Source of the DNA: an uncultured Gammaproteobacteria bacterium
Lineage (GTDB): Bacteria > Patescibacteriota > Microgenomatia > Levybacterales > GWA1-39-11
Length of the DNA: 42,658 nucleotides
Direction: 5' to 3'
NCBI GenBank assembly: GCA_964596415.1
Contig: CAZQSX010000005.1
Coordinates: 1-42,658 of the forward strand
The notes beneath the pieces are model-generated. The model worked only from the letters and a program-made list of their open reading frames with translations, ran no database searches and was not told where the DNA came from. Positions 1-42,658 of the stretch are shown one piece after another. Made by a program: the position numbers and the translations under genes. Each line of letters opens with the position of its first letter. Positions within the stretch are counted from its first letter, which is position 1.

Positions 1-744
1 AAGAATGGGTCAGTATATTTTGATATTCATTCGTTTAAAACGTATGGTGCGTTATCTAAATATACGAATGAGCAAATGCTTTTTATTTCCAGAGAAAGAG
101 GAAATAATCCGGATGATCCAAATAAAAAAAGTCCATTAGACTTTGTTTTATGGTTTGGAGATGAGAAAAATCCAAATTGGGAAAGTCCGTGGGGAAGAGG
201 AAGACCTGGTTGGCACATAGAGTGCAGTACCATGATTGACTCAATTCTTGGATCAAGAATAGATATTCATGGTGGAGGGAGAGATCTTATATACCCTCAT
301 CATGAGAGTGAGATTGCTCAGAGCGAGTCAGCAAGCGGAAAGTCTCCCTTTGTTAATGTGTGGATGCATACCTCAATGGTTCTTTGTGAGGGTGAAAAAA
401 TGAGTAAATCACTAGGGAATTTAGTTTTAGTTTCAGATCTTCTAAAGAAATATTCACCTTTTGCAATTCGATATTTGCTTTTGTCTCATCATTATAGAAA
501 CCCTTGGGAATTCGAAGAATTTGATTTGAACCAAATTGAAATGAAAGTTACTAGGATAAAAAATCAGCTTAAGAATACTGACAACAATACACAAGATGAA
601 ATTAATGTGCGAAAATTTGAAGAGATAATGGAAGATGATTTGAATACCCCTTTTGTTTTAGGGTTTATTGATGAGTTGATTTCAGAGGAGAAACTGGGTG
701 ATACACGGAAGATCTTTGAATTGTTAGGGTTTAGCTTTGATTAA
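1..744 (+). CDS. cysS: cysteine--tRNA ligase, C-terminal ~248 codons (5' end outside the window)
   Basis: Frame 1 is open from base 1 (KNGSVYFDIHSFKTYGALS...) and runs into ORF 76..744. Class I aaRS signatures GRPGWHIECS and KMSKSLGN. Stop TAA 742-744. Confidence 0.9.
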   Translation, partial: KNGSVYFDIHSFKTYGALSKYTNEQMLFISRERGNNPDDPNKKSPLDFVLWFGDEKNPNWESPWGRGRPGWHIECSTMIDSILGSRIDIHGGGRDLIYPHHESEIAQSESASGKSPFVNVWMHTSMVLCEGEKMSKSLGNLVLVSDLLKKYSPFAIRYLLLSHHYRNPWEFEEFDLNQIEMKVTRIKNQLKNTDNNTQDEINVRKFEEIMEDDLNTPFVLGFIDELISEEKLGDTRKIFELLGFSFD

Positions 745-1186
745 GTCTTTCACGAACGAAACCACTTACCAGGGAGCTGTCTGCTTTCCCTTTCACTTTT
801 GGCATAAGCACTCCCATAACTTTCCCCATTTCCTGTATTGAGCTTGCTCCAGTTTGATCGATGGCTTCTGAAACAAGTTTTCTAACCTCATCTTCGCTCA
901 TTTGTTCTGGAAGATAGCTTTGAAGGATTTTCATTTCCTGTTTTTCTTTTTCAGCAAGTTCTGGTCTTCCACCTTTTTCATATAAGTCTATTGCCTCACG
1001 TCTTTTCTTCACTTCTTTTGAGATAACATCTAAAATTTCTTCATCTGTCGCGCTATAACCAGCTCCACCTTTTTGGATTTCAAAATATTGAATTGCAGAT
1101 TTTAACATTCTGATAACGGATAATTTTTGCTCATCATGAGCAATCATTGCCGCTTTTAAGTCTTCTTGTAATTTTTCTTGTAGCAT
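731..1186 (-). CDS. yqeY: GatB/YqeY domain-containing protein
   Basis: 151 aa. The N-terminus LQEDLKAAMIAHDEQKLSVIRMLKSAI and ...VMGVLMPKVKGKAD are typical of stand-alone YqeY proteins. TATAAT on the minus strand (1193-1198) lies 6 nt before the ATG. Confidence 0.8.
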   Translation of the reverse strand: MLQEKLQEDLKAAMIAHDEQKLSVIRMLKSAIQYFEIQKGGAGYSATDEEILDVISKEVKKRREAIDLYEKGGRPELAEKEKQEMKILQSYLPEQMSEDEVRKLVSEAIDQTGASSIQEMGKVMGVLMPKVKGKADSSLVSGFVRERLNQS

Positions 1187-1204
1187 GTCTATATTATAAC
1201 GCAG

Positions 1205-2575
1205 TTATATGGATTCTCCAACTTCTTTTATATGTTTCAAAAGATATTCCCGGTCGTTAAGTTCTAGATTCTCATCAACTTCTTCGAAAAGTTTTTGTAA
1301 AACCTTTCCAACCTTTGGTCCTGGTTTGATTTGTAAAATTTCCATGACATCTGTTCCGCTTACTTTTAAATCATTGATTGAAAACGGTGGATTTAGTTCT
1401 GAAACCATTCTTTCCTTAAACTTTTTAAGCCTCCATGATTCGGCTGTCTGAGTTCCTCCCCCGAGCCTATCCCCAATTCTTAAATCCATCATGTCTTTTA
1501 CGTTCTCAACTCCTACTCGTCTTATGAACCTTCTAATTGCACTGTCAGTAATATGTTCATCAACAGTAAACATGTGCCAGCGAATTAATGTTACAATTCT
1601 ATCTCTATCTTTTTTCGACAGTCGTAGCCTGTCTGCTATCTGTCTTGCAATTTTTGCTCCTGCAACTTCATGATTATAAAAAATTACGTACCCTTCTTCA
1701 TCTTTATTCATAACATTTGGTTTCCCAACGTCATGGAGAAGTGTTGCAAGCCTTACGATTGGGTCAGTTGTTGGCGTGTGTTTTAATGAAAGCATATTAT
1801 GGGTAAAAACATCAGTTGTGTGATGTCTTCCTGGACGCTGCTGTGACACTCCTTTTCCGCTCGATAATTCTGGAAGAATGATATCTAAAATTCCAGTTGC
1901 GTCAAGCAACATGATGCCCTCATATGGATTATCAGATGCAAGTATTTTTATAAGCTCATCTCTAATTCTTTCACCGGAAACATGAGATATAAGACTTGCA
2001 TCTTCTACTATTGCTTTCATAGTTTCTTTTTCAATAGAAAAGGAAAGCTGAGTTGCAAATCTTATAGCACGCATAAGCCTAAGTGCATCCTCTTTAAATC
2101 GTTCATTAGGATTTCCAACGGCTTTTATAATTTTTTTTGATAAATCCTTTTGTCCTTCAAATGGATCAATAAAAACAAGTTCATTTTCTATTTTTAATGC
2201 GATGGCGTTAATAGTAAAATCCCGTCTTTCTAAATCTTCATGAATTGTTTTTCCCCAAGAGACAGACTCAGGTCTTCTATGGTCTTTATAGGAGGACTCT
2301 GTTCTGTATGTGGTAATTTCTACAACGTCTTTATGTTCTGTTTCTTCAACTCCTTTAAGGGGAATACCAACTGTTCCAAAAGAGTTATCATAAAAAGAAT
2401 CAGGAAAGACTGCTTGAATTTCTTCAGGGGTAGCGCTTGTTGTGAGATCCCAATCTTTTGGCTCAATTCCTAGAAGTAGGTTTCTTACACAACCCCCCAC
2501 TAGAAACACTTCAAACCCTGCATTTTCTAATCTTTTATAAATTTCTAAAACCTGAGGCTTTATTTTTTCTTTCAT
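1205..2575 (-). CDS. cca: CCA-adding tRNA nucleotidyltransferase with HD domain
   Basis: 456 aa. Pol-beta nucleotidyltransferase head GGCVRNLLLG...DWDLTT and HD motif LLHDVGK. Neither tRNA gene in the window encodes CCA. Confidence 0.8.
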   Translation of the reverse strand: MKEKIKPQVLEIYKRLENAGFEVFLVGGCVRNLLLGIEPKDWDLTTSATPEEIQAVFPDSFYDNSFGTVGIPLKGVEETEHKDVVEITTYRTESSYKDHRRPESVSWGKTIHEDLERRDFTINAIALKIENELVFIDPFEGQKDLSKKIIKAVGNPNERFKEDALRLMRAIRFATQLSFSIEKETMKAIVEDASLISHVSGERIRDELIKILASDNPYEGIMLLDATGILDIILPELSSGKGVSQQRPGRHHTTDVFTHNMLSLKHTPTTDPIVRLATLLHDVGKPNVMNKDEEGYVIFYNHEVAGAKIARQIADRLRLSKKDRDRIVTLIRWHMFTVDEHITDSAIRRFIRRVGVENVKDMMDLRIGDRLGGGTQTAESWRLKKFKERMVSELNPPFSINDLKVSGTDVMEILQIKPGPKVGKVLQKLFEEVDENLELNDREYLLKHIKEVGESI

Positions 2576-2646
2576 ATGGTATTATTGAGTATAATTTCTA
2601 ATTACCAATTTACAATTTTCATTTTCTCAATTAATAAGAGTATAGC

Positions 2647-4290
2647 ATGAAGATCTTTAAAATATTAAACAAAGAAAGACCAGACACAACAAAAAGAATA
2701 TTTAATATCCTTCTTGAAAATAGGGGAATTAAAACAAAAAAAGAGGTGGATGAATTTTTAGATCCTCAAATTGAAAAAGTAACTGTTAAAAATGTCGGGA
2801 TTGATGTTTCAGAAATAAAAAAAGCGCTCGAATTAATAAAAAAAACTATTCAAGAAAATAAAGCGATAATAATTTTTGGAGATTATGACGTAGATGGAAT
2901 AACTGGCACGGCAATTCTTTGGGAGACAATTTTTTCATTTTATAAAAACGTACATCCTTATATACCTCATAGAATGGATGAGGGATACGGTCTTTCAATA
3001 AAAGGCATAAAGAATCTGCAAGCAATTGTTAAAGATATTGGATTAATTATTACGGTGGATAATGGAATTGTAGCCGGCAAAGCAGTAGAGTATGCTAAGT
3101 CGAATGGGATACAAGTGGTAATTACAGATCATCATACCCCTGGGGATATACTTCCTGATGCGGATGCAATTATTCACACAACTAGTCTTTGTGGTGCAGG
3201 AGTGGGCTATTTATTTTCAACAACTATTCGATCAGCGTTTCAGCTCTCAGAAGATGTTTCACGTATAGAACTTGTTGCTTTGGCAACTGTTGCAGATTTG
3301 GTTCCCTTAAATGCCTATAATCGAACATTATTAAAATTTGGTCTTGAGAAACTTCGAAATACAAATCGTGTGGGACTTCTTGCACTGTTTGAGGAAGCTA
3401 GGATCAATAAATTAGACATAGATACGTATCACATTGGGCATATGATTGCTCCCCGGCTTAACGCAAGCGGTAGGATATCTCACGCAATGGACGGTTTACG
3501 ACTAATTTGCACTACAAACAAAGTTAGGGCAAAAAAACTTGCAATGATTCTTGAAGGGATTAATAAAGAAAGGCAGGCTCTTACATTTTCATCAGCAGAA
3601 GACGCAAAACAACACGTAAAAGATATAGGAAATATTGTTATTGCAGAAAGCTCTGAATATGAGCAAGGGGTCGTGGGACTTATTGCATCAAGGTTGGTTG
3701 AGGAGTTTTATAGACCATCACTTGCGATTTCAATTGGGCAAGAAATCTCAAAAGGATCTGCTAGGTCTATACCAGGAGTAAATATAATTGAGTTGATCCG
3801 GTCCTGTCCCGATTATTTAATAGAAGCAGGTGGTCATCCTATGGCTGCAGGATTTAGTATGAAAACAATAAATCTTGATTCTTTTAAAAAAGCAATTGTA
3901 AAAGCTTCAGAAAAAATAGAAAAAAAATTGTTTGTGAAAGAGTTAAAAATTGATCTTGAAATTGAATTTGGGCAGATAACATTAGAGTTATATGATTTGG
4001 TAAAAAAACTTGCACCATTTGGAATGGGAAATCCAGTTCCTGTTTTTATGACTAAAAAAGTGCAGGTATTAAGTCTAAAAAAGGTTGGTAAGCAAGAAGA
4101 TCACTTGCAAATGTTTCTTGGGAAAGATGGAGTTGAGTTTAAAGGAATTCTTTTTAATCATATAAAAAAACAAACACTTTCAGTAGGAGATATAATTGAT
4201 GTGATTTATACTATTGAACAAAACATTTGGAAAGATAAAAAAACAATCGAATTAAAAGTAAAGGATTTTAAAAATAATTTACTTTCCTGA
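2647..4290 (+). CDS. recJ: single-stranded-DNA-specific exonuclease RecJ
   Basis: 547 aa. DHH family motifs DYDVDGITG, VITDHHTP, GGHPMAAG. Confidence 0.9.
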   Translation: MKIFKILNKERPDTTKRIFNILLENRGIKTKKEVDEFLDPQIEKVTVKNVGIDVSEIKKALELIKKTIQENKAIIIFGDYDVDGITGTAILWETIFSFYKNVHPYIPHRMDEGYGLSIKGIKNLQAIVKDIGLIITVDNGIVAGKAVEYAKSNGIQVVITDHHTPGDILPDADAIIHTTSLCGAGVGYLFSTTIRSAFQLSEDVSRIELVALATVADLVPLNAYNRTLLKFGLEKLRNTNRVGLLALFEEARINKLDIDTYHIGHMIAPRLNASGRISHAMDGLRLICTTNKVRAKKLAMILEGINKERQALTFSSAEDAKQHVKDIGNIVIAESSEYEQGVVGLIASRLVEEFYRPSLAISIGQEISKGSARSIPGVNIIELIRSCPDYLIEAGGHPMAAGFSMKTINLDSFKKAIVKASEKIEKKLFVKELKIDLEIEFGQITLELYDLVKKLAPFGMGNPVPVFMTKKVQVLSLKKVGKQEDHLQMFLGKDGVEFKGILFNHIKKQTLSVGDIIDVIYTIEQNIWKDKKTIELKVKDFKNNLLS

Positions 4291-4629
4291 GCCTTTTCTT
4301 AAATCTGATATTTTCGTGCCAAAAGGAACAGAATGTCCGTTTACTTTAGGCTCTAATCCGCTAGGTGTTTCAACTAATTCTGCTTTTACTCCTGGCGCAA
4401 TGTTTGCCGCGTGGACAACATTAGGTTTTTTTCTCACCTCACTAGGGGGTAGTCCTGCTTCTTTGGCTAAGTTTCTTGCGATTTTGTTTGAAGGATCAAT
4501 GACATACTTTATTTGGTTTCCTACTGGCGCTGCGATTACGCGTTTTCCTGTGCTAGTCGACATTCCTGCAACGCTATCAATAATTTCTTGTGCTTTTTCT
4601 GAAGCTCTTATTCTTGATTCTTCATTCAT
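4279..4629 (-). CDS. hypothetical protein (116 aa from the SD-preceded ATG)
   Basis: ORF 4279..4695. The start at 4629 is preferred because GGAG (4638-4641, minus strand) lies 8 nt upstream. Earlier in-frame ATGs sit inside hairpin sequence. No recognisable family. Confidence 0.5.
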   Translation of the reverse strand: MNEESRIRASEKAQEIIDSVAGMSTSTGKRVIAAPVGNQIKYVIDPSNKIARNLAKEAGLPPSEVRKKPNVVHAANIAPGVKAELVETPSGLEPKVNGHSVPFGTKISDLRKGSGK

Positions 4630-4654
4630 GTTTTTTTCTCCATTCATAAAATAA

Positions 4655-4695
4655 AAAACTCCCATTTCTGGGAGTTTTGAAAACACTGTTTTCAA
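4655..4695 (-). other. two adjacent hairpins in the 5' leader of the 4279..4629 gene; the proximal one is terminator-shaped
   Basis: Minus strand reads TTGAAAACA-G-TGTTTTCAA (4695-4677), then AAAACTCCCA-GAAA-TGGGAGTTTT (4678-4655), followed by TTATTTT. Confidence 0.4.
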
Positions 4696-4777
4696 ACCCC
4701 CTATATAGGGAGGGTCACAAACTTATTAATAGAAATTGCACGTACCATAAAGTAAATAATACAGAAGTAGGCGCTAC

Positions 4778-4806
4778 TTGTCAAGCGAGTGAGATCAGGA
4801 TAGAAT
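4778..4806 (+). promoter_or_regulatory. sigma70-like promoter of aspS (TTGTCA-17-TAGAAT)
   Basis: TTGTCA at 4778-4783, a 17-nt spacer, TAGAAT at 4801-4806, ATG at 4813 (6-nt gap, no SD). Confidence 0.6.
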
Positions 4807-4812
4807 ACACAT

Positions 4813-6177
4813 ATGGAAGAAAAACCAATAATTAGTGTAAATGAATGCTTGCTGCACGTGGGGGAAGAAGTTATTTTGCAGTGTTGGGTGCAGGTTTTAA
4901 GAGTTCATGGAAAAATTGCCTTTATGGATTTGCGGGATGGAAGTGGAATTATTCAAGTCGGTGCATTTACTCCAGAGCTTGCTGATGTTTTTGCAGGATT
5001 TTCTGTTCAAGATGTCGTTGAGATAAAAGGACTTGTTAAAAAACGTGAAGAAAGATATATCAATAAAAAGCTTCCACTTGGAGAAATTGAAATAGAAGCA
5101 AAAGAGGCAAAGCTTATTACAAAATCTGATGAAATGCCATTTGACATGGCGGGCAAAGACTTGGTTTTAGAACTTCCAACATTACTTGATTATAGGAGTT
5201 TAACACTCAGACACCCAAAGGTTTTTTCTATTTTTAAAGTTCAGGAAGTGGTAGTTGATTCTTTTAGGAATTATTTTAAAGAAAAAGGTTTTACTGAATT
5301 TCAATCACCGGTTATTATTCCCCAAGCAGCAGAAGGAGGAGCAGAGGTTTTTGAGGTTGATTATTTTGGTCATAAGGCATTTCTTTCACAAAGTCCTCAG
5401 TTTTATAAACAGATATTAGTTGGAGTTTTTGGGAAAGTTTTTTCAGTGAATAAAACACTTCGGGCTGAACCATCTATTACCACAAGACATTTGGCTGAAG
5501 TTACAACGCTTGATACGGAATTTGGATTCATTCAGTCTTGGACGGACGTTTTAGATGTTGCAGAAAACGCAATTAAGAAAATAACTGAAGAAGTAGAAGA
5601 AAAGTGCCCATACGAATTGTCTTTATTTAAGGTTTCACCGCTGGAGATACAGAATAAAATTCCTAGATTGAAATTGAGGGAAGCACAGCAAATTATTTTT
5701 GACAGAACAGGTAGGGATAATAGAAATGAGCCCGACTTGACACCTGAGGATGAGCGCGAGATAGGAAGGTGGGCGAAGGAAGATAAAGGTTCAGATTTTA
5801 TTTTCATAACACACTATCCTGTTGAAAAACGTCCTTTTTATACTTATGAAGATCCTGAAGATCCAGGATACACATTAAGTGCGGATCTTCTTTTCAGGGG
5901 GATAGAAATTATGACTGGTGGTCAAAGGATTCATGACTTGAAGATTTTAGAGCAAAATGCTAAAAAAAGAGGAATAGATCTTAAGAAGAGTGAGTTGTAT
6001 TTTCAAGCCTTTAAGTATGCATTGCCACCAGAGGGTGGATTTTCATTTGGATCAGAACGAATTGTTATGCAACTTTTGAACCTACAAAATATAAGAGAAG
6101 CTTCATTATTTCCAAGAGATATGGAACGTGTAGATGCACGCTTTGCTGTCATTGAAAAAACAAATACAAAAGATTAA
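4813..6177 (+). CDS. aspS: aspartate--tRNA ligase, archaeal/eukaryotic-type class II
   Basis: 454 aa. N-terminal OB fold (FMDLRDGSGIIQV), motif 2 RAEPSITTRHLAE, GGQRIHD, motif 3 GGFSFGSERIVM. AsnRS is not fully excluded by eye. Confidence 0.75.
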   Translation: MEEKPIISVNECLLHVGEEVILQCWVQVLRVHGKIAFMDLRDGSGIIQVGAFTPELADVFAGFSVQDVVEIKGLVKKREERYINKKLPLGEIEIEAKEAKLITKSDEMPFDMAGKDLVLELPTLLDYRSLTLRHPKVFSIFKVQEVVVDSFRNYFKEKGFTEFQSPVIIPQAAEGGAEVFEVDYFGHKAFLSQSPQFYKQILVGVFGKVFSVNKTLRAEPSITTRHLAEVTTLDTEFGFIQSWTDVLDVAENAIKKITEEVEEKCPYELSLFKVSPLEIQNKIPRLKLREAQQIIFDRTGRDNRNEPDLTPEDEREIGRWAKEDKGSDFIFITHYPVEKRPFYTYEDPEDPGYTLSADLLFRGIEIMTGGQRIHDLKILEQNAKKRGIDLKKSELYFQAFKYALPPEGGFSFGSERIVMQLLNLQNIREASLFPRDMERVDARFAVIEKTNTKD

Positions 6178-7102
6178 AAGTGCCTCTTTTTTAAAGAAAA
6201 AATCTTTACTACTTACAATAGGAATATTTTTTGTTATCTTAAATTGTATTCTTTTTGCTGTTTTTCTCTATTTAATTTCTGCAATTAATTCTCAAAAACT
6301 TGCAAAGATTCCTGGGATTTCTGAAAATATCTCATTTTCCTATTTCAAAAAAAGACCAGATTTACTTTCAACCTCCAAAGCGCTTGTGATTTATGACGCA
6401 ACCCACAATAATGTACTACTTTCTAAAAATGAAAATCTTCGTTTTTCTCCGGCTTCAACAGCAAAGATAATGGCAGCACTTGTTGCGCTTGAACATTACA
6501 AAGATGAGGATGTTTTAATATACACAACCCAGCTTGTGAATGCAGATAGTTCAAGAATGGGTTTATACATTGGAGAACGTATGACGTTTAAAAATCTTCT
6601 TTATGGGATGATGCTTCCATCTGGAAATGATGCAGCAATGTTGCTTGCTGTAAGTTATCCGGGTGGAGAAAGCGCATTTGTTAAGCGTATGAATGAGAAA
6701 GGAAAAGAAATAGGGCTAAAAAATACTCAATTTGTAGATCCTGCTGGGTATGCTGATGAAAATTATTCTTCAGGGTATGATTTAGCGCTTCTTGGTGCGT
6801 ATGCTCTCAGAAATAATGAGTTGGCAAATGTTGTAAAAACAAAAGAGATAACTGTTTTTGATGCTAGCGGAAACATACCACATACTTTAAAAAATCTTAA
6901 CGAATTACTTCTTATACCAGGTGTGAATGGGGTAAAAACAGGATTCACCAATGAAGCAGAGGGAGTTTTAGTGAGCGCATTTTTACATAATGGTACGCAA
7001 TATGTGATTGTAGTTCTGAGAAGTAAAGATAGGTTTTTAGACACACGGGATCTTATCACAGGAATTATAGATGATTTAAAAGATGAATCTTTTTCATTTT
7101 AG
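6134..7102 (+). CDS. serine-type D-Ala-D-Ala carboxypeptidase (peptidase S11-like)
   Basis: 322 aa. N-terminal TM segment, SxxK (SPASTAKIM), SxN (SGND), KTG (VKTGFT). The ATG at 6134 overlaps aspS by 44 nt, so the true start may be a downstream non-ATG codon. Confidence 0.75.
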   Translation: MHALLSLKKQIQKIKSASFLKKKSLLLTIGIFFVILNCILFAVFLYLISAINSQKLAKIPGISENISFSYFKKRPDLLSTSKALVIYDATHNNVLLSKNENLRFSPASTAKIMAALVALEHYKDEDVLIYTTQLVNADSSRMGLYIGERMTFKNLLYGMMLPSGNDAAMLLAVSYPGGESAFVKRMNEKGKEIGLKNTQFVDPAGYADENYSSGYDLALLGAYALRNNELANVVKTKEITVFDASGNIPHTLKNLNELLLIPGVNGVKTGFTNEAEGVLVSAFLHNGTQYVIVVLRSKDRFLDTRDLITGIIDDLKDESFSF

Positions 7103-7104
7103 AT

Positions 7105-8127
7105 TTACTGAGGAATAGCTTGAATATACGCTTCAAAATCATTTTTTCCTTTGAATACGAATATTGGCATAAGATATTTTTGTTCAGATGAATTATCTAT
7201 ATAATATCCAAGACTAATATCTGTAATATCAACGATCTCATCCGTAGTTGGGTTTACTATAAATCCTTTTCCACTTTTTAATTCTTCATATGCTTGATTT
7301 GTTGATTTTAAAGGATATGTTGATGATTCATTAAGATTTGGAACTTTATGAATATAAGAAGCATCAATAACTTCTACTTTGCCATTTATAAACGAAAGAT
7401 AAAAATAAAGTGTTGAGTCTTGAAAAACTGGATAATAAATAGGAAGCTTATCAACCGGGTTTTGTTTTAGGATTACTTTTGTTGATTGTTTAGGTTGGAA
7501 AGAATCTCCTGGTAAAAATGCTCCGTTTACTATGGAATAATCTATTGTTGAGATGTTTTCAGGACTAATATCATCTGAGTTTGCTCCGAGCGTATCAATA
7601 ATACTTAAAGTATTTTCAATTGCATTTGCTGGAGTAAGCGTTTGACCAGTTGAAAAAATTGGATCTCCCGAAAGATTAGATGAGATTGTAAAATCATGAG
7701 AAATGATATTCATTTTAAGAATGCTTTGTGTACTAAAATGCGTCCATGAGTAAGTTGACGTCGTTTCAGCTTTTTGGTTTTCGGAAAAACCTGCATTAAA
7801 CGCGTTGTCACGAGCAGTTTTTAGCGCAGTTATGCTTGCATCATTTTGAATAATAGGATATACGCGAATTCTGTCTGAAAACGTAGGGAGTTGACCTGAA
7901 ATAGTATTTATTCTGTACTCAGGTGTAGGTGATGACGTTTCTGGAAATGCAATTTCTGTAAGTTCTCCAAACTTTTGCTCAGGAGGCGGTGGAGGAGTTG
8001 GGAAGAATACTTTTTGTATAAATGCTCCTCCTTGAAAAAAGAGAAAAATAATTATTCCTACTACCAGTAAAGCACCAATTATTTTAGAACTGAGCCTAAT
8101 TTCTTTTGTTATTTGGGCAAGTGACAT
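7105..8127 (-). CDS. hypothetical membrane-anchored exported protein
   Basis: 340 aa. One N-terminal TM helix followed by a PPPPPE linker. No family recognised. TATACT (minus strand, 8139-8144) lies 11 nt before the ATG. Confidence 0.55.
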   Translation of the reverse strand: MSLAQITKEIRLSSKIIGALLVVGIIIFLFFQGGAFIQKVFFPTPPPPPEQKFGELTEIAFPETSSPTPEYRINTISGQLPTFSDRIRVYPIIQNDASITALKTARDNAFNAGFSENQKAETTSTYSWTHFSTQSILKMNIISHDFTISSNLSGDPIFSTGQTLTPANAIENTLSIIDTLGANSDDISPENISTIDYSIVNGAFLPGDSFQPKQSTKVILKQNPVDKLPIYYPVFQDSTLYFYLSFINGKVEVIDASYIHKVPNLNESSTYPLKSTNQAYEELKSGKGFIVNPTTDEIVDITDISLGYYIDNSSEQKYLMPIFVFKGKNDFEAYIQAIPQ

Positions 8128-8162
8128 GGATAATATTGAGTATAGGTTAAAATTTGGGTAAA

Positions 8163-9386
8163 ATGCAAGGTATGGTTAAAGTTAGATTTGCTCCAAGTCC
8201 CACGGGAATACCCCATGTCGGAAATATTCGGACTGCATTGTTTGATTATTTTTTTGCCAAAGCAAATAATGGAGAATTCATTTTAAGAATTGAGGATACA
8301 GATCAGGCAAGGAAAATGGAAGGAGCAATAGAAAAAATTGAAGACTCACTTTTATGGCTTGGTGCTTCTTGGCATGAAAAAGTTATTCAATCTGAACGAC
8401 TTTCTGAATATAAAAAATATGCAGAGCAGTTGGTGGATGCTGGTCAAGCAAGAGAAGAAGATGGTGCAATAAGATTTATAGCTCTGAAGACTGGCATAAC
8501 GTCATGGACAGATTTAGTTGGTGATAAAACGGTTACGTTTGAAAATAAAGATATTGAGGATTTTATAATTCTCAAAAAAGATGGATATCCCACTTATCAT
8601 TTAGCAAATGTGGTTGATGATTATTTGACGCATGTAACCCATGTTATACGAGGTGAAGATTGGATTCCTTCAACACCAAAACATATTATGCTTTATGAAG
8701 CGTTTGGATGGGATCATCCTGAGTTTGCCCATGTTCCAAATGTGTTAGGAATTGATGGAAAAAAACTTTCAAAAAGAAAGGGTGCAAAATCTGTATTGGA
8801 TTATAAATCAGAAGGGATTCTTCCAGAGGCATTACTCAATTATCTTATGCTTTTGGGTTGGTCGCCTAAAAATGACCGGGAAATTTTATCTAAAGAAGAG
8901 ATTGAAAAAGAATTTAATTTTAAAAATGTACATTCTGCCCCTGCGGTATTTGATGAGAAAAAATTATTATGGATGAATGGGGAATATATAAGAAGTCTAA
9001 GTAGGGAGGTTTTAGCAGAAAAGCTTATTGAGTTTGATCCAAAACTTTCTCAGATTCCAAATTTTGAAAAATACGTACCACTGGCACAAACAAGAATAAA
9101 GACACTTACCGAATTTAAGGAGCTCATTAGTGACAATATGAACGTTTCATATTCTGAAGATCAAAAAAAACTAGCAAAACGGCTAATTTCAGATTTTCAA
9201 ACTATCTCCTCTTGGGATAAAGAACAAATAGCAGAAGTGACGCTTTTAGCAAGAGATGATTTAGGATTTAAGACAAAAGATGTATTTGTGGTTCTTTCTG
9301 GAAAACCTCAAGGTATGCCTTTTCAGGAGAAATTAATAATTGATGGAAAAGAGAAGACGCTAGAATTTTTGAAGTCGCACTTATGA
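8163..9386 (+). CDS. gltX: glutamate--tRNA ligase (compact form)
   Basis: RFAPSPTGIPHVGN (HIGH region) and KLSKRKG (KMSKS). Candidate starts are TTG 8154, ATG 8163 and ATG 8172. 8163 was chosen because TAAAAT (8148-8153) lies 9 nt upstream. Confidence 0.85.
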   Translation: MQGMVKVRFAPSPTGIPHVGNIRTALFDYFFAKANNGEFILRIEDTDQARKMEGAIEKIEDSLLWLGASWHEKVIQSERLSEYKKYAEQLVDAGQAREEDGAIRFIALKTGITSWTDLVGDKTVTFENKDIEDFIILKKDGYPTYHLANVVDDYLTHVTHVIRGEDWIPSTPKHIMLYEAFGWDHPEFAHVPNVLGIDGKKLSKRKGAKSVLDYKSEGILPEALLNYLMLLGWSPKNDREILSKEEIEKEFNFKNVHSAPAVFDEKKLLWMNGEYIRSLSREVLAEKLIEFDPKLSQIPNFEKYVPLAQTRIKTLTEFKELISDNMNVSYSEDQKKLAKRLISDFQTISSWDKEQIAEVTLLARDDLGFKTKDVFVVLSGKPQGMPFQEKLIIDGKEKTLEFLKSHL

Positions 9387-9979
9387 TAAATCTTGCTGCC
9401 CAGATTATTTCAATTATATTTCATCCCGCAGTTTTATCTGTTGTTACCCCAGCGCTTCTCATTATATATATCCCACGGGACGTTCCGTATTCACTATATT
9501 GGATTTTTTATCCATTATTTTTTGTTGTGGTTGTTACAGTATTTACCCTTTATGGGATAAAAATGAAATTATTTTCAGATTTTGATGTTACAAAAAGAAA
9601 AGAGCGCGGTCCGTTTTACGCGTTTGTAATTATTTTAACTGTTATTTATATTTCTCTCTTACTTTTATTAAATGGTCCAAAATCTTTAGTTATTTTAGGA
9701 TTGGGCGTATTAATTGGCGCAATTATTTTAGAGGTTATTAATAAAAGACTTAAGGCAAGCGTTCATGTTGCCGCAGTAGCTGCATTTATGTGTACACTAG
9801 CGCTTTTATTTGGGGGATTGTTTTTACTTCTTCCGATTCTTATCCCAATTGTTGCATGGTCACGAATTCATATGAATCGTCACACGCTTTCTGAGGCAGT
9901 GATAGGAGGAATTATAGGAACATCAATTACGTTAATTTTATTTCTTGTGATAGAATACATACTATATCTATATGGTTGA
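9383..9979 (+). CDS. PAP2-like integral membrane phosphatase (putative)
   Basis: 198 aa polytopic protein. SRIHMNRHTLSE fits the PAP2 C3 motif SRx5Hx3(D/E). The weaker candidates KRKERGP and ASVH may be C1 and C2. The ATGA overlap with the gltX stop suggests translational coupling. Confidence 0.5.
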   Translation: MINLAAQIISIIFHPAVLSVVTPALLIIYIPRDVPYSLYWIFYPLFFVVVVTVFTLYGIKMKLFSDFDVTKRKERGPFYAFVIILTVIYISLLLLLNGPKSLVILGLGVLIGAIILEVINKRLKASVHVAAVAAFMCTLALLFGGLFLLLPILIPIVAWSRIHMNRHTLSEAVIGGIIGTSITLILFLVIEYILYLYG

Positions 9980-10337
9980 ACATAGAACTCTTTTACAGTC
10001 ATTTAAATACGCAGTAGATGGCGTGAAGTTTGCAGTAAAAGATAATCAGAATCTTCGTATTCATTTAGTTGCCGCAATAATTGTTGTTATTTTAAGCATT
10101 TTTTACAAAGTGGGTGCGTATGAAATGGGAATTCTAGGAGTAATGATTTTACTTGTAATCTCAACAGAAATGATAAACACGTCTATTGAAGAAATGACGA
10201 ATCTTATTACAAAAGAACACAGGCAAGAAGCAAAGATTGCAAAAGATGTTGCAGCTGGTATGGTTCTTTTGACAAGTATTGGATCAGTTATAGTTGGAGT
10301 TTTAATTTTTCTTCCGTATATTCTTAAATCCCTTTAG
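9972..10337 (+). CDS. dgkA: diacylglycerol/undecaprenol kinase family protein
   Basis: 121 aa with 3 TM segments. EMINTSIEEM and AKDVAAGMVLL are typical of prokaryotic DgkA. Overlaps the upstream gene by 8 nt. Confidence 0.8.
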   Translation: MVEHRTLLQSFKYAVDGVKFAVKDNQNLRIHLVAAIIVVILSIFYKVGAYEMGILGVMILLVISTEMINTSIEEMTNLITKEHRQEAKIAKDVAAGMVLLTSIGSVIVGVLIFLPYILKSL

Positions 10338-10363
10338 TTTATTTGTAATTTTCCTTAATAATT

Positions 10364-10690
10364 TTATAGCATTTTTGATCCAGGTTTTACTTGTGTTTCA
10401 GGTTGAAGAAGTACTGGTTTATCATCATTCTGTGCAGCAAGAAGCATTCCTTGGCTTTCTATTCCCATGATCAAGCGTGGCTCTAAATTAATGATAAAAA
10501 GAGCTTGTTTTCCAATTAACTCATCTGGGGTAAAAAATTTCTGAATGCCTGATAAGATTTGCCGTTCTCCTATTTCTTCACCAAAGTCTACAATTTCTTT
10601 ATAGAGTTTTTCAGATCCATCAACTGGCTCAACGGATTTAAACGTGCCTATACGAATATCTAATTTTTGTAGATCATCTATTGTTGCCAT
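10364..10690 (-). CDS. csaA: tRNA-binding domain protein (CsaA/Trbp111-like)
   Basis: 108 aa. LDIRIGTFKSVEPV...SQGMLLAA is an EMAP/MetRS C-terminal-type OB fold. TGATAGAAT (minus strand) lies 9 nt before the ATG. Confidence 0.8.
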   Translation of the reverse strand: MATIDDLQKLDIRIGTFKSVEPVDGSEKLYKEIVDFGEEIGERQILSGIQKFFTPDELIGKQALFIINLEPRLIMGIESQGMLLAAQNDDKPVLLQPETQVKPGSKML

Positions 10691-10746
10691 TATGTTGTTA
10701 TTCTATCACATGAACTTCTTTTTTTGATATTTGCTATAATAACTAT

Positions 10747-11754
10747 ATGGAAATGGTTGAGCGTGATCTGAAAAGTTATTTTCTTAAAAATCAGATAATT
10801 GCTGCTCTTATTATTGTAGTTATTGGTTGGTTTTTAATTCAGATAAGGGAAATATTAGTTTTATTCTTTATTTCCTATATTCTTATGGCAGCACTTGCTC
10901 CATATGTTAGGATTCTTCAAAGACATAGGTTTCCACGTCCGATAGCTGCAGGAGTTGTTTATTCAATTACGTTACTCTTAATAGTTCTTCTTATTGGACC
11001 AATTATTCCATTTTTTGTATCTCAGATGCAATCATTGTTTAATAATTTGCCTCGTTTTATAGATAATGTTGCGCATATTTTTGGAATGTCTTTTCAGCAA
11101 TCATATTTTCAAGATTATGCAACTTCCCAGTTGGGAAATATTGGAATTGGTGCACTTGCGGTTACAACAACTGCGTTTTCAATTATTTTTGCGCTTGTTT
11201 TTGTATTTGTTCTTTCGTTTTACCTAACTATTGATCAGGCAAGAGTGAGACGTGAATTGATTGATTTTATTTCTGAAAGATACAAAAAGAAAACGGAAAA
11301 AACATTAGATTTAGCAGAAGATAAATTAGGTGCATGGTTTCGTGGACAGTTAACTCTAGGAGTTTTTATTGGATTTATCACATGGATAGTATTAACAATT
11401 ATTGGTCTTCCATTTGCGCTGCCGCTTGCGCTTCTCGCAGGAATACTTGAGATTATTCCTACTCTTGGTCCAATACTCTCATCAATTCCTGCGATTATTG
11501 TGGCGGTTACTATTTCGCCGCTTACTGCAATTATTGTAGTTATTGCATATATTGCTATACAAATGCTTGAGAATAATTTGCTTGTTCCCAAGGTTATGCA
11601 AAAAGCAGTTGGGTTAAATCCTATTGTAATTATTTTAGGAATCACCGTGGGGGCGAATTTATTAGGGGTGTTAGGTGCGCTTCTTTCAATCCCCTTTATT
11701 GCAATGGTTATGATTATTTTTAGAACCGTTACGGAAAAGACTCCTACCTCTTGA
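10747..11754 (+). CDS. AI-2E family transporter (PerM/UPF0118)
   Basis: 335 aa polytopic protein. C-terminal LLVPKVMQKAVGLNPIVIILG...LLSIP is typical of the family. TGCTATAAT (10732-10740) lies 6 nt before the ATG. Confidence 0.8.
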   Translation: MEMVERDLKSYFLKNQIIAALIIVVIGWFLIQIREILVLFFISYILMAALAPYVRILQRHRFPRPIAAGVVYSITLLLIVLLIGPIIPFFVSQMQSLFNNLPRFIDNVAHIFGMSFQQSYFQDYATSQLGNIGIGALAVTTTAFSIIFALVFVFVLSFYLTIDQARVRRELIDFISERYKKKTEKTLDLAEDKLGAWFRGQLTLGVFIGFITWIVLTIIGLPFALPLALLAGILEIIPTLGPILSSIPAIIVAVTISPLTAIIVVIAYIAIQMLENNLLVPKVMQKAVGLNPIVIILGITVGANLLGVLGALLSIPFIAMVMIIFRTVTEKTPTS

Positions 11755-11805
11755 TTCTTTTTGATACATTGTATATACTTCAGACGGAAATTAAAGATTG
11801 TTATT

Positions 11806-12096
11806 ATGGCAGGAAATTTTCTTACTATTGATAGAACTTCTCGCTCTGTTATTGTTAATGGTCGAAGGATTCGTTTATCCCCAAAAGAATACAGCCTACT
11901 TGAGTATTTCCTTCAGAATAAAAATAGTGTAGTAAAAAGAAAAAAACTTCTTGAGAATATTTGGAAATATGCACCAGATATTGATTCAAGAGTTGTAGAT
12001 GTATATGTTGGATATCTTCGGAAAAAGATTGAACAAGGACCCACAAAAAAAATTATTCACTCCGTAAGAGGTCTTGGCTACATGTTTAAAGATTAA
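11806..12096 (+). CDS. stand-alone OmpR/PhoB-type winged-helix DNA-binding protein (no receiver domain)
   Basis: 96 aa from ATG 11806. LSPKEYSLLEYFLQN, VDVYVGYLRKKI and IHSVRGLGYMF match the Trans_reg_C effector domain. The ORF track extends to TTG 11761. Confidence 0.75.
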   Translation: MAGNFLTIDRTSRSVIVNGRRIRLSPKEYSLLEYFLQNKNSVVKRKKLLENIWKYAPDIDSRVVDVYVGYLRKKIEQGPTKKIIHSVRGLGYMFKD

Positions 12097-12107
12097 CCCA
12101 CAAAAAA

Positions 12108-12136
12108 ACGAGCAAGTCATAGACTCGCTCGTTTTT
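12108..12136. terminator. bidirectional intrinsic terminator between convergent genes
   Basis: ACGAGC-A-AGTC / GACT-C-GCTCGT stem (12108-12132), flanked by A7 upstream and T5 downstream. Two more hairpins follow: GCGCAACTT/AAGTTGCGC at 12141-12159, and GCTTTTGC/GCAAAAG at 12160-12176. Confidence 0.7.
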
Positions 12137-12193
12137 GATTGCGCAACTTAAAGTTGCGCGCTTTTGCTTGCAAAAGTGCGAAACCAGAAAAAA

Positions 12194-12451
12194 TTACATT
12201 CCAGGTTGTGGTGTTTGTTCACCACCTGCTGGCTGTTCTCCTCCTTCAGCTGGTGCTTCAGGTGCTGGAGTTGGCATTCCTCCTCCCATGTCACCTCCTG
12301 CTGGATGTTCTTCTCCTGCTGGTGCTTCAGGTGCTGGTGTAGGTTCAGGAGTTGTAGGCTCTGCTGGAGGAGTTGATGGTTGACCCATTCCGCCTCCCAT
12401 ATCGCCACCGCCCATTCCTGGTTGTTGACCGTTATTATTCATTGGATCCAT
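12194..12451 (-). CDS. small Pro/Gly/Glu-rich low-complexity protein (85 aa)
   Basis: It has the best SD in the window: GGAGGTGA (12461-12468, minus strand) 9 nt before the ATG. A terminator follows the stop. Internal repeats GGDMGGGM and PAPEAPA. Five stop-free frames overlap here, and only this one has start signals. Confidence 0.65.
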   Translation of the reverse strand: MDPMNNNGQQPGMGGGDMGGGMGQPSTPPAEPTTPEPTPAPEAPAGEEHPAGGDMGGGMPTPAPEAPAEGGEQPAGGEQTPQPGM

Positions 12452-12639
12452 AATATATTTTCACCTCCAATCAAATTTTCGTCTTCACGAAAAAGGATAA
12501 AAAAATTTGATTGATCCTGAGACCCGAGGGTCGAAGAGCAATCATAATTTATTCATACCATTGTTGCATAATTTTAAAAATGAAGCAACCCTTTTTGTAT
12601 CAATAATTTAATATTCTTACGATTTGTTATACTTATAAA

Positions 12640-13827
12640 ATGAATCCTCAAGAAGATGTTACGCAAGCGCTAGAATCAATTGAGCAACCCAAAATACTAT
12701 CTACTCCCTTTTTTAAAAAGAGAAATTTTATTATTTTATTTATACTATTTTTAAGTTTAGTCACTATATTTGGAGTTTTTGTTATTATTCAAAATTCAAC
12801 TTCACCTAAAAAAATAATTACAACTATCACTCCAACTCCAGTTCAATATGCAGAAGCGCAAAAGACCTGGCAAGTTAATATTTTATACTCCCCTTCATCA
12901 GAATCTTTTTTTCTTCAAGAACTTTCACTGAATGAACAAGGATTTAAGCAGAATTATACTGATGTCAATTCTCCTTATATTTTTACTGTTTATGATAGGG
13001 ATGAAAAAATTCTTTATTTTGCAAACGTGCCAATTGCTACAAGTATAGTTATCCCAGATGAATTTATTGATACCCCATTTGAAGACTCATTAAAAACTAA
13101 ACAGCTTGAGAGTTCATTTCAAATTCCTTATTTTGAAAAAGGCGTTACGTTTAAAATCTTTCGTAATGACACTGTTTTAATTCAAGGTGAATTTCCAGAA
13201 AGTGAAATAAGTTCAATACAGGAAGAAAATGAAAATCAGCTAAGTACTAAAATTGCGCAAAGTGAAACTCTGTGGTCACTTTCTGCAACATCTATTTGTG
13301 AAGACGGGAAGGTATTTATTAAATATGATTTTAACACTACAACTCCTGCTGTTATTTTTACACAAGATGTAGAGGATAAAAATGATCCTGCACAAGTGAC
13401 TATTTATGGCTCCATGGATGATAACAGTTGGGAGTCTGGAGGCGCACCATTAAAGCTAACGGGGGGTAGAGGTAGCTACGTGGCAAAAGCAAATTTAATC
13501 AACTGGGATCCTGTCAAATCAAATTATCAGCTTAGTTACAATGGTCCAGTAGGTTTTTTAAAAGGCAGAACGTATCTTGGAACAATTCAAACATCTGGGG
13601 ATTGGACAGATGAATGTGTGGATGTGGGATGCGTAGATGGTAATCCGCCAGAGAGCGGTTATGCAGAAACAACCGTTACGACAATGTCCGTGGCAGAGTG
13701 TCCTGATAAGGATGTAACTTCTGATCCTATTGAAGAAGGAGAAGCGCCGAATCAAATTTGTAAGCCTGATGCGCTTTGTTCAAGTGGCTCAAGCACACTT
13801 CAAATCTGCACATTCACCTGTGAATAA
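12640..13827 (+). CDS. hypothetical membrane-anchored exported protein with a Cys-rich C-terminus
   Basis: 395 aa with one N-terminal TM helix. TGTTATACT (12625-12633) lies 6 nt before the ATG. No family recognised. Confidence 0.6.
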   Translation: MNPQEDVTQALESIEQPKILSTPFFKKRNFIILFILFLSLVTIFGVFVIIQNSTSPKKIITTITPTPVQYAEAQKTWQVNILYSPSSESFFLQELSLNEQGFKQNYTDVNSPYIFTVYDRDEKILYFANVPIATSIVIPDEFIDTPFEDSLKTKQLESSFQIPYFEKGVTFKIFRNDTVLIQGEFPESEISSIQEENENQLSTKIAQSETLWSLSATSICEDGKVFIKYDFNTTTPAVIFTQDVEDKNDPAQVTIYGSMDDNSWESGGAPLKLTGGRGSYVAKANLINWDPVKSNYQLSYNGPVGFLKGRTYLGTIQTSGDWTDECVDVGCVDGNPPESGYAETTVTTMSVAECPDKDVTSDPIEEGEAPNQICKPDALCSSGSSTLQICTFTCE

Positions 13828-13830
13828 GTG

Positions 13831-13855
13831 CTGCTGTGCAGGGATTCGAATCCCA
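13831..13855 (-). other. tRNA-like T-arm plus 3' acceptor strand fragment (no cognate 5' half adjacent)
   Basis: Minus strand reads TGGGA-TTCGAAT-CCCTG-CACAGCA-G. The T stem matches that of the neighbouring tRNA-Gln except for G53 to A, which gives an A:C mismatch. Confidence 0.5.
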
Positions 13856-13922
13856 AACGGGCGGTGCTCGTCCCGCCAAGTCGGGACTGCGCGCCTAAAA
13901 CTGATCCAGATTAGGGGTTTTG

Positions 13923-13993
13923 CTGGGAGTCAGGGATTTGAACCCCAATAAACAGGTCCAGAACCTGTTGTCCTACCATTAGACGAACTCCCA
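13923..13993 (-). tRNA. tRNA-Gln (anticodon CUG), no encoded CCA
   Basis: Folded by hand: TGGGAGT TC GTC TAATGGTAG GAC A ACAGG TTCTGGA CCTGT TTAT TGGGG TTCAAAT CCCTG ACTCCCA G. All stems pair, U1-A72 and G73. Confidence 0.85.
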
Positions 13994-14042
13994 GCAAAAC
14001 CACTAAATTATCTTGTTGTCCTACTTTTGAGCTTGCGAAAAA

Positions 14043-14130
14043 GCAAGCTCGGCTTACCATGAGACGACACAGCATCGTTTGTTGTAATTAGTCTCATGGC
14101 AAGCTCGGCTTACCATGAGACGACACAGCA
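14043..14130. repeat. two perfect 32-nt direct repeats (14043-14074 and 14099-14130), 56-nt period
   Basis: GCAAGCTCGGCTTACCATGAGACGACACAGCA occurs twice. On the minus strand each copy starts TGCTGTG-TC-GTC-TCATGGTA, which resembles a tRNA 5' acceptor strand plus D arm. Confidence 0.9.
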
Positions 14131-14207
14131 ATGGTGTAGGTATTTTACTAAATACAAGACATATATTCCACTTGACGATGATATTTTAAGTTATATAAAC
14201 TATTAAC

Positions 14208-14417
14208 ATGAAAGAATTTTCTAAGTTTCTTTCCGGTCTTATTCTTGGAGATTTTCTAGTTGGTCTTTGGCTTTCAACTGCAGGTGACTTGCCTATGTCA
14301 TTTTTAGGTTTTCGTATTTCAGTGAGTTTTATACCTTTTTGGCTAGGATTTGATGCGGTGCTTTTTGCATTCTTGGTATGGTACGGTTGGGGGAGAAGAA
14401 AAAAGAAAAAAAAGTAA
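14208..14417 (+). CDS. small two-TM membrane protein with a poly-Lys tail
   Basis: 69 aa. TTGACG (14172-14177), 16-nt spacer, TATAAA (14194-14199), 8 nt before the ATG. Ends GRRKKKKK. Confidence 0.5.
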   Translation: MKEFSKFLSGLILGDFLVGLWLSTAGDLPMSFLGFRISVSFIPFWLGFDAVLFAFLVWYGWGRRKKKKK

Positions 14418-14455
14418 CTTGCCTTTCTTAGAAAATCGTATTAAAATCATTCACA

Positions 14456-15052
14456 GTGAATAAAAAGTTTATCATAGGACTTGTGGTAGTTGGCGTAGTA
14501 CTTGCTGGGGCATTCTTCTTTTTAATTCCTAAATCCTCTCAGCTTTCAGATAATGGAGATTCTACAACTGGAAAAGATCAAGACGCCATGGAGGTTGCTG
14601 ATTTGTTTACAAAAGCATTTACCGGAAATGAATCAATCAAGTGTACGTTTAGCGACAATGGTTCTACCGGAACTGCATACATAAAGCAAGGAAAAATCCG
14701 TTTTGATTCTGCAGGTGTTGATGGTGCGCAGTATGGAAATGCAATCGTAAATGGAAGTGTGGTTTATGTATGGCAAACAGGAAATAATGAAGGAATTATG
14801 ATAGATACTTCAAAATATCAATCCGCGAACGGAGGGCTACCAGATCAGGTTATGGACGCGGAAAAAATTAAACAAGAAGTTGAGAAAAATAAACCAAATT
14901 GTGTTAAGGAAAATATAGATGATAGTGTGTTTACTCCGCCATCAACTGTGAAATTTACAGATTATTCCTCTTTTATGAATCAACAAACTCAACCAACAGG
15001 CGCTATGACTCAAGAGCAGTTAGAAAACCTCATGCAGCAGTACCAACAGTAG
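14456..15052 (+). CDS. hypothetical exported protein (N-terminal anchor)
   Basis: 198 aa with a GTG start. TAAAAT (14442-14447) lies 8 nt upstream. No family recognised. Confidence 0.55.
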   Translation: MNKKFIIGLVVVGVVLAGAFFFLIPKSSQLSDNGDSTTGKDQDAMEVADLFTKAFTGNESIKCTFSDNGSTGTAYIKQGKIRFDSAGVDGAQYGNAIVNGSVVYVWQTGNNEGIMIDTSKYQSANGGLPDQVMDAEKIKQEVEKNKPNCVKENIDDSVFTPPSTVKFTDYSSFMNQQTQPTGAMTQEQLENLMQQYQQ

Positions 15053-15658
15053 TCATGCTGGGATAGCAATTTCTGCTGCAGTTTTCCAGAAAAAAAACGT
15101 TCTCAGTTTTGCCGGGTCTTTCATAATATGAAGAATAGGATTTGTATTTTCTTGTGCAACTTTTAATGTCTCTTTCCAAAGCTCCCTGAGTCTCATACTA
15201 GTTTCAGTAAGTGTTTCAGGAGGTGCCATCAATCCATTTCTGGTAAACCTAAAATCCAAATAATTCCCATCAGTATCCTGAAGTGTAACGGTTGCATATT
15301 TATGAATTGCACCCATGGTAATAAGTGAAAAACGCAGTGCCTCTAATTCTTCGTCATCTGTTACGGTAGGTCCACCATCCACTGCCTGTGCAATTCTAAG
15401 ATCTCCAGGTGTTGCAAGACCAAGCCTGTCTACCTCACCCGGGTTATTAGCTAGCCCAGTTCTCGCGTTATGGATAAATGCTAAGCTATTCCCTAATATT
15501 CTGCTTGTTACTTCAGGGCTGCTTGGTCTTCCCTGAAAATAGTTGGTTAATACCTGGGAAGTTGATTGAGCGATTCCATACACAGCTAAATCAGGATTAG
15601 AGTATGTTATTTCTGGTTGAAGACCGCTTGGGAGCGGATGATATTCTGGGTGTGCCAT
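15053..15658 (-). CDS. hypothetical protein (201 aa), visibly more GC-rich than its surroundings
   Basis: ORF 15053..15682 (TTG). ATG 15658 is preferred because a consensus promoter lies 11 nt upstream. No family recognised. Confidence 0.6.
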   Translation of the reverse strand: MAHPEYHPLPSGLQPEITYSNPDLAVYGIAQSTSQVLTNYFQGRPSSPEVTSRILGNSLAFIHNARTGLANNPGEVDRLGLATPGDLRIAQAVDGGPTVTDDEELEALRFSLITMGAIHKYATVTLQDTDGNYLDFRFTRNGLMAPPETLTETSMRLRELWKETLKVAQENTNPILHIMKDPAKLRTFFFWKTAAEIAIPA

Positions 15659-15669
15659 ATGATGTTTAG

Positions 15670-15698
15670 ATTCTAAAATCAATCAAAACTATTGTCAA
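15670..15698 (-). promoter_or_regulatory. sigma70-like promoter TTGACA-17-TAGAAT for the 15053..15658 gene
   Basis: On the minus strand, TTGACA is at 15698-15693, then a 17-nt spacer, then TAGAAT at 15675-15670. Confidence 0.65.
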
Positions 15699-15718
15699 TA
15701 CTCTATTTAAAATAGAAT

Positions 15719-15746
15719 TTGCAAATTATTTTTGGAGTATTATAAT
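15719..15746 (+). promoter_or_regulatory. sigma70-like promoter TTGCAA-16-TATAAT for the 15753..16082 gene
   Basis: TTGCAA at 15719-15724, TATAAT at 15741-15746, ATG at 15753 (6-nt gap). Confidence 0.65.
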
Positions 15747-15752
15747 TTCCCT

Positions 15753-16082
15753 ATGGCGATACGCGTAGAACTATTTGTTCCTGAAACAAAAGACTGGTGT
15801 GAGGTAGAAATGGTTCGTGAAAACAGGTTATATAAAATGAGTCATTACCCACCTGTTTTAAAAGGTGAACATCCAGATTATCTGGTAGAATTTAGAGCTC
15901 TTGTTGAGGACGGGGCAAATAAGATTAAAAGATATGAGCGGTTAGATCCTCGGATTTCTGGACCGGTAAATGTTAGAACTTGTGAAGAAAAAGTATTGCA
16001 TGCTGAAAATAGACCATACTTTGCCCTTATCAGAAGTGAAAGATACGGAAGAAGAAGGTTGTATAAATTTTCAGCGGCATAA
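15753..16082 (+). CDS. hypothetical protein (109 aa)
   Basis: ORF 15732..16082 (TTG). ATG 15753 is preferred on promoter geometry. No family recognised. Confidence 0.55.
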   Translation: MAIRVELFVPETKDWCEVEMVRENRLYKMSHYPPVLKGEHPDYLVEFRALVEDGANKIKRYERLDPRISGPVNVRTCEEKVLHAENRPYFALIRSERYGRRRLYKFSAA

Positions 16083-16135
16083 CCCGGTCTTAAAACCTTC
16101 GCAATCGAGTATAATAAGGAGTAAAATACCAACAT

Positions 16136-16816
16136 ATGGATAAAAAACTTTATAAACTATCACCTTCCGACTTTGGGTACTTATGGGTTGAGTGTAAGCA
16201 TTGCTATTACCAAAAAGTAAAAAACGGAATTTATGCTCCCGGAATTTTTCCTTCTATGTTTGGCAGAATTAACAAACTCTTGCAGGATTCTATCATGGGG
16301 AAAAACCTCAATGAGATTCACCCCAGTCTTCCATCTGGCATTATAGAGATTCAGGAAGGGTTTTTAAAATCAATCCCAGTTCCTGGTGCTACCTCTTGTT
16401 TTATCCAGGGAAGATTTGATATTTTGACTAAATTAGATGATGGATCTTATACCATCATAGATTTTAAAATAACATCTCCAGATGATGATAGAATTCAAAA
16501 ATATGCTTCACAGCTGCACGCATATAAATTTGCATTAGAAAATCCACATTCCGGCGAACCCGTTAAAATTTCAAAAATGGGAATCGTAAGTGTTAACCCA
16601 GAAGAGATGAAGCTTGTGAATGGAAAAATTGAATTTACCGCTGTTCCCAGATTTCATGAGGTTGTAGAGGATATGGATAGTTTTTTTGCGCTTATTAAAG
16701 ATGTGGAAAATGTGCTCCTTGGTGAGCTGCCCTCTCCAGTTGAAGCGTGTGGATTATGTAAGTACAGATCTTATTTTAGTACTACTGTACCAAAAATTGA
16801 TGATATACCTTTTTAA
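16136..16816 (+). CDS. PD-(D/E)XK nuclease, Cas4/RecB-like with Cys pairs at both ends
   Basis: 226 aa. GRFD, IIDFK ((D/E)xK) and QLHAYKFAL (QxxxY), with an N-terminal CKHC and a C-terminal CGLC. Confidence 0.6.
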   Translation: MDKKLYKLSPSDFGYLWVECKHCYYQKVKNGIYAPGIFPSMFGRINKLLQDSIMGKNLNEIHPSLPSGIIEIQEGFLKSIPVPGATSCFIQGRFDILTKLDDGSYTIIDFKITSPDDDRIQKYASQLHAYKFALENPHSGEPVKISKMGIVSVNPEEMKLVNGKIEFTAVPRFHEVVEDMDSFFALIKDVENVLLGELPSPVEACGLCKYRSYFSTTVPKIDDIPF

Positions 16817-16822
16817 AGCTAA

Positions 16823-17260
16823 TTATCGTACGTAGAGATAGATATTATTCTTCATTTTTTTATATTTCCAATTCGGAAATTTGTAATAGTTTGTGAGTAC
16901 TTTTATTTTTGGCTTGAGTTCAGTGAGTAGTTTTATTTCAAGCAAATCCATAATATCTGGCATAGGATAGATACAGACAATATCAAAGCTGTTTAAGTTT
17001 ACATTCCAAAAATTTTTCTTTTGAATAGTAATATTATTTTCAAGAGATAAGCTATCTATTAACTTTTCTGATTTTTCTATGAACCCATCATCCAGTTCAA
17101 ATCCGGTGACTTGTGCTCCTTTTTGCCCAAACGCAATAGAAATTCTTCCGTCTCCTGATCCCAGATCAGCAACTCGATCATTTTTATTTACTTGGGAGAG
17201 TTCAATCATAGTTGAAACTTTATATCTTGAGGTTTCAAAGTAGGGGATACGCGTAATCAT
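16823..17260 (-). CDS. small class I SAM-dependent methyltransferase
   Basis: 145 aa with motif I VADLGSGDGRISIAF. Its ATG shares one base with the topoisomerase stop (TAATG at 17262-17258). Confidence 0.7.
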   Translation of the reverse strand: MITRIPYFETSRYKVSTMIELSQVNKNDRVADLGSGDGRISIAFGQKGAQVTGFELDDGFIEKSEKLIDSLSLENNITIQKKNFWNVNLNSFDIVCIYPMPDIMDLLEIKLLTELKPKIKVLTNYYKFPNWKYKKMKNNIYLYVR

Positions 17261-18315
17261 TATGTTTTGGTAAGATTCATCATGTGCTTTAAAAGAAACA
17301 AAACTTTATTTTCATAAGCACTAAGACCCTTCACATTTTTATGAAGTCTTTTCTTTATTTTACTACGCACATTTGAAAGTACTAATCCTTTTGTATACCC
17401 TTCTATAATATATGGATGAATGTAGTATTTTCTGCATGTATCAGGCTTATTTCTTAAGTGAGAGGCGACTTTTATGACTGTTTCAGTAACTGTTTTTTTA
17501 ACTTTTTCTTCATCAGTTTCAATATTGTTTTTATCAAGGATTGTAGCTGCAAGAAGCGTTCCGCCCCAGGTTCTAAAATCCTTAGCAGTGACCTCGCTTC
17601 CTGTTATTTCTTGGAGGTATATATTTACGTCTTGAGAAGAGATCGTTTGAATTTGTTTTTCTTCATCATAATATCTAAATAAATCTTGTCCAGGAATCTC
17701 TCTACATCTTCTTACAATATTTGCCACTTTCTTATTTCTAATGGAAACTGAATGAACTATTCCGCTTTTTCCGACAAACTGAAACATGATTCTGTATTTT
17801 TTGCCTATTTTTGCATGTCTATTCTTAAGCGTTGTAAGTCCGTAGGATTTATTATCCTGGGCATATTCTTCATTTCCAATCCTAATCAATGTGTTTTCCA
17901 AAAGCCAAACAACCGCAGCGATAACTTTTTGACGCGGCATGCCAGATGCTTTTAGGTGCGTTTTTGTAGAGGTTCTGATTTTTGGTAGATGAGATGCAAA
18001 TTCTATGATGTGACTGAATTTTTCTTCAGATGTGATTTTATTCCATAACGCATGATATCTGTATTGTTTTCTTTTGCGACTGTCAAATCCTGTTGCTTGC
18101 ATATGACCATTTGCATTTGGATTGATCCAAACATTGGTGTATGCCGGTGGAATTGCAAGTTTATTAATTCTGTTAATAATTGCCGTATCAATAATTTTTT
18201 TACCATTCGTATCAAAGTATTGAAATGATTTTCCTATTCTTTTCCTTGTGTAGCCAGGCTTATCATCCGTTGAGTATCTTAGTTTTACAGCTTCTAACAA
18301 TTCAATTGCACTCAT
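17260..18315 (-). CDS. DNA topoisomerase IB (poxvirus-like bacterial type)
   Basis: RIGNEEYAQDNKSYGLTTLKNRH, FVGKSG, AKDFRTWGGT and CRKYYIHP (catalytic Tyr). Start taken at ATG 18315 (MSAIELLEAVKLRYSTDDKPGY). The longer ORF to 18432 would overlap the divergent DUF2207 gene. Confidence 0.88.
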   Translation of the reverse strand: MSAIELLEAVKLRYSTDDKPGYTRKRIGKSFQYFDTNGKKIIDTAIINRINKLAIPPAYTNVWINPNANGHMQATGFDSRKRKQYRYHALWNKITSEEKFSHIIEFASHLPKIRTSTKTHLKASGMPRQKVIAAVVWLLENTLIRIGNEEYAQDNKSYGLTTLKNRHAKIGKKYRIMFQFVGKSGIVHSVSIRNKKVANIVRRCREIPGQDLFRYYDEEKQIQTISSQDVNIYLQEITGSEVTAKDFRTWGGTLLAATILDKNNIETDEEKVKKTVTETVIKVASHLRNKPDTCRKYYIHPYIIEGYTKGLVLSNVRSKIKKRLHKNVKGLSAYENKVLFLLKHMMNLTKT

Positions 18316-18358
18316 ATTTCTACTATGACATATTCTTTGTGCGTAGTACAATAAGAAT

Positions 18359-20107
18359 ATGAGGTTTTTATTTTTAGTAACAATATCACTTTTTGCATTT
18401 TTTTTTACACCAAAAGTTTTGGCGCAAGACACTGGGTGGATAATTAATTCTTATGAATCACAGATGCATGTTTTAGAAAGTGGTTCGGTTGAGGTAGAGG
18501 AGCACATAGCAGTAGACTACAACACATTGCAAAAGCATGGAATTTTTAAAGATATTCCTTATGTGTATGATTTGAATGGCGAGAAATATTATACAACGGT
18601 TCAAGTGGATGAGGTAATTCGTGATGGAGAAGATGAAAATTACACTTCATATAAAAGTGGAAATAATATTCAGGTAAAGATAGGGGATCCTGACAAGACA
18701 ATTTCTGGTAAACATAATTACTCGATCAAATATATTGTTCAAGGAGTTATTTTACCATATGCTCAATTCGATGAATTTTATTGGAATGTAACAGGCGAAT
18801 GGCCTGTTCCTATAGAGAATGTGCATGCTTTCGTAAATCTTCCGAAGGATTCAATTCTTCAGACTTCTTGCTATGTAGGTTATTCAGGATCAACAGAAAC
18901 ATGTAAATCGGACATATCTTCAAAAAGCGCTTTTTTCTCAACAACACAATTAGAGCCCAATGAGCAAATGACTGTGGCGGTGGGATTTGAGAAAGGAACA
19001 GTTCCCATTATTGTAATACCCAAACCTAAAACGGTTCTCGAGCAAATAATGGAACCATTTAATATTGGATTATTTTTATTCCCGATTTTAGGTGGATTTG
19101 CATTTATCTTGCATCACTGGTATAGAAATGGACGGGATCTTTGGAGCAGAGGCAAGCATCTATTTGATCCTCATGCAAAAGAGGAAGTTAAGCCAATTGG
19201 ATCTCATGATCAGATTGTGGTGGAGTATACGCCCCCTGATAAGCTCAGACCAGCAGAGCTTGGGGTTTTAATGGATGAACAGGCAGACACACTGGATGTT
19301 ACAGCAACTATTATTGACCTTGCTGCGCGTGGATACTTTACCATAGTTGAGATTCCAAAAAAGTGGATATTTGGAAATGTAGATTATCAGTTGAATAAGA
19401 AAAAGGATGCAGATTCTCAGCTTCTTTCTTACGAAAAAACACTTATGAATAAAATATTTGGTGATTTAAAAATGATTAAAACATCAGAGCTAAAAAATAA
19501 ATTTTATACAGATCTTTCAAGGGTAAAAAAAGAACTGTACTCTCACGTTGTAGAAAACAAACTATTTCCCTCTGATCCTGAGAAAGTGAGAGGAAAGTAT
19601 TTACTTATTGGTATAGTTCTTCTGATAGGAAGTCTTTTGGGAATTATTTTCATCCAGATAATTTCCTTGCAAATGTTTTTGGCAGGGAATATTATTTTTT
19701 CTTTGTTTGTTGTTATTTTTTCAAGGAGTATGCCAAGACGAACTGCTTATGGACAGGAGCTGTACAGAAGGGCAAAAGGATACTATGAATTTATATCTCA
19801 TGTTGAAAAATATAGACAGCAGTTTTTTGAACGAAAAAATATGCTAAACGAAGTACTTCCTTACGCAATAGTATTTGGATTGACGGGAAAATTTGCACAA
19901 GCCTTAAAGGATATGGGGATAAAACCTGAACAACCATCGTGGTATGTGGGACATACCGCTTTTAGCTTGACAAGTTTTGAAAAAAATGTGAATACGTTCT
20001 CCTCTTCTTTATCTTCTGCTATTTCATCTGCCCCAAGATCGAGCGGTTCATCTGGTGGTGGATTTTCAGGTGGGGGTTTTGGTGGTGGGGGTGGTGGAAG
20101 CTGGTAG
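18359..20107 (+). CDS. DUF2207-like membrane protein
   Basis: 582 aa. Signal peptide, large extracytoplasmic domain, TM helices, Gly-rich tail GGGFSGGGFGGGGGGSW. TACAAT (18347-18352) lies 6 nt before the ATG. Confidence 0.7.
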   Translation: MRFLFLVTISLFAFFFTPKVLAQDTGWIINSYESQMHVLESGSVEVEEHIAVDYNTLQKHGIFKDIPYVYDLNGEKYYTTVQVDEVIRDGEDENYTSYKSGNNIQVKIGDPDKTISGKHNYSIKYIVQGVILPYAQFDEFYWNVTGEWPVPIENVHAFVNLPKDSILQTSCYVGYSGSTETCKSDISSKSAFFSTTQLEPNEQMTVAVGFEKGTVPIIVIPKPKTVLEQIMEPFNIGLFLFPILGGFAFILHHWYRNGRDLWSRGKHLFDPHAKEEVKPIGSHDQIVVEYTPPDKLRPAELGVLMDEQADTLDVTATIIDLAARGYFTIVEIPKKWIFGNVDYQLNKKKDADSQLLSYEKTLMNKIFGDLKMIKTSELKNKFYTDLSRVKKELYSHVVENKLFPSDPEKVRGKYLLIGIVLLIGSLLGIIFIQIISLQMFLAGNIIFSLFVVIFSRSMPRRTAYGQELYRRAKGYYEFISHVEKYRQQFFERKNMLNEVLPYAIVFGLTGKFAQALKDMGIKPEQPSWYVGHTAFSLTSFEKNVNTFSSSLSSAISSAPRSSGSSGGGFSGGGFGGGGGGSW

Positions 20108-20116
20108 GAAAAAGCT

Positions 20117-21196
20117 TTATTTTTCTTTTTTTACCTCTTGGAAGAAGTAAGCTGCAATAATGGTAGTAATTGGTACAGCGAGAATAAGTCCTATTGATCC
20201 AACAAGCATTTTTACAATTTCCGAAGCGATAATTTCATAATTGATAACCTCTGAAAATGATTTGTTTGAATAGGTAAAGAGTAAAAGAAGCGGAAGACTT
20301 GCGCCTGTATATACTAAAACAAGCGTGTTTATAACTGAAGCTATATGGTCTCGTCCTACATTCATCCCTCTTTTAAAAAGGTCTTTAAACATAAGTTTTT
20401 CATTGGCGCGTTTTAATTCTTGAACGAGGCTTGCTTGAGCAATGGTTACATCATCCAAAACACCAAGGGACGCTATGATAATGCCTGCAAGTAAAATTCC
20501 TTGGAGGTTGATATTTTTCCCAATTTCAGCAACTAAGAATGTTGATTCCTCAGATGCTGTTCCGCTTAAGCTTGAAAAATGAACAAATACATATGATAGA
20601 ATTCCAGTTATAATAAGGGCAGTGATTGTTGAAATTATTGAATTGATTGTTTTTGCGTTCAAGCCGTGAGACAGGATAAATGTGATAGGAATGATGATTG
20701 TTGCACCAATAATTGCAGTAAGTACCGGATTTTGCCCCATAATAATCTGCGGCAGTATATAGGTAAAAATAACAAGAAATGATGCCGCCATTGCCAGAAG
20801 TGAAAGTGCACCTTGTTTTCTTCCCATAACAAGTGCGAGTAAAATAAAAAGTCCAAATAATATGTATAGTGATGGTCTTCTGATCTTATCTGCTATATAG
20901 TAAAACTCTTTTCCCAAAGCATCTTTTGTGCTTATGATGAGAAGCTCATCTCCTGCTTTATAGCTTTCTTTTTTTGACTGTTCTAATACTTGCGAATCTA
21001 TCTTTATAGTTTTTCCTTTTATTTCTCCTTTTGTAATAATAACTTCAATTCTTTGTACATTTTCATCTTCTTTTTGTACGGCAACTACTTTTCCCTCAAG
21101 TGTTTCCTGGATGGGTGGGGTTTGGGCGAAGGTGGGAGAAGAGAATAGAAAATAGAGAATAGGAATAAGAAAAAGACTGAAGAACAATTTTTTCAT
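20117..21196 (-). CDS. YibE/F family membrane protein
   Basis: GMNVGRDHIASVINTLVLVYTGASLPLLLL and LAGIIIASLGVLDDVTIAQAS. Start at ATG 21196 (MKKLFFSLF signal peptide), with TGATAAAAT 7 nt upstream. The ORF track extends to TTG 21289. Confidence 0.8.
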   Translation of the reverse strand: MKKLFFSLFLIPILYFLFSSPTFAQTPPIQETLEGKVVAVQKEDENVQRIEVIITKGEIKGKTIKIDSQVLEQSKKESYKAGDELLIISTKDALGKEFYYIADKIRRPSLYILFGLFILLALVMGRKQGALSLLAMAASFLVIFTYILPQIIMGQNPVLTAIIGATIIIPITFILSHGLNAKTINSIISTITALIITGILSYVFVHFSSLSGTASEESTFLVAEIGKNINLQGILLAGIIIASLGVLDDVTIAQASLVQELKRANEKLMFKDLFKRGMNVGRDHIASVINTLVLVYTGASLPLLLLFTYSNKSFSEVINYEIIASEIVKMLVGSIGLILAVPITTIIAAYFFQEVKKEK

Positions 21197-21255
21197 GCAT
21201 ACTATTTTATCAGATAACTTGCCTTGTGACCTACCCTTTTGTATAGTTAATATAT

Positions 21256-22107
21256 ATGAAAATTCCTGGTAGAGTAACGATTCTTTCAATTGTATTACTT
21301 CTTTTTGCGTTCACTTTTCTAAAACCGTTTGATAAGGCTTCAGACATTCAAAAAGAAGATGGTAATGTTCAGGGAGTTTCAACTGAAAATATTCAGGCAG
21401 ATCAGGTAAAAGAAGTTATTGACGGAGATACATTTACTTTAGGAAATGGTCAAAAAGTGAGACTTATTGGGATAAATACCCCTGAGCGTGGACAGCCCTA
21501 TTATGATGAAGCAAAATCTCACCTAGAATCAATCCTTTCATCAAGAATCGTTAAGCTTATGACAGATGCAAAGGTACAAGATGAATACGGAAGAATTCTC
21601 GCCTATGCGTATTCCGATTCTGACTTAGATATAAATTTAGATATGATAAAAAAAGGACTTGCTGTAGCTGAAACTATTTCGCCAAATGTTTCACGTTCGG
21701 ATATTTTTTCAAAAGCCCAAATTGAAGCAAGAAATAACTGTTTAGGTATATGGGAGGGTTTATGTGGTGATGAAGGGCTTTGTGTTCAAATTTCAGAAAT
21801 TCACGCAAAGTCTAATGATCATACAAAAAATGGTGAATGGATTGAGCTATCTAACACATGCGCATCAGATATCAATCTAAATGGATATTTACTCAAAGAT
21901 AATAGTGCTTCAAATTCATACACTTTTAAAAGTAGAATACTAGGTTCTAAAAAATCACTGAGATTATTCACTGGATGCGGAGTAGATAATGAAGACTTTT
22001 CATATTGGACTTGTCCTGAGCAGCAGAATTTTATCTGGAATGATACGGGCGATAGGGCATATCTTTACAACTCAAATAGTACGCTTGTTTCTGAACTTGG
22101 ATACTGA
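21256..22107 (+). CDS. secreted staphylococcal-nuclease-like nuclease fused to a lamin-tail domain
   Basis: 283 aa with an N-terminal signal anchor. DGDTFTL...VRLIGINTPE is the SNase core. The C-terminal NGEWIELSN...LNGYLLKD is LTD-like. Confidence 0.75.
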   Translation: MKIPGRVTILSIVLLLFAFTFLKPFDKASDIQKEDGNVQGVSTENIQADQVKEVIDGDTFTLGNGQKVRLIGINTPERGQPYYDEAKSHLESILSSRIVKLMTDAKVQDEYGRILAYAYSDSDLDINLDMIKKGLAVAETISPNVSRSDIFSKAQIEARNNCLGIWEGLCGDEGLCVQISEIHAKSNDHTKNGEWIELSNTCASDINLNGYLLKDNSASNSYTFKSRILGSKKSLRLFTGCGVDNEDFSYWTCPEQQNFIWNDTGDRAYLYNSNSTLVSELGY

Positions 22108-22145
22108 ATTTTAGAAGAAACCTTGAAATGCTTTACTATAAGTTA

Positions 22146-22179
22146 TTGACAGTTAGCACATAATTTGCTAGACTGCTAA
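22146..22179 (+). promoter_or_regulatory. lon promoter (TTGACA-17-TAGACT) overlapped by a CIRCE-like inverted repeat
   Basis: TTGACA at 22146-22151 and TAGACT at 22169-22174. TTAGCACAT-N9-GACTGCTAA (22153-22179) matches 15 of 18 arm positions of the CIRCE consensus TTAGCACTC-N9-GAGTGCTAA. Confidence 0.45.
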
Positions 22180-22186
22180 AAACAAA

Positions 22187-24583
22187 ATGACTGACCCTAA
22201 AATTACCGAAAAACTCATCCCAGTAATACCTATAAGAGACGGAATTGTGTTTCCCCATACAGAATCAATTCTTACCTTTGGTAGACCAAAAAGCCTAGCC
22301 GCTTTAGAATCCTCATTTGCAGGAGAGCGAATTGTTTGTTTTGTGCTTCAGAAAAACCCCAGACAAAATGATCCTGACGTAGAGGATTTATATACAACCG
22401 GAACAGTTGCTCATATTCAGAAAATGATTAGAGCAGAAGGTGAGCTAAACGCTTTAGTAAAAGGAATAACTCGGGCAAAAATACTTGAATACCAAGATCA
22501 TGGTAATTATTTTCTTGCAAAAATTGAAGAAATAGAAGAAGAACCAGTTGAGACAGCAGAAGTGAAAGCACTTACAAATCACTTAACCACAGAGTTTAAA
22601 AAAGCACTAGGACTTGGAAAACAGGCAGACTTTTTAGTGTTTATGAATATTATGAGTCCGATTGCAGCAACAGAACTTGCAGATCAAATAGCTTCTACAT
22701 TAGATATTAAAGGTTCAGAGCGACAAGAGATTCTGGAGATGGTTGATGTAAAGAAACGTTTAGAGCTTGTTTCAAGTTTTTTATCAAGAGAAGTAAAAGT
22801 TTTAGAGCTTGAAAAAAAGATTGCGAATAAAACACAGGAAACATTTGAAAAAAGTGCAAAAGAGGCACTTTTAAGAGAACGACTTAAAACAATTCAAAAA
22901 GAATTAGATGATACTGATGAGGGGGGTGAGTTTAAGGAGCTTGCAGATAAGATAAAGGTTGCTGGTATGCCAAAAGAAGTTGAAGAAAAAGCAAAAAAAG
23001 AGCTTAAAAAACTCCAACAAACAACTCCTTATAACCCAGAAGCAGGATATATAAGAAACTACTTAGAAACATTAGTTTCACTTCCATGGAATAAAAAAAC
23101 AAAAACAACGATAGATCTAAAAGCAGCTGAGAAGATTTTAGATCAAGAACATTATGGACTTAAAAAAGCTAAAGAGCGTGTTATTGAATACCTTGCGGTT
23201 CATAAATTATCTGGAAAAATGAAGGGACCAATTCTTTGTTTCTCAGGACCTCCAGGGGTTGGTAAAACATCAATAGGCAAGTCAATTGCAAAAGCGTTAG
23301 GGCGAAAGTTTGTGAAGGTTTCACTTGGAGGAATTCGTGATGAAGCAGAAATCAGAGGTCATAGAAGAACTTATGTAGGCGCACTTCCTGGAAGAATTAT
23401 TCAAGGGATTAAAGATGCAGATTCAAAAAACCCAGTATTTATGATTGATGAAATAGATAAAGTGGGCGCGGATTACAGAGGTGATCCATCAGCGGCACTT
23501 CTTGAAGCGCTTGATCCAGAGCAGAATAATGCTTTTTCTGACCATTACTTAGATGCTCCATTTGACTTGTCTGACGTTATGTTTATTACAACAGCAAACG
23601 TTTTAGATACAATTCCTCCAGCATTAAGAGATAGGCTTGAAATCATTCATTTTTCAGGATACACAGAGCATGAGAAATTTGAGATTGGGAAAGAGTTTTT
23701 AATTAAAAAACTTCTTGAATCTCATGGGCTGAAAAAAGAAAATGTAGAGCTTGAAGATGGCTCACTTAAATACGTTATCAGACGTTATACAAGAGAAGCA
23801 GGAGTTAGATCTCTTGAGCGTGAACTTTCATCAGTTCTTCGAAAAGTTGCAAAAACAGTTGCTGAAGGTAAAAAAGATAAAACTACTATTCGTGCAAAAG
23901 ATGTGCAGAAGCTTTTAGGACCCGAAAAATATTCAGATACCATTGCAGAGAAAAAAGATGAGGTGGGAATGAGCACAGGTCTTGCATGGACGTCTGTGGG
24001 GGGAGACATACTGTTTATAGAAGTTGCGCTTATGGCAGGAAAAGGAACACTCACTTTAACAGGACAATTAGGTGATGTTATGAAGGAATCTATGCAAGCT
24101 GCCATGTCATATATTAGATCAAGAGCAACGAAACTTGGATTAAGAGATAATTTCTTTAAAAATATAGATGTACATATTCATGTTCCAGAAGGCGGTGTTC
24201 CAAAAGATGGACCATCTGCGGGTGCTGCAATTACAACAGCGCTCGTTTCTGCATTTACAAAAATTCCGGTAAATCATTTGGTGGGAATGACGGGTGAAGT
24301 AACGCTTAGAGGTAGAGTTCTTGAAATAGGAGGAGTAAAAGAAAAAGTTATTGCTGCTCACAGGGCAGGTCTTAGAACGGTACTGCTTCCTAAGGAAAAT
24401 AGAAAAGACTTAGAAGATGTGCCAAAAGAAGTAATGCATGATATGAGGTTCATATTTGTATCACATATGGATGAAGTGTTAAAGGTTGCACTCACTAAAA
24501 AACTTCCAGGATTCGTAGAGGTGAAAGGTGAAAAAGAAGTACGGGATAATTTAACACCACTTACCCCAACCCCTGCAGAGTAA
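22187..24583 (+). CDS. lon: ATP-dependent Lon protease (LonA)
   Basis: 798 aa. N-terminal LON domain, Walker A GPPGVGKTS, catalytic PKDGPSAG and the downstream Lys (KEKVIAAHRAG). Confidence 0.95.
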   Translation: MTDPKITEKLIPVIPIRDGIVFPHTESILTFGRPKSLAALESSFAGERIVCFVLQKNPRQNDPDVEDLYTTGTVAHIQKMIRAEGELNALVKGITRAKILEYQDHGNYFLAKIEEIEEEPVETAEVKALTNHLTTEFKKALGLGKQADFLVFMNIMSPIAATELADQIASTLDIKGSERQEILEMVDVKKRLELVSSFLSREVKVLELEKKIANKTQETFEKSAKEALLRERLKTIQKELDDTDEGGEFKELADKIKVAGMPKEVEEKAKKELKKLQQTTPYNPEAGYIRNYLETLVSLPWNKKTKTTIDLKAAEKILDQEHYGLKKAKERVIEYLAVHKLSGKMKGPILCFSGPPGVGKTSIGKSIAKALGRKFVKVSLGGIRDEAEIRGHRRTYVGALPGRIIQGIKDADSKNPVFMIDEIDKVGADYRGDPSAALLEALDPEQNNAFSDHYLDAPFDLSDVMFITTANVLDTIPPALRDRLEIIHFSGYTEHEKFEIGKEFLIKKLLESHGLKKENVELEDGSLKYVIRRYTREAGVRSLERELSSVLRKVAKTVAEGKKDKTTIRAKDVQKLLGPEKYSDTIAEKKDEVGMSTGLAWTSVGGDILFIEVALMAGKGTLTLTGQLGDVMKESMQAAMSYIRSRATKLGLRDNFFKNIDVHIHVPEGGVPKDGPSAGAAITTALVSAFTKIPVNHLVGMTGEVTLRGRVLEIGGVKEKVIAAHRAGLRTVLLPKENRKDLEDVPKEVMHDMRFIFVSHMDEVLKVALTKKLPGFVEVKGEKEVRDNLTPLTPTPAE

Positions 24584-24648
24584 TTAATGAGAGATTAGTT
24601 ATTAGAGAATAGTGAGTAGAAATAAAAAAGAGATTTGCTTCGATTTCC

Positions 24649-24677
24649 TTGTGAGTTAAAGTCATTTTTAGTAAAAT
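24649..24677 (+). promoter_or_regulatory. candidate promoter for tRNA-Glu (TTGTGA-17-TAAAAT)
   Basis: TTGTGA at 24649-24654 and TAAAAT at 24672-24677. The tRNA starts at 24720. Confidence 0.45.
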
Positions 24678-24719
24678 ATACAAGTTCAATTTTTAATTTT
24701 AAATTTAAAATTGAGTCTT

Positions 24720-24791
24720 GGCCCCATCGTCCAGTGGTTAGGACACCAGATTCTCATTCTGGGAACCGGGATTCGACTTCCCGTGGGGTCA
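24720..24791 (+). tRNA. tRNA-Glu (anticodon CUC), no encoded CCA
   Basis: Folded by hand: GGCCCCA TC GTCC AGTGGTTA GGAC A CCAGA TTCTCAT TCTGG GAAC CGGGA TTCGACT TCCCG TGGGGTC A. All four stems pair. Confidence 0.9.
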
Positions 24792-24823
24792 CTATCTTTC
24801 GCTAAAGCTACAGATAGCAAGCT

Positions 24824-25141
24824 ATGTACTATACGTACATCCTCAGAAACAGTAAAACCAACCGATATTATATCGGCTATACTCCAGATTTGAAAAATCG
24901 AATTAACATGCACCTCTCGGGAAAGGTCTTTTCAACAAAATCAAACCTTAATTATAAACTAGAATGGTACTGTGCGTTTCAAACTCGCGAGCAAGCTCTA
25001 GCTTTTGAAAAGTACCTAAAGAGTGGCTCTGGGGTAGCTTTCATGAAGAAGAGATTTTTCAAAGATAATGTAGCTTTAGTGAAGGATAATAATCTTAGCG
25101 GGATTCTTGCTGCTCGAAGCTCTAAAAAGAGCGAAGTGTAG
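24824..25141 (+). CDS. GIY-YIG nuclease family protein
   Basis: 105 aa. The YYTYILRN...RYYIGYTPDLKNRINMH...E pattern matches the GIY-YIG / UPF0213 fold. Confidence 0.8.
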   Translation: MYYTYILRNSKTNRYYIGYTPDLKNRINMHLSGKVFSTKSNLNYKLEWYCAFQTREQALAFEKYLKSGSGVAFMKKRFFKDNVALVKDNNLSGILAARSSKKSEV

Positions 25142-25156
25142 TCCCGTGGGGTCACT
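25142..25156 (+). repeat. distal copy of the tRNA-Glu 3' end (15/15 identical)
   Basis: Direct comparison with 24779-24793. Confidence 0.9.
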
Positions 25157-25255
25157 TGAAGCTAATATATTTTATTCTTTAAAATTCATCAATTTTCTGA
25201 GGCTAAATAATTCGAATACCTTAAACTGTTTTGGGATTTTGATATAATCAAGCCC

Positions 25256-25744
25256 ATGACAGGTGAGATACCACATTTTTCAGAGGGATTTTATCAGCCA
25301 CTCCAATCATTTCCTGATGCACGGAATAAAATTGGACAATTACTAGCTAAACCACCAGGAACAATTACTGATGCTGAGCTTTTTGAAGGAATTGGAGATA
25401 CCCATATGACAGTGGCAACTATGCAGGTTATGTTAAGGGTAGAAGGGGTCCATGGACCGCAAACGCTCGATGATATAAAATGTCTAGATTTTAAAACTCC
25501 AAATGGATTGATAGGTACAGGTTTCTTTGTAAGAGATGGGGAACAGTACGCATACATTGATTTAGATGACTACACTCTCCACTTTTTCCGAGATAGAGGT
25601 GGTAGAGTATCCGTGCTGCACACTGACGATGAACAGGATGATGACCCTGGTCATAATATAGCACTTGACGCCGCCGAAAGAAGAAGAATTATGGAAGAAC
25701 TTATGAATTGTCTAGAATTTAGAAGCATATCTAGGATTGCCTAG
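25256..25744 (+). CDS. hypothetical protein (162 aa), acidic, visibly more GC-rich than its surroundings
   Basis: TGATATAAT (25240-25248) lies 7 nt before the ATG. No family recognised. Confidence 0.6.
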   Translation: MTGEIPHFSEGFYQPLQSFPDARNKIGQLLAKPPGTITDAELFEGIGDTHMTVATMQVMLRVEGVHGPQTLDDIKCLDFKTPNGLIGTGFFVRDGEQYAYIDLDDYTLHFFRDRGGRVSVLHTDDEQDDDPGHNIALDAAERRRIMEELMNCLEFRSISRIA

Positions 25745-25865
25745 AGATAGACTCATCATCCAGAGAGTTCTAATACCATAAAGGGGAGGATTACGCAGAA
25801 AGATATAGCCTCGAGGTTTGCTCACCAAACATTTGGTACATCTTAATAAGTTCAGGGATTACTTT

Positions 25866-25892
25866 ATTCCGTGCCGTCACACGTTGGGTCAC
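25866..25892 (+). repeat. degenerate tRNA-Glu 3'-end copy with a 12-nt insert (core A)
   Basis: ATTCCGTG-CCGTCACACGTT-GGGTCAC. Removing the insert gives TTCCGTGGGGTCAC. The preceding CAGGGATTACTTTATTCC resembles the T arm CCGGGATTCGACTTCCC. Confidence 0.6.
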
Positions 25893-25938
25893 TAAGTTCA
25901 AATTCGGTTACCCAAACCGCATAAGCTCGGAACTAAGA

Positions 25939-26772
25939 CTACTTATTAAAGAAGGTAACTGCTTGTCTTGCTAAATCTTGCGAGGCAGCTGTAATCACGG
26001 GAACATGTTCTTCTACTCCAAATTTTAAATAATATTCGTCATCCAAAGGTTTTCCGTCTAGACCTACCATTACGCCGCCTGCTTCAGTAATTAAGGGATA
26101 TGCAGTTGCAATCTCTAAACTTCCCTTTCTCGTGCATTCAAGCGTTAAGTCTGCAGCACCCATTGAGGTATCAGTATAGTGAAAAGATGAACATAGCTTG
26201 TAATCCATAACATTATATCCACTTAATTTGCTTGTAAAAACTTCATTATTTTTATCCCAATATTCATCAATATGAATTCTTGTTGTTGCAGTTAAGTCAT
26301 TTTCGCCAGAGGTGTGAATTCTTTTTTTGTCTCCTGTTTTCAAATCTATAACCCACGCTCCTTCACCTTTTACACCATAAAATAATCTTTTTGTAGCATG
26401 TTCCATTATTCCACCGAAAACATAATCTTTGTATTGTGGATTGACACCTTCATAAATGCCAAGCATTGTTCCATATCTTCCAACACCCCATTCACTTCTA
26501 TACCAACTAGAACCATCTATTCCATCTAAAACTCCTAATAAGTTTGGTTCTTCTGTTATTTTAACTTCTCCATGTTCCTCCGAGTGGATAACCGCAGGTA
26601 AATTATATTCTTTTAAAACCTTCAAAACTGCCTCTTCAGCTTCATAGTCACCTCTCATAGCTATATCACCAAATTGATTCTTTTGTAGGTCTTCTTTTCC
26701 ACCTTCACCTAGAGAATTGTGAATTTCAAAAGATGCTTGAAGTGCTTCAATACCTATTCTTTCAATATTCAT
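25939..26772 (-). CDS. inositol monophosphatase / FBPase-family phosphatase
   Basis: 277 aa. HSEEHGE (metal-binding EE), LDGIDGS (DPxDGT-like) and ITEAGG (WDxAAG-like). TGATATAAT (minus strand, 26779-26787) lies 6 nt before the ATG. Confidence 0.65.
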   Translation of the reverse strand: MNIERIGIEALQASFEIHNSLGEGGKEDLQKNQFGDIAMRGDYEAEEAVLKVLKEYNLPAVIHSEEHGEVKITEEPNLLGVLDGIDGSSWYRSEWGVGRYGTMLGIYEGVNPQYKDYVFGGIMEHATKRLFYGVKGEGAWVIDLKTGDKKRIHTSGENDLTATTRIHIDEYWDKNNEVFTSKLSGYNVMDYKLCSSFHYTDTSMGAADLTLECTRKGSLEIATAYPLITEAGGVMVGLDGKPLDDEYYLKFGVEEHVPVITAASQDLARQAVTFFNK

Positions 26773-26895
26773 AGTCAGATTATATCACTGTAACAATTCT
26801 ATTACCTACTGGGGGAAAGATTAGGTTTGAAATCCTAGCCCTGAGACATCTTTGGAAAATAAACGATATAAGTTTACAAGCTCAGGTATAACCAA

Positions 26896-26922
26896 ATTCC
26901 GTGCCGTCGCACGATGGCTCAC
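26896..26922 (+). repeat. degenerate tRNA-Glu 3'-end copy with the same 12-nt insert (core B)
   Basis: ATTCCGTG-CCGTCGCACGAT-GGCTCAC. It matches core A at 24 of 27 positions, and similarity extends about 100 nt upstream. Confidence 0.6.
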
Positions 26923-26963
26923 AGTAATTTGACACGTCCCGTAATGCGTGAAATACTAGATAG

Positions 26964-27680
26964 GTGGAAGAAAATAGTCAGAATCTAAACCAACCTCAGG
27001 TTCAAAACCCAATTCAAGAACCATCTCCAATTTCTCCACCAAATCCCGCTTCTAATAAATCCAGGTTAAAACTACCGATTATAATCGCAGGGATTGTTAT
27101 TTTTTTGATTATCATTGGCACAGCATCTGCCGCTCTTTTCCTTCCTAAATCAAACACGAGTACACCAATAGAAACAGAGGTAATAGTATCACCTCAACCG
27201 ACAGTAGTAGAAATAATCGCTACTTCAGCACCCTTATTGAGCTCCACGCCTACCTCACCCGTACCGACTTTTGATCCCACTTCAAGTTGGAAAATATATA
27301 CATCACCAAAATTTAGTTTTAAGTATCCTCCCACGCTTTATATTCAGGAACCTGACAAAGACTTTTTCGTTTTAACAAAAGCTGCGAATACACCAGCAAA
27401 TCTTGCAGAGTTCTCAGTTGATGCCCGTTTATCTGGTAACTATTCAAGCTACACCACTGCTGTAGAAAAAACAAAAGAAGGATTAACTAATATAACTACA
27501 GAAGCACTTCCGTACGGTATTAAGATTAAGGGGAAAGTGGGTCCAGGATATGGGGAGGGTACGTCAATTATAATTGCACTTCTGAAATATAACCAAAGTG
27601 CAATATCCTTTGAAACTAGTACAAATCCATTACAGGAGTCCCTCTTTAACCAAATCCTTTCTACCTTCAAAATAAACTGA
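26964..27680 (+). CDS. hypothetical membrane-anchored exported protein
   Basis: 238 aa with a GTG start. Pro/Gln-rich N-terminus and one TM helix. No family recognised. Confidence 0.55.
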   Translation: MEENSQNLNQPQVQNPIQEPSPISPPNPASNKSRLKLPIIIAGIVIFLIIIGTASAALFLPKSNTSTPIETEVIVSPQPTVVEIIATSAPLLSSTPTSPVPTFDPTSSWKIYTSPKFSFKYPPTLYIQEPDKDFFVLTKAANTPANLAEFSVDARLSGNYSSYTTAVEKTKEGLTNITTEALPYGIKIKGKVGPGYGEGTSIIIALLKYNQSAISFETSTNPLQESLFNQILSTFKIN

Positions 27681-27900
27681 TTCTAATTCCTAATGGTAGT
27701 TAGTCAATAGATTGAACTGAGGTCAGGTTGTAATATCTGCTCCCATTGTTCCAAAAAGCTTCGAATCTGGTTCTGCCACAAGGGCACTACCCATTGCATG
27801 GGGTCGTTTTCAAAAACATTCGAGTTGCAGTTCTTTTGTCAGGGTTTTGTCCATAAAAAATCAAGCGTCTCATTCTCTTTCACCTTATACTAATTTTCTT

Positions 27901-28320
27901 ATGACAAGCGTAGAGATGAGTAACTCTTCAGATTTAAGGATTGTAACTAAAAGTTGCTTGCAAGAAGAATTACTAAATATGCCGCATTTACCTGAAGGAT
28001 CAAAGGGTATGATGACAGCTCTTTTTAATGGAAAAACTCAAGCAACTGATGGAGATACCTTTGTTACGTTTAAAGATCCAAGCGGAGGTTTTTTTACGGT
28101 AGATGTTAATGGGGGAGGAGACTTGCTTGTTGCGTGGCATGAGAAAAACGCAATGGAAAAAGGTTCTGTAGAGGCAATATCTGTCGGGGTAAAAGGACAT
28201 GCACTATACAGAAGACACGCTGGAGAAAATGATGGAAGAGCATTTGACACTTTTAAAATAGGAGAAGAGGCAATCCCTCTTATTAATTCATTTCGGGATA
28301 GAAGATTACATCATACATAA
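27901..28320 (+). CDS. hypothetical protein (139 aa)
   Basis: ORF 27847..28320 (TTG). ATG 27901 is preferred because TATACT (27886-27891) lies 9 nt upstream. Confidence 0.5.
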   Translation: MTSVEMSNSSDLRIVTKSCLQEELLNMPHLPEGSKGMMTALFNGKTQATDGDTFVTFKDPSGGFFTVDVNGGGDLLVAWHEKNAMEKGSVEAISVGVKGHALYRRHAGENDGRAFDTFKIGEEAIPLINSFRDRRLHHT

Positions 28321-28348
28321 GCGAGTTTTTTAAAAAACATGATATGAT

Positions 28349-29986
28349 ATGCGTATGTTTCTTCTTCGACTTTTGAGAAATAAAACGTTTCTTATTCTGG
28401 GTTTTTTAATTTTCTTAGGATTTATTCTCAGATTATACTCTTTTTCTTCAATAACATTTGGGTATGACCAAGCACGGGATTTGTTTATTGCAGAAAGTAT
28501 TTGGCAAGGAGATCTGAAGATACTTGGTCCAAATTCTGACATTCACGGACTCTCTCACGGTGTTTTATACTGGTATCTTATTTCTCCTTTTTACTATTTT
28601 TCAGCTGGGAATATTTTTGCTGTAAAGCTATTTCTAGTTATTCTTGGATTGTCTGCTATCCCACTAACATATATTCTAACTCAAAAAATATTTTCTAATA
28701 AAACAATTTCATACACTTCTGCATTTTTAGTTGCTGTTTCATTTGAAGCAATTCAGTATAGCCATTGGTTATCAAATCCAACACCAGCGTTTATAACAAT
28801 TCTTCTATCATTTTTGTTTTTATGGATGTATGTGAAAGAAAATTTCAGATATGGTCTCTTTTTAACCGCATTTTTTTGGGGACTTTCAGTGCAATTTGAA
28901 ATTTTTCTTCTCTATCAAGCCGCAGTATTTTTTATCATTTTAATTGTCTTCAAAAAAACTAAAATAAAAGATATAGTTGTTTCTGGTCTTATTTTTTTCT
29001 TCACAATTTCACCTCTGATTCTTGCTGAAGTTAAATTCGGCTTTCATGGTACTCGGGGGATTTTGTCATTTTTTACTGGGTACGCAGGGGAGCGAGGGCA
29101 AACTTTTTCTGAGATGTTCACAAGGGCAAAGGAAAAATTATTTATCATTCCATTTTATAATTTGATTTCAAGCTCAGGTTTTGCGTTTGTATTAATGAGC
29201 ATTTTTTTAATGGCTTCTTTCATTTATGCTTTTGTTTTAAGAGATAAAAGAGTATTATTTTTGTTTCTTTGGTTTATATTTCCAGTACTTTTATTTTTTG
29301 CCGGTGGAACAAATATTTATTTTGTATTTATTGGTTGTGCAATTCCATTTCTTATTTTAAGTGCATTTTATTTAGATCACATTTTAGTGAAACCAAAAGC
29401 TTATCTAGCATTTGCTGTTTTAATTACTGTTTTTTTTGGTTCCAATATGTTTTTGCTAAATGAAAATGCAGGGAAAGGAGAAATACTTTTTTCAGTCCAA
29501 AAAGATATGGTATATGACACTCAAACAAAGATTGTTGATTGGATATACCAGGAATCTTATGGAAAACCATTTCGGATAAATACCATTACAAATCCATTGT
29601 TTGTAAATACGACCTGGAGTTTTCTGTTTGACACATATGCAAGAAGAACCTATGGATATATGCCGTTTTATTGGGGGTATCCCCAAGATGGTCAGTTTGG
29701 AGAAGAGGTTTTATATAGCAAAGATTTCAAAAATTCAAATAAGCTTATTTTTTTAATTCATGAGCCAAGCGGAGGAATTCCTGATTTTTATAAAAATGGA
29801 ATTATTAAGTTTGAAGATAGTAGGTCGAAGGTTGTAAAGTCTCAAAAATTCGGCGAATTTTTAGTTGAAAAACGTTTAATAACTGCTGATAAACCATTTC
29901 TTAAGCAGGAAATAGATGAGAGCATTAAAACGCTGGATTTGCGGGATGTGAAGCTTGAGGGTTTAGATGAGAAGACATCTTTTTAA
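28349..29986 (+). CDS. GT-C-fold membrane glycosyltransferase (ArnT/PMT-like)
   Basis: 545 aa, more than 10 TM helices. First-loop acidic motif FGYDQARD, soluble C-terminal domain. ATG 28355 is an alternative start, 6 nt after TATGAT. Confidence 0.6.
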   Translation: MRMFLLRLLRNKTFLILGFLIFLGFILRLYSFSSITFGYDQARDLFIAESIWQGDLKILGPNSDIHGLSHGVLYWYLISPFYYFSAGNIFAVKLFLVILGLSAIPLTYILTQKIFSNKTISYTSAFLVAVSFEAIQYSHWLSNPTPAFITILLSFLFLWMYVKENFRYGLFLTAFFWGLSVQFEIFLLYQAAVFFIILIVFKKTKIKDIVVSGLIFFFTISPLILAEVKFGFHGTRGILSFFTGYAGERGQTFSEMFTRAKEKLFIIPFYNLISSSGFAFVLMSIFLMASFIYAFVLRDKRVLFLFLWFIFPVLLFFAGGTNIYFVFIGCAIPFLILSAFYLDHILVKPKAYLAFAVLITVFFGSNMFLLNENAGKGEILFSVQKDMVYDTQTKIVDWIYQESYGKPFRINTITNPLFVNTTWSFLFDTYARRTYGYMPFYWGYPQDGQFGEEVLYSKDFKNSNKLIFLIHEPSGGIPDFYKNGIIKFEDSRSKVVKSQKFGEFLVEKRLITADKPFLKQEIDESIKTLDLRDVKLEGLDEKTSF

Positions 29987-30875
29987 GCATTCTTGGAACT
30001 TGGATTGTTTCATAATTTTTTCTGCATTCTTCACTACAAAACGCGAATCCAGTGTCTTTATCTTTGCAATTCTCACAACAGATATAATGAAGATGGCACT
30101 GATCAAATTCGCAGTTCACATATGAATCACAAGATGCGCTGCAATGCATACATACCCCAACAACTTCATCTTTCCCAAACCCAACAGTGAGTCTATTATC
30201 AAATACATATAATTTTCCTTTAAAATAAGTGTTGGGATAGTTTTCCATATATGTTTGGATGCCATCTTTTAATTGGTAAACATCTGTGAATCCATTTTCA
30301 ACCAGTACCCCTGACGCCTTTTCGCATCTCACACCCCCAGTACAAACGGTTACAACAGTTTTATTTTTTAAATGTGCAAGTTTTGGGAGCACATCTTTTA
30401 GGTCATAAAAATTTCTAAGTCCAGATGGTATAAACCCTTCAAAAAACCCTGATGTATATTCATAGTCATTTCTCATATCTACTATGTAAAATTCACGTTT
30501 TTTCTCAAACCAATTATGTAATTCGTCTGATGATAAATATTTTCCTGTGATTTTTTGGGGATTTAAGTCAGGAAAGCCTGAGGTAACAATCTCTGGTCTT
30601 ACTTTTACTTTTAATTTAGGAAAAGCCGAACCATTTCCTTCACTTTTTTTATAAGAAATATCCTGAAAGAGTTTTGTTTTTTGCATTTCCTGAATATATT
30701 TTTCTGTATTTTCAAATGTTCCCTCAAGTGTTCCATTGATTCCTTCGTTTGCAAGTATGATTCTGCCTTTTAACTGAAGCTTTTCGCAAAGTTTTTTCTG
30801 AAGGTTCATTTCTGCTTTTGGATTTGGAACAATCACGTACTTATAATATAGTAGGATTTGATGCGTTTTATTCAT
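29925..30875 (-). CDS. trhO: rhodanese-domain tRNA uridine(34) hydroxylase (UPF0176/YceA family)
   Basis: 316 aa. ILLYYKY, EGINGTLEG, rhodanese active-site loop CTGGVRCEKAS, Cys-rich C-terminus. Confidence 0.8.
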   Translation of the reverse strand: MNKTHQILLYYKYVIVPNPKAEMNLQKKLCEKLQLKGRIILANEGINGTLEGTFENTEKYIQEMQKTKLFQDISYKKSEGNGSAFPKLKVKVRPEIVTSGFPDLNPQKITGKYLSSDELHNWFEKKREFYIVDMRNDYEYTSGFFEGFIPSGLRNFYDLKDVLPKLAHLKNKTVVTVCTGGVRCEKASGVLVENGFTDVYQLKDGIQTYMENYPNTYFKGKLYVFDNRLTVGFGKDEVVGVCMHCSASCDSYVNCEFDQCHLHYICCENCKDKDTGFAFCSEECRKNYETIQVPRMLKKMSSHLNPQASHPANPAF

Positions 30876-30940
30876 AGATCATATTATATCATGAAGCAAT
30901 CAATCTTTTAAAAAACATTGAATTGATATACAATAACTGT

Positions 30941-31693
30941 ATGATGTTATCTGTTGTCATCCCTTCCTATAATGAAATGGCAAACCTGAGAAAAGGTACT
31001 TTGGATCGTGTTCAGAAATATTTAGATAAGAAAAAATTTGAATATGAAGTGATAGTAGTTGATGATGGTTCAAATGATGGGAGTCTTGAATTTGTCAAAA
31101 ATTTTATTAAAGAATCAAAAGAGTTTAAGTTGATTCAGAATTCTCATACGGGAAAAGCTGGTGCAGTTACCGCGGGTATGTTAGGAAGTAAAGGAGACTA
31201 TGTATTATTTATGGATATGGATCAAGCCACACCGATTGAGGAAATAGGAAAGCTTCTTCCTTATGCAAAAGATTTTGATATCGTGATTGGCTCAAGAAAC
31301 ACCACCAGAAAAGGAGCTCCATTTACTCGTAAGATTATGGGAACCGGAATGATTGTTTTGAGAACTTTTTTAGTCGGGCTTCCCAGTATTAAAGATACTC
31401 AATGTGGATTTAAGTTATTTTCTAAAAAATCTTCGAAAAAAATATTTTCTCAAATTAAAGAAATTCATCATGGTTTTAAGTCAATAACTCGCTCATCAGT
31501 TACTGCAGGGTTTGATGTGGAGCTGTTATACCTTGCTGCAAAGGATGGTTTTCAGATTAAAGAAGTTCCTGTTGATTGGTTATATGTTGAAACAAGAAGG
31601 GTAAGTCCGATAAAGGATTCAATAGATGGTTTACTTGATTTGATGCGTATTAGAAAAAATATTATGCGTGGTGTTTATTCAAAACATGCTTAA
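30941..31693 (+). CDS. GT2 polyprenyl-phosphate glycosyltransferase (DPM1/ArnC/GtrB-like)
   Basis: LSVVIPSYNE, VIVVDDGSNDGS and the DxD motif in FMDMDQATP. Start at ATG 30941, 6 nt after TACAAT (30929-30934). Confidence 0.85.
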   Translation: MMLSVVIPSYNEMANLRKGTLDRVQKYLDKKKFEYEVIVVDDGSNDGSLEFVKNFIKESKEFKLIQNSHTGKAGAVTAGMLGSKGDYVLFMDMDQATPIEEIGKLLPYAKDFDIVIGSRNTTRKGAPFTRKIMGTGMIVLRTFLVGLPSIKDTQCGFKLFSKKSSKKIFSQIKEIHHGFKSITRSSVTAGFDVELLYLAAKDGFQIKEVPVDWLYVETRRVSPIKDSIDGLLDLMRIRKNIMRGVYSKHA

Positions 31694-32852
31694 AAATATC
31701 ATCACCTTTCTTTGGATACTTATTTTTGGATTCCTATTTTTATATTCATTTACTCAAGTTGATCTTGGGCTTACCTTGAATAGATCTTCTATTATTACTG
31801 AAGTTCAAAAGTCCTTTCAATATATCGGATATTTTAATAGACCTCTTTCAGCACTTTTAGCATCAAGTATTTTTATACTTCTTTTTACCATGTATTGCTT
31901 AACATTGTGGCTTGTTTTGAATAAGAAAATAACATTAAAACCCGTGTGCTTTATTATTTTCTTTGGTGCATTCGTTTTACTTTTTTCATACAACGCGTTT
32001 TCATACGACTTTTTTAATTATATGTTTGATGCAAAAATAGTTACAGAGTATGGGCAGAACCCTTATCTAAAAAAAGCGTTGGATTTTCCTGGTGATCCAT
32101 ATCTTGGTTTTATGCACTGGACACATAGGACGTATCCGTATGGCCCAGTTTGGCTTGGTATTACGGTTCCGTTGTCTCTTATAGGATCTCAAGTTTTTAT
32201 TATTACCTATTATCTTTTTAAGGCGCTGATGGTGGGAGCGTATCTTTTGTGCTCATTTTTAGTATATAAAATAGCAAAAAAAACAAAAATAACTGATCCT
32301 CTTTTTGCCTTGACATTCTTTGCTCTAAATCCACTTGTTGTTATTGAAGGTTTGGTTTCAGCGCATCATGATTTAACAATGATGGCTCTTGCCCTTGCCG
32401 CAATGTACCTATTGATTACCAAGAAGAATATTTCATCATGGGTAGTTTTTCTTCTTTCTGTAGGAATTAAATTTGCAACCATTGTGCTATTGCCTCTTTT
32501 TCTTTGGTATCCTTTTTCAAAGCGGAAAAATAAAGATGAGATATTATTTATGGGAAGTGTAATGCTCATGATAGTTGCAGTTGTTTTAGCATCTTTCAGG
32601 ACTACATTTCAGCCATGGTATTTATTATTTGTTCTACCTTTTGCAGCGCTTATTTCTAAAAAAGCTTTTGTTTTTATTCCAAGCGTAGTTATTTCTTTTC
32701 TTGTGTTGTTTCAGTACGTTCCATTTCTTTACACGGGTAATTTTGATCTACCCATACCACTTTTAATGCAGGAGATGCTTATAGTTTCTGTTTCCTCCGG
32801 GATTATTCTTGCGATTGGTTTTCAAATCTTAAAAAAAGTGCACAAAACATGA
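31686..32852 (+). CDS. polytopic membrane protein, probable GT-C glycosyltransferase (DUF2029-like)
   Basis: About 388 aa, more than 9 TM helices. Loop sequence YDFFNYMFDAKIVTEYGQNPY. ATG 31686 overlaps the GT2 stop by 8 nt. Confidence 0.45.
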   Translation: MLKNIITFLWILIFGFLFLYSFTQVDLGLTLNRSSIITEVQKSFQYIGYFNRPLSALLASSIFILLFTMYCLTLWLVLNKKITLKPVCFIIFFGAFVLLFSYNAFSYDFFNYMFDAKIVTEYGQNPYLKKALDFPGDPYLGFMHWTHRTYPYGPVWLGITVPLSLIGSQVFIITYYLFKALMVGAYLLCSFLVYKIAKKTKITDPLFALTFFALNPLVVIEGLVSAHHDLTMMALALAAMYLLITKKNISSWVVFLLSVGIKFATIVLLPLFLWYPFSKRKNKDEILFMGSVMLMIVAVVLASFRTTFQPWYLLFVLPFAALISKKAFVFIPSVVISFLVLFQYVPFLYTGNFDLPIPLLMQEMLIVSVSSGIILAIGFQILKKVHKT

Positions 32853-33949
32853 AAACAATTAAGAAATATTTGCTTCCCATTCTTTTTTCCCTTTTTATAT
32901 TTCATATTGTTGTTCGTATTTTTATATATCTTCCAGAATACACAACACCTTTTGATGAATTGTACTGGGAGGATAGATATAACGCTTCTCAGTGGGTTAT
33001 ACCAGAGTCAAAAAATTCTATTGGCGATGATGGTCTGTACGCTTATGCGGGATGGGTTTATATTCATGGTGCAGATCCAACATTGTTAAACGCAGAAATA
33101 CCTCCGCTTTCAAAATACATAATTGGAGCAGGAGAGGTTATTTTTGATAATCAAAACGTTTTAATACTTATCATTGGGCTTTTGTGCCTTCTGATGTTTT
33201 ATGCGTTAAATTTAAAAATTTTTAAGTCCAAGCTTTTAGCATTTATTCCTGTATTTTTGTTTTCATTTGATCCTCTTTTTTATTCGCAGCTTCGGGCGCC
33301 ATACTTAGATACTATATATCTTCTTTTTTTGCTCCTCACGCTATATTTTGCGTTGGCTAAGAAATATTTTTTTGCAACTTTTTTTCTTGGATGTTTTGCA
33401 TCTACCAAATTTCCTGCGGGTTCTTTATTCTTAGCTTTTTCAGTTTTTGCTTGGGTATACGCGTCTGACAGGGAGAATATTAAAAAGTTTTTAGTTGCAT
33501 TGATTCTTTGGCCAGCTGTCTTTTTGTTTTCATATGCTGCATATTTCCTGCATGGTGGAAGCGTTTTTGGTTTTCTTGGTGTCCAAAAGTGGATTATTCA
33601 TTTCTACGCGACTGGAGTTAATAGTGTTCCTGGTATAGTATATCCGCTTATATTATTTGCAGCGTGGAACACTTGGTTTCAGGGTTTTCAAAAAGTTACG
33701 GAGTGGACAGTTCTTTGGCCAGCTACATTTATTCTTTCAATTTTTTCAGCAGTTTTAATTATAAAAACGTATGTAAAAGGGGAAAGAAAAGAGATTGCGC
33801 CTATTTTGCTCATACTTTTGTGGTCGGTTTCCTATTTGGTGTTTCTTTCGTTTACTCCAGTATTTCCTCGTTATCTGTTGCTTTTGCTTCCATTCATGTA
33901 TAATTTAACTGTATGGTTTTTAAAAACATTCCTCTTAAAGGACTTTTAA
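32849..33949 (+). CDS. polytopic membrane protein, probable GT-C glycosyltransferase
   Basis: 366 aa. Acidic first loop PFDELYWEDRY. ATGA overlap with the upstream stop. Confidence 0.45.
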   Translation: MKTIKKYLLPILFSLFIFHIVVRIFIYLPEYTTPFDELYWEDRYNASQWVIPESKNSIGDDGLYAYAGWVYIHGADPTLLNAEIPPLSKYIIGAGEVIFDNQNVLILIIGLLCLLMFYALNLKIFKSKLLAFIPVFLFSFDPLFYSQLRAPYLDTIYLLFLLLTLYFALAKKYFFATFFLGCFASTKFPAGSLFLAFSVFAWVYASDRENIKKFLVALILWPAVFLFSYAAYFLHGGSVFGFLGVQKWIIHFYATGVNSVPGIVYPLILFAAWNTWFQGFQKVTEWTVLWPATFILSIFSAVLIIKTYVKGERKEIAPILLILLWSVSYLVFLSFTPVFPRYLLLLLPFMYNLTVWFLKTFLLKDF

Positions 33950-35463
33950 TCCTTTCTCTTTTATCTCTGGTTTATTTCTATACGAGAATGACAAATATCA
34001 TGTCATTGCCTCTTTTTACAGATGAAGCTATATATGTGAGGTGGGCGCAAATAGCTCGATTTGATGCAGCTTGGAGATTTATTTCTCTTACCGATGGTAA
34101 ACAGCCTTCATACATTTGGATGGTAATGAACTCTATGAGAGTTTTTGATGACCCTCTTTTTGCCAGCAGAATAGTTTCAGTTTTTACAGGATTTATCACA
34201 CTTATTGGAGTGATGATGGTTTCATGGGAGATTTTTAAAAAGAAACTAGGGGGTAGTATTTTGCATCAGATGTTTGGGCATTTAAAAAAACCAGAAAGCA
34301 TTGGGTATATTTCAGGGATTCTTTTTGTGCTGTATCCTTTCGCGCTTGTATATGATCGGATGGCACTCTACGACTCTACGGTTGCTGCGACCATGATATG
34401 GGTTTTATATGCCATAATACTACTTGTTCGATATATTCGACTTGATCTTGGTATGATTTTTGGGATAGCTGCAGGAGCTGCAATGCTCACAAAAACTTCT
34501 GGTTTTTTTAGTATCTATCTTCTTCCATTTTCACTTCTTTTATTTGACTGGAAACAAAAAAATAGACTAACAAAGCTTTTTGAACTATCTGTTTTTGCTG
34601 TTGTTGGTGTAATTATTGCCTTCGTAATGTATTCTGTTCTTAGACTATCCCCCTTTTTCTATATTATTGATGAGAAGAATGGAATTTTTGTATGGACTAT
34701 TTCCGAATGGATTAAAAGAAACCAGATTGAGATTTTTATAAGCAATTTTAATGGATTATTTGGTTGGTTTATTACATATGTCTCACTGCCTGTAGTTGCT
34801 CTTGCAGTATTTGCATTGGTACTTCCAGGTAAAAGGCTTGAGAAATTATTTCTTTTCATATGGTTTGCAGCTCCTTTTTTTGGGTTGACTGTTTTTGGTA
34901 AAACGATCTATCCAAGGTTTATATATTTTATGACTCCCGTTGTTATTATCCTTGCATCTTATACACTTTCATTTTTGCTTAATAAAATTAGACTTAAGAT
35001 AATCTTTTATGCATTATTCCTGGTAGTTCTTGGTATATATTTACGAGCAGATTATTATATTATGTACGATTTTGCTCATGCGCCAATCCCGCAAGCTGAT
35101 TTAGGTCAATATATAAATTCTTGGCCTGCTGGAGGAGGTATTAAAGAAATGGTTGCCTTTTTTGAAGAGGAGGCCAAACAAAAAGGAAGGATATATGTAG
35201 CAACCCAAGGAACGTTTGGTAGTTTACCAACATATGCTATGGAAATATACCTAGGATTAAATAATAACATTGAGACGCGTGGTATTTATCCGTTGCCAAC
35301 TCTTATTCCAGAAGATTTAAAAGAGAGGTCTAAGTCAATGCCTGTATATATTGTTTTAAATGATACAGAAATTCCCCCGAGTGAATGGCCAGTTACCCTG
35401 GTTGAAAAGTATCAAAAAGGAGTAGGGGATAGATATCTTTCAATTTTCAGAGTTAACCCTTAG
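33913..35463 (+). CDS. GT39/ArnT-like membrane glycosyltransferase
   Basis: 516 aa. LFTDEAIYVRWAQ (DE motif in the first periplasmic loop), multiple TM helices, soluble C-terminal domain. Confidence 0.65.
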   Translation: MVFKNIPLKGLLILSLLSLVYFYTRMTNIMSLPLFTDEAIYVRWAQIARFDAAWRFISLTDGKQPSYIWMVMNSMRVFDDPLFASRIVSVFTGFITLIGVMMVSWEIFKKKLGGSILHQMFGHLKKPESIGYISGILFVLYPFALVYDRMALYDSTVAATMIWVLYAIILLVRYIRLDLGMIFGIAAGAAMLTKTSGFFSIYLLPFSLLLFDWKQKNRLTKLFELSVFAVVGVIIAFVMYSVLRLSPFFYIIDEKNGIFVWTISEWIKRNQIEIFISNFNGLFGWFITYVSLPVVALAVFALVLPGKRLEKLFLFIWFAAPFFGLTVFGKTIYPRFIYFMTPVVIILASYTLSFLLNKIRLKIIFYALFLVVLGIYLRADYYIMYDFAHAPIPQADLGQYINSWPAGGGIKEMVAFFEEEAKQKGRIYVATQGTFGSLPTYAMEIYLGLNNNIETRGIYPLPTLIPEDLKERSKSMPVYIVLNDTEIPPSEWPVTLVEKYQKGVGDRYLSIFRVNP

Positions 35464-35465
35464 GT

Positions 35466-37823
35466 ATGCATGTATTTATTAAAAAAAATTTTTCAGTTTT
35501 CATAATACTTTTTATTGCATTTTTATTCTTTTATAAGTTTTTTCTTCATGGTTTAATACCATTCCCCGGAGATTTATTAGTTGGAAATTATGAGCCGTAT
35601 AAATCTCAAATATATGGAGTTCCCCATAAAGGTCAAGGGGCGGATGTGGTTCGTGAATTATACCCTTGGAAGCACTTTTCTATTCAGGAAATAGCACGTG
35701 GAGCATTTCCGTTATGGAATCCATATACTTTTTCTGGAAATCCTCACTTTGCGAATCTTCAGTCTGGCACTTTATATCCTGTAAATATTTTATTTTTTAT
35801 AATGCCTTTTATTCCGGCATGGGGAATATATATAGTACTTCAATATGTAGGGATGATGATTTTTATGTATATATACTTACGGCAGATAAAGCTTGGAAAA
35901 ATTCCTAGTATTTTTGGGTCTGTTTCATTTGCGTTTTCAAACTTTATGATTGTATGGGGATGGTATGGAAATCTAGGACATGCGCTTATGTTTCTTCCGC
36001 TCGTTTTATTCTCCATGGAAAAGCTGTATCAGAGAAGTGAGATGAGATATTTTCTTCTTCTTACATTTTCATTTGTGCTTTCTATTTTTGCAGGATATAT
36101 ACAATTCACTATATACATGTATATGTTAGGGTTTCTATATGCGATTTTTAGATTTTTTAGCTTTGGCAAAGAGAAAAATATAAAAACCTTTTTTCTTATT
36201 CTTTCATCTTTTCTTTTGAGTGTTATTCTTTCAGGCATTCAGTTAATTCCACTATTTGAAATACTTAAAGAATCACTACGTTCTACTTATTCATATAATG
36301 TACTTCTTGAAAGACTTATGCCACCTGAGGCAGCAATTACGCTTTTGATTCCTGATTTTTTTGGAAACCCAGCCACAATGAACTACTTTTTAAGAGGTGG
36401 ATCTAGTCTTGAGAGAGCTTCTTCCATCGGTGTTTGGTCATTAATTTTTGCAGTTTTCGTGCTCTTTACAAAACGTACTTTTTTTAAAATTTTCTTTTTA
36501 AGCTTTGCAGTTTTATCATTTATTTCAACATTCTCAATTCCTCCAATTGCAGCATTTCATAGTATGGGTATACCATTTCTGTCCACAGGTATTCCTACGA
36601 GAATTCTTTCAGTATTTTGTTTTTGTCTTTCTGTACTGGCTGCCATAGGAATTGATAGTTACATAAGAAATGGTATTTTTAGAAAAAAAATAATTAAGAT
36701 GATTATATTTTTTATGGTCATCTTTATCTTACTTTTTGCAGCAACGTTTTATCTGGACAACCCAAATTTTGAAATTTCAAGACGAAACATGATAATTCCA
36801 TTTGGCATTTTTGTAGTCGGAGCTTTTATGATTTTTCTAAAAATTCCTAAAAAAATCTTTGCATCATTTATTATAATTCTTACAGTTTTTGAGTTGTTTT
36901 ATTCATTTCAAAAGTTCAATTCGTTTACCCCTGCAACATACGTATATCCTGATACGGAAATAATAAAACAAATTCAAAAAATCCAGGGAATAGATCGCTA
37001 TTGGGGATATGGCTCTGCAAATATAGACGCGAATTTCCAGTTAGTTGACAAAACGTATACTACGTCAGGTTATGATGCGCTTTATATAAAACGCTATGGT
37101 GAATTTATCGCATCTTCAAAAGATGGAAGTTTGCCTACTGATATACCTCGTTCGGTTGCGGATATTGCACCAGGGTATGGACCATCTGAGTTAAAAGAAA
37201 ATCCGTATAGACAGAGGGCGTTAGATTTGACCGGTGTTAAGTATGTTTTAAATAAAAAAGATGAAGTTGGGATTGACAGTGCGTTTGATGAGTCAATTTA
37301 CTTGTTAATTTATCAAAAAGATGGGTGGCAAATTTATGAGAATAAACAAGTGTTACCTAGGATTTCATCTTTTGGGAGATATCAAGTAATTTCAAAAAAC
37401 GAAGATAATATACAGAAATTATACGCAAAAGATTTTGATTACAAAAATATTCTTGTCTTGGAAGAAGATGTTCCTTCAAAGTACTCTATCGGATTTGATC
37501 CAAAGGCAAAAATATCAAGTATTTTATATACGCCAAAGAATATATCCTTTACCATGGATTCTAATCAGGATCAATTAGCATTTCTTTCAGACAATTACTT
37601 TCCTGGATGGCGTGCATACGTAGATGGTAAAGAGACTAAAATATTACGAGCAAATTATACATATCGAGCCATTCCCGTTGAAAGTGGAAAACATGACATA
37701 AAGCTTATCTACAATCCTTTATCATTTGCATTAGGTATAATTACTACGGGGGCAGGATATATTTGTTTGCTAATTATTTTAATTATTGCAAAAATGAAAG
37801 GGGTCAATGGGAAAAAAATTTAG
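35466..37823 (+). CDS. YfhO-like membrane glycosyltransferase
   Basis: 785 aa. WNPYTFSGNPHFANLQSGTLYP near the N-terminus. C-terminal DNYFPGWRAYVDGKE...GKHDIKLIYNP followed by a terminal TM helix. Confidence 0.65.
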   Translation: MHVFIKKNFSVFIILFIAFLFFYKFFLHGLIPFPGDLLVGNYEPYKSQIYGVPHKGQGADVVRELYPWKHFSIQEIARGAFPLWNPYTFSGNPHFANLQSGTLYPVNILFFIMPFIPAWGIYIVLQYVGMMIFMYIYLRQIKLGKIPSIFGSVSFAFSNFMIVWGWYGNLGHALMFLPLVLFSMEKLYQRSEMRYFLLLTFSFVLSIFAGYIQFTIYMYMLGFLYAIFRFFSFGKEKNIKTFFLILSSFLLSVILSGIQLIPLFEILKESLRSTYSYNVLLERLMPPEAAITLLIPDFFGNPATMNYFLRGGSSLERASSIGVWSLIFAVFVLFTKRTFFKIFFLSFAVLSFISTFSIPPIAAFHSMGIPFLSTGIPTRILSVFCFCLSVLAAIGIDSYIRNGIFRKKIIKMIIFFMVIFILLFAATFYLDNPNFEISRRNMIIPFGIFVVGAFMIFLKIPKKIFASFIIILTVFELFYSFQKFNSFTPATYVYPDTEIIKQIQKIQGIDRYWGYGSANIDANFQLVDKTYTTSGYDALYIKRYGEFIASSKDGSLPTDIPRSVADIAPGYGPSELKENPYRQRALDLTGVKYVLNKKDEVGIDSAFDESIYLLIYQKDGWQIYENKQVLPRISSFGRYQVISKNEDNIQKLYAKDFDYKNILVLEEDVPSKYSIGFDPKAKISSILYTPKNISFTMDSNQDQLAFLSDNYFPGWRAYVDGKETKILRANYTYRAIPVESGKHDIKLIYNPLSFALGIITTGAGYICLLIILIIAKMKGVNGKKI

Positions 37824-39471
37824 TTTAATACTGTTTGGAGTAATTATAGTTATCGCAGCAATTGTAAGATTGTATAATCTTGGGAATTATCCAGTTGGAT
37901 TTCAAATAGATGAAGCATCGCTTGGGTATAATGCATATTCATTGCTGCAAACTGGTAAATCTGACGAAGGAAAATTTCTGCCGTTATATGTAGATATTTT
38001 TGGAGATAATAGGCCTTCTGGTTATCATTACTTAACAATAATTCCTGTTGTTATGTTTGGTCTTTCAGAATTTTCCACAAGATTTCCCGGTGCTTTGTTT
38101 GGTATTATAACCATCATACCCGTATATCTTTTGTCATTTTTTCTTTTTAAAGATAAGAGGATAGCTGTATTATCTGCTTTTTTTATTGCTGTGGCTCCTT
38201 GGCATGTCGTTTTATCTCGGGCAAGCGCGGAAACAATAGTTGCGCTTTTTCTAATTCTTTTTGGTTTTTATGTTCTTTTAAAAAGTATAAAAAATCACTC
38301 AAAAGAACAGTTAATCCTATCAATATTATTTCTCGCTTTGTCATATTTTTTCTACCACACTCCTCGTGTTTTTGTTCCACTTATGGTGATTGGTACTATT
38401 TCTCTTTTTTATAAAGAAATCTTAGATAAAAAATATAAAGACTTTAAATTTTACTTCGGTGGCCTTGTTTTTCTTTTATTCTTTTTATCTTTTGCATTAG
38501 TATTTTTAATACCAGGGGGATCAGGTCGTTTTTCTCAGGTAAATGTTTTTTCACACCCTGAGACTACGCTTGTTCTTGCAGAACAGCATAGGGAGGATGG
38601 CACCTATGGCGTTAAAACGCTTGAAGCTCGATTTTTTCACAATAAATTGGTAAATTTTAGTTTTGATTATGTTTCTAATTATCTAGAATACTTTTCTGGT
38701 AACTTTCTTTTTATTGGTGGAGGATTGCCTGCTTGGTATGACGTAGATCGCATGGGGCTTTTATATATATTTCAACTCCCTTTTTTGCTTTTTGGTATAT
38801 TTCTTTGTTTGAAAAAGCGCTCAAGAATTACGCTTTTTCCTATACTTTGGATTTTGCTCTCTCCAGTAACCGCTGCGGTGACAGTTGATGATATTCCTAA
38901 TCTTCAGCGTGCTATTGTGCTTTTCCCTATGCTTGATGTGGTTACCGCATATGGGGTAGTTGAGGCAGTTCTCATTTTAAGAAAAAAATGGAAACTTGCT
39001 GCAAAGATTCTTTTGGGTATTGTTCTTATCTATAGTGTATTGTATTTTCTCCATCAGTATTTTGTGCATGGATATACTCATCGACCATGGATTAGAAATA
39101 ATGGTTTTGCCAAGATGATGCAGGAAGTAAATAATAGATATAGCATGTCTGATAAAGTAATTATGACAAAAACAGGAGGAGGATATCCGCTTGTTCTTTT
39201 CTATTCAAAGTATGATCCAGCTGCATATATTAATGAAGGTTCGCCAAAAGATGCAGACTATAAAGGCTTTGGAAAATTTATTTTTGTGCCTCAAGAGTGC
39301 CCAAGTCTTCAATCGGGTATAGACATAAAACCTTCAGATAACGTCACGTATGTGGATAGGGGAAGTTGTGAGATTAATAAGGGGCTGTTCAATAGGGTGG
39401 ATGTACCTCGCGAAGATGGAAGTATGGGTTTTAGAGTTTATTACCGTAAAGGAGTAGAAATAGGTAAATGA
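37807..39471 (+). CDS. GT39/ArnT-like membrane glycosyltransferase (tandem paralog 1)
   Basis: 554 aa. RLYNLGNYPVGFQIDEASLGYNAYSLLQTGKSDEGKFLPL. Overlaps the upstream gene by 17 nt. Confidence 0.7.
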   Translation: MGKKFSLILFGVIIVIAAIVRLYNLGNYPVGFQIDEASLGYNAYSLLQTGKSDEGKFLPLYVDIFGDNRPSGYHYLTIIPVVMFGLSEFSTRFPGALFGIITIIPVYLLSFFLFKDKRIAVLSAFFIAVAPWHVVLSRASAETIVALFLILFGFYVLLKSIKNHSKEQLILSILFLALSYFFYHTPRVFVPLMVIGTISLFYKEILDKKYKDFKFYFGGLVFLLFFLSFALVFLIPGGSGRFSQVNVFSHPETTLVLAEQHREDGTYGVKTLEARFFHNKLVNFSFDYVSNYLEYFSGNFLFIGGGLPAWYDVDRMGLLYIFQLPFLLFGIFLCLKKRSRITLFPILWILLSPVTAAVTVDDIPNLQRAIVLFPMLDVVTAYGVVEAVLILRKKWKLAAKILLGIVLIYSVLYFLHQYFVHGYTHRPWIRNNGFAKMMQEVNNRYSMSDKVIMTKTGGGYPLVLFYSKYDPAAYINEGSPKDADYKGFGKFIFVPQECPSLQSGIDIKPSDNVTYVDRGSCEINKGLFNRVDVPREDGSMGFRVYYRKGVEIGK

Positions 39472-41126
39472 AATTTAGTCCAAAGATTGTACTTTTTTTA
39501 ATTTTTTTATTGGGAGTTTTTTTGAGATTTTTTATGTTGGGACAAAACCCTCCAAGTCTTAATTGGGATGAAGTATCTACTGGATATAATGCGTATTCGA
39601 TTCTTAAAACAGGAAGAGATGAATACGGAAATTTTTTACCACTTTCTATTCGGTCTTTTGATGATTATAAACCAGCACTCTATACATATCTTACGGTTCC
39701 CTCTGTTGCGGCATTCGGTCTTACGGGATTTGCGGTGAGGTTTCCGTCTGCGTTTTTAGGTTCGCTTTCCGTTCTGATTGTTTACTTTTTGACAAAAGAA
39801 ATACTTATTGGTAAAAAATATCATAATGCTACCATAGAGCAAGTCTCTTTAGCCTCCTCATTTTTCTTTGCAATTTCACCATGGAGCCTGCAATTTTCAA
39901 GAGCAGCATATGAAGGAAATATAGGCCTTTTCTTTTTGCTTGGAGGGGTTTTATTCTTATTCAAATTTTTAGAGAAACCTAAGTATTTATTTGCATCAGT
40001 TTTGTTTTTTATCCTTTGTTTGTATTCTTATCATAGTTTTCGGCTGATTGTTCCGTTGTTTCTTTTTGGATTTGGTGTTTTATATTTCAAAAATCTATGG
40101 AAAAACAAATTAATTGTTTTAACATCACTTCTTATTCTTATTCTTATCTCACTTCCAATATATTCATCATTTTTGTTTTCAAACTCTGGAACAGGAAGTA
40201 GATTGTCTATGGTAACAATTTTTGGAGATACCCCAGAGCTTCAAAAATCAATTACTCGATTAGAATATGATAAAAAAATTGGAAATCCGCTTGGATATGT
40301 TTTTGAAAACAGAAGATTTGTTTACGCACTTGCAGTTACTGCTGGTTACTTGAAGCATTATGATCCTGATTTTCTATTTCTTCACGGAGATGGGGGTGTT
40401 CAGCATCATGCAGTAGATTTTGGGATGTTATATCTTTTTTCTTTTCCTTTCATAATTTTAGGATTTTACTTTTTAGCCCAGAACTTTTCAAAAAGAATTG
40501 GAGTTCTTTTGTTGCTTTTAGCCTTAGCGCCACTTGCTTCTGCTATTTCATCCGGTGCGCCGCATCCAGTACGAGCGATTGTCATGGCTCCAATTTTAGA
40601 TATTACAGCAGCGGTAGGTTTAATCATGTTACTTCATTACCTATTTAAAATGAAGCATAAAAGATTAGCGTTTGGCTTATTTGTAGTTTTAATAGGTATT
40701 TTTTCTTTTAATCTTTTATATTATTTCAATCAATACTATGTACATACACCTCGTGAATATGGTTATTTTTGGCAATCTGGAGCAAAAGAAGCTGTTGAAT
40801 ATGCGCACCGTAATAAGGAAAAATATAACAAGATTATTATGACATATAAATATGATCAGCCATACGCGTTTTATTTGTATCACAATAGGATTGATCCAGC
40901 TTGGTATCAAAGGGTATGGAATTTTACAGGCAATGGAATTATGCCTCGGTTTGAAAGGAAGATAGGTAACGTTGAGTTTAAAAATATTAATTATGGTGAA
41001 GATAGTAAATTAAAAAACACTCTGCTTATTGGTACCCCAGAGGAAGTACCAATGAATGCTAACGTATTACTGGAAATTGAGTTTCCCGATGGTTCAACTG
41101 CCTATAGAATTTCGCAAACAAATTAA
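39468..41126 (+). CDS. GT39/ArnT-like membrane glycosyltransferase (tandem paralog 2)
   Basis: 552 aa. RFFMLGQNPPSLNWDEVSTGYNAYSILKTGRDEYGNFLPL is colinear with the previous protein. ATGA overlap. Confidence 0.7.
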   Translation: MKFSPKIVLFLIFLLGVFLRFFMLGQNPPSLNWDEVSTGYNAYSILKTGRDEYGNFLPLSIRSFDDYKPALYTYLTVPSVAAFGLTGFAVRFPSAFLGSLSVLIVYFLTKEILIGKKYHNATIEQVSLASSFFFAISPWSLQFSRAAYEGNIGLFFLLGGVLFLFKFLEKPKYLFASVLFFILCLYSYHSFRLIVPLFLFGFGVLYFKNLWKNKLIVLTSLLILILISLPIYSSFLFSNSGTGSRLSMVTIFGDTPELQKSITRLEYDKKIGNPLGYVFENRRFVYALAVTAGYLKHYDPDFLFLHGDGGVQHHAVDFGMLYLFSFPFIILGFYFLAQNFSKRIGVLLLLLALAPLASAISSGAPHPVRAIVMAPILDITAAVGLIMLLHYLFKMKHKRLAFGLFVVLIGIFSFNLLYYFNQYYVHTPREYGYFWQSGAKEAVEYAHRNKEKYNKIIMTYKYDQPYAFYLYHNRIDPAWYQRVWNFTGNGIMPRFERKIGNVEFKNINYGEDSKLKNTLLIGTPEEVPMNANVLLEIEFPDGSTAYRISQTN

Positions 41127-42658
41127 ATGTCAGAAAAGGTACAACATTTTCTTTTTATTTTTTTATTAAGTATAGTATTTTCACTACCTATTATTATTCC
41201 ATTTTTTAAATCTGGATATTTTCCTACTCATGATGGACAGTGGGCAGTAGTTAGGGCGGCAGAGATGTTTCGGGAAATACGGGACTTACAATTCCCCCCA
41301 AGATTTTCCCAGGCTCTTAATTTCGGATATGGATACCCGTTGTTTAACTTTGCATATCCAGGTCCTTATTACATAACTACCATTATTCATGGAGTTGGAT
41401 TTAGTTTTATTGAATCAGTTAAAATACTTTTTGCCCTTACTGTTCCTCTTTCATTTTTGGGTATGTATATATTTTCATTTTCTGTATTTAAGAAAAAAAT
41501 TGCAGGGTTTATTTCTGCCATATTGTATTTATATCTTCCTTACAGAATGGTAGATTTGTATGTTCGAGGCAATATTGGTGAGGCGGTTGCCTTTGCATTG
41601 TTTCCTTTTATTTTTGTATGTTTATATTATGTAGCGGTTAGTAGGAAAAAAATGTTTTTTGTTCTCTCATCTTCTTTTCTTTCAGCGCTTTTTATAGTTT
41701 CGCATAATATTATGACGGTATATCTTGGTGTCATTGTACTTTTTTTTGTAATAGCATTGCTTATAGCTCATAAACATAAAGAGGCATTGTACATACTAGG
41801 TTCTGTGCTTTGGGGGATTTTACTTTCAGCTTTTTTTACCATTCCAGCGCTTTTGGAGAAAAAAAACATTAAACTTTCAACTGTCCCAATAGCAGATCGT
41901 AACCTATACTTTGTTAGTATCCAAAAGTTATTGTTTTCCCCATTTCATTATGGAACGCCAACGGATAGAGATCCGTTCACATATCAATTAGGTTTGCCAC
42001 AGATAATAGGTTCATTTTTTTCACTTTCTATTATTCGTAGAAAATACTCATTTGAAAAGGTTCTCGTGTTATCCTTCGCAGTTCTTATTTGTGTTTTTAT
42101 ACTTATGATGTTTCCAGTCATGTCTTTTGTGTGGAAGATTCCGTTATTTTCTGAAATCAACTACCCCTGGACCCTTTTGTTGCCAATTGGTTTCTTAATG
42201 TCTTTTGTTTCCGGAGCGGTAGTGTATATTAAAAAAGGAATGATTATGGGGATTGTTCTTTGTGTTGCTGCCGTTGTATTGACATATCAAAATGCGAAGC
42301 CTAATAGTTTTATAAATAATACTGATGAATATTACATTACAAATGAGGCAACAACCACTTCTTCGCAAGAACTAATGCCTCTATGGGTGCGTAAGTTACC
42401 TACAGAAAGATTTCAGCAGAAGATTGTGGCAAGTGGTTCAAGTTATGCAACAAACATTTATTATGACTCAAAAAAAATATCTTTCAACGCGGAAATGAAG
42501 AGTCCTGGTGTAATAACAGTTAATACTATTTATTATCCGGGTTGGAAAGCACATGTGGGAGGTTCTTTGGTACCGATTGATTATCAAAATGCCTCTGGTC
42601 TCATTCAGCTTTCTCTTCCTCAAGGATCTCATAATGTTGCGCTCTATTTCACTGAGAC
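41127..42658 (+). CDS. YfhO-like/GT-C membrane protein, 3' end outside the window
   Basis: Not in the ORF track. I translated it by hand from the ATG directly after the TAA at 41124-41126. It stays open to the window end (MSEKVQHFLFIFLLS...IYYPGWKAHVGGSLVPIDYQNASG...), has many TM segments, and its C-terminal motif parallels that of 35466..37823. Confidence 0.65.
   Translation, partial: MSEKVQHFLFIFLLSIVFSLPIIIPFFKSGYFPTHDGQWAVVRAAEMFREIRDLQFPPRFSQALNFGYGYPLFNFAYPGPYYITTIIHGVGFSFIESVKILFALTVPLSFLGMYIFSFSVFKKKIAGFISAILYLYLPYRMVDLYVRGNIGEAVAFALFPFIFVCLYYVAVSRKKMFFVLSSSFLSALFIVSHNIMTVYLGVIVLFFVIALLIAHKHKEALYILGSVLWGILLSAFFTIPALLEKKNIKLSTVPIADRNLYFVSIQKLLFSPFHYGTPTDRDPFTYQLGLPQIIGSFFSLSIIRRKYSFEKVLVLSFAVLICVFILMMFPVMSFVWKIPLFSEINYPWTLLLPIGFLMSFVSGAVVYIKKGMIMGIVLCVAAVVLTYQNAKPNSFINNTDEYYITNEATTTSSQELMPLWVRKLPTERFQQKIVASGSSYATNIYYDSKKISFNAEMKSPGVITVNTIYYPGWKAHVGGSLVPIDYQNASGLIQLSLPQGSHNVALYFTE

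What the first reader, a model, noticed from the sequence alone, without database searches (positions are those of the whole stretch)
13831..14130. Intact tRNA-Gln nested between the complementary halves of a second tRNA-like molecule
Seen, on the minus strand: two identical 5' pieces start TGCTGTG-TC-GTC-TCATGGTA (at 14130 and 14074). This copies the tRNA-Gln layout TGGGAGT-TC-GTC-TAATGGTA. Next comes the complete tRNA-Gln(CUG) (13993-13923). Then, after about 65 nt, there is a T-arm-like hairpin TGGGA-TTCGAAT-CCCTG followed by CACAGCA-G (13855-13831).

CACAGCA is the exact 7-nt complement of TGCTGTG. This would give a U1-A72 / G73 acceptor end, as in the tRNA-Gln. Between the two lies GTAGGACAACA (also present in the tRNA-Gln D/anticodon junction) and an extended hairpin GGCG-CGCA-GTCCCG-ACTTGG-CGGGAC-GAGCAC-CGCC, whose 6-nt loop contains TTG.

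Inference: either (a) a second Gln-like tRNA gene was torn apart by an insertion or duplication that delivered the functional tRNA-Gln, or (b) this is a non-canonical split, intron-bearing or permuted tRNA precursor. The A53:C61 mismatch and the lack of a 7-nt anticodon loop favour (a).
Basis: partly seen in the sequence, partly recalled or inferred. Interest (0 to 1): 0.6.

Follow-up and report, generated by a model that had tools for sequence, protein, structure and literature searches.

The report
Broken tRNA gene housing its replacement
A working glutamine tRNA gene, carried on a small cassette with paired arms, sits inside the anticodon loop of an older glutamine tRNA gene that it disrupted and replaced; the same tRNA-in-tRNA nesting recurs in this genome and its relatives, pointing to an apparently undescribed way of turning over tRNA genes.

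Summary

- **Outer gene.** The outer pieces are the collinear remains of a complete tRNA-Gln(CUG) gene. Positions 1-27, 30-44 and 46-72 are all present on the minus strand. A congener (G006) carries the same gene uninterrupted, with the same TGCTGTG/CACAGCA acceptor pair.
- **What broke it.** There are three insertions:
  - a mini-hairpin element in the D-loop;
  - a 102-nt insertion in the anticodon loop that carries the intact tRNA-Gln(CUG), whose acceptor stem is extended by 13 leader-trailer base pairs;
  
  A 56-nt tandem duplication made the second 5' piece.
- **State of the outer gene.** It is dead. It has mismatches and a deletion, ARAGORN does not call it even after in-silico joining, and neither EndA nor RtcB was found.
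- **Not an artefact.** The nest is present in contigs from three independent metagenomes.
- **Recurrence.** Nests also occur at tRNA-Thr and tRNA-Ile in this genome and at tRNA-Gln in five genera. The 20-bp helix covaries strongly.

The insertion mechanism is inferred, not shown.

This scan has already noted GIY-YIG/hairpin cassettes splitting tRNA genes in at least 21 other Patescibacteria genomes. This locus looks like a nuclease-free relative of those.

The parts
14141..14152 (-). Promoter-like box TTTAGTAAAATA (extended -10 type), 10 nt upstream of the first 5' piece. It is probably the promoter of the old gene and now drives the whole nest.
   Evidence: Located. The same box lies about 10-40 nt upstream of tRNA-Gln, or of its first fragment, in more than 20 relatives' loci. 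The strict sigma-70 scan does not list it and finds no terminator in 13600-14400. Promoter function is inferred.
14075..14130 (-). Upstream tandem copy (56-nt unit). It holds copy A of outer tRNA positions 1-20 followed by AGCCGAGCTTGC and the reverse complement of the D-arm, which together form a 14-bp hairpin at 14121-14091.
   Evidence: Perfect 32-nt direct repeat with 56-nt spacing; coordinates. One aquatic metagenome contig skips exactly 14043-14098 (table 5). That may be a real one-copy allele or a k=31 assembly collapse.
14055..14074 (-). Outer (old) tRNA-Gln(CUG), positions 1-20: acceptor 5' strand TGCTGTG and the D-arm up to GGTA. It carries C at position 14, where the intact tRNA-Gln genes compared have A.
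   Evidence: 19/20 identical to the intact tRNA of G006.
14025..14054 (-). Insertion 1, in the outer D-loop after GGTA: a mini-hairpin element (AGC-NNA-GCTTGC core plus a second hairpin at 14050-14029).
   Evidence: The GTAAGCNNAGCTTGC junction occurs 10 times in this genome and the reversed control 0 times. A 39-nt copy of the same element sits in frame in a glycosyltransferase gene and is absent from 4 congeneric orthologues.
14010..14024 (-). Outer tRNA positions 18-31: the end of the D-loop, the D-stem 3' strand, and a degenerate anticodon-stem 5' strand.
   Evidence: 10/10 match to G006 tRNA positions 18-27. The following bases no longer pair with the 3' strand (sequence).
13994..14009 (-). 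Cassette leader. The arm at 14006-13994 pairs with the trailer and extends the inner acceptor stem by 13 bp.
   Evidence: 20-nt inverted repeat, 95% complementary (I1). With 12 of 13 pairs it is the longest leader-trailer pairing among the 42 tRNA genes, whose median is 3. Covariation is shown on alignment A2.
13923..13993 (-). Inner, working tRNA-Gln(CUG) (acceptor TGGGAGT/ACTCCCA, discriminator G, no encoded CCA). It is the only tRNA-Gln(CUG) found in the assembly.
   Evidence: ARAGORN; Rfam RF00005 at 57.9 bits; 97% identical to the tRNA-Gln(CUG) of G010, a different genus.
13911..13922 (-). Cassette trailer arm. Together with G73 at 13923 it pairs with the leader arm.
13898..13912 (-). Outer tRNA anticodon loop (with CTG) and anticodon-stem 3' strand, positions 30-44. 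It overlaps the last two bases of the trailer arm, so the exact junction is ambiguous.
   Evidence: 14/15 match to G006 tRNA positions 30-44, collinear with the other pieces. G035 (another genus) has a cassette abutting the same outer site (L048).
13861..13899 (-). Insertion 3, in the outer variable loop: a dispersed hairpin repeat.
   Evidence: 8 copies in this genome and 2 in G006, with compensatory changes in the stem. No Rfam family matches it.
13831..13860 (-). Outer tRNA 3' part: the end of the anticodon stem, the variable loop (3 nt shorter), the T-arm (A53:C61 mismatch), the acceptor 3' strand CACAGCA and discriminator G.
   Evidence: 26/27 match to G006 tRNA positions 46-72, E 7.7e-7 genome-wide; alignment.

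Best explanation
The locus is a dead tRNA-Gln(CUG) gene with its own replacement lodged inside it.

**What happened**
- The resident gene had the acceptor pair TGCTGTG/CACAGCA and sat behind a TTTAGTAAAATA promoter box.
- A 102-nt insertion hit its anticodon loop, at about position 32/33. The insertion carries a complete tRNA-Gln(CUG) of a different allele between two arms that pair with each other.
- The insertion destroyed the resident gene and supplied a working one.

**How it works now**
- The old halves are only leader and trailer.
- The inner tRNA is probably transcribed from the old promoter as part of a precursor of about 300 nt.
- In that precursor it sits at the tip of a 20-bp helix made of the 7-bp acceptor stem plus 13 leader-trailer pairs.
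- It would be released by the ordinary tRNA end-processing enzymes and given CCA afterwards.

**Later decay of the outer halves**
- a mini-hairpin element in the D-loop;
- a dispersed hairpin repeat in the variable loop;
- a 56-nt tandem duplication of the 5' piece;
- point changes and a 3-nt deletion.

**Shown:** the anatomy, the decay of the outer gene, the intact homologue in a congener, the recurrence of nests, and the covarying helix.

**Inferred:**
- The helix-armed tRNA is a mobile or recombining cassette that enters the single-stranded loops of the cognate tRNA gene.
- Selection keeps only insertions that bring a replacement.
- The cassette is moved in trans by nucleases or recombinases that I could not identify. 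The genome's tRNA-adjacent GIY-YIG nucleases are the obvious candidates.
For: **Map and homology**
- Pieces matching positions 1-20, 18-27, 30-44 and 46-72 of the intact G006 tRNA-Gln(CUG) lie in order on one strand.
- The in-silico join is 64/74 identical to the G006 gene.
- G006 (same genus) has the uninterrupted gene, with the same acceptor pair, behind the same promoter box (L040).

**The outer gene is dead**
- ARAGORN finds no tRNA in the joined outer pieces, nor with its intron or pseudogene modes.
- Position 14 is C, there is an A53:C61 mismatch, the variable loop is 3 nt short, and the anticodon stem is unpaired.

**The inner gene is sound and foreign**
- It scores 57.9 bits against Rfam tRNA.
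- It is the only tRNA-Gln(CUG) in the assembly.
- It is 97% identical to the tRNA of G010, a different genus.

**The helix**
- 12 of 13 leader-trailer pairs form, the top value among 42 tRNAs.
- Across 8 helix-armed tRNA-Gln genes from 5 genera, 95.7% of cells are paired and 14 of 20 pairs change on both sides. Slid controls give 31-46%.
- All 8 have outer tRNA relics directly outside the arms, at four different sites in the outer tRNA.

**Recurrence**
- Nests with outer and inner alleles also occur at tRNA-Thr(CGU) (C20) and tRNA-Ile(GAU) (C10) in this genome.
- In G019 the outer tRNA-Gln(UUG) becomes a perfect tRNA once the 118-nt insert is removed. That fits a recent event.

**It is real DNA**
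- Contigs from three independent metagenomes carry the nest. X5 spans 13852-14072 and X2 spans 13840-14150.

**Mobile-element context**
- 6 of 7 small GIY-YIG ORFs lie beside tRNA genes that have displaced fragments.
- The mini-hairpin is a proven insertion in a coding gene.
Against: - No enzyme is assigned to the cassette. It has no ORF, no clear target-site duplication and no integrase nearby.
- Orthology of the G006 gene rests on sequence only. The flanking genes are not syntenic; only a YibE/F gene 5-7 kb away is shared.
- No empty-site allele of this very locus was seen in the metagenomes.
- There are no RNA data. The transcription start, co-transcription and processing are therefore inferred.
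- The covarying helix could reflect an RNA-processing need rather than mobility.
- The arms resemble those of congeneric UUG cassettes while the tRNA body resembles a CUG gene of another genus. The history may therefore include gene conversion rather than one clean insertion.
Confidence: 0.75

Rival explanations
1. A functional interrupted tRNA. The outer halves would form a split or intron-bearing tRNA whose intervening sequence, including the inner tRNA, is removed at the RNA level and whose halves are then joined or held together.
For: - The outer acceptor strands are perfectly complementary. As RNA, the whole 311-nt region folds with the outer ends paired (-132.9 kcal/mol, z -8.2).
- In G019 the outer tRNA-Gln(UUG) is a perfect tRNA once the insert is removed. 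G019 is also one of only 3 of 61 relatives with RtcB.
Against: - In this window the joined outer sequence is not a tRNA by ARAGORN.
- It has three separate interruptions. One is a dispersed repeat and one is a mini-element that also sits in coding genes.
- No EndA or RtcB was found in this genome, and no EndA in G019.
- The G019 RtcB gene lies among phage-like genes (DUF5131, NT5C).
- RNase P and RNase Z cuts would leave the arms attached to the halves.
- The outer tRNA would be redundant with the inner one.
Confidence: 0.04
2. Scars of an integrase-type genomic island. The tRNA pieces would be att-site duplications left by an element that integrated into tRNA-Gln and was later mostly deleted.
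For: - tRNA genes are classic integration sites (established knowledge).
- Several relatives carry a conserved sequence directly 3' of tRNA-Gln that looks like the end of an integrated element.
- An accessory gene patch lies next to the locus.
Against: - The pieces are not duplicates of the working tRNA. They belong to another allele: 5 of 7 acceptor pairs differ.
- The inner gene is complete rather than a hybrid.
- The insertion is only 102 nt, with no integrase gene in or next to it.
- The junctions lie in the anticodon loop on both sides of a complete tRNA.
Confidence: 0.08
3. Local duplication and decay without any mobile cassette. Replication slippage or template switching would have duplicated the resident gene within itself, and the copies then diverged.
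For: - The locus shows a fresh 56-nt tandem duplication.
- It also shows palindrome-building, with hairpins whose second arm copies the neighbouring sequence.
- Partial duplications of a tRNA's own 5' end are common in this genome.
Against: - The inner and outer genes differ at 5 of 7 acceptor pairs and in the anticodon stem. The inner is 97% identical to the gene of another genus, and the outer pieces are 19/20 and 26/27 identical to the gene of a congener.
- Similar arms occur at four different sites of outer tRNAs in five genera.
Confidence: 0.08
4. Assembly artefact: a chimeric join of two strains' tRNA-Gln alleles in a metagenome-assembled genome.
For: - The genome is a draft of 38 contigs.
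- Repeats around tRNA genes can break or mis-join assemblies.
Against: Independent contigs from three studies reproduce the junctions with 0-2 differences (records 19 and 25 span the inner tRNA and both flanks).
Confidence: 0.02

Closest known systems
GIY-YIG (Ssn-like) nuclease plus hairpin cassettes that split tRNA genes in Patescibacteria. These are known from earlier notes of this scan, not from a paper. The enzyme family was described by Chenal et al. 2025 (PMC11893778).
   Same: - A displaced tRNA fragment carries a hairpin insert next to an intact replacement tRNA.
- This genome has 6 such nuclease genes beside tRNA genes.
- The G019 nest is bounded by the same kind of GC-rich arms.
   Different: - This locus has no nuclease gene.
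- The payload is a whole tRNA between paired arms, nested in the anticodon loop.
- The Ssn paper does not mention tRNA genes at all.
Integrative elements that target tRNA genes and leave duplicated tRNA segments (att sites). This comparison rests on my own knowledge of the tRNA integration-site literature.
   Same: - A tRNA gene is the target.
- Junctions fall in the anticodon or T loops.
- tRNA function is preserved after insertion.
   Different: - There is no integrase and no island.
- A complete foreign tRNA is delivered, rather than a matching 3' part.
- The old gene is left as two halves around it.
Archaeal disrupted tRNA genes: split and tri-split tRNAs, and transposing BHB introns (Fujishima et al. 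2009 and 2010, as cited in PMC10714607).
   Same: - tRNA genes are interrupted at several non-canonical positions by short structured inserts that behave like mobile elements.
- Complementary leader sequences are present.
   Different: - In the archaeal cases the halves are spliced by EndA and a ligase into a working tRNA.
- Here the outer gene has decayed, the machinery was not found, and the insert itself carries the working tRNA.
Free-standing GIY-YIG homing endonucleases in the phage T4 tRNA gene cluster (SegB). This comparison rests on my own knowledge and was also named in earlier scan notes.
   Same: Selfish DNA that spreads by targeting tRNA gene regions and is inherited together with a functional tRNA copy.
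   Different: - SegB is a phage-to-phage marker-exclusion system with an endonuclease gene.
- It produces no nested tRNA and has no arms.
Rickettsia palindromic elements (RPEs). This comparison rests on my own knowledge; papers that mention them are listed.
   Same: The mini-hairpin element here is a short palindromic repeat that inserts in frame into protein genes (a 39-nt copy in a coding gene) and into RNA genes.
   Different: - It is much shorter than RPEs (about 30-39 nt against about 100-150 nt).
- Its junction follows GTA.
- It often comes with a duplication of the target and an arm copied from the target.

Membership tests
tRNA (Rfam RF00005): inner gene | The covariance-model score is above the gathering cut-off and the cloverleaf is complete. 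| tested here: met
   57.9 bits against a cut-off of 29, over model positions 1-71. ARAGORN calls tRNA-Gln(CUG).
Intron-bearing, split or permuted tRNA (BHB type): outer pieces | The exon pieces rebuild a canonical tRNA when the intervening sequence is removed. | tested here: not met
   ARAGORN does not call the joined outer pieces, even in pseudogene mode. They are 64/74 identical to the intact G006 gene and carry disabling changes.
Intron-bearing, split or permuted tRNA (BHB type): outer pieces | The genome encodes a splicing endonuclease (EndA) and an RNA ligase (RtcB). | tested here: not met
   PF01974 and PF01139 were not found in the genome, which is 92.75% complete. RtcB was found in only 3 of 61 relatives.
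Intron-bearing, split or permuted tRNA (BHB type): outer pieces | A bulge-helix-bulge motif lies at the exon-intron junctions. | tested here: inconclusive
   The predicted fold shows a continuous long helix under the inner tRNA, with no evident pair of 3-nt bulges. I ran no dedicated BHB search.
Intron-bearing, split or permuted tRNA (BHB type): outer pieces | A joined mature transcript exists. | not testable with these tools
   No RNA run covers the locus. The one 'RNA?' run is probably DNA and covers only tRNA sequence from other organisms.
Integrase-mediated island at a tRNA gene | An integrase or recombinase gene lies within or beside the inserted DNA. | tested here: not met
   The insertion is 102 nt and has no credible ORF. 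The neighbouring ORFs are a 395-aa secreted orphan and small membrane or secreted proteins.
Integrase-mediated island at a tRNA gene | The flanking tRNA segments are direct repeats of the working tRNA. | tested here: not met
   The outer pieces belong to another allele: TGCTGTG/CACAGCA against TGGGAGT/ACTCCCA.
GIY-YIG/hairpin tRNA-splitting cassette (from this scan's earlier notes) | A small GIY-YIG ORF lies between the displaced fragment and the intact tRNA. | tested here: not met
   There is no GIY-YIG match at 13800-14200. The matches lie at 7 other places, 6 of them beside tRNA genes, including tRNA-Glu in this window at 24824-25024.
GIY-YIG/hairpin tRNA-splitting cassette (from this scan's earlier notes) | A displaced tRNA fragment carries a hairpin insert and an intact replacement tRNA lies next to it. 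| tested here: met
   Hairpin inserts lie at 14054-14025 and 13899-13861 within the outer pieces. The intact inner tRNA lies at 13993-13923.
Miniature palindromic insertion element (REP/RPE-like): D-loop insert | It is multi-copy and palindromic, and presence/absence is shown against orthologues. | tested here: met
   There are 10 junction copies in this genome against 0 for the control. A 39-nt in-frame copy in a glycosyltransferase gene is absent from 4 congeneric orthologues.
Miniature palindromic insertion element (REP/RPE-like): D-loop insert | A cognate transposase (for example a RAYT) is associated with the repeat. | tested here: not met
   Four of the five Y1-transposase-like genes are flanked by their own, different hairpins. 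None is flanked by the hairpins of this locus.

The most novel reading that the evidence does not exclude
Helix-armed tRNA genes are a distinct class of miniature mobile element. Each would be a 'replacement cassette' whose only payload is a tRNA and which homes into the single-stranded loops of the cognate resident tRNA gene. It kills that gene and substitutes for it (tRNA-in-tRNA), so the payload is the antidote to the element's own insertion. Repeated rounds would give Russian-doll turnover of tRNA genes across Patescibacteria.
Probability: 0.4. Interest if true: 0.8.

Novelty: new variant of a known kind. Interest (0 to 1): 0.6.

Why it matters
- **A new route of tRNA gene replacement.** If the cassette reading holds, tRNA genes in these tiny genomes are replaced horizontally, one gene at a time. 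The vehicle needs no gene of its own and is tolerated because it repairs the damage it causes. Replacement of a tRNA gene in this way has, as far as I could find, not been described.
- **Explaining the fragments.** The reading would account for the many tRNA fragments, odd leaders and contig breaks around tRNA genes in Patescibacteria assemblies. About a third of the tRNA genes in this genome have such fragments.
- **Annotation.** Fragments and nests can be mistaken for split or intron-bearing tRNAs.
- **A testable processing question.** How is a tRNA released from a 20-bp leader-trailer helix that covaries across genera?
- **A second tiny element.** The work also exposes a mini-hairpin element that inserts in frame into protein genes, as Rickettsia palindromic elements do.

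Tried and rejected
1. **tmRNA or tmRNA-like gene.** Rejected. A normal tmRNA lies elsewhere (C1:29367-29781, 120.5 bits), and the acceptor lacks a G3:U70 pair.
2. **Any Rfam family over 13500-14500 other than the tRNA.** None found, even at E up to 10. The dispersed hairpin copies also match no family.
They make no call for the outer tRNA. At the loosest setting they give only spurious calls on the opposite strand.
4. **Splicing machinery.** EndA and RtcB were not found. A reverse transcriptase that could explain RNA-derived fragments was also not found.
5. **Orthologous locus by synteny.**
   - The 395-aa neighbour is an orphan.
   - The 198-aa neighbour has only distant homologues that are not beside tRNA-Gln.
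   - tblastx against the G006 locus shares only a YibE/F gene.
6. **Scan of all species genomes for GGTAAGCNNAGCTTGC.** Only 6 of the 80 loci returned showed the tRNA-linked design.
7. **RNA evidence.**
   - No RNA run covers the locus.
   - Parts of the stretch without contig cover in those runs mean nothing.
   - The 56-nt skip in one contig may be an assembly collapse of the 32-nt repeat.
8. **Hidden interrupted copies of the tRNAs ARAGORN does not find (Phe, Trp, Ala-UGC).** None seen. They are probably in assembly gaps.
9. **RtcB in G019.** Its neighbours look phage-like, so it does not support splicing.
'Patescibacteria' rests on earlier scan notes and on CPR-labelled MAGs that carry the same mini-hairpin design.
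Full report
**1. The observation**

- Two perfect 32-nt repeats lie at 14130-14099 and 14074-14043.
- An intact tRNA-Gln(CUG) lies at 13993-13923. ARAGORN calls it and Rfam scores it 57.9 bits against a cut-off of 29.
- A shared 11-mer, GTAGGACAACA, is present.
- A hairpin lies at 13899-13861.
- A T-arm-like hairpin followed by CACAGCA-G lies at 13860-13831.
- It is the only tRNA-Gln(CUG) in the 977-kb, 38-contig assembly. A tRNA-Gln(UUG) lies on another contig.

**2. What the outer pieces are**

A genome of the same genus, G006, carries an uninterrupted tRNA-Gln(CUG) with exactly the acceptor pair TGCTGTG/CACAGCA, behind the same TTTAGTAAAATA box (L040). I searched that 72-nt gene against this whole genome. 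It finds, in order on one strand:

| G006 tRNA positions | Window coordinates | Match |
|---|---|---|
| 1-20 | 14074-14055, and again 14130-14111 | 19/20 |
| 18-27 | 14024-14015 | 10/10 |
| 30-44 | 13912-13898 | 14/15 |
| 46-72 | 13856-13830 | 26/27 (E 7.7e-7) |

It is interrupted three times:
- in the D-loop (14054-14025);
- in the anticodon loop (14009-13913, which contains the working tRNA);
- in the variable loop (13899-13861).

A 56-nt tandem duplication produced the second 5' piece.

**3. The outer gene is dead**
- The pieces joined in silico are 64/74 identical to the G006 gene, but ARAGORN does not accept them, even in pseudogene mode.
- ARAGORN's intron and pseudogene modes on the native sequence call only the inner tRNA on this strand.
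- The sequence shows C at position 14 in both 5' copies, an A53:C61 mismatch, a variable loop 3 nt short, and an anticodon-stem 5' strand that no longer pairs.
- Neither the splicing endonuclease family (PF01974) nor RtcB (PF01139) was found in this genome, which is 92.75% complete.

**4. The inner gene and its arms**

*A different allele.* Five of its seven acceptor pairs differ from the outer gene. It is 97% identical to the tRNA-Gln(CUG) of G010, a different genus.

*A 20-bp helix.* It is flanked by a 13-nt leader arm and a 13-nt trailer arm. These extend the acceptor stem to a 20-bp helix that includes the discriminator (I1). With 12 of 13 pairs this is the longest leader-trailer pairing among the genome's 42 tRNA genes, whose median is 3.

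*Covariation.* Eight helix-armed tRNA-Gln genes from five genera align (A2). The 20-bp helix is 95.7% paired, and 14 of 20 pairs change on both sides. With the partner slid by 1-3 columns, pairing is only 31-46%. G-U pairs on the tRNA strand suggest that the pairing matters on that strand, as RNA or as single-stranded DNA.

*Relics outside the arms.* All eight have relics of an older tRNA-Gln directly outside the arms. The relics lie at different sites in the outer tRNA:
- anticodon loop 32/33 (this window and G035);
- after the anticodon (G019);
- T-loop (G007, G004);
- near the 5' acceptor strand (G031, G033, G012).

In G019 the outer tRNA-Gln(UUG) becomes a perfect tRNA when the 118-nt insert is removed. 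That fits a recent event.

**5. It is real DNA**

Contigs from three independent DNA metagenomes (wastewater 2021 and 2023, aquatic 2024) reproduce the nest with 0-2 differences.
- One contig spans 13852-14072.
- Another spans 13840-14150. That contig skips exactly one 56-nt repeat unit, which may be a true one-copy allele or an assembly collapse.
- No contig shows an uninterrupted outer gene, and no RNA run covers the locus.

**6. The two other inserts are repeats**

*Variable-loop hairpin.*
- It is one of 8 copies in this genome, with 2 more in G006.
- It has a 42-nt consensus and compensatory changes in its stem.
- It matches no Rfam family.

*D-loop insert.* It belongs to a mini-hairpin element with the core AGC-NNA-GCTTGC.
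- The junction GTAAGCNNAGCTTGC occurs 10 times here. In 300 other genomes sampled across the phylum, 14 have 1-2 copies, and the reversed control gives 4 hits.
- A long form of about 32-39 nt sits in loops of other outer tRNA relics, and in frame in three protein genes.
- In a glycosyltransferase gene the 13 extra residues are absent from four congeneric orthologues.
- A short form consists of the core followed by the reverse complement of the preceding target bases. It comes with a duplication of the target.
- At least a dozen of this genome's 42 tRNA genes are preceded by a copy of their own first 11-21 nt. About half of these copies carry the core. A non-tRNA target shows a 27-nt duplication.
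- The same design occurs beside tRNA genes in CPR-labelled MAGs.
- How the target-derived arm and the duplication arise is unexplained.

**7. Genome-wide context**
- Nests with distinct outer and inner alleles also occur at tRNA-Thr(CGU) and tRNA-Ile(GAU). At tRNA-Thr(CGU) the inner tRNA sits between arms that follow the mini-hairpin core inside the outer D-loop.
- Six of the seven small GIY-YIG ORFs lie directly beside tRNA genes with displaced, hairpin-bearing fragments. One is next to tRNA-Glu in this window.
- Earlier notes of this scan report such nuclease-plus-hairpin cassettes in at least 21 other genomes. I read the Ssn paper they cite. It describes hairpin-directed single-strand DNA nucleases of this family but does not mention tRNA genes.
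- Four of the five Y1-transposase-like genes are flanked by their own, different hairpins.
- No reverse transcriptase was found.

**8. Most likely mechanism**

*Shown.* A resident tRNA-Gln(CUG) gene was interrupted in its anticodon loop by a 102-nt segment that carries a complete tRNA of a different allele between paired arms. The old gene has since decayed and collected repeats.

*Inferred, about 55% likely.*
- The helix-armed tRNA is a mobile or recombining cassette, related to the tRNA-splitting nuclease/hairpin elements but without a gene of its own.
- It enters the loops of the cognate tRNA gene when the DNA is single-stranded.
- Only insertions that bring a replacement tRNA survive selection.

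*Inferred about expression.*
- The inner tRNA is now transcribed from the old promoter box at 14152-14141. No terminator-like site lies between them.
- It would be cut out of the 20-bp helix by ordinary processing enzymes, and CCA would be added afterwards, because none is encoded.

**9. Rivals**
- **A functional split or intron-bearing tRNA.** Very unlikely here (sections 3 and 6). In G019 it remains barely open. RtcB is present there but EndA is not, and the RtcB gene has phage-like neighbours.
- **Integrase scars.** These do not fit a 102-nt insert without a recombinase gene and with a complete foreign tRNA.
- **Purely local duplication.** This does not fit the allele identities.
- **An assembly artefact.** Excluded.

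**10. Comparison and novelty**
- Full-text searches found no description of tRNA genes nested in tRNA genes, or of these cassettes, in bacteria.
- The nearest published parallels are archaeal split and intron-transposing tRNA genes (cited), tRNA-targeting integrative elements, phage SegB and Rickettsia palindromic elements. Each differs in a defining respect; see the membership table.
- I rate it a new variant of known kinds (tRNA-targeting selfish DNA). It belongs to a phenomenon that this scan has met repeatedly but that appears unpublished.

**11. Limits**
- Taxonomy is not independently verified.
- Orthology with the G006 gene rests on sequence, not synteny.
- No RNA data and no empty-site allele are available.
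- The enzyme that moves the cassette is unknown.

Noticed in passing
G000:C4:6192-7316 (L057); also G000:C1 near 85421 and G000:C1 near 55003: A 39-nt mini-hairpin element (core AGC-NNA-GCTTGC plus a second hairpin) lies in frame in three protein genes: a glycosyltransferase, GrpE (near its N-terminus) and an oxidoreductase. It is always read as K-Q-S-L-x-S-...-G-L. In the glycosyltransferase the 13 residues are missing from 4 congeneric orthologues. The element behaves like a much shorter version of Rickettsia palindromic elements.
   Followed up: partly
window 13861-13899; G000 C19:321-359, C19:3827-3864, C4:23048-23086, C13:25079-25117, C23:7215-7253, C29:6975-7013, C14:23184-23222: A dispersed 42-nt hairpin repeat (conserved flanks, covarying 6-bp stem) is usually followed by AAG and a variable second hairpin. 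It matches no Rfam family, and its function and mover are unknown.
   Followed up: partly
G000:C20:10570-10790 and G000:C10:31000-31320: Two more tRNA-in-tRNA nests occur in the same genome. At tRNA-Thr(CGU) the outer acceptor pair is GCCGCTT/AAGCGGC, the inner tRNA sits between arms that follow the mini-hairpin core in the outer D-loop, and a second mini-hairpin lies in the outer anticodon loop. At tRNA-Ile(GAU) an 11-bp inverted repeat flanks the inner tRNA.
   Followed up: partly
G000, many contigs (for example C4:8293-8430, C21:13989-14113, C9:28633-28759, C12:16389-16510): At least a dozen of the 42 tRNA genes are preceded by a copy of their own first 11-21 nt. The copy usually starts exactly at position +1 of the mature tRNA. 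Many copies end in GGTA, followed by the mini-hairpin core and the reverse complement of the D-arm. Why the duplication starts at +1 is unexplained.
   Followed up: partly
window 24720-25160: tRNA-Glu(CUC) (24720-24792) is followed by a small GIY-YIG ORF (Pfam match at 24824-25024), and then by a repeat of the last 14 nt of the tRNA near 25142. This is the same cassette layout as at five other tRNA genes of this genome.
   Followed up: no
G000:C16:8991-9242, C9:8618-8872, C19:14712-14909, C34:4088-4363, C12:11397-11633: There are five Y1-transposase-like (RAYT-type) genes in a 1-Mb genome. Four of them are flanked on both sides by their own distinct hairpin repeat, so several REP-RAYT-like pairs coexist.
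   Followed up: partly
L012 (G019:C33), about 1444-1645: A nest in which the outer tRNA-Gln(UUG) is still a perfect tRNA once a 118-nt insert after the anticodon is removed. The insert is bounded by GC-rich arms and holds a second tRNA-Gln(UUG). G019 is one of only 3 of 61 relatives with RtcB, although that gene lies among phage-like genes.
   Followed up: partly
L053 (G028:C4), about 64540-64850: Downstream of an intact tRNA-Gln(CUG) lies a tandem array of at least two or three tRNA-Gln relic units of about 120 nt. Each lacks the 5' acceptor strand and carries a D-loop hairpin insert. A GIY-YIG ORF lies just upstream of the tRNA.
   Followed up: no
L037, L010, L043, L055 (3' flanks of tRNA-Gln in G003, G029, G008, G053): A conserved sequence of about 100 nt starts directly after tRNA-Gln genes that encode CCA, in several genera. 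It looks like the end of an integrated element that uses tRNA-Gln as its attachment site.
   Followed up: no
G000 whole assembly; G000:C28:6278-6349: ARAGORN finds no tRNA-Phe, tRNA-Trp or tRNA-Ala(UGC) in the assembly, which is 92.75% complete. They are probably in gaps, since tRNA loci are repeat-rich. A weak tRNA-like match (33.9 bits) with an odd anticodon region lies within a cluster of Ser tRNAs.
   Followed up: partly

Follow-up and report, generated by a model that had tools for sequence, protein, structure and literature searches.

Three enzymes of known families packed side by side in a compact Levybacteria genome: a PD-(D/E)XK nuclease, a minimal methyltransferase and a type IB topoisomerase

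Layout of the locus

The window, i.e. the whole stretch of 42,658 nucleotides analyzed here, belongs to a Levybacteria species (Microgenomates, CPR) with a genome of 0.98 Mb that is 93% complete. Housekeeping genes are found in it, and the stretch is present in 17 sequencing runs from 10 studies. A segment bracketed by tRNA-Gln (13922-13993) and tRNA-Glu (24720-24792), the only two features retrieved by an Rfam search, carries genes for a nuclease, a methyltransferase and a type IB topoisomerase (TopIB) with the following features:

16136..16816, plus strand: PD-(D/E)XK nuclease gene, 226 aa, ORF intact
16799..16813, plus strand: codons of the DDIPF C-terminal tip of the nuclease, the same last five residues as in the genome's own SSB
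16817..16822, no strand: spacer between the convergent stop codons of the nuclease and methyltransferase genes, 6 bases, too short for a terminator
16823..17260, minus strand: methyltransferase gene, 145 aa, ORF intact; aKMT-fold minimal class I SAM-dependent methyltransferase by motif I (ADLGSGDGRI) and by fold and sequence matches
17258..17262, minus strand: TAATG stop/start overlap (CATTA on the plus strand), read directly from the sequence
17260..18315, minus strand: TopIB gene, 351 aa from the ATG at 18315, ORF intact

The ATG of the methyltransferase gene (17260-17258) and the TAA stop codon of the TopIB gene (17262-17260) overlap by one base. In the ORF list of the window, the longest TopIB frame spans 17260..18432 on the minus strand and opens with GTG. 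Translation likely starts at the ATG at 18315, because alignments of TopIB proteins from relatives begin at residues 1-11 of the 351-aa form and because the GTG-extended protein would run into the divergent DUF2207 gene, which starts at 18359. A contig of 24,789 nt from run X3 covers positions 15700-18500 with 19 differences from the window, and a contig of 821 nt from run X1 crosses both junctions (16548-17368) with 0 differences. As these independent assemblies show the same layout, the arrangement of the trio is not an assembly artefact. The overlap at 17262-17258 and the six-nucleotide convergent gap, both reported in the initial annotation, are thus confirmed in the sequence and in other assemblies.

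Judged from the TAATG motif, the methyltransferase gene is probably co-transcribed with the TopIB gene in this species, and translation of the former is perhaps coupled to that of the latter. The overlap is likewise compatible with real co-expression of both genes. One metatranscriptome run (X18) yielded just three short contigs that match portions of the stretch at 92-96%, which is no evidence for transcription or co-transcription. A promoter/terminator scan found 17 promoter-like sites as compared to 13.0 ± 3.7 in shuffled sequence, and 1 terminator-like site as compared to 1.6. According to crude ORF calls, 132 of the 669 same-strand neighbor pairs in the genome overlap, 65 of them by 4 nt and 9 by 1 nt, and 87 of the 149 convergent pairs are separated by at most 10 nt. 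The one-base overlap and the six-base convergent gap are default packing in this genome.

Family assignment of the three proteins

From its sequence, the product of 17260..18315 is a bacterial (poxvirus-like) type IB DNA topoisomerase, as the initial annotation had recognized. Both Pfam domains score above their cut-offs (Topoisom_I, 131.8 bits, cut-off 23.7; Top1B_N_bact, 78.7 bits, cut-off 27), and the TopIB of Deinococcus radiodurans (2f4q) is matched over residues 29-342 with an E-value of 1.4e-56. Residues R145, K183, R248, N289 and Y298 do not vary among 19 sequences and match the aligned residues of 2f4q; we take them to be the catalytic Arg-Lys-Arg-Asn/His-Tyr pentad of TopIB. The sporadic occurrence ascribed to this family holds as well, with TopIB present in 7/400 genomes of the phylum and in 19/400 genomes of the class. 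TopIB is reduced to a remnant in one genome (G008), and the genome under study (G000) also encodes the type IA topoisomerase TopA; therefore TopIB is dispensable. The protein would relax DNA in an accessory role, nicking one strand and resealing it by means of its tyrosine.

The methyltransferase had been called a small SAM-dependent enzyme, which is borne out by sequence as well as fold. Sequence searches of the PDB retrieved aKMT (5fa8, E = 6.7e-16; 5jwj, 1.1e-14) and 5bxy (2e-13) at 28-30% identity, and the predicted model (pLDDT 90.8) matches 5fad with a TMq of 0.91 and a TMt of 0.83 and chains A and B of 5bxy with 0.89-0.90, the next best structures reaching 0.75 at most. Eukaryotic adenine-nucleotide-translocase lysine methyltransferases are more distant sequence relatives. 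The NCBIfam protein-lysine N-methyltransferase model NF041081 scores 61.3 bits, which is below the equivalog cut-off of 200 and therefore makes the protein a relative of aKMT rather than an equivalog. Matches to Pfam comprise generic SAM-binding families and RrnaAD only; none of the DNA-methyltransferase families was matched at E 0.01 or better. The modeled fold suggests that the enzyme most likely methylates protein lysines and not DNA, which fits the earlier guess that a methyltransferase of 145 aa targets protein or RNA rather than DNA. By analogy, RNA may be the target, given that the depositors of 5bxy label it an RNA methyltransferase. Minimal methyltransferases of the aKMT type were matched in 56/60 relatives, mostly with one to three matches per genome. 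Close orthologues (at least 49% identity) are present in 15/60 relatives, 7 of which are without intact TopIB, and hence the methyltransferase is independent of TopIB.

The initial annotation had also described a Cas4-like PD-(D/E)XK nuclease with paired cysteine motifs, and this description stands. The protein matches Pfam PDDEXK_1 with 34.5 bits (cut-off 22). Its cysteine motifs CKHC (residues 20-23) and CGLC (205-208) contribute four cysteines that are invariant in 35 family members, and the catalytic residues D95, D109-x-K111 and Q126...Y130 are invariant in 35 sequences. The TIGR00372 cas4 model gives 23.5 bits, below its cut-off of 65, and the Cas4 models of PADLOC score at most 30 bits. 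The best fold matches of the predicted structure (pLDDT 83.5) are the nuclease domain of AdnA, Cas4 SSO0001, type I-C Cas4, Exo5 and MGME1, with TM values of only ~0.5. As far as sequence and model allow, the product of 16136..16816 is a stand-alone PD-(D/E)XK nuclease of the RecB/Cas4 fold and not Cas4 proper.

The cysteines form a CxxC...CxxC (2+2) arrangement in 75/78 members of the nuclease family, and 53/78 members end in [IL]PF. Among all ATG-started ORFs of at least 60 aa in the genome, just 2/1620 end in D[IL]PF, namely the nuclease and SSB. The nuclease is predicted to be a metal-dependent DNA nuclease whose four cysteines (2+2) bind a metal or an Fe-S cluster. It would probably function in replication-associated repair, its tail docking where the SSB-Ct docks. 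A widespread CPR nuclease family carrying an SSB docking tip suggests a plug-in to the SSB interaction hub. RecJ, one of the SSB-Ct-binding proteins, is encoded in the window at 2647-4290.

Neighborhoods of the three genes in other genomes

The initial annotation had proposed that the three genes form a DNA-manipulation module. However, the trio is not co-conserved across the relatives examined. The tight arrangement was found in 0/60 relatives, at 0/80 nuclease-centered loci and at 0/80 methyltransferase-centered metagenome loci. All three genes occur together in only 4/60 relatives, all of the same genus. In same-genus relatives they are scattered over ~8 kb in differing order and orientation; in three genomes (G002, G003, G005) the methyltransferase and nuclease genes are divergent neighbors located 5.6-6.5 kb from TopIB. 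When 1.5-kb flanks of TopIB were inspected in 24 relatives, the methyltransferase gene was adjacent in one (G053, on the upstream rather than the downstream side), and one other relative (G034) had the nuclease gene next to TopIB. The overlap with a downstream methyltransferase gene is absent from all other TopIB loci examined, and 0/19 TopIB loci outside the order (7 from the phylum, 12 from the class) have a methyltransferase or nuclease gene nearby.

The same picture emerges from the other two genes. Within 6 kb on either side of 80 nuclease loci, the methyltransferase gene is found in 5 cases, all from the genus of the window, TopIB in 3 and both in none. The most frequent neighbor family of the nuclease is present at no more than 9/80 loci; the nuclease is without a conserved neighbor. 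When metagenomes were scanned with the methyltransferase protein alone, 0 relatives were retrieved, and the scan with the methyltransferase alignment A2 provided the 80 loci used for neighborhood counts. At these loci neither TopIB nor the nuclease type of the window is near (0/80 each). A paralogous nuclease type is near 2/80 of them. No fusion to a TopIB or PDDEXK domain was present among the best 120 of 6912 longer proteins with this methyltransferase domain. As to the points that the initial annotation had itself named as speaking against a module, the methyltransferase groups with protein-lysine methyltransferases and the neighborhoods of the nuclease are unrelated and variable.

Within the order, some linkage is left. 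A gene of the methyltransferase family is located within ~9.5 kb of TopIB at 9/27 loci, where ~4% per genome would be expected by our own rough estimate. These loci span 5/10 genera (25 of the 27 loci with the genus tallied), the methyltransferases fall into at least five clades, and no other neighbor family of TopIB is shared by as many genera. Direct adjacency on the same strand is limited to two genomes (G000, G053), which show opposite gene order. Nuclease and TopIB genes co-occur in 16 genomes and are within 11 kb of each other in 8; since the contigs are too short for a distance in 4 of the 16, this amounts to 8/12 judgeable genomes. In another 4/16 the two genes reside on separate contigs, with at least ~8 kb of flank free of TopIB next to the nuclease gene and a separation of >19 kb in G816 and >139 kb in G830. 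Nuclease and TopIB genes lie tail-to-tail in four genomes (G000, G034, G819, G827).

Near TopIB, genes for TspO, cupin, LTD, transglycosylase-like, DUF4112 and secreted proteins turn up in comparable numbers of genomes. Two of the flanking genes, for a secreted protein of 198 aa and a protein of 209 aa, lie close to TopIB in other genera too, and local gene order around TopIB varies among close relatives. In Levybacteria, the occurrence of the trio genes within ~10 kb more often than by chance looks like shuffled synteny.

Interpretation and comparison with known systems

We consider it rather likely that the locus comprises three separate enzymes of known families that came to lie side by side through local rearrangement in one Levybacteria species and are tightly packed owing to extreme gene density. 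As relatives separate the genes or are without some of them, the trio looks like ordinary neighbors and not a new defense system. A role of the trio as a module in defense, mobile-element maintenance or repair, as initially envisaged, is not supported.

In an anti-phage module resembling restriction-modification, the methyltransferase would mark self DNA, the nuclease would cut unmarked DNA and TopIB would be accessory. Adjacency of the nuclease and methyltransferase genes, which are also neighbors in five same-genus genomes, could be read in this way, as could the weak match of the nuclease to the PADLOC Cas4 models and a match (53 bits) of the methyltransferase core to positions 272-370 of the 492 positions of the PADLOC mad2 profile (MADS). 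However, the mad2 match is confined to residues 7-104, the region of the SAM-binding motif, no other mad gene was found, and 35 other ORFs of the window gave generic PADLOC matches only. A 145-aa enzyme of the aKMT fold is moreover too small for a DNA-target domain and matches no DNA-methyltransferase family in Pfam, the nuclease-methyltransferase pair is not conserved outside one genus, Cas1 (PF01867) was not found in the 93%-complete genome, the genes sit amid housekeeping genes and the tail of the nuclease suggests a link to the SSB interactome. We regard such a defense function as extremely improbable. Genomes as compact as this one have one-base overlaps and six-base convergent gaps by default, and therefore a tight nuclease-methyltransferase-topoisomerase cluster in a CPR genome is no evidence of a defense system. 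It is very unlikely, too, that a mobile element carries the genes as cargo and uses TopIB as a recombinase-like maintenance function. TopIB is patchily distributed, the segment lies between two tRNA genes and close relatives differ in local gene order, but genes for integrases, transposases or phage functions are absent from the window, direct or inverted repeats at the flanks are limited to short, chance-like matches, the G+C content shows no anomaly, and TopIB is accompanied in other genera by the same genes for the secreted 198-aa and the 209-aa protein.

The residual linkage could alternatively reflect a loose functional association around TopIB, in which the aKMT-like enzyme would methylate lysines of TopIB or nucleoid proteins and thereby tune topology, the SSB-tailed nuclease would remove trapped TopIB-DNA complexes or other fork lesions, and selection would hold the genes in one neighborhood without adjacency. 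This would account for methyltransferases of several clades near TopIB in half of the genera tallied, for the two same-strand adjacencies in opposite order, and for the proximity of nuclease and TopIB genes in most judgeable genomes, with four tail-to-tail arrangements. It would also be in line with the known substrates of aKMT, among them the chromatin proteins Cren7 and Sul7d. However, the partners are absent from the vicinity of all 19 TopIB loci outside the order, TopIB is near none of the 80 methyltransferase loci, fusions are missing among the best 120 of the longer proteins, close methyltransferase orthologues occur in seven genomes without intact TopIB, and four genomes carry nuclease and TopIB on different contigs. 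Unrelated genes are similarly frequent near TopIB, the pattern expected if ancestral synteny was shuffled or if accessory genes cluster. We consider such an association unlikely, and its specific form in Levybacteria, in which methylated lysines on TopIB or nucleoid proteins would tune relaxation and a nuclease docked through its SSB-like tip would clear trapped TopIB-DNA at forks, is more doubtful still. If true, archaeal chromatin methylation and eukaryotic Top1-adduct repair would have a counterpart in bacteria. Two smaller points are possibly of interest to specialists: minimal methyltransferases of the aKMT type are almost ubiquitous in the order, and the SSB docking tip is found in a widespread CPR nuclease family.

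Among known systems, MADS was considered and rejected. It is described as an eight-gene operon (PMC13662399), and the partial mad2 match of the methyltransferase is all that the window shares with it; no other component of mad1-mad8 was detected in the 5 + 35 window ORFs scanned, and besides this match PADLOC reported generic matches only.

The TopIB of D. radiodurans (2f4q/3m4a) shares both Pfam domains and the five aligned residues at catalytic positions with the protein of the window, which differs in being a CPR bacterial enzyme whose gene overlaps a downstream methyltransferase gene. The nuclease shares its RecB-type fold with Cas4 (SSO0001, 4ic1; type I-C, 8d3l), AdnA/AddB, Exo5 and MGME1, and like this group it has the D...D-x-K and Q...Y motifs and cysteines at both domain ends. 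In contrast to Cas4, it remains below the cas4 cut-off, is encoded in a genome in which no Cas1 was found and ends in an SSB-like DDIPF tail. The cysteines of Cas4 and AddB follow a 1+3 arrangement, which in Cas4 binds an Fe-S cluster, whereas those of the nuclease are arranged 2+2. The methyltransferase, finally, is bacterial and 28-30% identical to aKMT of Sulfolobus islandicus (5fa8, 5fad, 5jwj) and the Salinibacter ruber homologue 5bxy, with which it shares the full-length minimal class I fold and the SAM-binding motif.

Gene layout and family assignment of the three enzymes

The three ORFs of the initial annotation are present in the sequence where it had placed them:

16136–16816, plus strand: nuclease ORF, 226 aa
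16799–16813, plus strand: C-terminal codons of the nuclease, encoding the DDIPF end
16823–17260, minus strand: methyltransferase ORF, 145 aa
17260–18315, minus strand: topoisomerase IB (TopIB) ORF, 351 aa counted from the ATG; the open frame continues to a GTG at 18432

Direct reading of plus-strand positions 17258–17262 gives CATTA, i.e. TAATG on the minus strand, so one base belongs both to the stop codon of TopIB and to the start codon of the methyltransferase. The convergent stops of nuclease and methyltransferase are separated by 6 bases (16817–16822), so that both junctions read as originally described. TopIB probably starts at the ATG at 18315, since relatives align from residues 1–11 of the 351-aa form and since the longer form would run into the divergent DUF2207 gene starting at 18359. 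Misassembly does not account for the arrangement: a 24,789-nt contig from another sequencing run covers 15700–18500 and differs at 19 positions; a further run has an 821-nt contig that crosses both junctions and shows no difference. The window was present, scored as half or more of its sampled words, in 17 runs from 10 studies, comprising wastewater, freshwater/aquatic, sludge and biofilm samples. Such close packing is ordinary for this genome. Crude ORF calls on all 977,201 bases give 669 same-strand neighbour pairs, of which 132 overlap (65 by 4 nt, 9 by 1 nt), and 149 convergent pairs, of which 87 are at most 10 nt apart.

The family assignments of all three proteins proved correct. TopIB matches Pfam Topoisom_I (131.8 bits) and Top1B_N_bact (78.7 bits) and aligns over residues 29–342 with Deinococcus radiodurans TopIB (2f4q; E 1.4e-56). 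Residues R145, K183, R248, N289 and Y298, which we take to be the catalytic pentad, are invariant across 19 sequences and shared with 2f4q in the alignment. Since a type IA topoisomerase is encoded in the genome as well, TopIB is an accessory enzyme. In a relative of the same genus (G008), a TopIB remnant in two fragments with in-frame stops (C2:59400–59873) indicates ongoing loss of the gene in that lineage.

Among solved structures, the methyltransferase best matches, each time along almost the entire length, aKMT of Sulfolobus islandicus (5fa8, E 6.7e-16; 5jwj, 1.1e-14) and a Salinibacter protein (5bxy, 2e-13). A structure model built from 20 sequences (pLDDT 90.8) superposes on aKMT with a TMq of 0.91 and on chains A and B of 5bxy with 0.89–0.90, the next family reaching at most 0.75. 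The top NCBIfam model, archaeal protein-lysine N-methyltransferase, reaches 61.3 bits where the cut-off is 200; eukaryotic adenine-nucleotide-translocase lysine methyltransferases are among the distant sequence relatives, and no DNA-methyltransferase family of Pfam was matched. aKMT is described as a non-SET protein-lysine methyltransferase whose substrates include the chromatin proteins Cren7 and Sul7d and the majority of the methylated proteins in S. islandicus (PMC8927968). A second aKMT-like methyltransferase of 31% identity is encoded elsewhere in the genome (C1:43670–44089). Many proteins of about 330–375 aa from other bacteria match the aKMT-like profile strongly (P0237–P0330) and, judged by length, could carry two such domains in tandem.

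The nuclease matches Pfam PDDEXK_1 (34.5 bits) and reaches just 23.5 bits with the Cas4 equivalog model (cut-off 65). C20, C23, D95, D109, K111, Q126, Y130, C205 and C208 are invariant across 35 sequences, and the structure model (pLDDT 83.5) finds the AdnA nuclease domain, Cas4 SSO0001, type I-C Cas4, Exo5, MGME1 and ACE1 as fold matches with TM scores of about 0.5. A search for Cas1 in the genome found none. The last five residues, DDIPF, are identical to those of the SSB encoded by the same genome (C11:22320–22790, 156 aa); among 1620 ATG-started ORFs of at least 60 aa in the six frames of the genome, only these two end in D[IL]PF. Within the nuclease family, 53 of 78 members end in [IL]PF and 75 of 78 carry a CxxC close to each end. 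The hexapeptide DDDIPF at the C-terminus of SSB is described as a conserved docking motif for SSB partners (PMC5872125), of which RecJ is one (PMC4846377); a RecJ gene is present in the window. The tail suggests that the nuclease may dock into the SSB-Ct interaction hub and points to a putative role in replication and repair, not defence. A narrow literature search turned up no paper describing a nuclease with an SSB-like tip of its own, though one may exist. A second CxxC...CxxC nuclease of the genome (C7:8473–9114; 26% identity) has no DIPF tail.

Distribution of the trio among relatives

The trio is not conserved. Among 60 relatives, TopIB occurs in 24 (23 intact, plus the G008 remnant), a methyltransferase-family gene in 56, mostly with 1–3 matches per genome, and the nuclease in 9, namely 8 at orthologue level and a weak match of 25% identity, which we take as a probable paralogue-level relative. 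Only 4 relatives, each of the window's genus, have all three genes. In three of them (G002, G003, G005) methyltransferase and nuclease are divergent neighbours with about 70–75 nt between the matched parts, and the pair lies 5.6–6.5 kb from TopIB; in the fourth (G001) the genes are on short separate contigs. Within 1.5 kb on either side of TopIB, the methyltransferase is adjacent solely in G053 (upstream, same strand) and the nuclease solely in G034 (convergent with TopIB). Close methyltransferase orthologues (at least 49% identity) occur in 15 of the 60 relatives, 7 of which lack an intact TopIB.

In the order Levybacterales, 27 TopIB loci, window included, were compared with wider flanks (±9.5 kb, or as far as the contig reaches). 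A methyltransferase-family gene is present at 9 of these loci, the orthologous nuclease at 6 and a paralogous one at 3; this paralogue is 21–24% identical, lacks the DIPF tail and is orthologous to the second copy on C7. Outside the order, neither partner was found near TopIB at 7 loci of the phylum and 12 of the class. Of 80 nuclease-centred loci from species-representative genomes (±6 kb), 5 have the methyltransferase nearby, each of them in the window's genus, 3 have TopIB and none has both, the most frequent neighbour family reaching only 9 loci. Methyltransferase orthologues have variable neighbours, and 80 methyltransferase-centred metagenome loci (43 of at least 5 kb) showed TopIB in none and the paralogous nuclease in 2. 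Among the best 120 longer proteins with this methyltransferase domain, none had a TopIB or PDDEXK domain. The earlier proposal of a three-gene DNA-manipulation module is not supported.

Proximity of the three families within the order

Proximity of TopIB, methyltransferase and nuclease is nevertheless above chance in the order, and a weak functional association of the three genes would be one explanation. In its favour, no TopIB neighbour is shared by more genera than the methyltransferase family (5 of 10, tallied by genus over 25 loci), against a chance rate of about 4% per genome by our own estimate, which assumes two copies and 19 kb around TopIB in a 1-Mb genome, and the TopIB-proximal copies represent five or more clades in the methyltransferase tree. 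TopIB was also found in 10 of 73 further nuclease-bearing genomes, which together with the window's own genome and relatives from the 60-genome set gave 16 genomes with both genes. In 8 of these (G000, the window's own genome, and G002, G003, G005, G034, G819, G827, G874) the nuclease lies at most 11 kb from TopIB; in 4 (G816, G824, G828, G830) the two are on separate contigs, the flank next to the nuclease being free of TopIB for some 8 kb or more, and 4 have contigs too short for a judgement. However, unrelated families recur near TopIB in similar genome numbers (TspO, cupin, LTD, transglycosylase-like, DUF4112, RNase T/ExoX-like exonuclease, secreted proteins), and gene order and orientation of the trio vary between lineages. 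We consider a functional association unlikely and read the proximity as a shuffled ancestral neighbourhood or as accessory-gene clustering. The best reading of the trio, and quite a probable one, is that of three enzymes from known families which are independent of each other and lie tightly packed in one species with a gene-dense genome.

Further neighbours of TopIB were observed. Near TopIB in another genus lie orthologues of the second nuclease, as well as a methyltransferase that belongs to a further clade. A protein of about 160–200 aa, built from repeats of a 'topoisomerase DNA-binding C4 zinc finger' ribbon (Pfam Zn_ribbon_Top1), directly follows TopIB at L076/L078 (two genomes of one genus, G036 and G032) and lies 1–2 genes away at three loci of the window's genus (L070–L072); it is absent from the window.

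Genomic surroundings and comparison with defence systems

The genome (38 contigs, 92.75% complete) has close protein relatives whose source records name Candidatus Levybacteria, Daviesbacteria and Patescibacteria. The window has a housekeeping character and encodes aminoacyl-tRNA synthetases, RecJ, CCA-adding enzyme, Lon, glycosyltransferases and two tRNAs; no phage or integrase genes were found in it, and no flanking repeats around the genes. Two exact 32-nt direct repeats (14043–14074 and 14099–14130, starts 56 nt apart) lie beside tRNA-Gln (13922–13993); the region contains partly complementary arms (14045–14065/14091–14111) and has no Rfam match. A 20-nt inverted repeat, 95% complementary (13911–13930/13987–14006), encloses tRNA-Gln and adds about 11 pairs per side to the acceptor stem. 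The ORFs upstream of the nuclease (15732–16082 and 15053–15682) have no family match. A homologue of the 209-aa ORF adjoins TopIB in G012 and is near it in G001, and the TopIB loci of the relatives compared contain no homologue of the 116-aa ORF.

PADLOC returned generic matches only in the window, to SNase+LTD and to the Lon domain of BrxL. The ORF at 21256–22107 encodes a secreted staphylococcal-nuclease and lamin-tail-domain protein (candidate family 'SNc+LTD', 61 bits). At 53 bits, the methyltransferase matches positions 272–370 of the 492 in the MADS mad2 profile. MADS is described as an eight-gene operon (PMC13662399), whereas here the partial mad2 match stands by itself and the other components are absent.

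What the first reader, a model, noticed from the sequence alone, without database searches (positions are those of the whole stretch)
25771..26922. Two homologous ~125-nt non-coding modules flanking the IMPase-family gene
Seen: 25771-25892 and 26796-26922 align by eye over their whole length. Shared blocks are TA.TACC, GGGGA, GATTA, TAGCC, GAG, ACAT.TTTGG, ATAAGTT, TCAGG and the 27-nt core ATTCCGTGCCGTCRCACGWTGGSTCAC. There is one ~13-nt indel. Both are in the same orientation.

The first lies between convergent gene ends and the second between divergent gene starts. A shared UTR or promoter role for the neighbouring genes is therefore unlikely.

Inference: this is the conserved end of a repeated mobile or recombination module (an attC-like or element-terminus-like sequence), or a small structured RNA. 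A CGTG/CACG stem is conserved in the core.
Basis: seen in the sequence. Interest (0 to 1): 0.6.

Follow-up and report, generated by a model that had tools for sequence, protein, structure and literature searches.

The report
Orphan tails of split recombinase genes
The two "non-coding" repeats are the detached last ~33 codons of large serine recombinase genes, left behind where small mobile cassettes inserted next to a tRNA-Glu gene in a tiny-genome (Patescibacteria) bacterium; this shows a serine integrase whose own gene spans its attachment site.

Summary
Modules at 25768-25892 and 26797-26922 are homologous. A profile built only from copies in other genomes hits both over their full length (E about 1e-27).

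They are not non-coding. Their minus strand carries a conserved 33-38 codon frame, V(T/S)HRVTARNxVIPELxKLYRLFG... Third-codon-position changes dominate and dN/dS is about 0.34.

In a metagenome contig this peptide is the C-terminal tail of an intact 556-aa large serine recombinase (LSR). In seven homologous LSRs the protein switches, at the same V-T codons (GTGACC), into the complement of a tRNA gene, mostly tRNA-Glu(CTC). Where the DNA was examined, the tail module lies 5.7-8.7 kb away at the other end of the element. So attP lies inside the LSR gene, and integration at the tRNA 3' end splits off the tail.

In this window the LSR bodies are gone. tRNA-Glu is followed by a tandem array of small cassettes, each ending in a tRNA-like core:
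- a GIY-YIG gene;
- ORF162 plus module A;
- the IMPase-family gene plus module B;
- perhaps ORF238.

Contigs from three independent metagenome studies lack the 737-bp ORF162/module A cassette exactly, joined at an 8-nt core.

RNA-structure and attC readings are not supported. This is a new variant of a known kind (Mx8 and SSV1 integrases also span attP).

The parts
24720..24792 (+). tRNA-Glu(CTC). Anchor and target (attB) of the array. The complement of its 3' end, GTGACCCC..., is the sequence at which the recombinase genes switch.
   Evidence: Rfam 59.6 bits; ARAGORN. A tRNA-Glu(CTC) lies 0.3-6 kb upstream of a module, in the same order and orientation, in 7 loci.
24794..25156 (+). Cassette 1: small GIY-YIG ORF (24824-25141) ending in an exact 15-nt copy (25142-25156) of the tRNA-Glu 3' end (24779-24793).
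   Evidence: Pfam GIY-YIG 3.3e-16; repeat D2. The same tRNA / GIY-YIG / tRNA-end-repeat layout is seen in L052 from another genus.
25157..25893 (+). Cassette 2 (737 bp): ORF162 (25256-25744, +, no family) plus module A. Bounded by the 8-nt core GGGTCACT at 25149-25156 and 25886-25893.
   Evidence: Contigs of runs X2, X3 and X7 (three studies) join 25148 to 25886, skipping 737 nt, with 8 shared letters. X3 and X7 show no depth over 25198-25881.
25768..25892 (-). Module A: orphan 3' end of a large-serine-recombinase gene. Codons 25892->25794 (VTQRVTARNKVIPELIKMYQMFGEQTSRLYLSA), stop at 25791-25793, conserved 3' untranslated end 25768-25790.
   Evidence: Its nearest relative is a copy in another genus (L039, 80% identity), not module B (63%).
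25893..25943 (-). Possible last codons of a lost recombinase body (..PNLNL|VT) directly upstream of module A. Weak.
   Evidence: Fits the protein consensus [D/E/P]-N-[V/I/F]-[D/N]-L|VT of the intact genes. The nucleotide similarity is not significant.
25939..26772 (-). IMPase-family ORF (277 aa), the cargo of cassette 3 (25894-26922).
   Evidence: Pfam Inositol_P 2.9e-13; lies between the two module cores.
26797..26922 (-). Module B: second orphan recombinase 3' end. Codons 26922->26824 (VSHRATARNLVIPELVNLYRLFSKDVSGLGFQT), stop at 26821-26823, conserved end 26797-26820.
   Evidence: Nearest relative is L053 (80%). The flank beyond its core is orthologous to the flank of an intact element in same-genus genome G005.
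26923..27680 (+). Flank with a promoter-like TTGACA (26929-34) and ORF238 (26964-27680, membrane-anchored, no family). Either host flank or a fourth cassette.
   Evidence: A contig in run X7 joins a tRNA-Glu-like end (GACTTCCCGTGGGG) directly to 26919 onward. Homologues directly follow tRNA-Leu(TAG) in G002 and G005.
27680..27696 (+). 17-nt copy of the module's distal end motif (ATTCTAATTCCTAATGG) right after the ORF238 stop. Possibly a relic of a third module.
   Evidence: Degenerate end-motif pattern: 2 matches in the window (module B and this site), 0.01 expected. The rest of the stretch does not match the profile.

Best explanation
Each module is the detached 3' end of a large serine recombinase (LSR) gene: the last 33-38 codons plus about 25 nt of 3' untranslated sequence. 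The LSR belongs to a family of Patescibacteria integrative elements that insert at the 3' end of a tRNA gene, mostly tRNA-Glu(CTC).

Shown:
- The peptide is the C-terminal tail of an intact LSR.
- In integrated elements the homologous LSR body stops matching at the V-T codons (GTGACC, the complement of the tRNA acceptor 3' end) and reads on into the tRNA complement.
- The tail module then lies at the far end of the element, in the same orientation.
- So the element's attachment site lies inside the recombinase ORF, and the module's 27-nt 'core' starts at the crossover core.

Inferred:
- The core plus the next ~20 nt is the recombinase's binding half-site.
- The tail is selected because the episomal form of the enzyme carries it.
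- Integration swaps it for about 12 tRNA-encoded residues, as in phage Mx8 IntP/IntX.

In this window the recombinase bodies have been lost. What remains is a tandem array downstream of tRNA-Glu: GIY-YIG | ORF162 + module A | IMPase + module B | ORF238 (+ a relic). Every unit ends in a tRNA-like core. Modules A and B come from two different element lineages. At least the ORF162/module A unit is a discrete site-specific insertion or deletion in natural populations.
For: (1) Coding. All 9 first copies are open in one minus-strand frame. Pairwise differences by codon position are 221/139/470. dN/dS is 0.34 over 155 pairs, and the other two minus-strand frames carry stops in 21 of 21 copies.
(2) Family. 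23 distinct copies were found in Patescibacteria MAGs and metagenomes, with sharp common boundaries at GTGACCC and at ..GAAT.
(3) Identity. L066 ORF 127-1797 is a 556-aa Resolvase + Recombinase + Zn_ribbon_recom protein ending in the module peptide.
(4) Split. P0017-P0021 and the L040 and L060 recombinases align with it up to ..N[VIF][DN]L, then switch at V-T/V-S to 12-13 residues such as VTPREFESRLVE. In L040 and L060 this is directly seen to be the tRNA-Glu complement.
(5) Geometry. The module lies 5.7-8.7 kb from the recombinase, in the same orientation, in L040, L060 and same-genus G005. tRNA-Glu(CTC) lies upstream of the module with the same polarity in 7 loci.
(6) All four other LSR genes of this genome also end inside convergent tRNA genes (Asn, Gln, Pro, Ser).
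(7) A and B are each closer to copies in other genera (80%) than to each other (63%).
(8) A precise 737-bp absence of ORF162 + module A, joined at the 8-nt core, appears in three studies. A tRNA-like end is joined directly to the ORF238 flank in one run.
Against: No cognate recombinase was found in this 92.75%-complete genome; the best match is 25% identical. Activity here is therefore unproven.

Only one intact gene (L066) and one fragment (P0011) show body and tail contiguous. Whether L066 is episomal is unknown.

The crossover dinucleotide and the four cognate att sites of a single lineage were not obtained.

The target in G005 is not a recognisable tRNA.

Canonical LSR biochemistry (attP x attB only) does not by itself explain tandem arrays or the loss of a recombinase-less cassette.

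Nucleotide similarity of the supposed recombinase remnants next to module A and next to the 15-mer is not significant.

The population evidence is from assembled contigs, not raw reads.
Confidence: 0.8

Rival explanations
1. The modules are not dead scars but live attachment sites of recombinase-less single-gene cassettes. A recombinase supplied in trans inserts, excises and shuffles these cassettes, giving an integron-like array anchored on tRNA-Glu.
For: Cassette 2 has no recombinase, yet it is precisely present or absent at the 8-nt core in three studies. Several alternative continuations follow the tRNA end and the 15-mer in other populations. Two modules flank a single ORF in L045 as well. 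Many copies follow diverse single genes. Module frames are intact in 20 of 22 copies.
Against: No cognate recombinase was found in this genome. The polymorphism could equally reflect one ancestral insertion. Intact frames are expected anyway if the copies were recently shed from active genes. No circular cassette was observed.
Confidence: 0.3
2. Each module is a free-standing gene for a 33-38-aa protein (for example a small regulator or directionality factor) starting at the conserved GTG.
For: GTG is at the first codon in 19 of 22 copies. An in-frame stop lies 3-17 codons upstream in the nine first copies. Selection is purifying. Gene callers have predicted short ORFs there.
Against: No Shine-Dalgarno or promoter motif is shared upstream. 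The start codon is GTA, GCG or frameshifted in some copies. The peptide is contiguous with the recombinase in L066 and P0011. The boundary coincides with the tRNA junction of the split genes. No Pfam or NCBIfam family matches.
Confidence: 0.07
3. The modules are small structured RNAs or attC-like folded recombination sites acting on the plus strand.
For: Sequence conserved across genera with sharp ends. There are short hairpins: GGAAT..ATTCC and CGTG..CACG.
Against: Folding energies are no better than shuffles, with z from +1.17 to -0.90 on both strands. RNAalifold gives -3.9 kcal/mol and 2 covarying pairs. No Rfam match appears even at E 10. The variation has three-base periodicity, and synonymous changes break the hairpins.
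Confidence: 0.03
4. A local tandem duplication of an intergenic region around the IMPase gene.
For: Two direct copies 1030 nt apart; the two intergenic regions are of almost equal length.
Against: A and B are 63% identical, while each is 80% identical to copies in other genera and falls in a different clade. The same module occurs in unrelated contexts in more than 20 loci.
Confidence: 0.02

Closest known systems
Myxococcus phage Mx8 integrase (IntP -> IntX)
   Same: attP lies inside the 3' part of the integrase ORF, and integration gives the gene a new 3' end (PMC6070905). Islander notes that the Mx8 and SSV integrases extend across attP (PMC4383910).
   Different: Mx8 Int is a tyrosine recombinase of a phage. 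Here the enzyme is a large serine recombinase of small cargo elements in Patescibacteria, and the shed tails persist as orphan modules in cassette arrays.
SSV1-type 'suicidal' integrases of archaea
   Same: [quoted passage not shown] Integration into a tRNA gene partitions the gene into two pieces that flank the element (PMC8371274, PMC7253208).
   Different: Those are tyrosine recombinases, reported only in Archaea, and the gene is cut near the middle or N-terminal part. Here only the last ~35 codons are removed and replaced by ~12 tRNA-encoded residues, so the integrated enzyme may stay active.
Large serine integrases (phiC31, Bxb1, A118, SPbeta)
   Same: Domain order is Resolvase, Recombinase, zinc ribbon, coiled coil. 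The shared core between sites is short, as expected for a 2-bp crossover.
   Different: In those enzymes attP is intergenic, and targets are protein genes or intergenic sites. [quoted passage not shown] All five LSR lineages seen for this genome abut tRNA 3' ends.
Tycheposons of Prochlorococcus (tRNA-targeting cargo elements)
   Same: Cargo-carrying elements at tRNA genes, flanked by partial tRNAs. They show tandem integrations, degenerate remnants and population heterogeneity, and a minority carry a large serine recombinase (10.1101/2020.12.28.424599).
   Different: A different phylum. No recombinase gene spanning attP is described in the passages read. The units here are much smaller (0.36-1.0 kb, one gene).
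Integron gene cassettes and attC sites
   Same: An array of single promoterless-looking genes, each followed by a ~125-nt recombination-associated module in one orientation. Individual units are present or absent.
   Different: attC sites are defined by folded imperfect palindromes with little sequence conservation and are used by the tyrosine recombinase IntI. These modules are sequence-conserved, coding, not palindromic, and tied to a serine recombinase and a tRNA.

Membership tests
Large serine recombinase gene (3' terminal segment) | The peptide is contiguous, in frame, with a Resolvase + Recombinase + Zn-ribbon protein. | tested here: met
   L066 ORF of 556 aa. The P0011 fragment aligns from the zinc ribbon to the tail.
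Large serine recombinase gene (3' terminal segment) | A catalytic body is present next to the modules in this window. | tested here: not met
   No Resolvase or Recombinase match on contig C5. The four LSRs of the genome are on other contigs and are only 25% identical. The modules here are orphan fragments.
Integrase whose ORF spans attP (Mx8 / SSV type) | Integrated copies carry a different 3' end from the unintegrated gene, switching at the att core. | tested here: met
   Seven homologues switch at the same V-T/V-S codons to short tails. In L040 and L060 these are seen to be the tRNA-Glu complement. One gene (plus one fragment) keeps the native tail.
Integrase whose ORF spans attP (Mx8 / SSV type) | The enzyme is a tyrosine recombinase. 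| tested here: not met
   Pfam shows serine-recombinase domains only.
tRNA-targeting genomic island | An intact tRNA at one end and a displaced copy of its 3' end at the other. | tested here: met
   Exact 15-nt copy at 25142-25156. The 8-nt GGGTCACT recurs at module A's end, and GGCTCAC ends module B. The copy is short, as expected for a serine recombinase.
Integron attC site | An imperfect inverted repeat (R''-L'' / L'-R') folding into a stable hairpin. | tested here: not met
   Single-strand folds are no better than shuffles; no consensus hairpin.
Integron attC site | An IntI-type tyrosine recombinase and attI at the head of the array. | not tested
   No search for IntI was made. The head of the array is a tRNA gene.
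Known structured RNA family (Rfam) | A covariance-model match. | tested here: not met
   Only the two tRNAs pass gathering thresholds. Nothing overlaps either module at E up to 10.

The most novel reading that the evidence does not exclude
Patescibacteria carry a tRNA-anchored, integron-like cassette system run by a serine recombinase. Single-gene cassettes that lack a recombinase each keep the recombinase's tail/attP module, and a recombinase acting in trans inserts, excises and stacks them at the tRNA-Glu 3' end. The enzyme's own C-terminal tail is swapped on integration and acts as a built-in directionality or commitment switch.
Probability: 0.25. Interest if true: 0.8.

Novelty: new variant of a known kind. 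Interest (0 to 1): 0.6.

Why it matters
Three reasons.

First, it corrects an annotation trap. Conserved ~125-nt 'intergenic repeats' in candidate-phyla-radiation genomes can be shed ends of recombinase genes. They mark exact cassette boundaries.

Second, it documents serine integrases that target tRNA genes and whose ORF spans attP. In the papers read here, that arrangement is described only for tyrosine enzymes (Mx8 and archaeal SSV-type). It offers a natural test of whether an LSR C-terminal tail controls direction.

Third, it shows gene-sized, site-specific presence/absence variation at one tRNA locus in natural populations of an organism with a genome under 1 Mb. This is a concrete route for gene flux in Patescibacteria.

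The short, defined att core and compact enzyme could also interest people who mine LSRs as genome-engineering tools.

Tried and rejected
- Rfam at gathering and E<=10 thresholds: only the two tRNAs and two chance snoRNA-like hits inside coding regions.
- Single-sequence folds of both strands and RNAalifold: no support for structure.
- BLAST of module A against 40 relatives: nothing significant. Copies were found only with a degenerate pattern.
- Pfam, NCBIfam and ESM-Atlas searches on the peptide: nothing.
- Earlier-findings lookup: empty.
- Synteny downstream of Lon in same-genus genomes: too variable to define an empty site. Three of eight assemblies break right after Lon.
- Claimed recombinase remnants upstream of module A and of the 15-mer: nucleotide similarity not significant, p 0.06-0.6.
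- Putative third module at 27680-27806: only its 17-nt end motif matches. Profile and peptide HMM are not significant.
- Dyad symmetry around the junction: none convincing by eye; the crossover dinucleotide was not determined.
- No RNA holder was listed among public runs.
- Parts of the stretch without contig cover in some runs are not used as evidence, except where a contig bridges them.
- Structure prediction of the full recombinase was considered but not run. The tool returns no contacts, so docking of the tail could not be judged.

Full report
**1. The observation.**
The window holds two copies of the 27-nt core, at 25866-25892 and 26896-26922, with none expected by chance. There are no further copies in the 977-kb, 38-contig genome. 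They flank a 277-aa IMPase-family ORF on the minus strand.

Pairwise, A and B are only 58-63% identical. Outside the core their similarity is not significant on its own (Smith-Waterman p about 0.10). No 13-nt indel is needed. Full-length homology is nevertheless certain. A nucleotide profile made only from seven copies in other genomes finds exactly these two places in the whole genome, over profile positions 2-127, at E 1.2e-27 and 4.7e-27.

**2. Not RNA, but coding.**
- Rfam finds nothing.
- Folds of either strand are no more stable than shuffles.
- RNAalifold on nine copies gives -3.9 kcal/mol with two covarying pairs.
- A degenerate core pattern recovered seven more copies in six genomes among 245 of the same order, and none with the reversed control.
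- Translating all nine copies showed one minus-strand frame open in every copy: V(T/S)HR(V/A)TARNxVIPELxKLYRLFGxDVSRL...
- Differences fall 221/139/470 on codon positions 1/2/3.
- dN/dS is 0.34 over 155 pairs, and the other two minus-strand frames carry stops in all 21 copies.
- The 'CGTG/CACG stem' is codons 4-8.

**3. What the peptide belongs to.**
The peptide has no Pfam or NCBIfam family. A profile search of 1.84 billion representatives found only 12 proteins. Most were short ORF calls with unrelated N-terminal extensions. One was a 333-aa chimera whose C-terminal two thirds is a recombinase fragment ending in the peptide.

A pattern scan of genome and metagenome collections raised the set to 23 distinct copies, all in Patescibacteria-type contigs. 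All share sharp boundaries: GTGACCC at the coding start, and ..TAGGwAwTnGAAy after the stop.

In metagenome contig L066 the module is the end of an intact 556-aa ORF with Resolvase, Recombinase and zinc-ribbon domains, that is, a large serine recombinase (LSR). It ends ..ALGDPNVDL|VTQAVTVRNQVVPDLINYYHLFSQDISRLQLQPSSYSV.

**4. The gene is split by integration.**
Five database homologues (510-518 aa) and the recombinases of L040 and L060 align with L066 up to ..N[V/I/F][D/N]L. At the very V-T (or V-S) codons where the module begins, they switch to 12-13 residues such as VTPREFESRLVE or VTPLEFESRFPG.

In L040 and L060 that sequence is the complement of an intact tRNA-Glu(CTC), with the junction ..AAT|GTGACCCCACTGG. 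The module lies 6.0 and 5.7 kb away, in the same orientation, at the other end of the element.

In G005, a genome of the same genus, a module and a 518-aa recombinase bracket 8.7 kb in the same way. The flank beyond the G005 module is orthologous to the flank beyond module B in this window.

A tRNA-Glu(CTC) lies upstream of the module with the same polarity in seven loci.

So attP lies inside the recombinase ORF and attB is the 3' end of the tRNA. The 5' boundary of the module is the crossover core. The first 9-13 nt of the module match the tRNA complement.

All four other LSR genes of this genome also end inside convergent tRNA genes (Asn, Gln, Pro, Ser). One of them bounds a 7.2-kb element with a repeat of the tRNA-Gln 3' end.

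**5. What is in this window.**
No cognate recombinase exists in the assembly; the best match is 25% identical. The region reads as a decayed tandem array downstream of tRNA-Glu (24720-24792):
- Cassette 1 is a GIY-YIG ORF followed by an exact 15-nt copy of the tRNA end. The same layout recurs in another genus.
- Cassette 2 is ORF162 plus module A.
- Cassette 3 is the IMPase gene plus module B.
- ORF238 follows, and the 17-nt distal end motif of the module recurs right after its stop (0.01 expected). The rest of that stretch is not recognisably a module.

Modules A and B belong to different clades. Each is 80% identical to a copy in another genus, but they are 63% identical to each other. They therefore record two separate arrivals, not a local duplication.

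Five codons upstream of module A (PNLNL|VT) fit the recombinase consensus, but the nucleotide similarity is not significant.

**6. Population evidence.**
The locus is held by metagenomes from 14 studies: wastewater, sludge, freshwater and groundwater. Contigs from three runs of three studies join 25148 to 25886. This skips exactly 737 nt (ORF162 plus module A), with the 8-nt core GGGTCACT shared by both sides. Two of those runs have no cover over the skipped part.

One contig joins a tRNA-Glu-like end (GACTTCCCGTGGGG) directly to 26919 onward. Several different continuations follow the tRNA end and the 15-mer.

At least one module-bearing cassette is therefore a discrete, site-specifically gained or lost unit, although it has no recombinase of its own. 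These are contigs, not reads, so frequencies and circles cannot be judged.

**7. Mechanism and rivals.**
Best supported, at about 0.8: the modules are shed tails of LSR genes that span attP.

Inferred steps:
- The episomal enzyme carries the conserved tail, hence the purifying selection.
- The integrated enzyme carries a short tRNA-encoded tail.
- Arrays grow by repeated insertion at the tRNA.

Whether the orphan modules are still substrates for a recombinase acting in trans is open, at about 0.3. That would make an integron-like system.

A free-standing 33-aa gene is unlikely. There is no ribosome-binding site, the start is non-canonical in some copies, and the peptide is contiguous with the recombinase. 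RNA, attC and local-duplication readings are contradicted (sections 2 and 5).

**8. Relation to what is known.**
Integrases that extend across attP are known for phage Mx8 and for archaeal SSV-type viruses (PMC6070905, PMC8371274, PMC4383910). One review calls self-disrupting integrases exclusive to Archaea. [quoted passage not shown]

Tycheposons show tandem, tRNA-anchored cargo elements, a few of them with LSRs. I found no description of an LSR spanning attP in the papers searched. The library is incomplete, so this is absence of evidence only.

**Verdict:** a real feature, reinterpreted, and a new variant of a known kind.

Noticed in passing
window 24779-25156: A 363-bp unit holding only a 105-aa GIY-YIG ORF sits between the tRNA-Glu 3' end and an exact 15-nt copy of that end. 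The same tRNA / GIY-YIG / repeat layout occurs in L052 (another genus). Small GIY-YIG genes lie next to tRNA-Glu or next to modules in L051, L057, L058, L067, L091, L093 and L094.
   Followed up: partly
G000 contigs C29, C24, C17, C28: All four large serine recombinase genes of this genome end inside convergent tRNA genes (Asn, Gln, Pro, Ser), and their C-termini read like translated tRNA complements (..DSNLEP, ..LDSNQ, ..GDSNPR). On C24 a copy of the tRNA-Gln 3' end at 10116-10129 lies 7.2 kb from the tRNA and is followed by a ~30-codon open frame, a candidate second 'tail module'.
   Followed up: partly
L078 (G005:C7) 1229-1500; L077 (G002:C6) 1376-1560: Homologues of ORF238, with a TTGACA promoter-like box right at the boundary, directly follow tRNA-Leu(TAG). 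In G005:C7 a 19-nt copy of the tRNA-Leu 3' end lies about 140 nt downstream of the tRNA. This suggests the same kind of cassette traffic at a second tRNA.
   Followed up: no
L040 756-1772 (protein P0011): A chimeric ORF: a cytochrome-P450-like N-terminal fragment fused to a recombinase fragment (zinc ribbon to tail). It sits at the far end of a 6-kb element whose own recombinase abuts tRNA-Glu. It looks like debris of an older element in a tandem array.
   Followed up: partly
L066 2204-4011: Next to the intact recombinase lie an AAA_21/AAA_15 ATPase (397 aa) and a weak DUF4276 protein (204 aa). The pair looks like a defence-type cargo.
   Followed up: no
same-genus genomes G001, G003, G007 (Lon orthologue at contig ends): In three of eight same-genus assemblies the contig breaks immediately after the Lon gene, that is, at the position of the tRNA-Glu hotspot. 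Many module copies in other MAGs also lie within about 300 nt of contig ends. The locus seems to break assemblies.
   Followed up: no
window 26772-26800 and equivalents in L038, L053, L062: Within 10-40 nt after the distal end of many modules there is an extended -10 box (TGnTATAAT) and the start of the next gene, here the IMPase gene. The cassette gene may be transcribed from a promoter placed just past the module.
   Followed up: no
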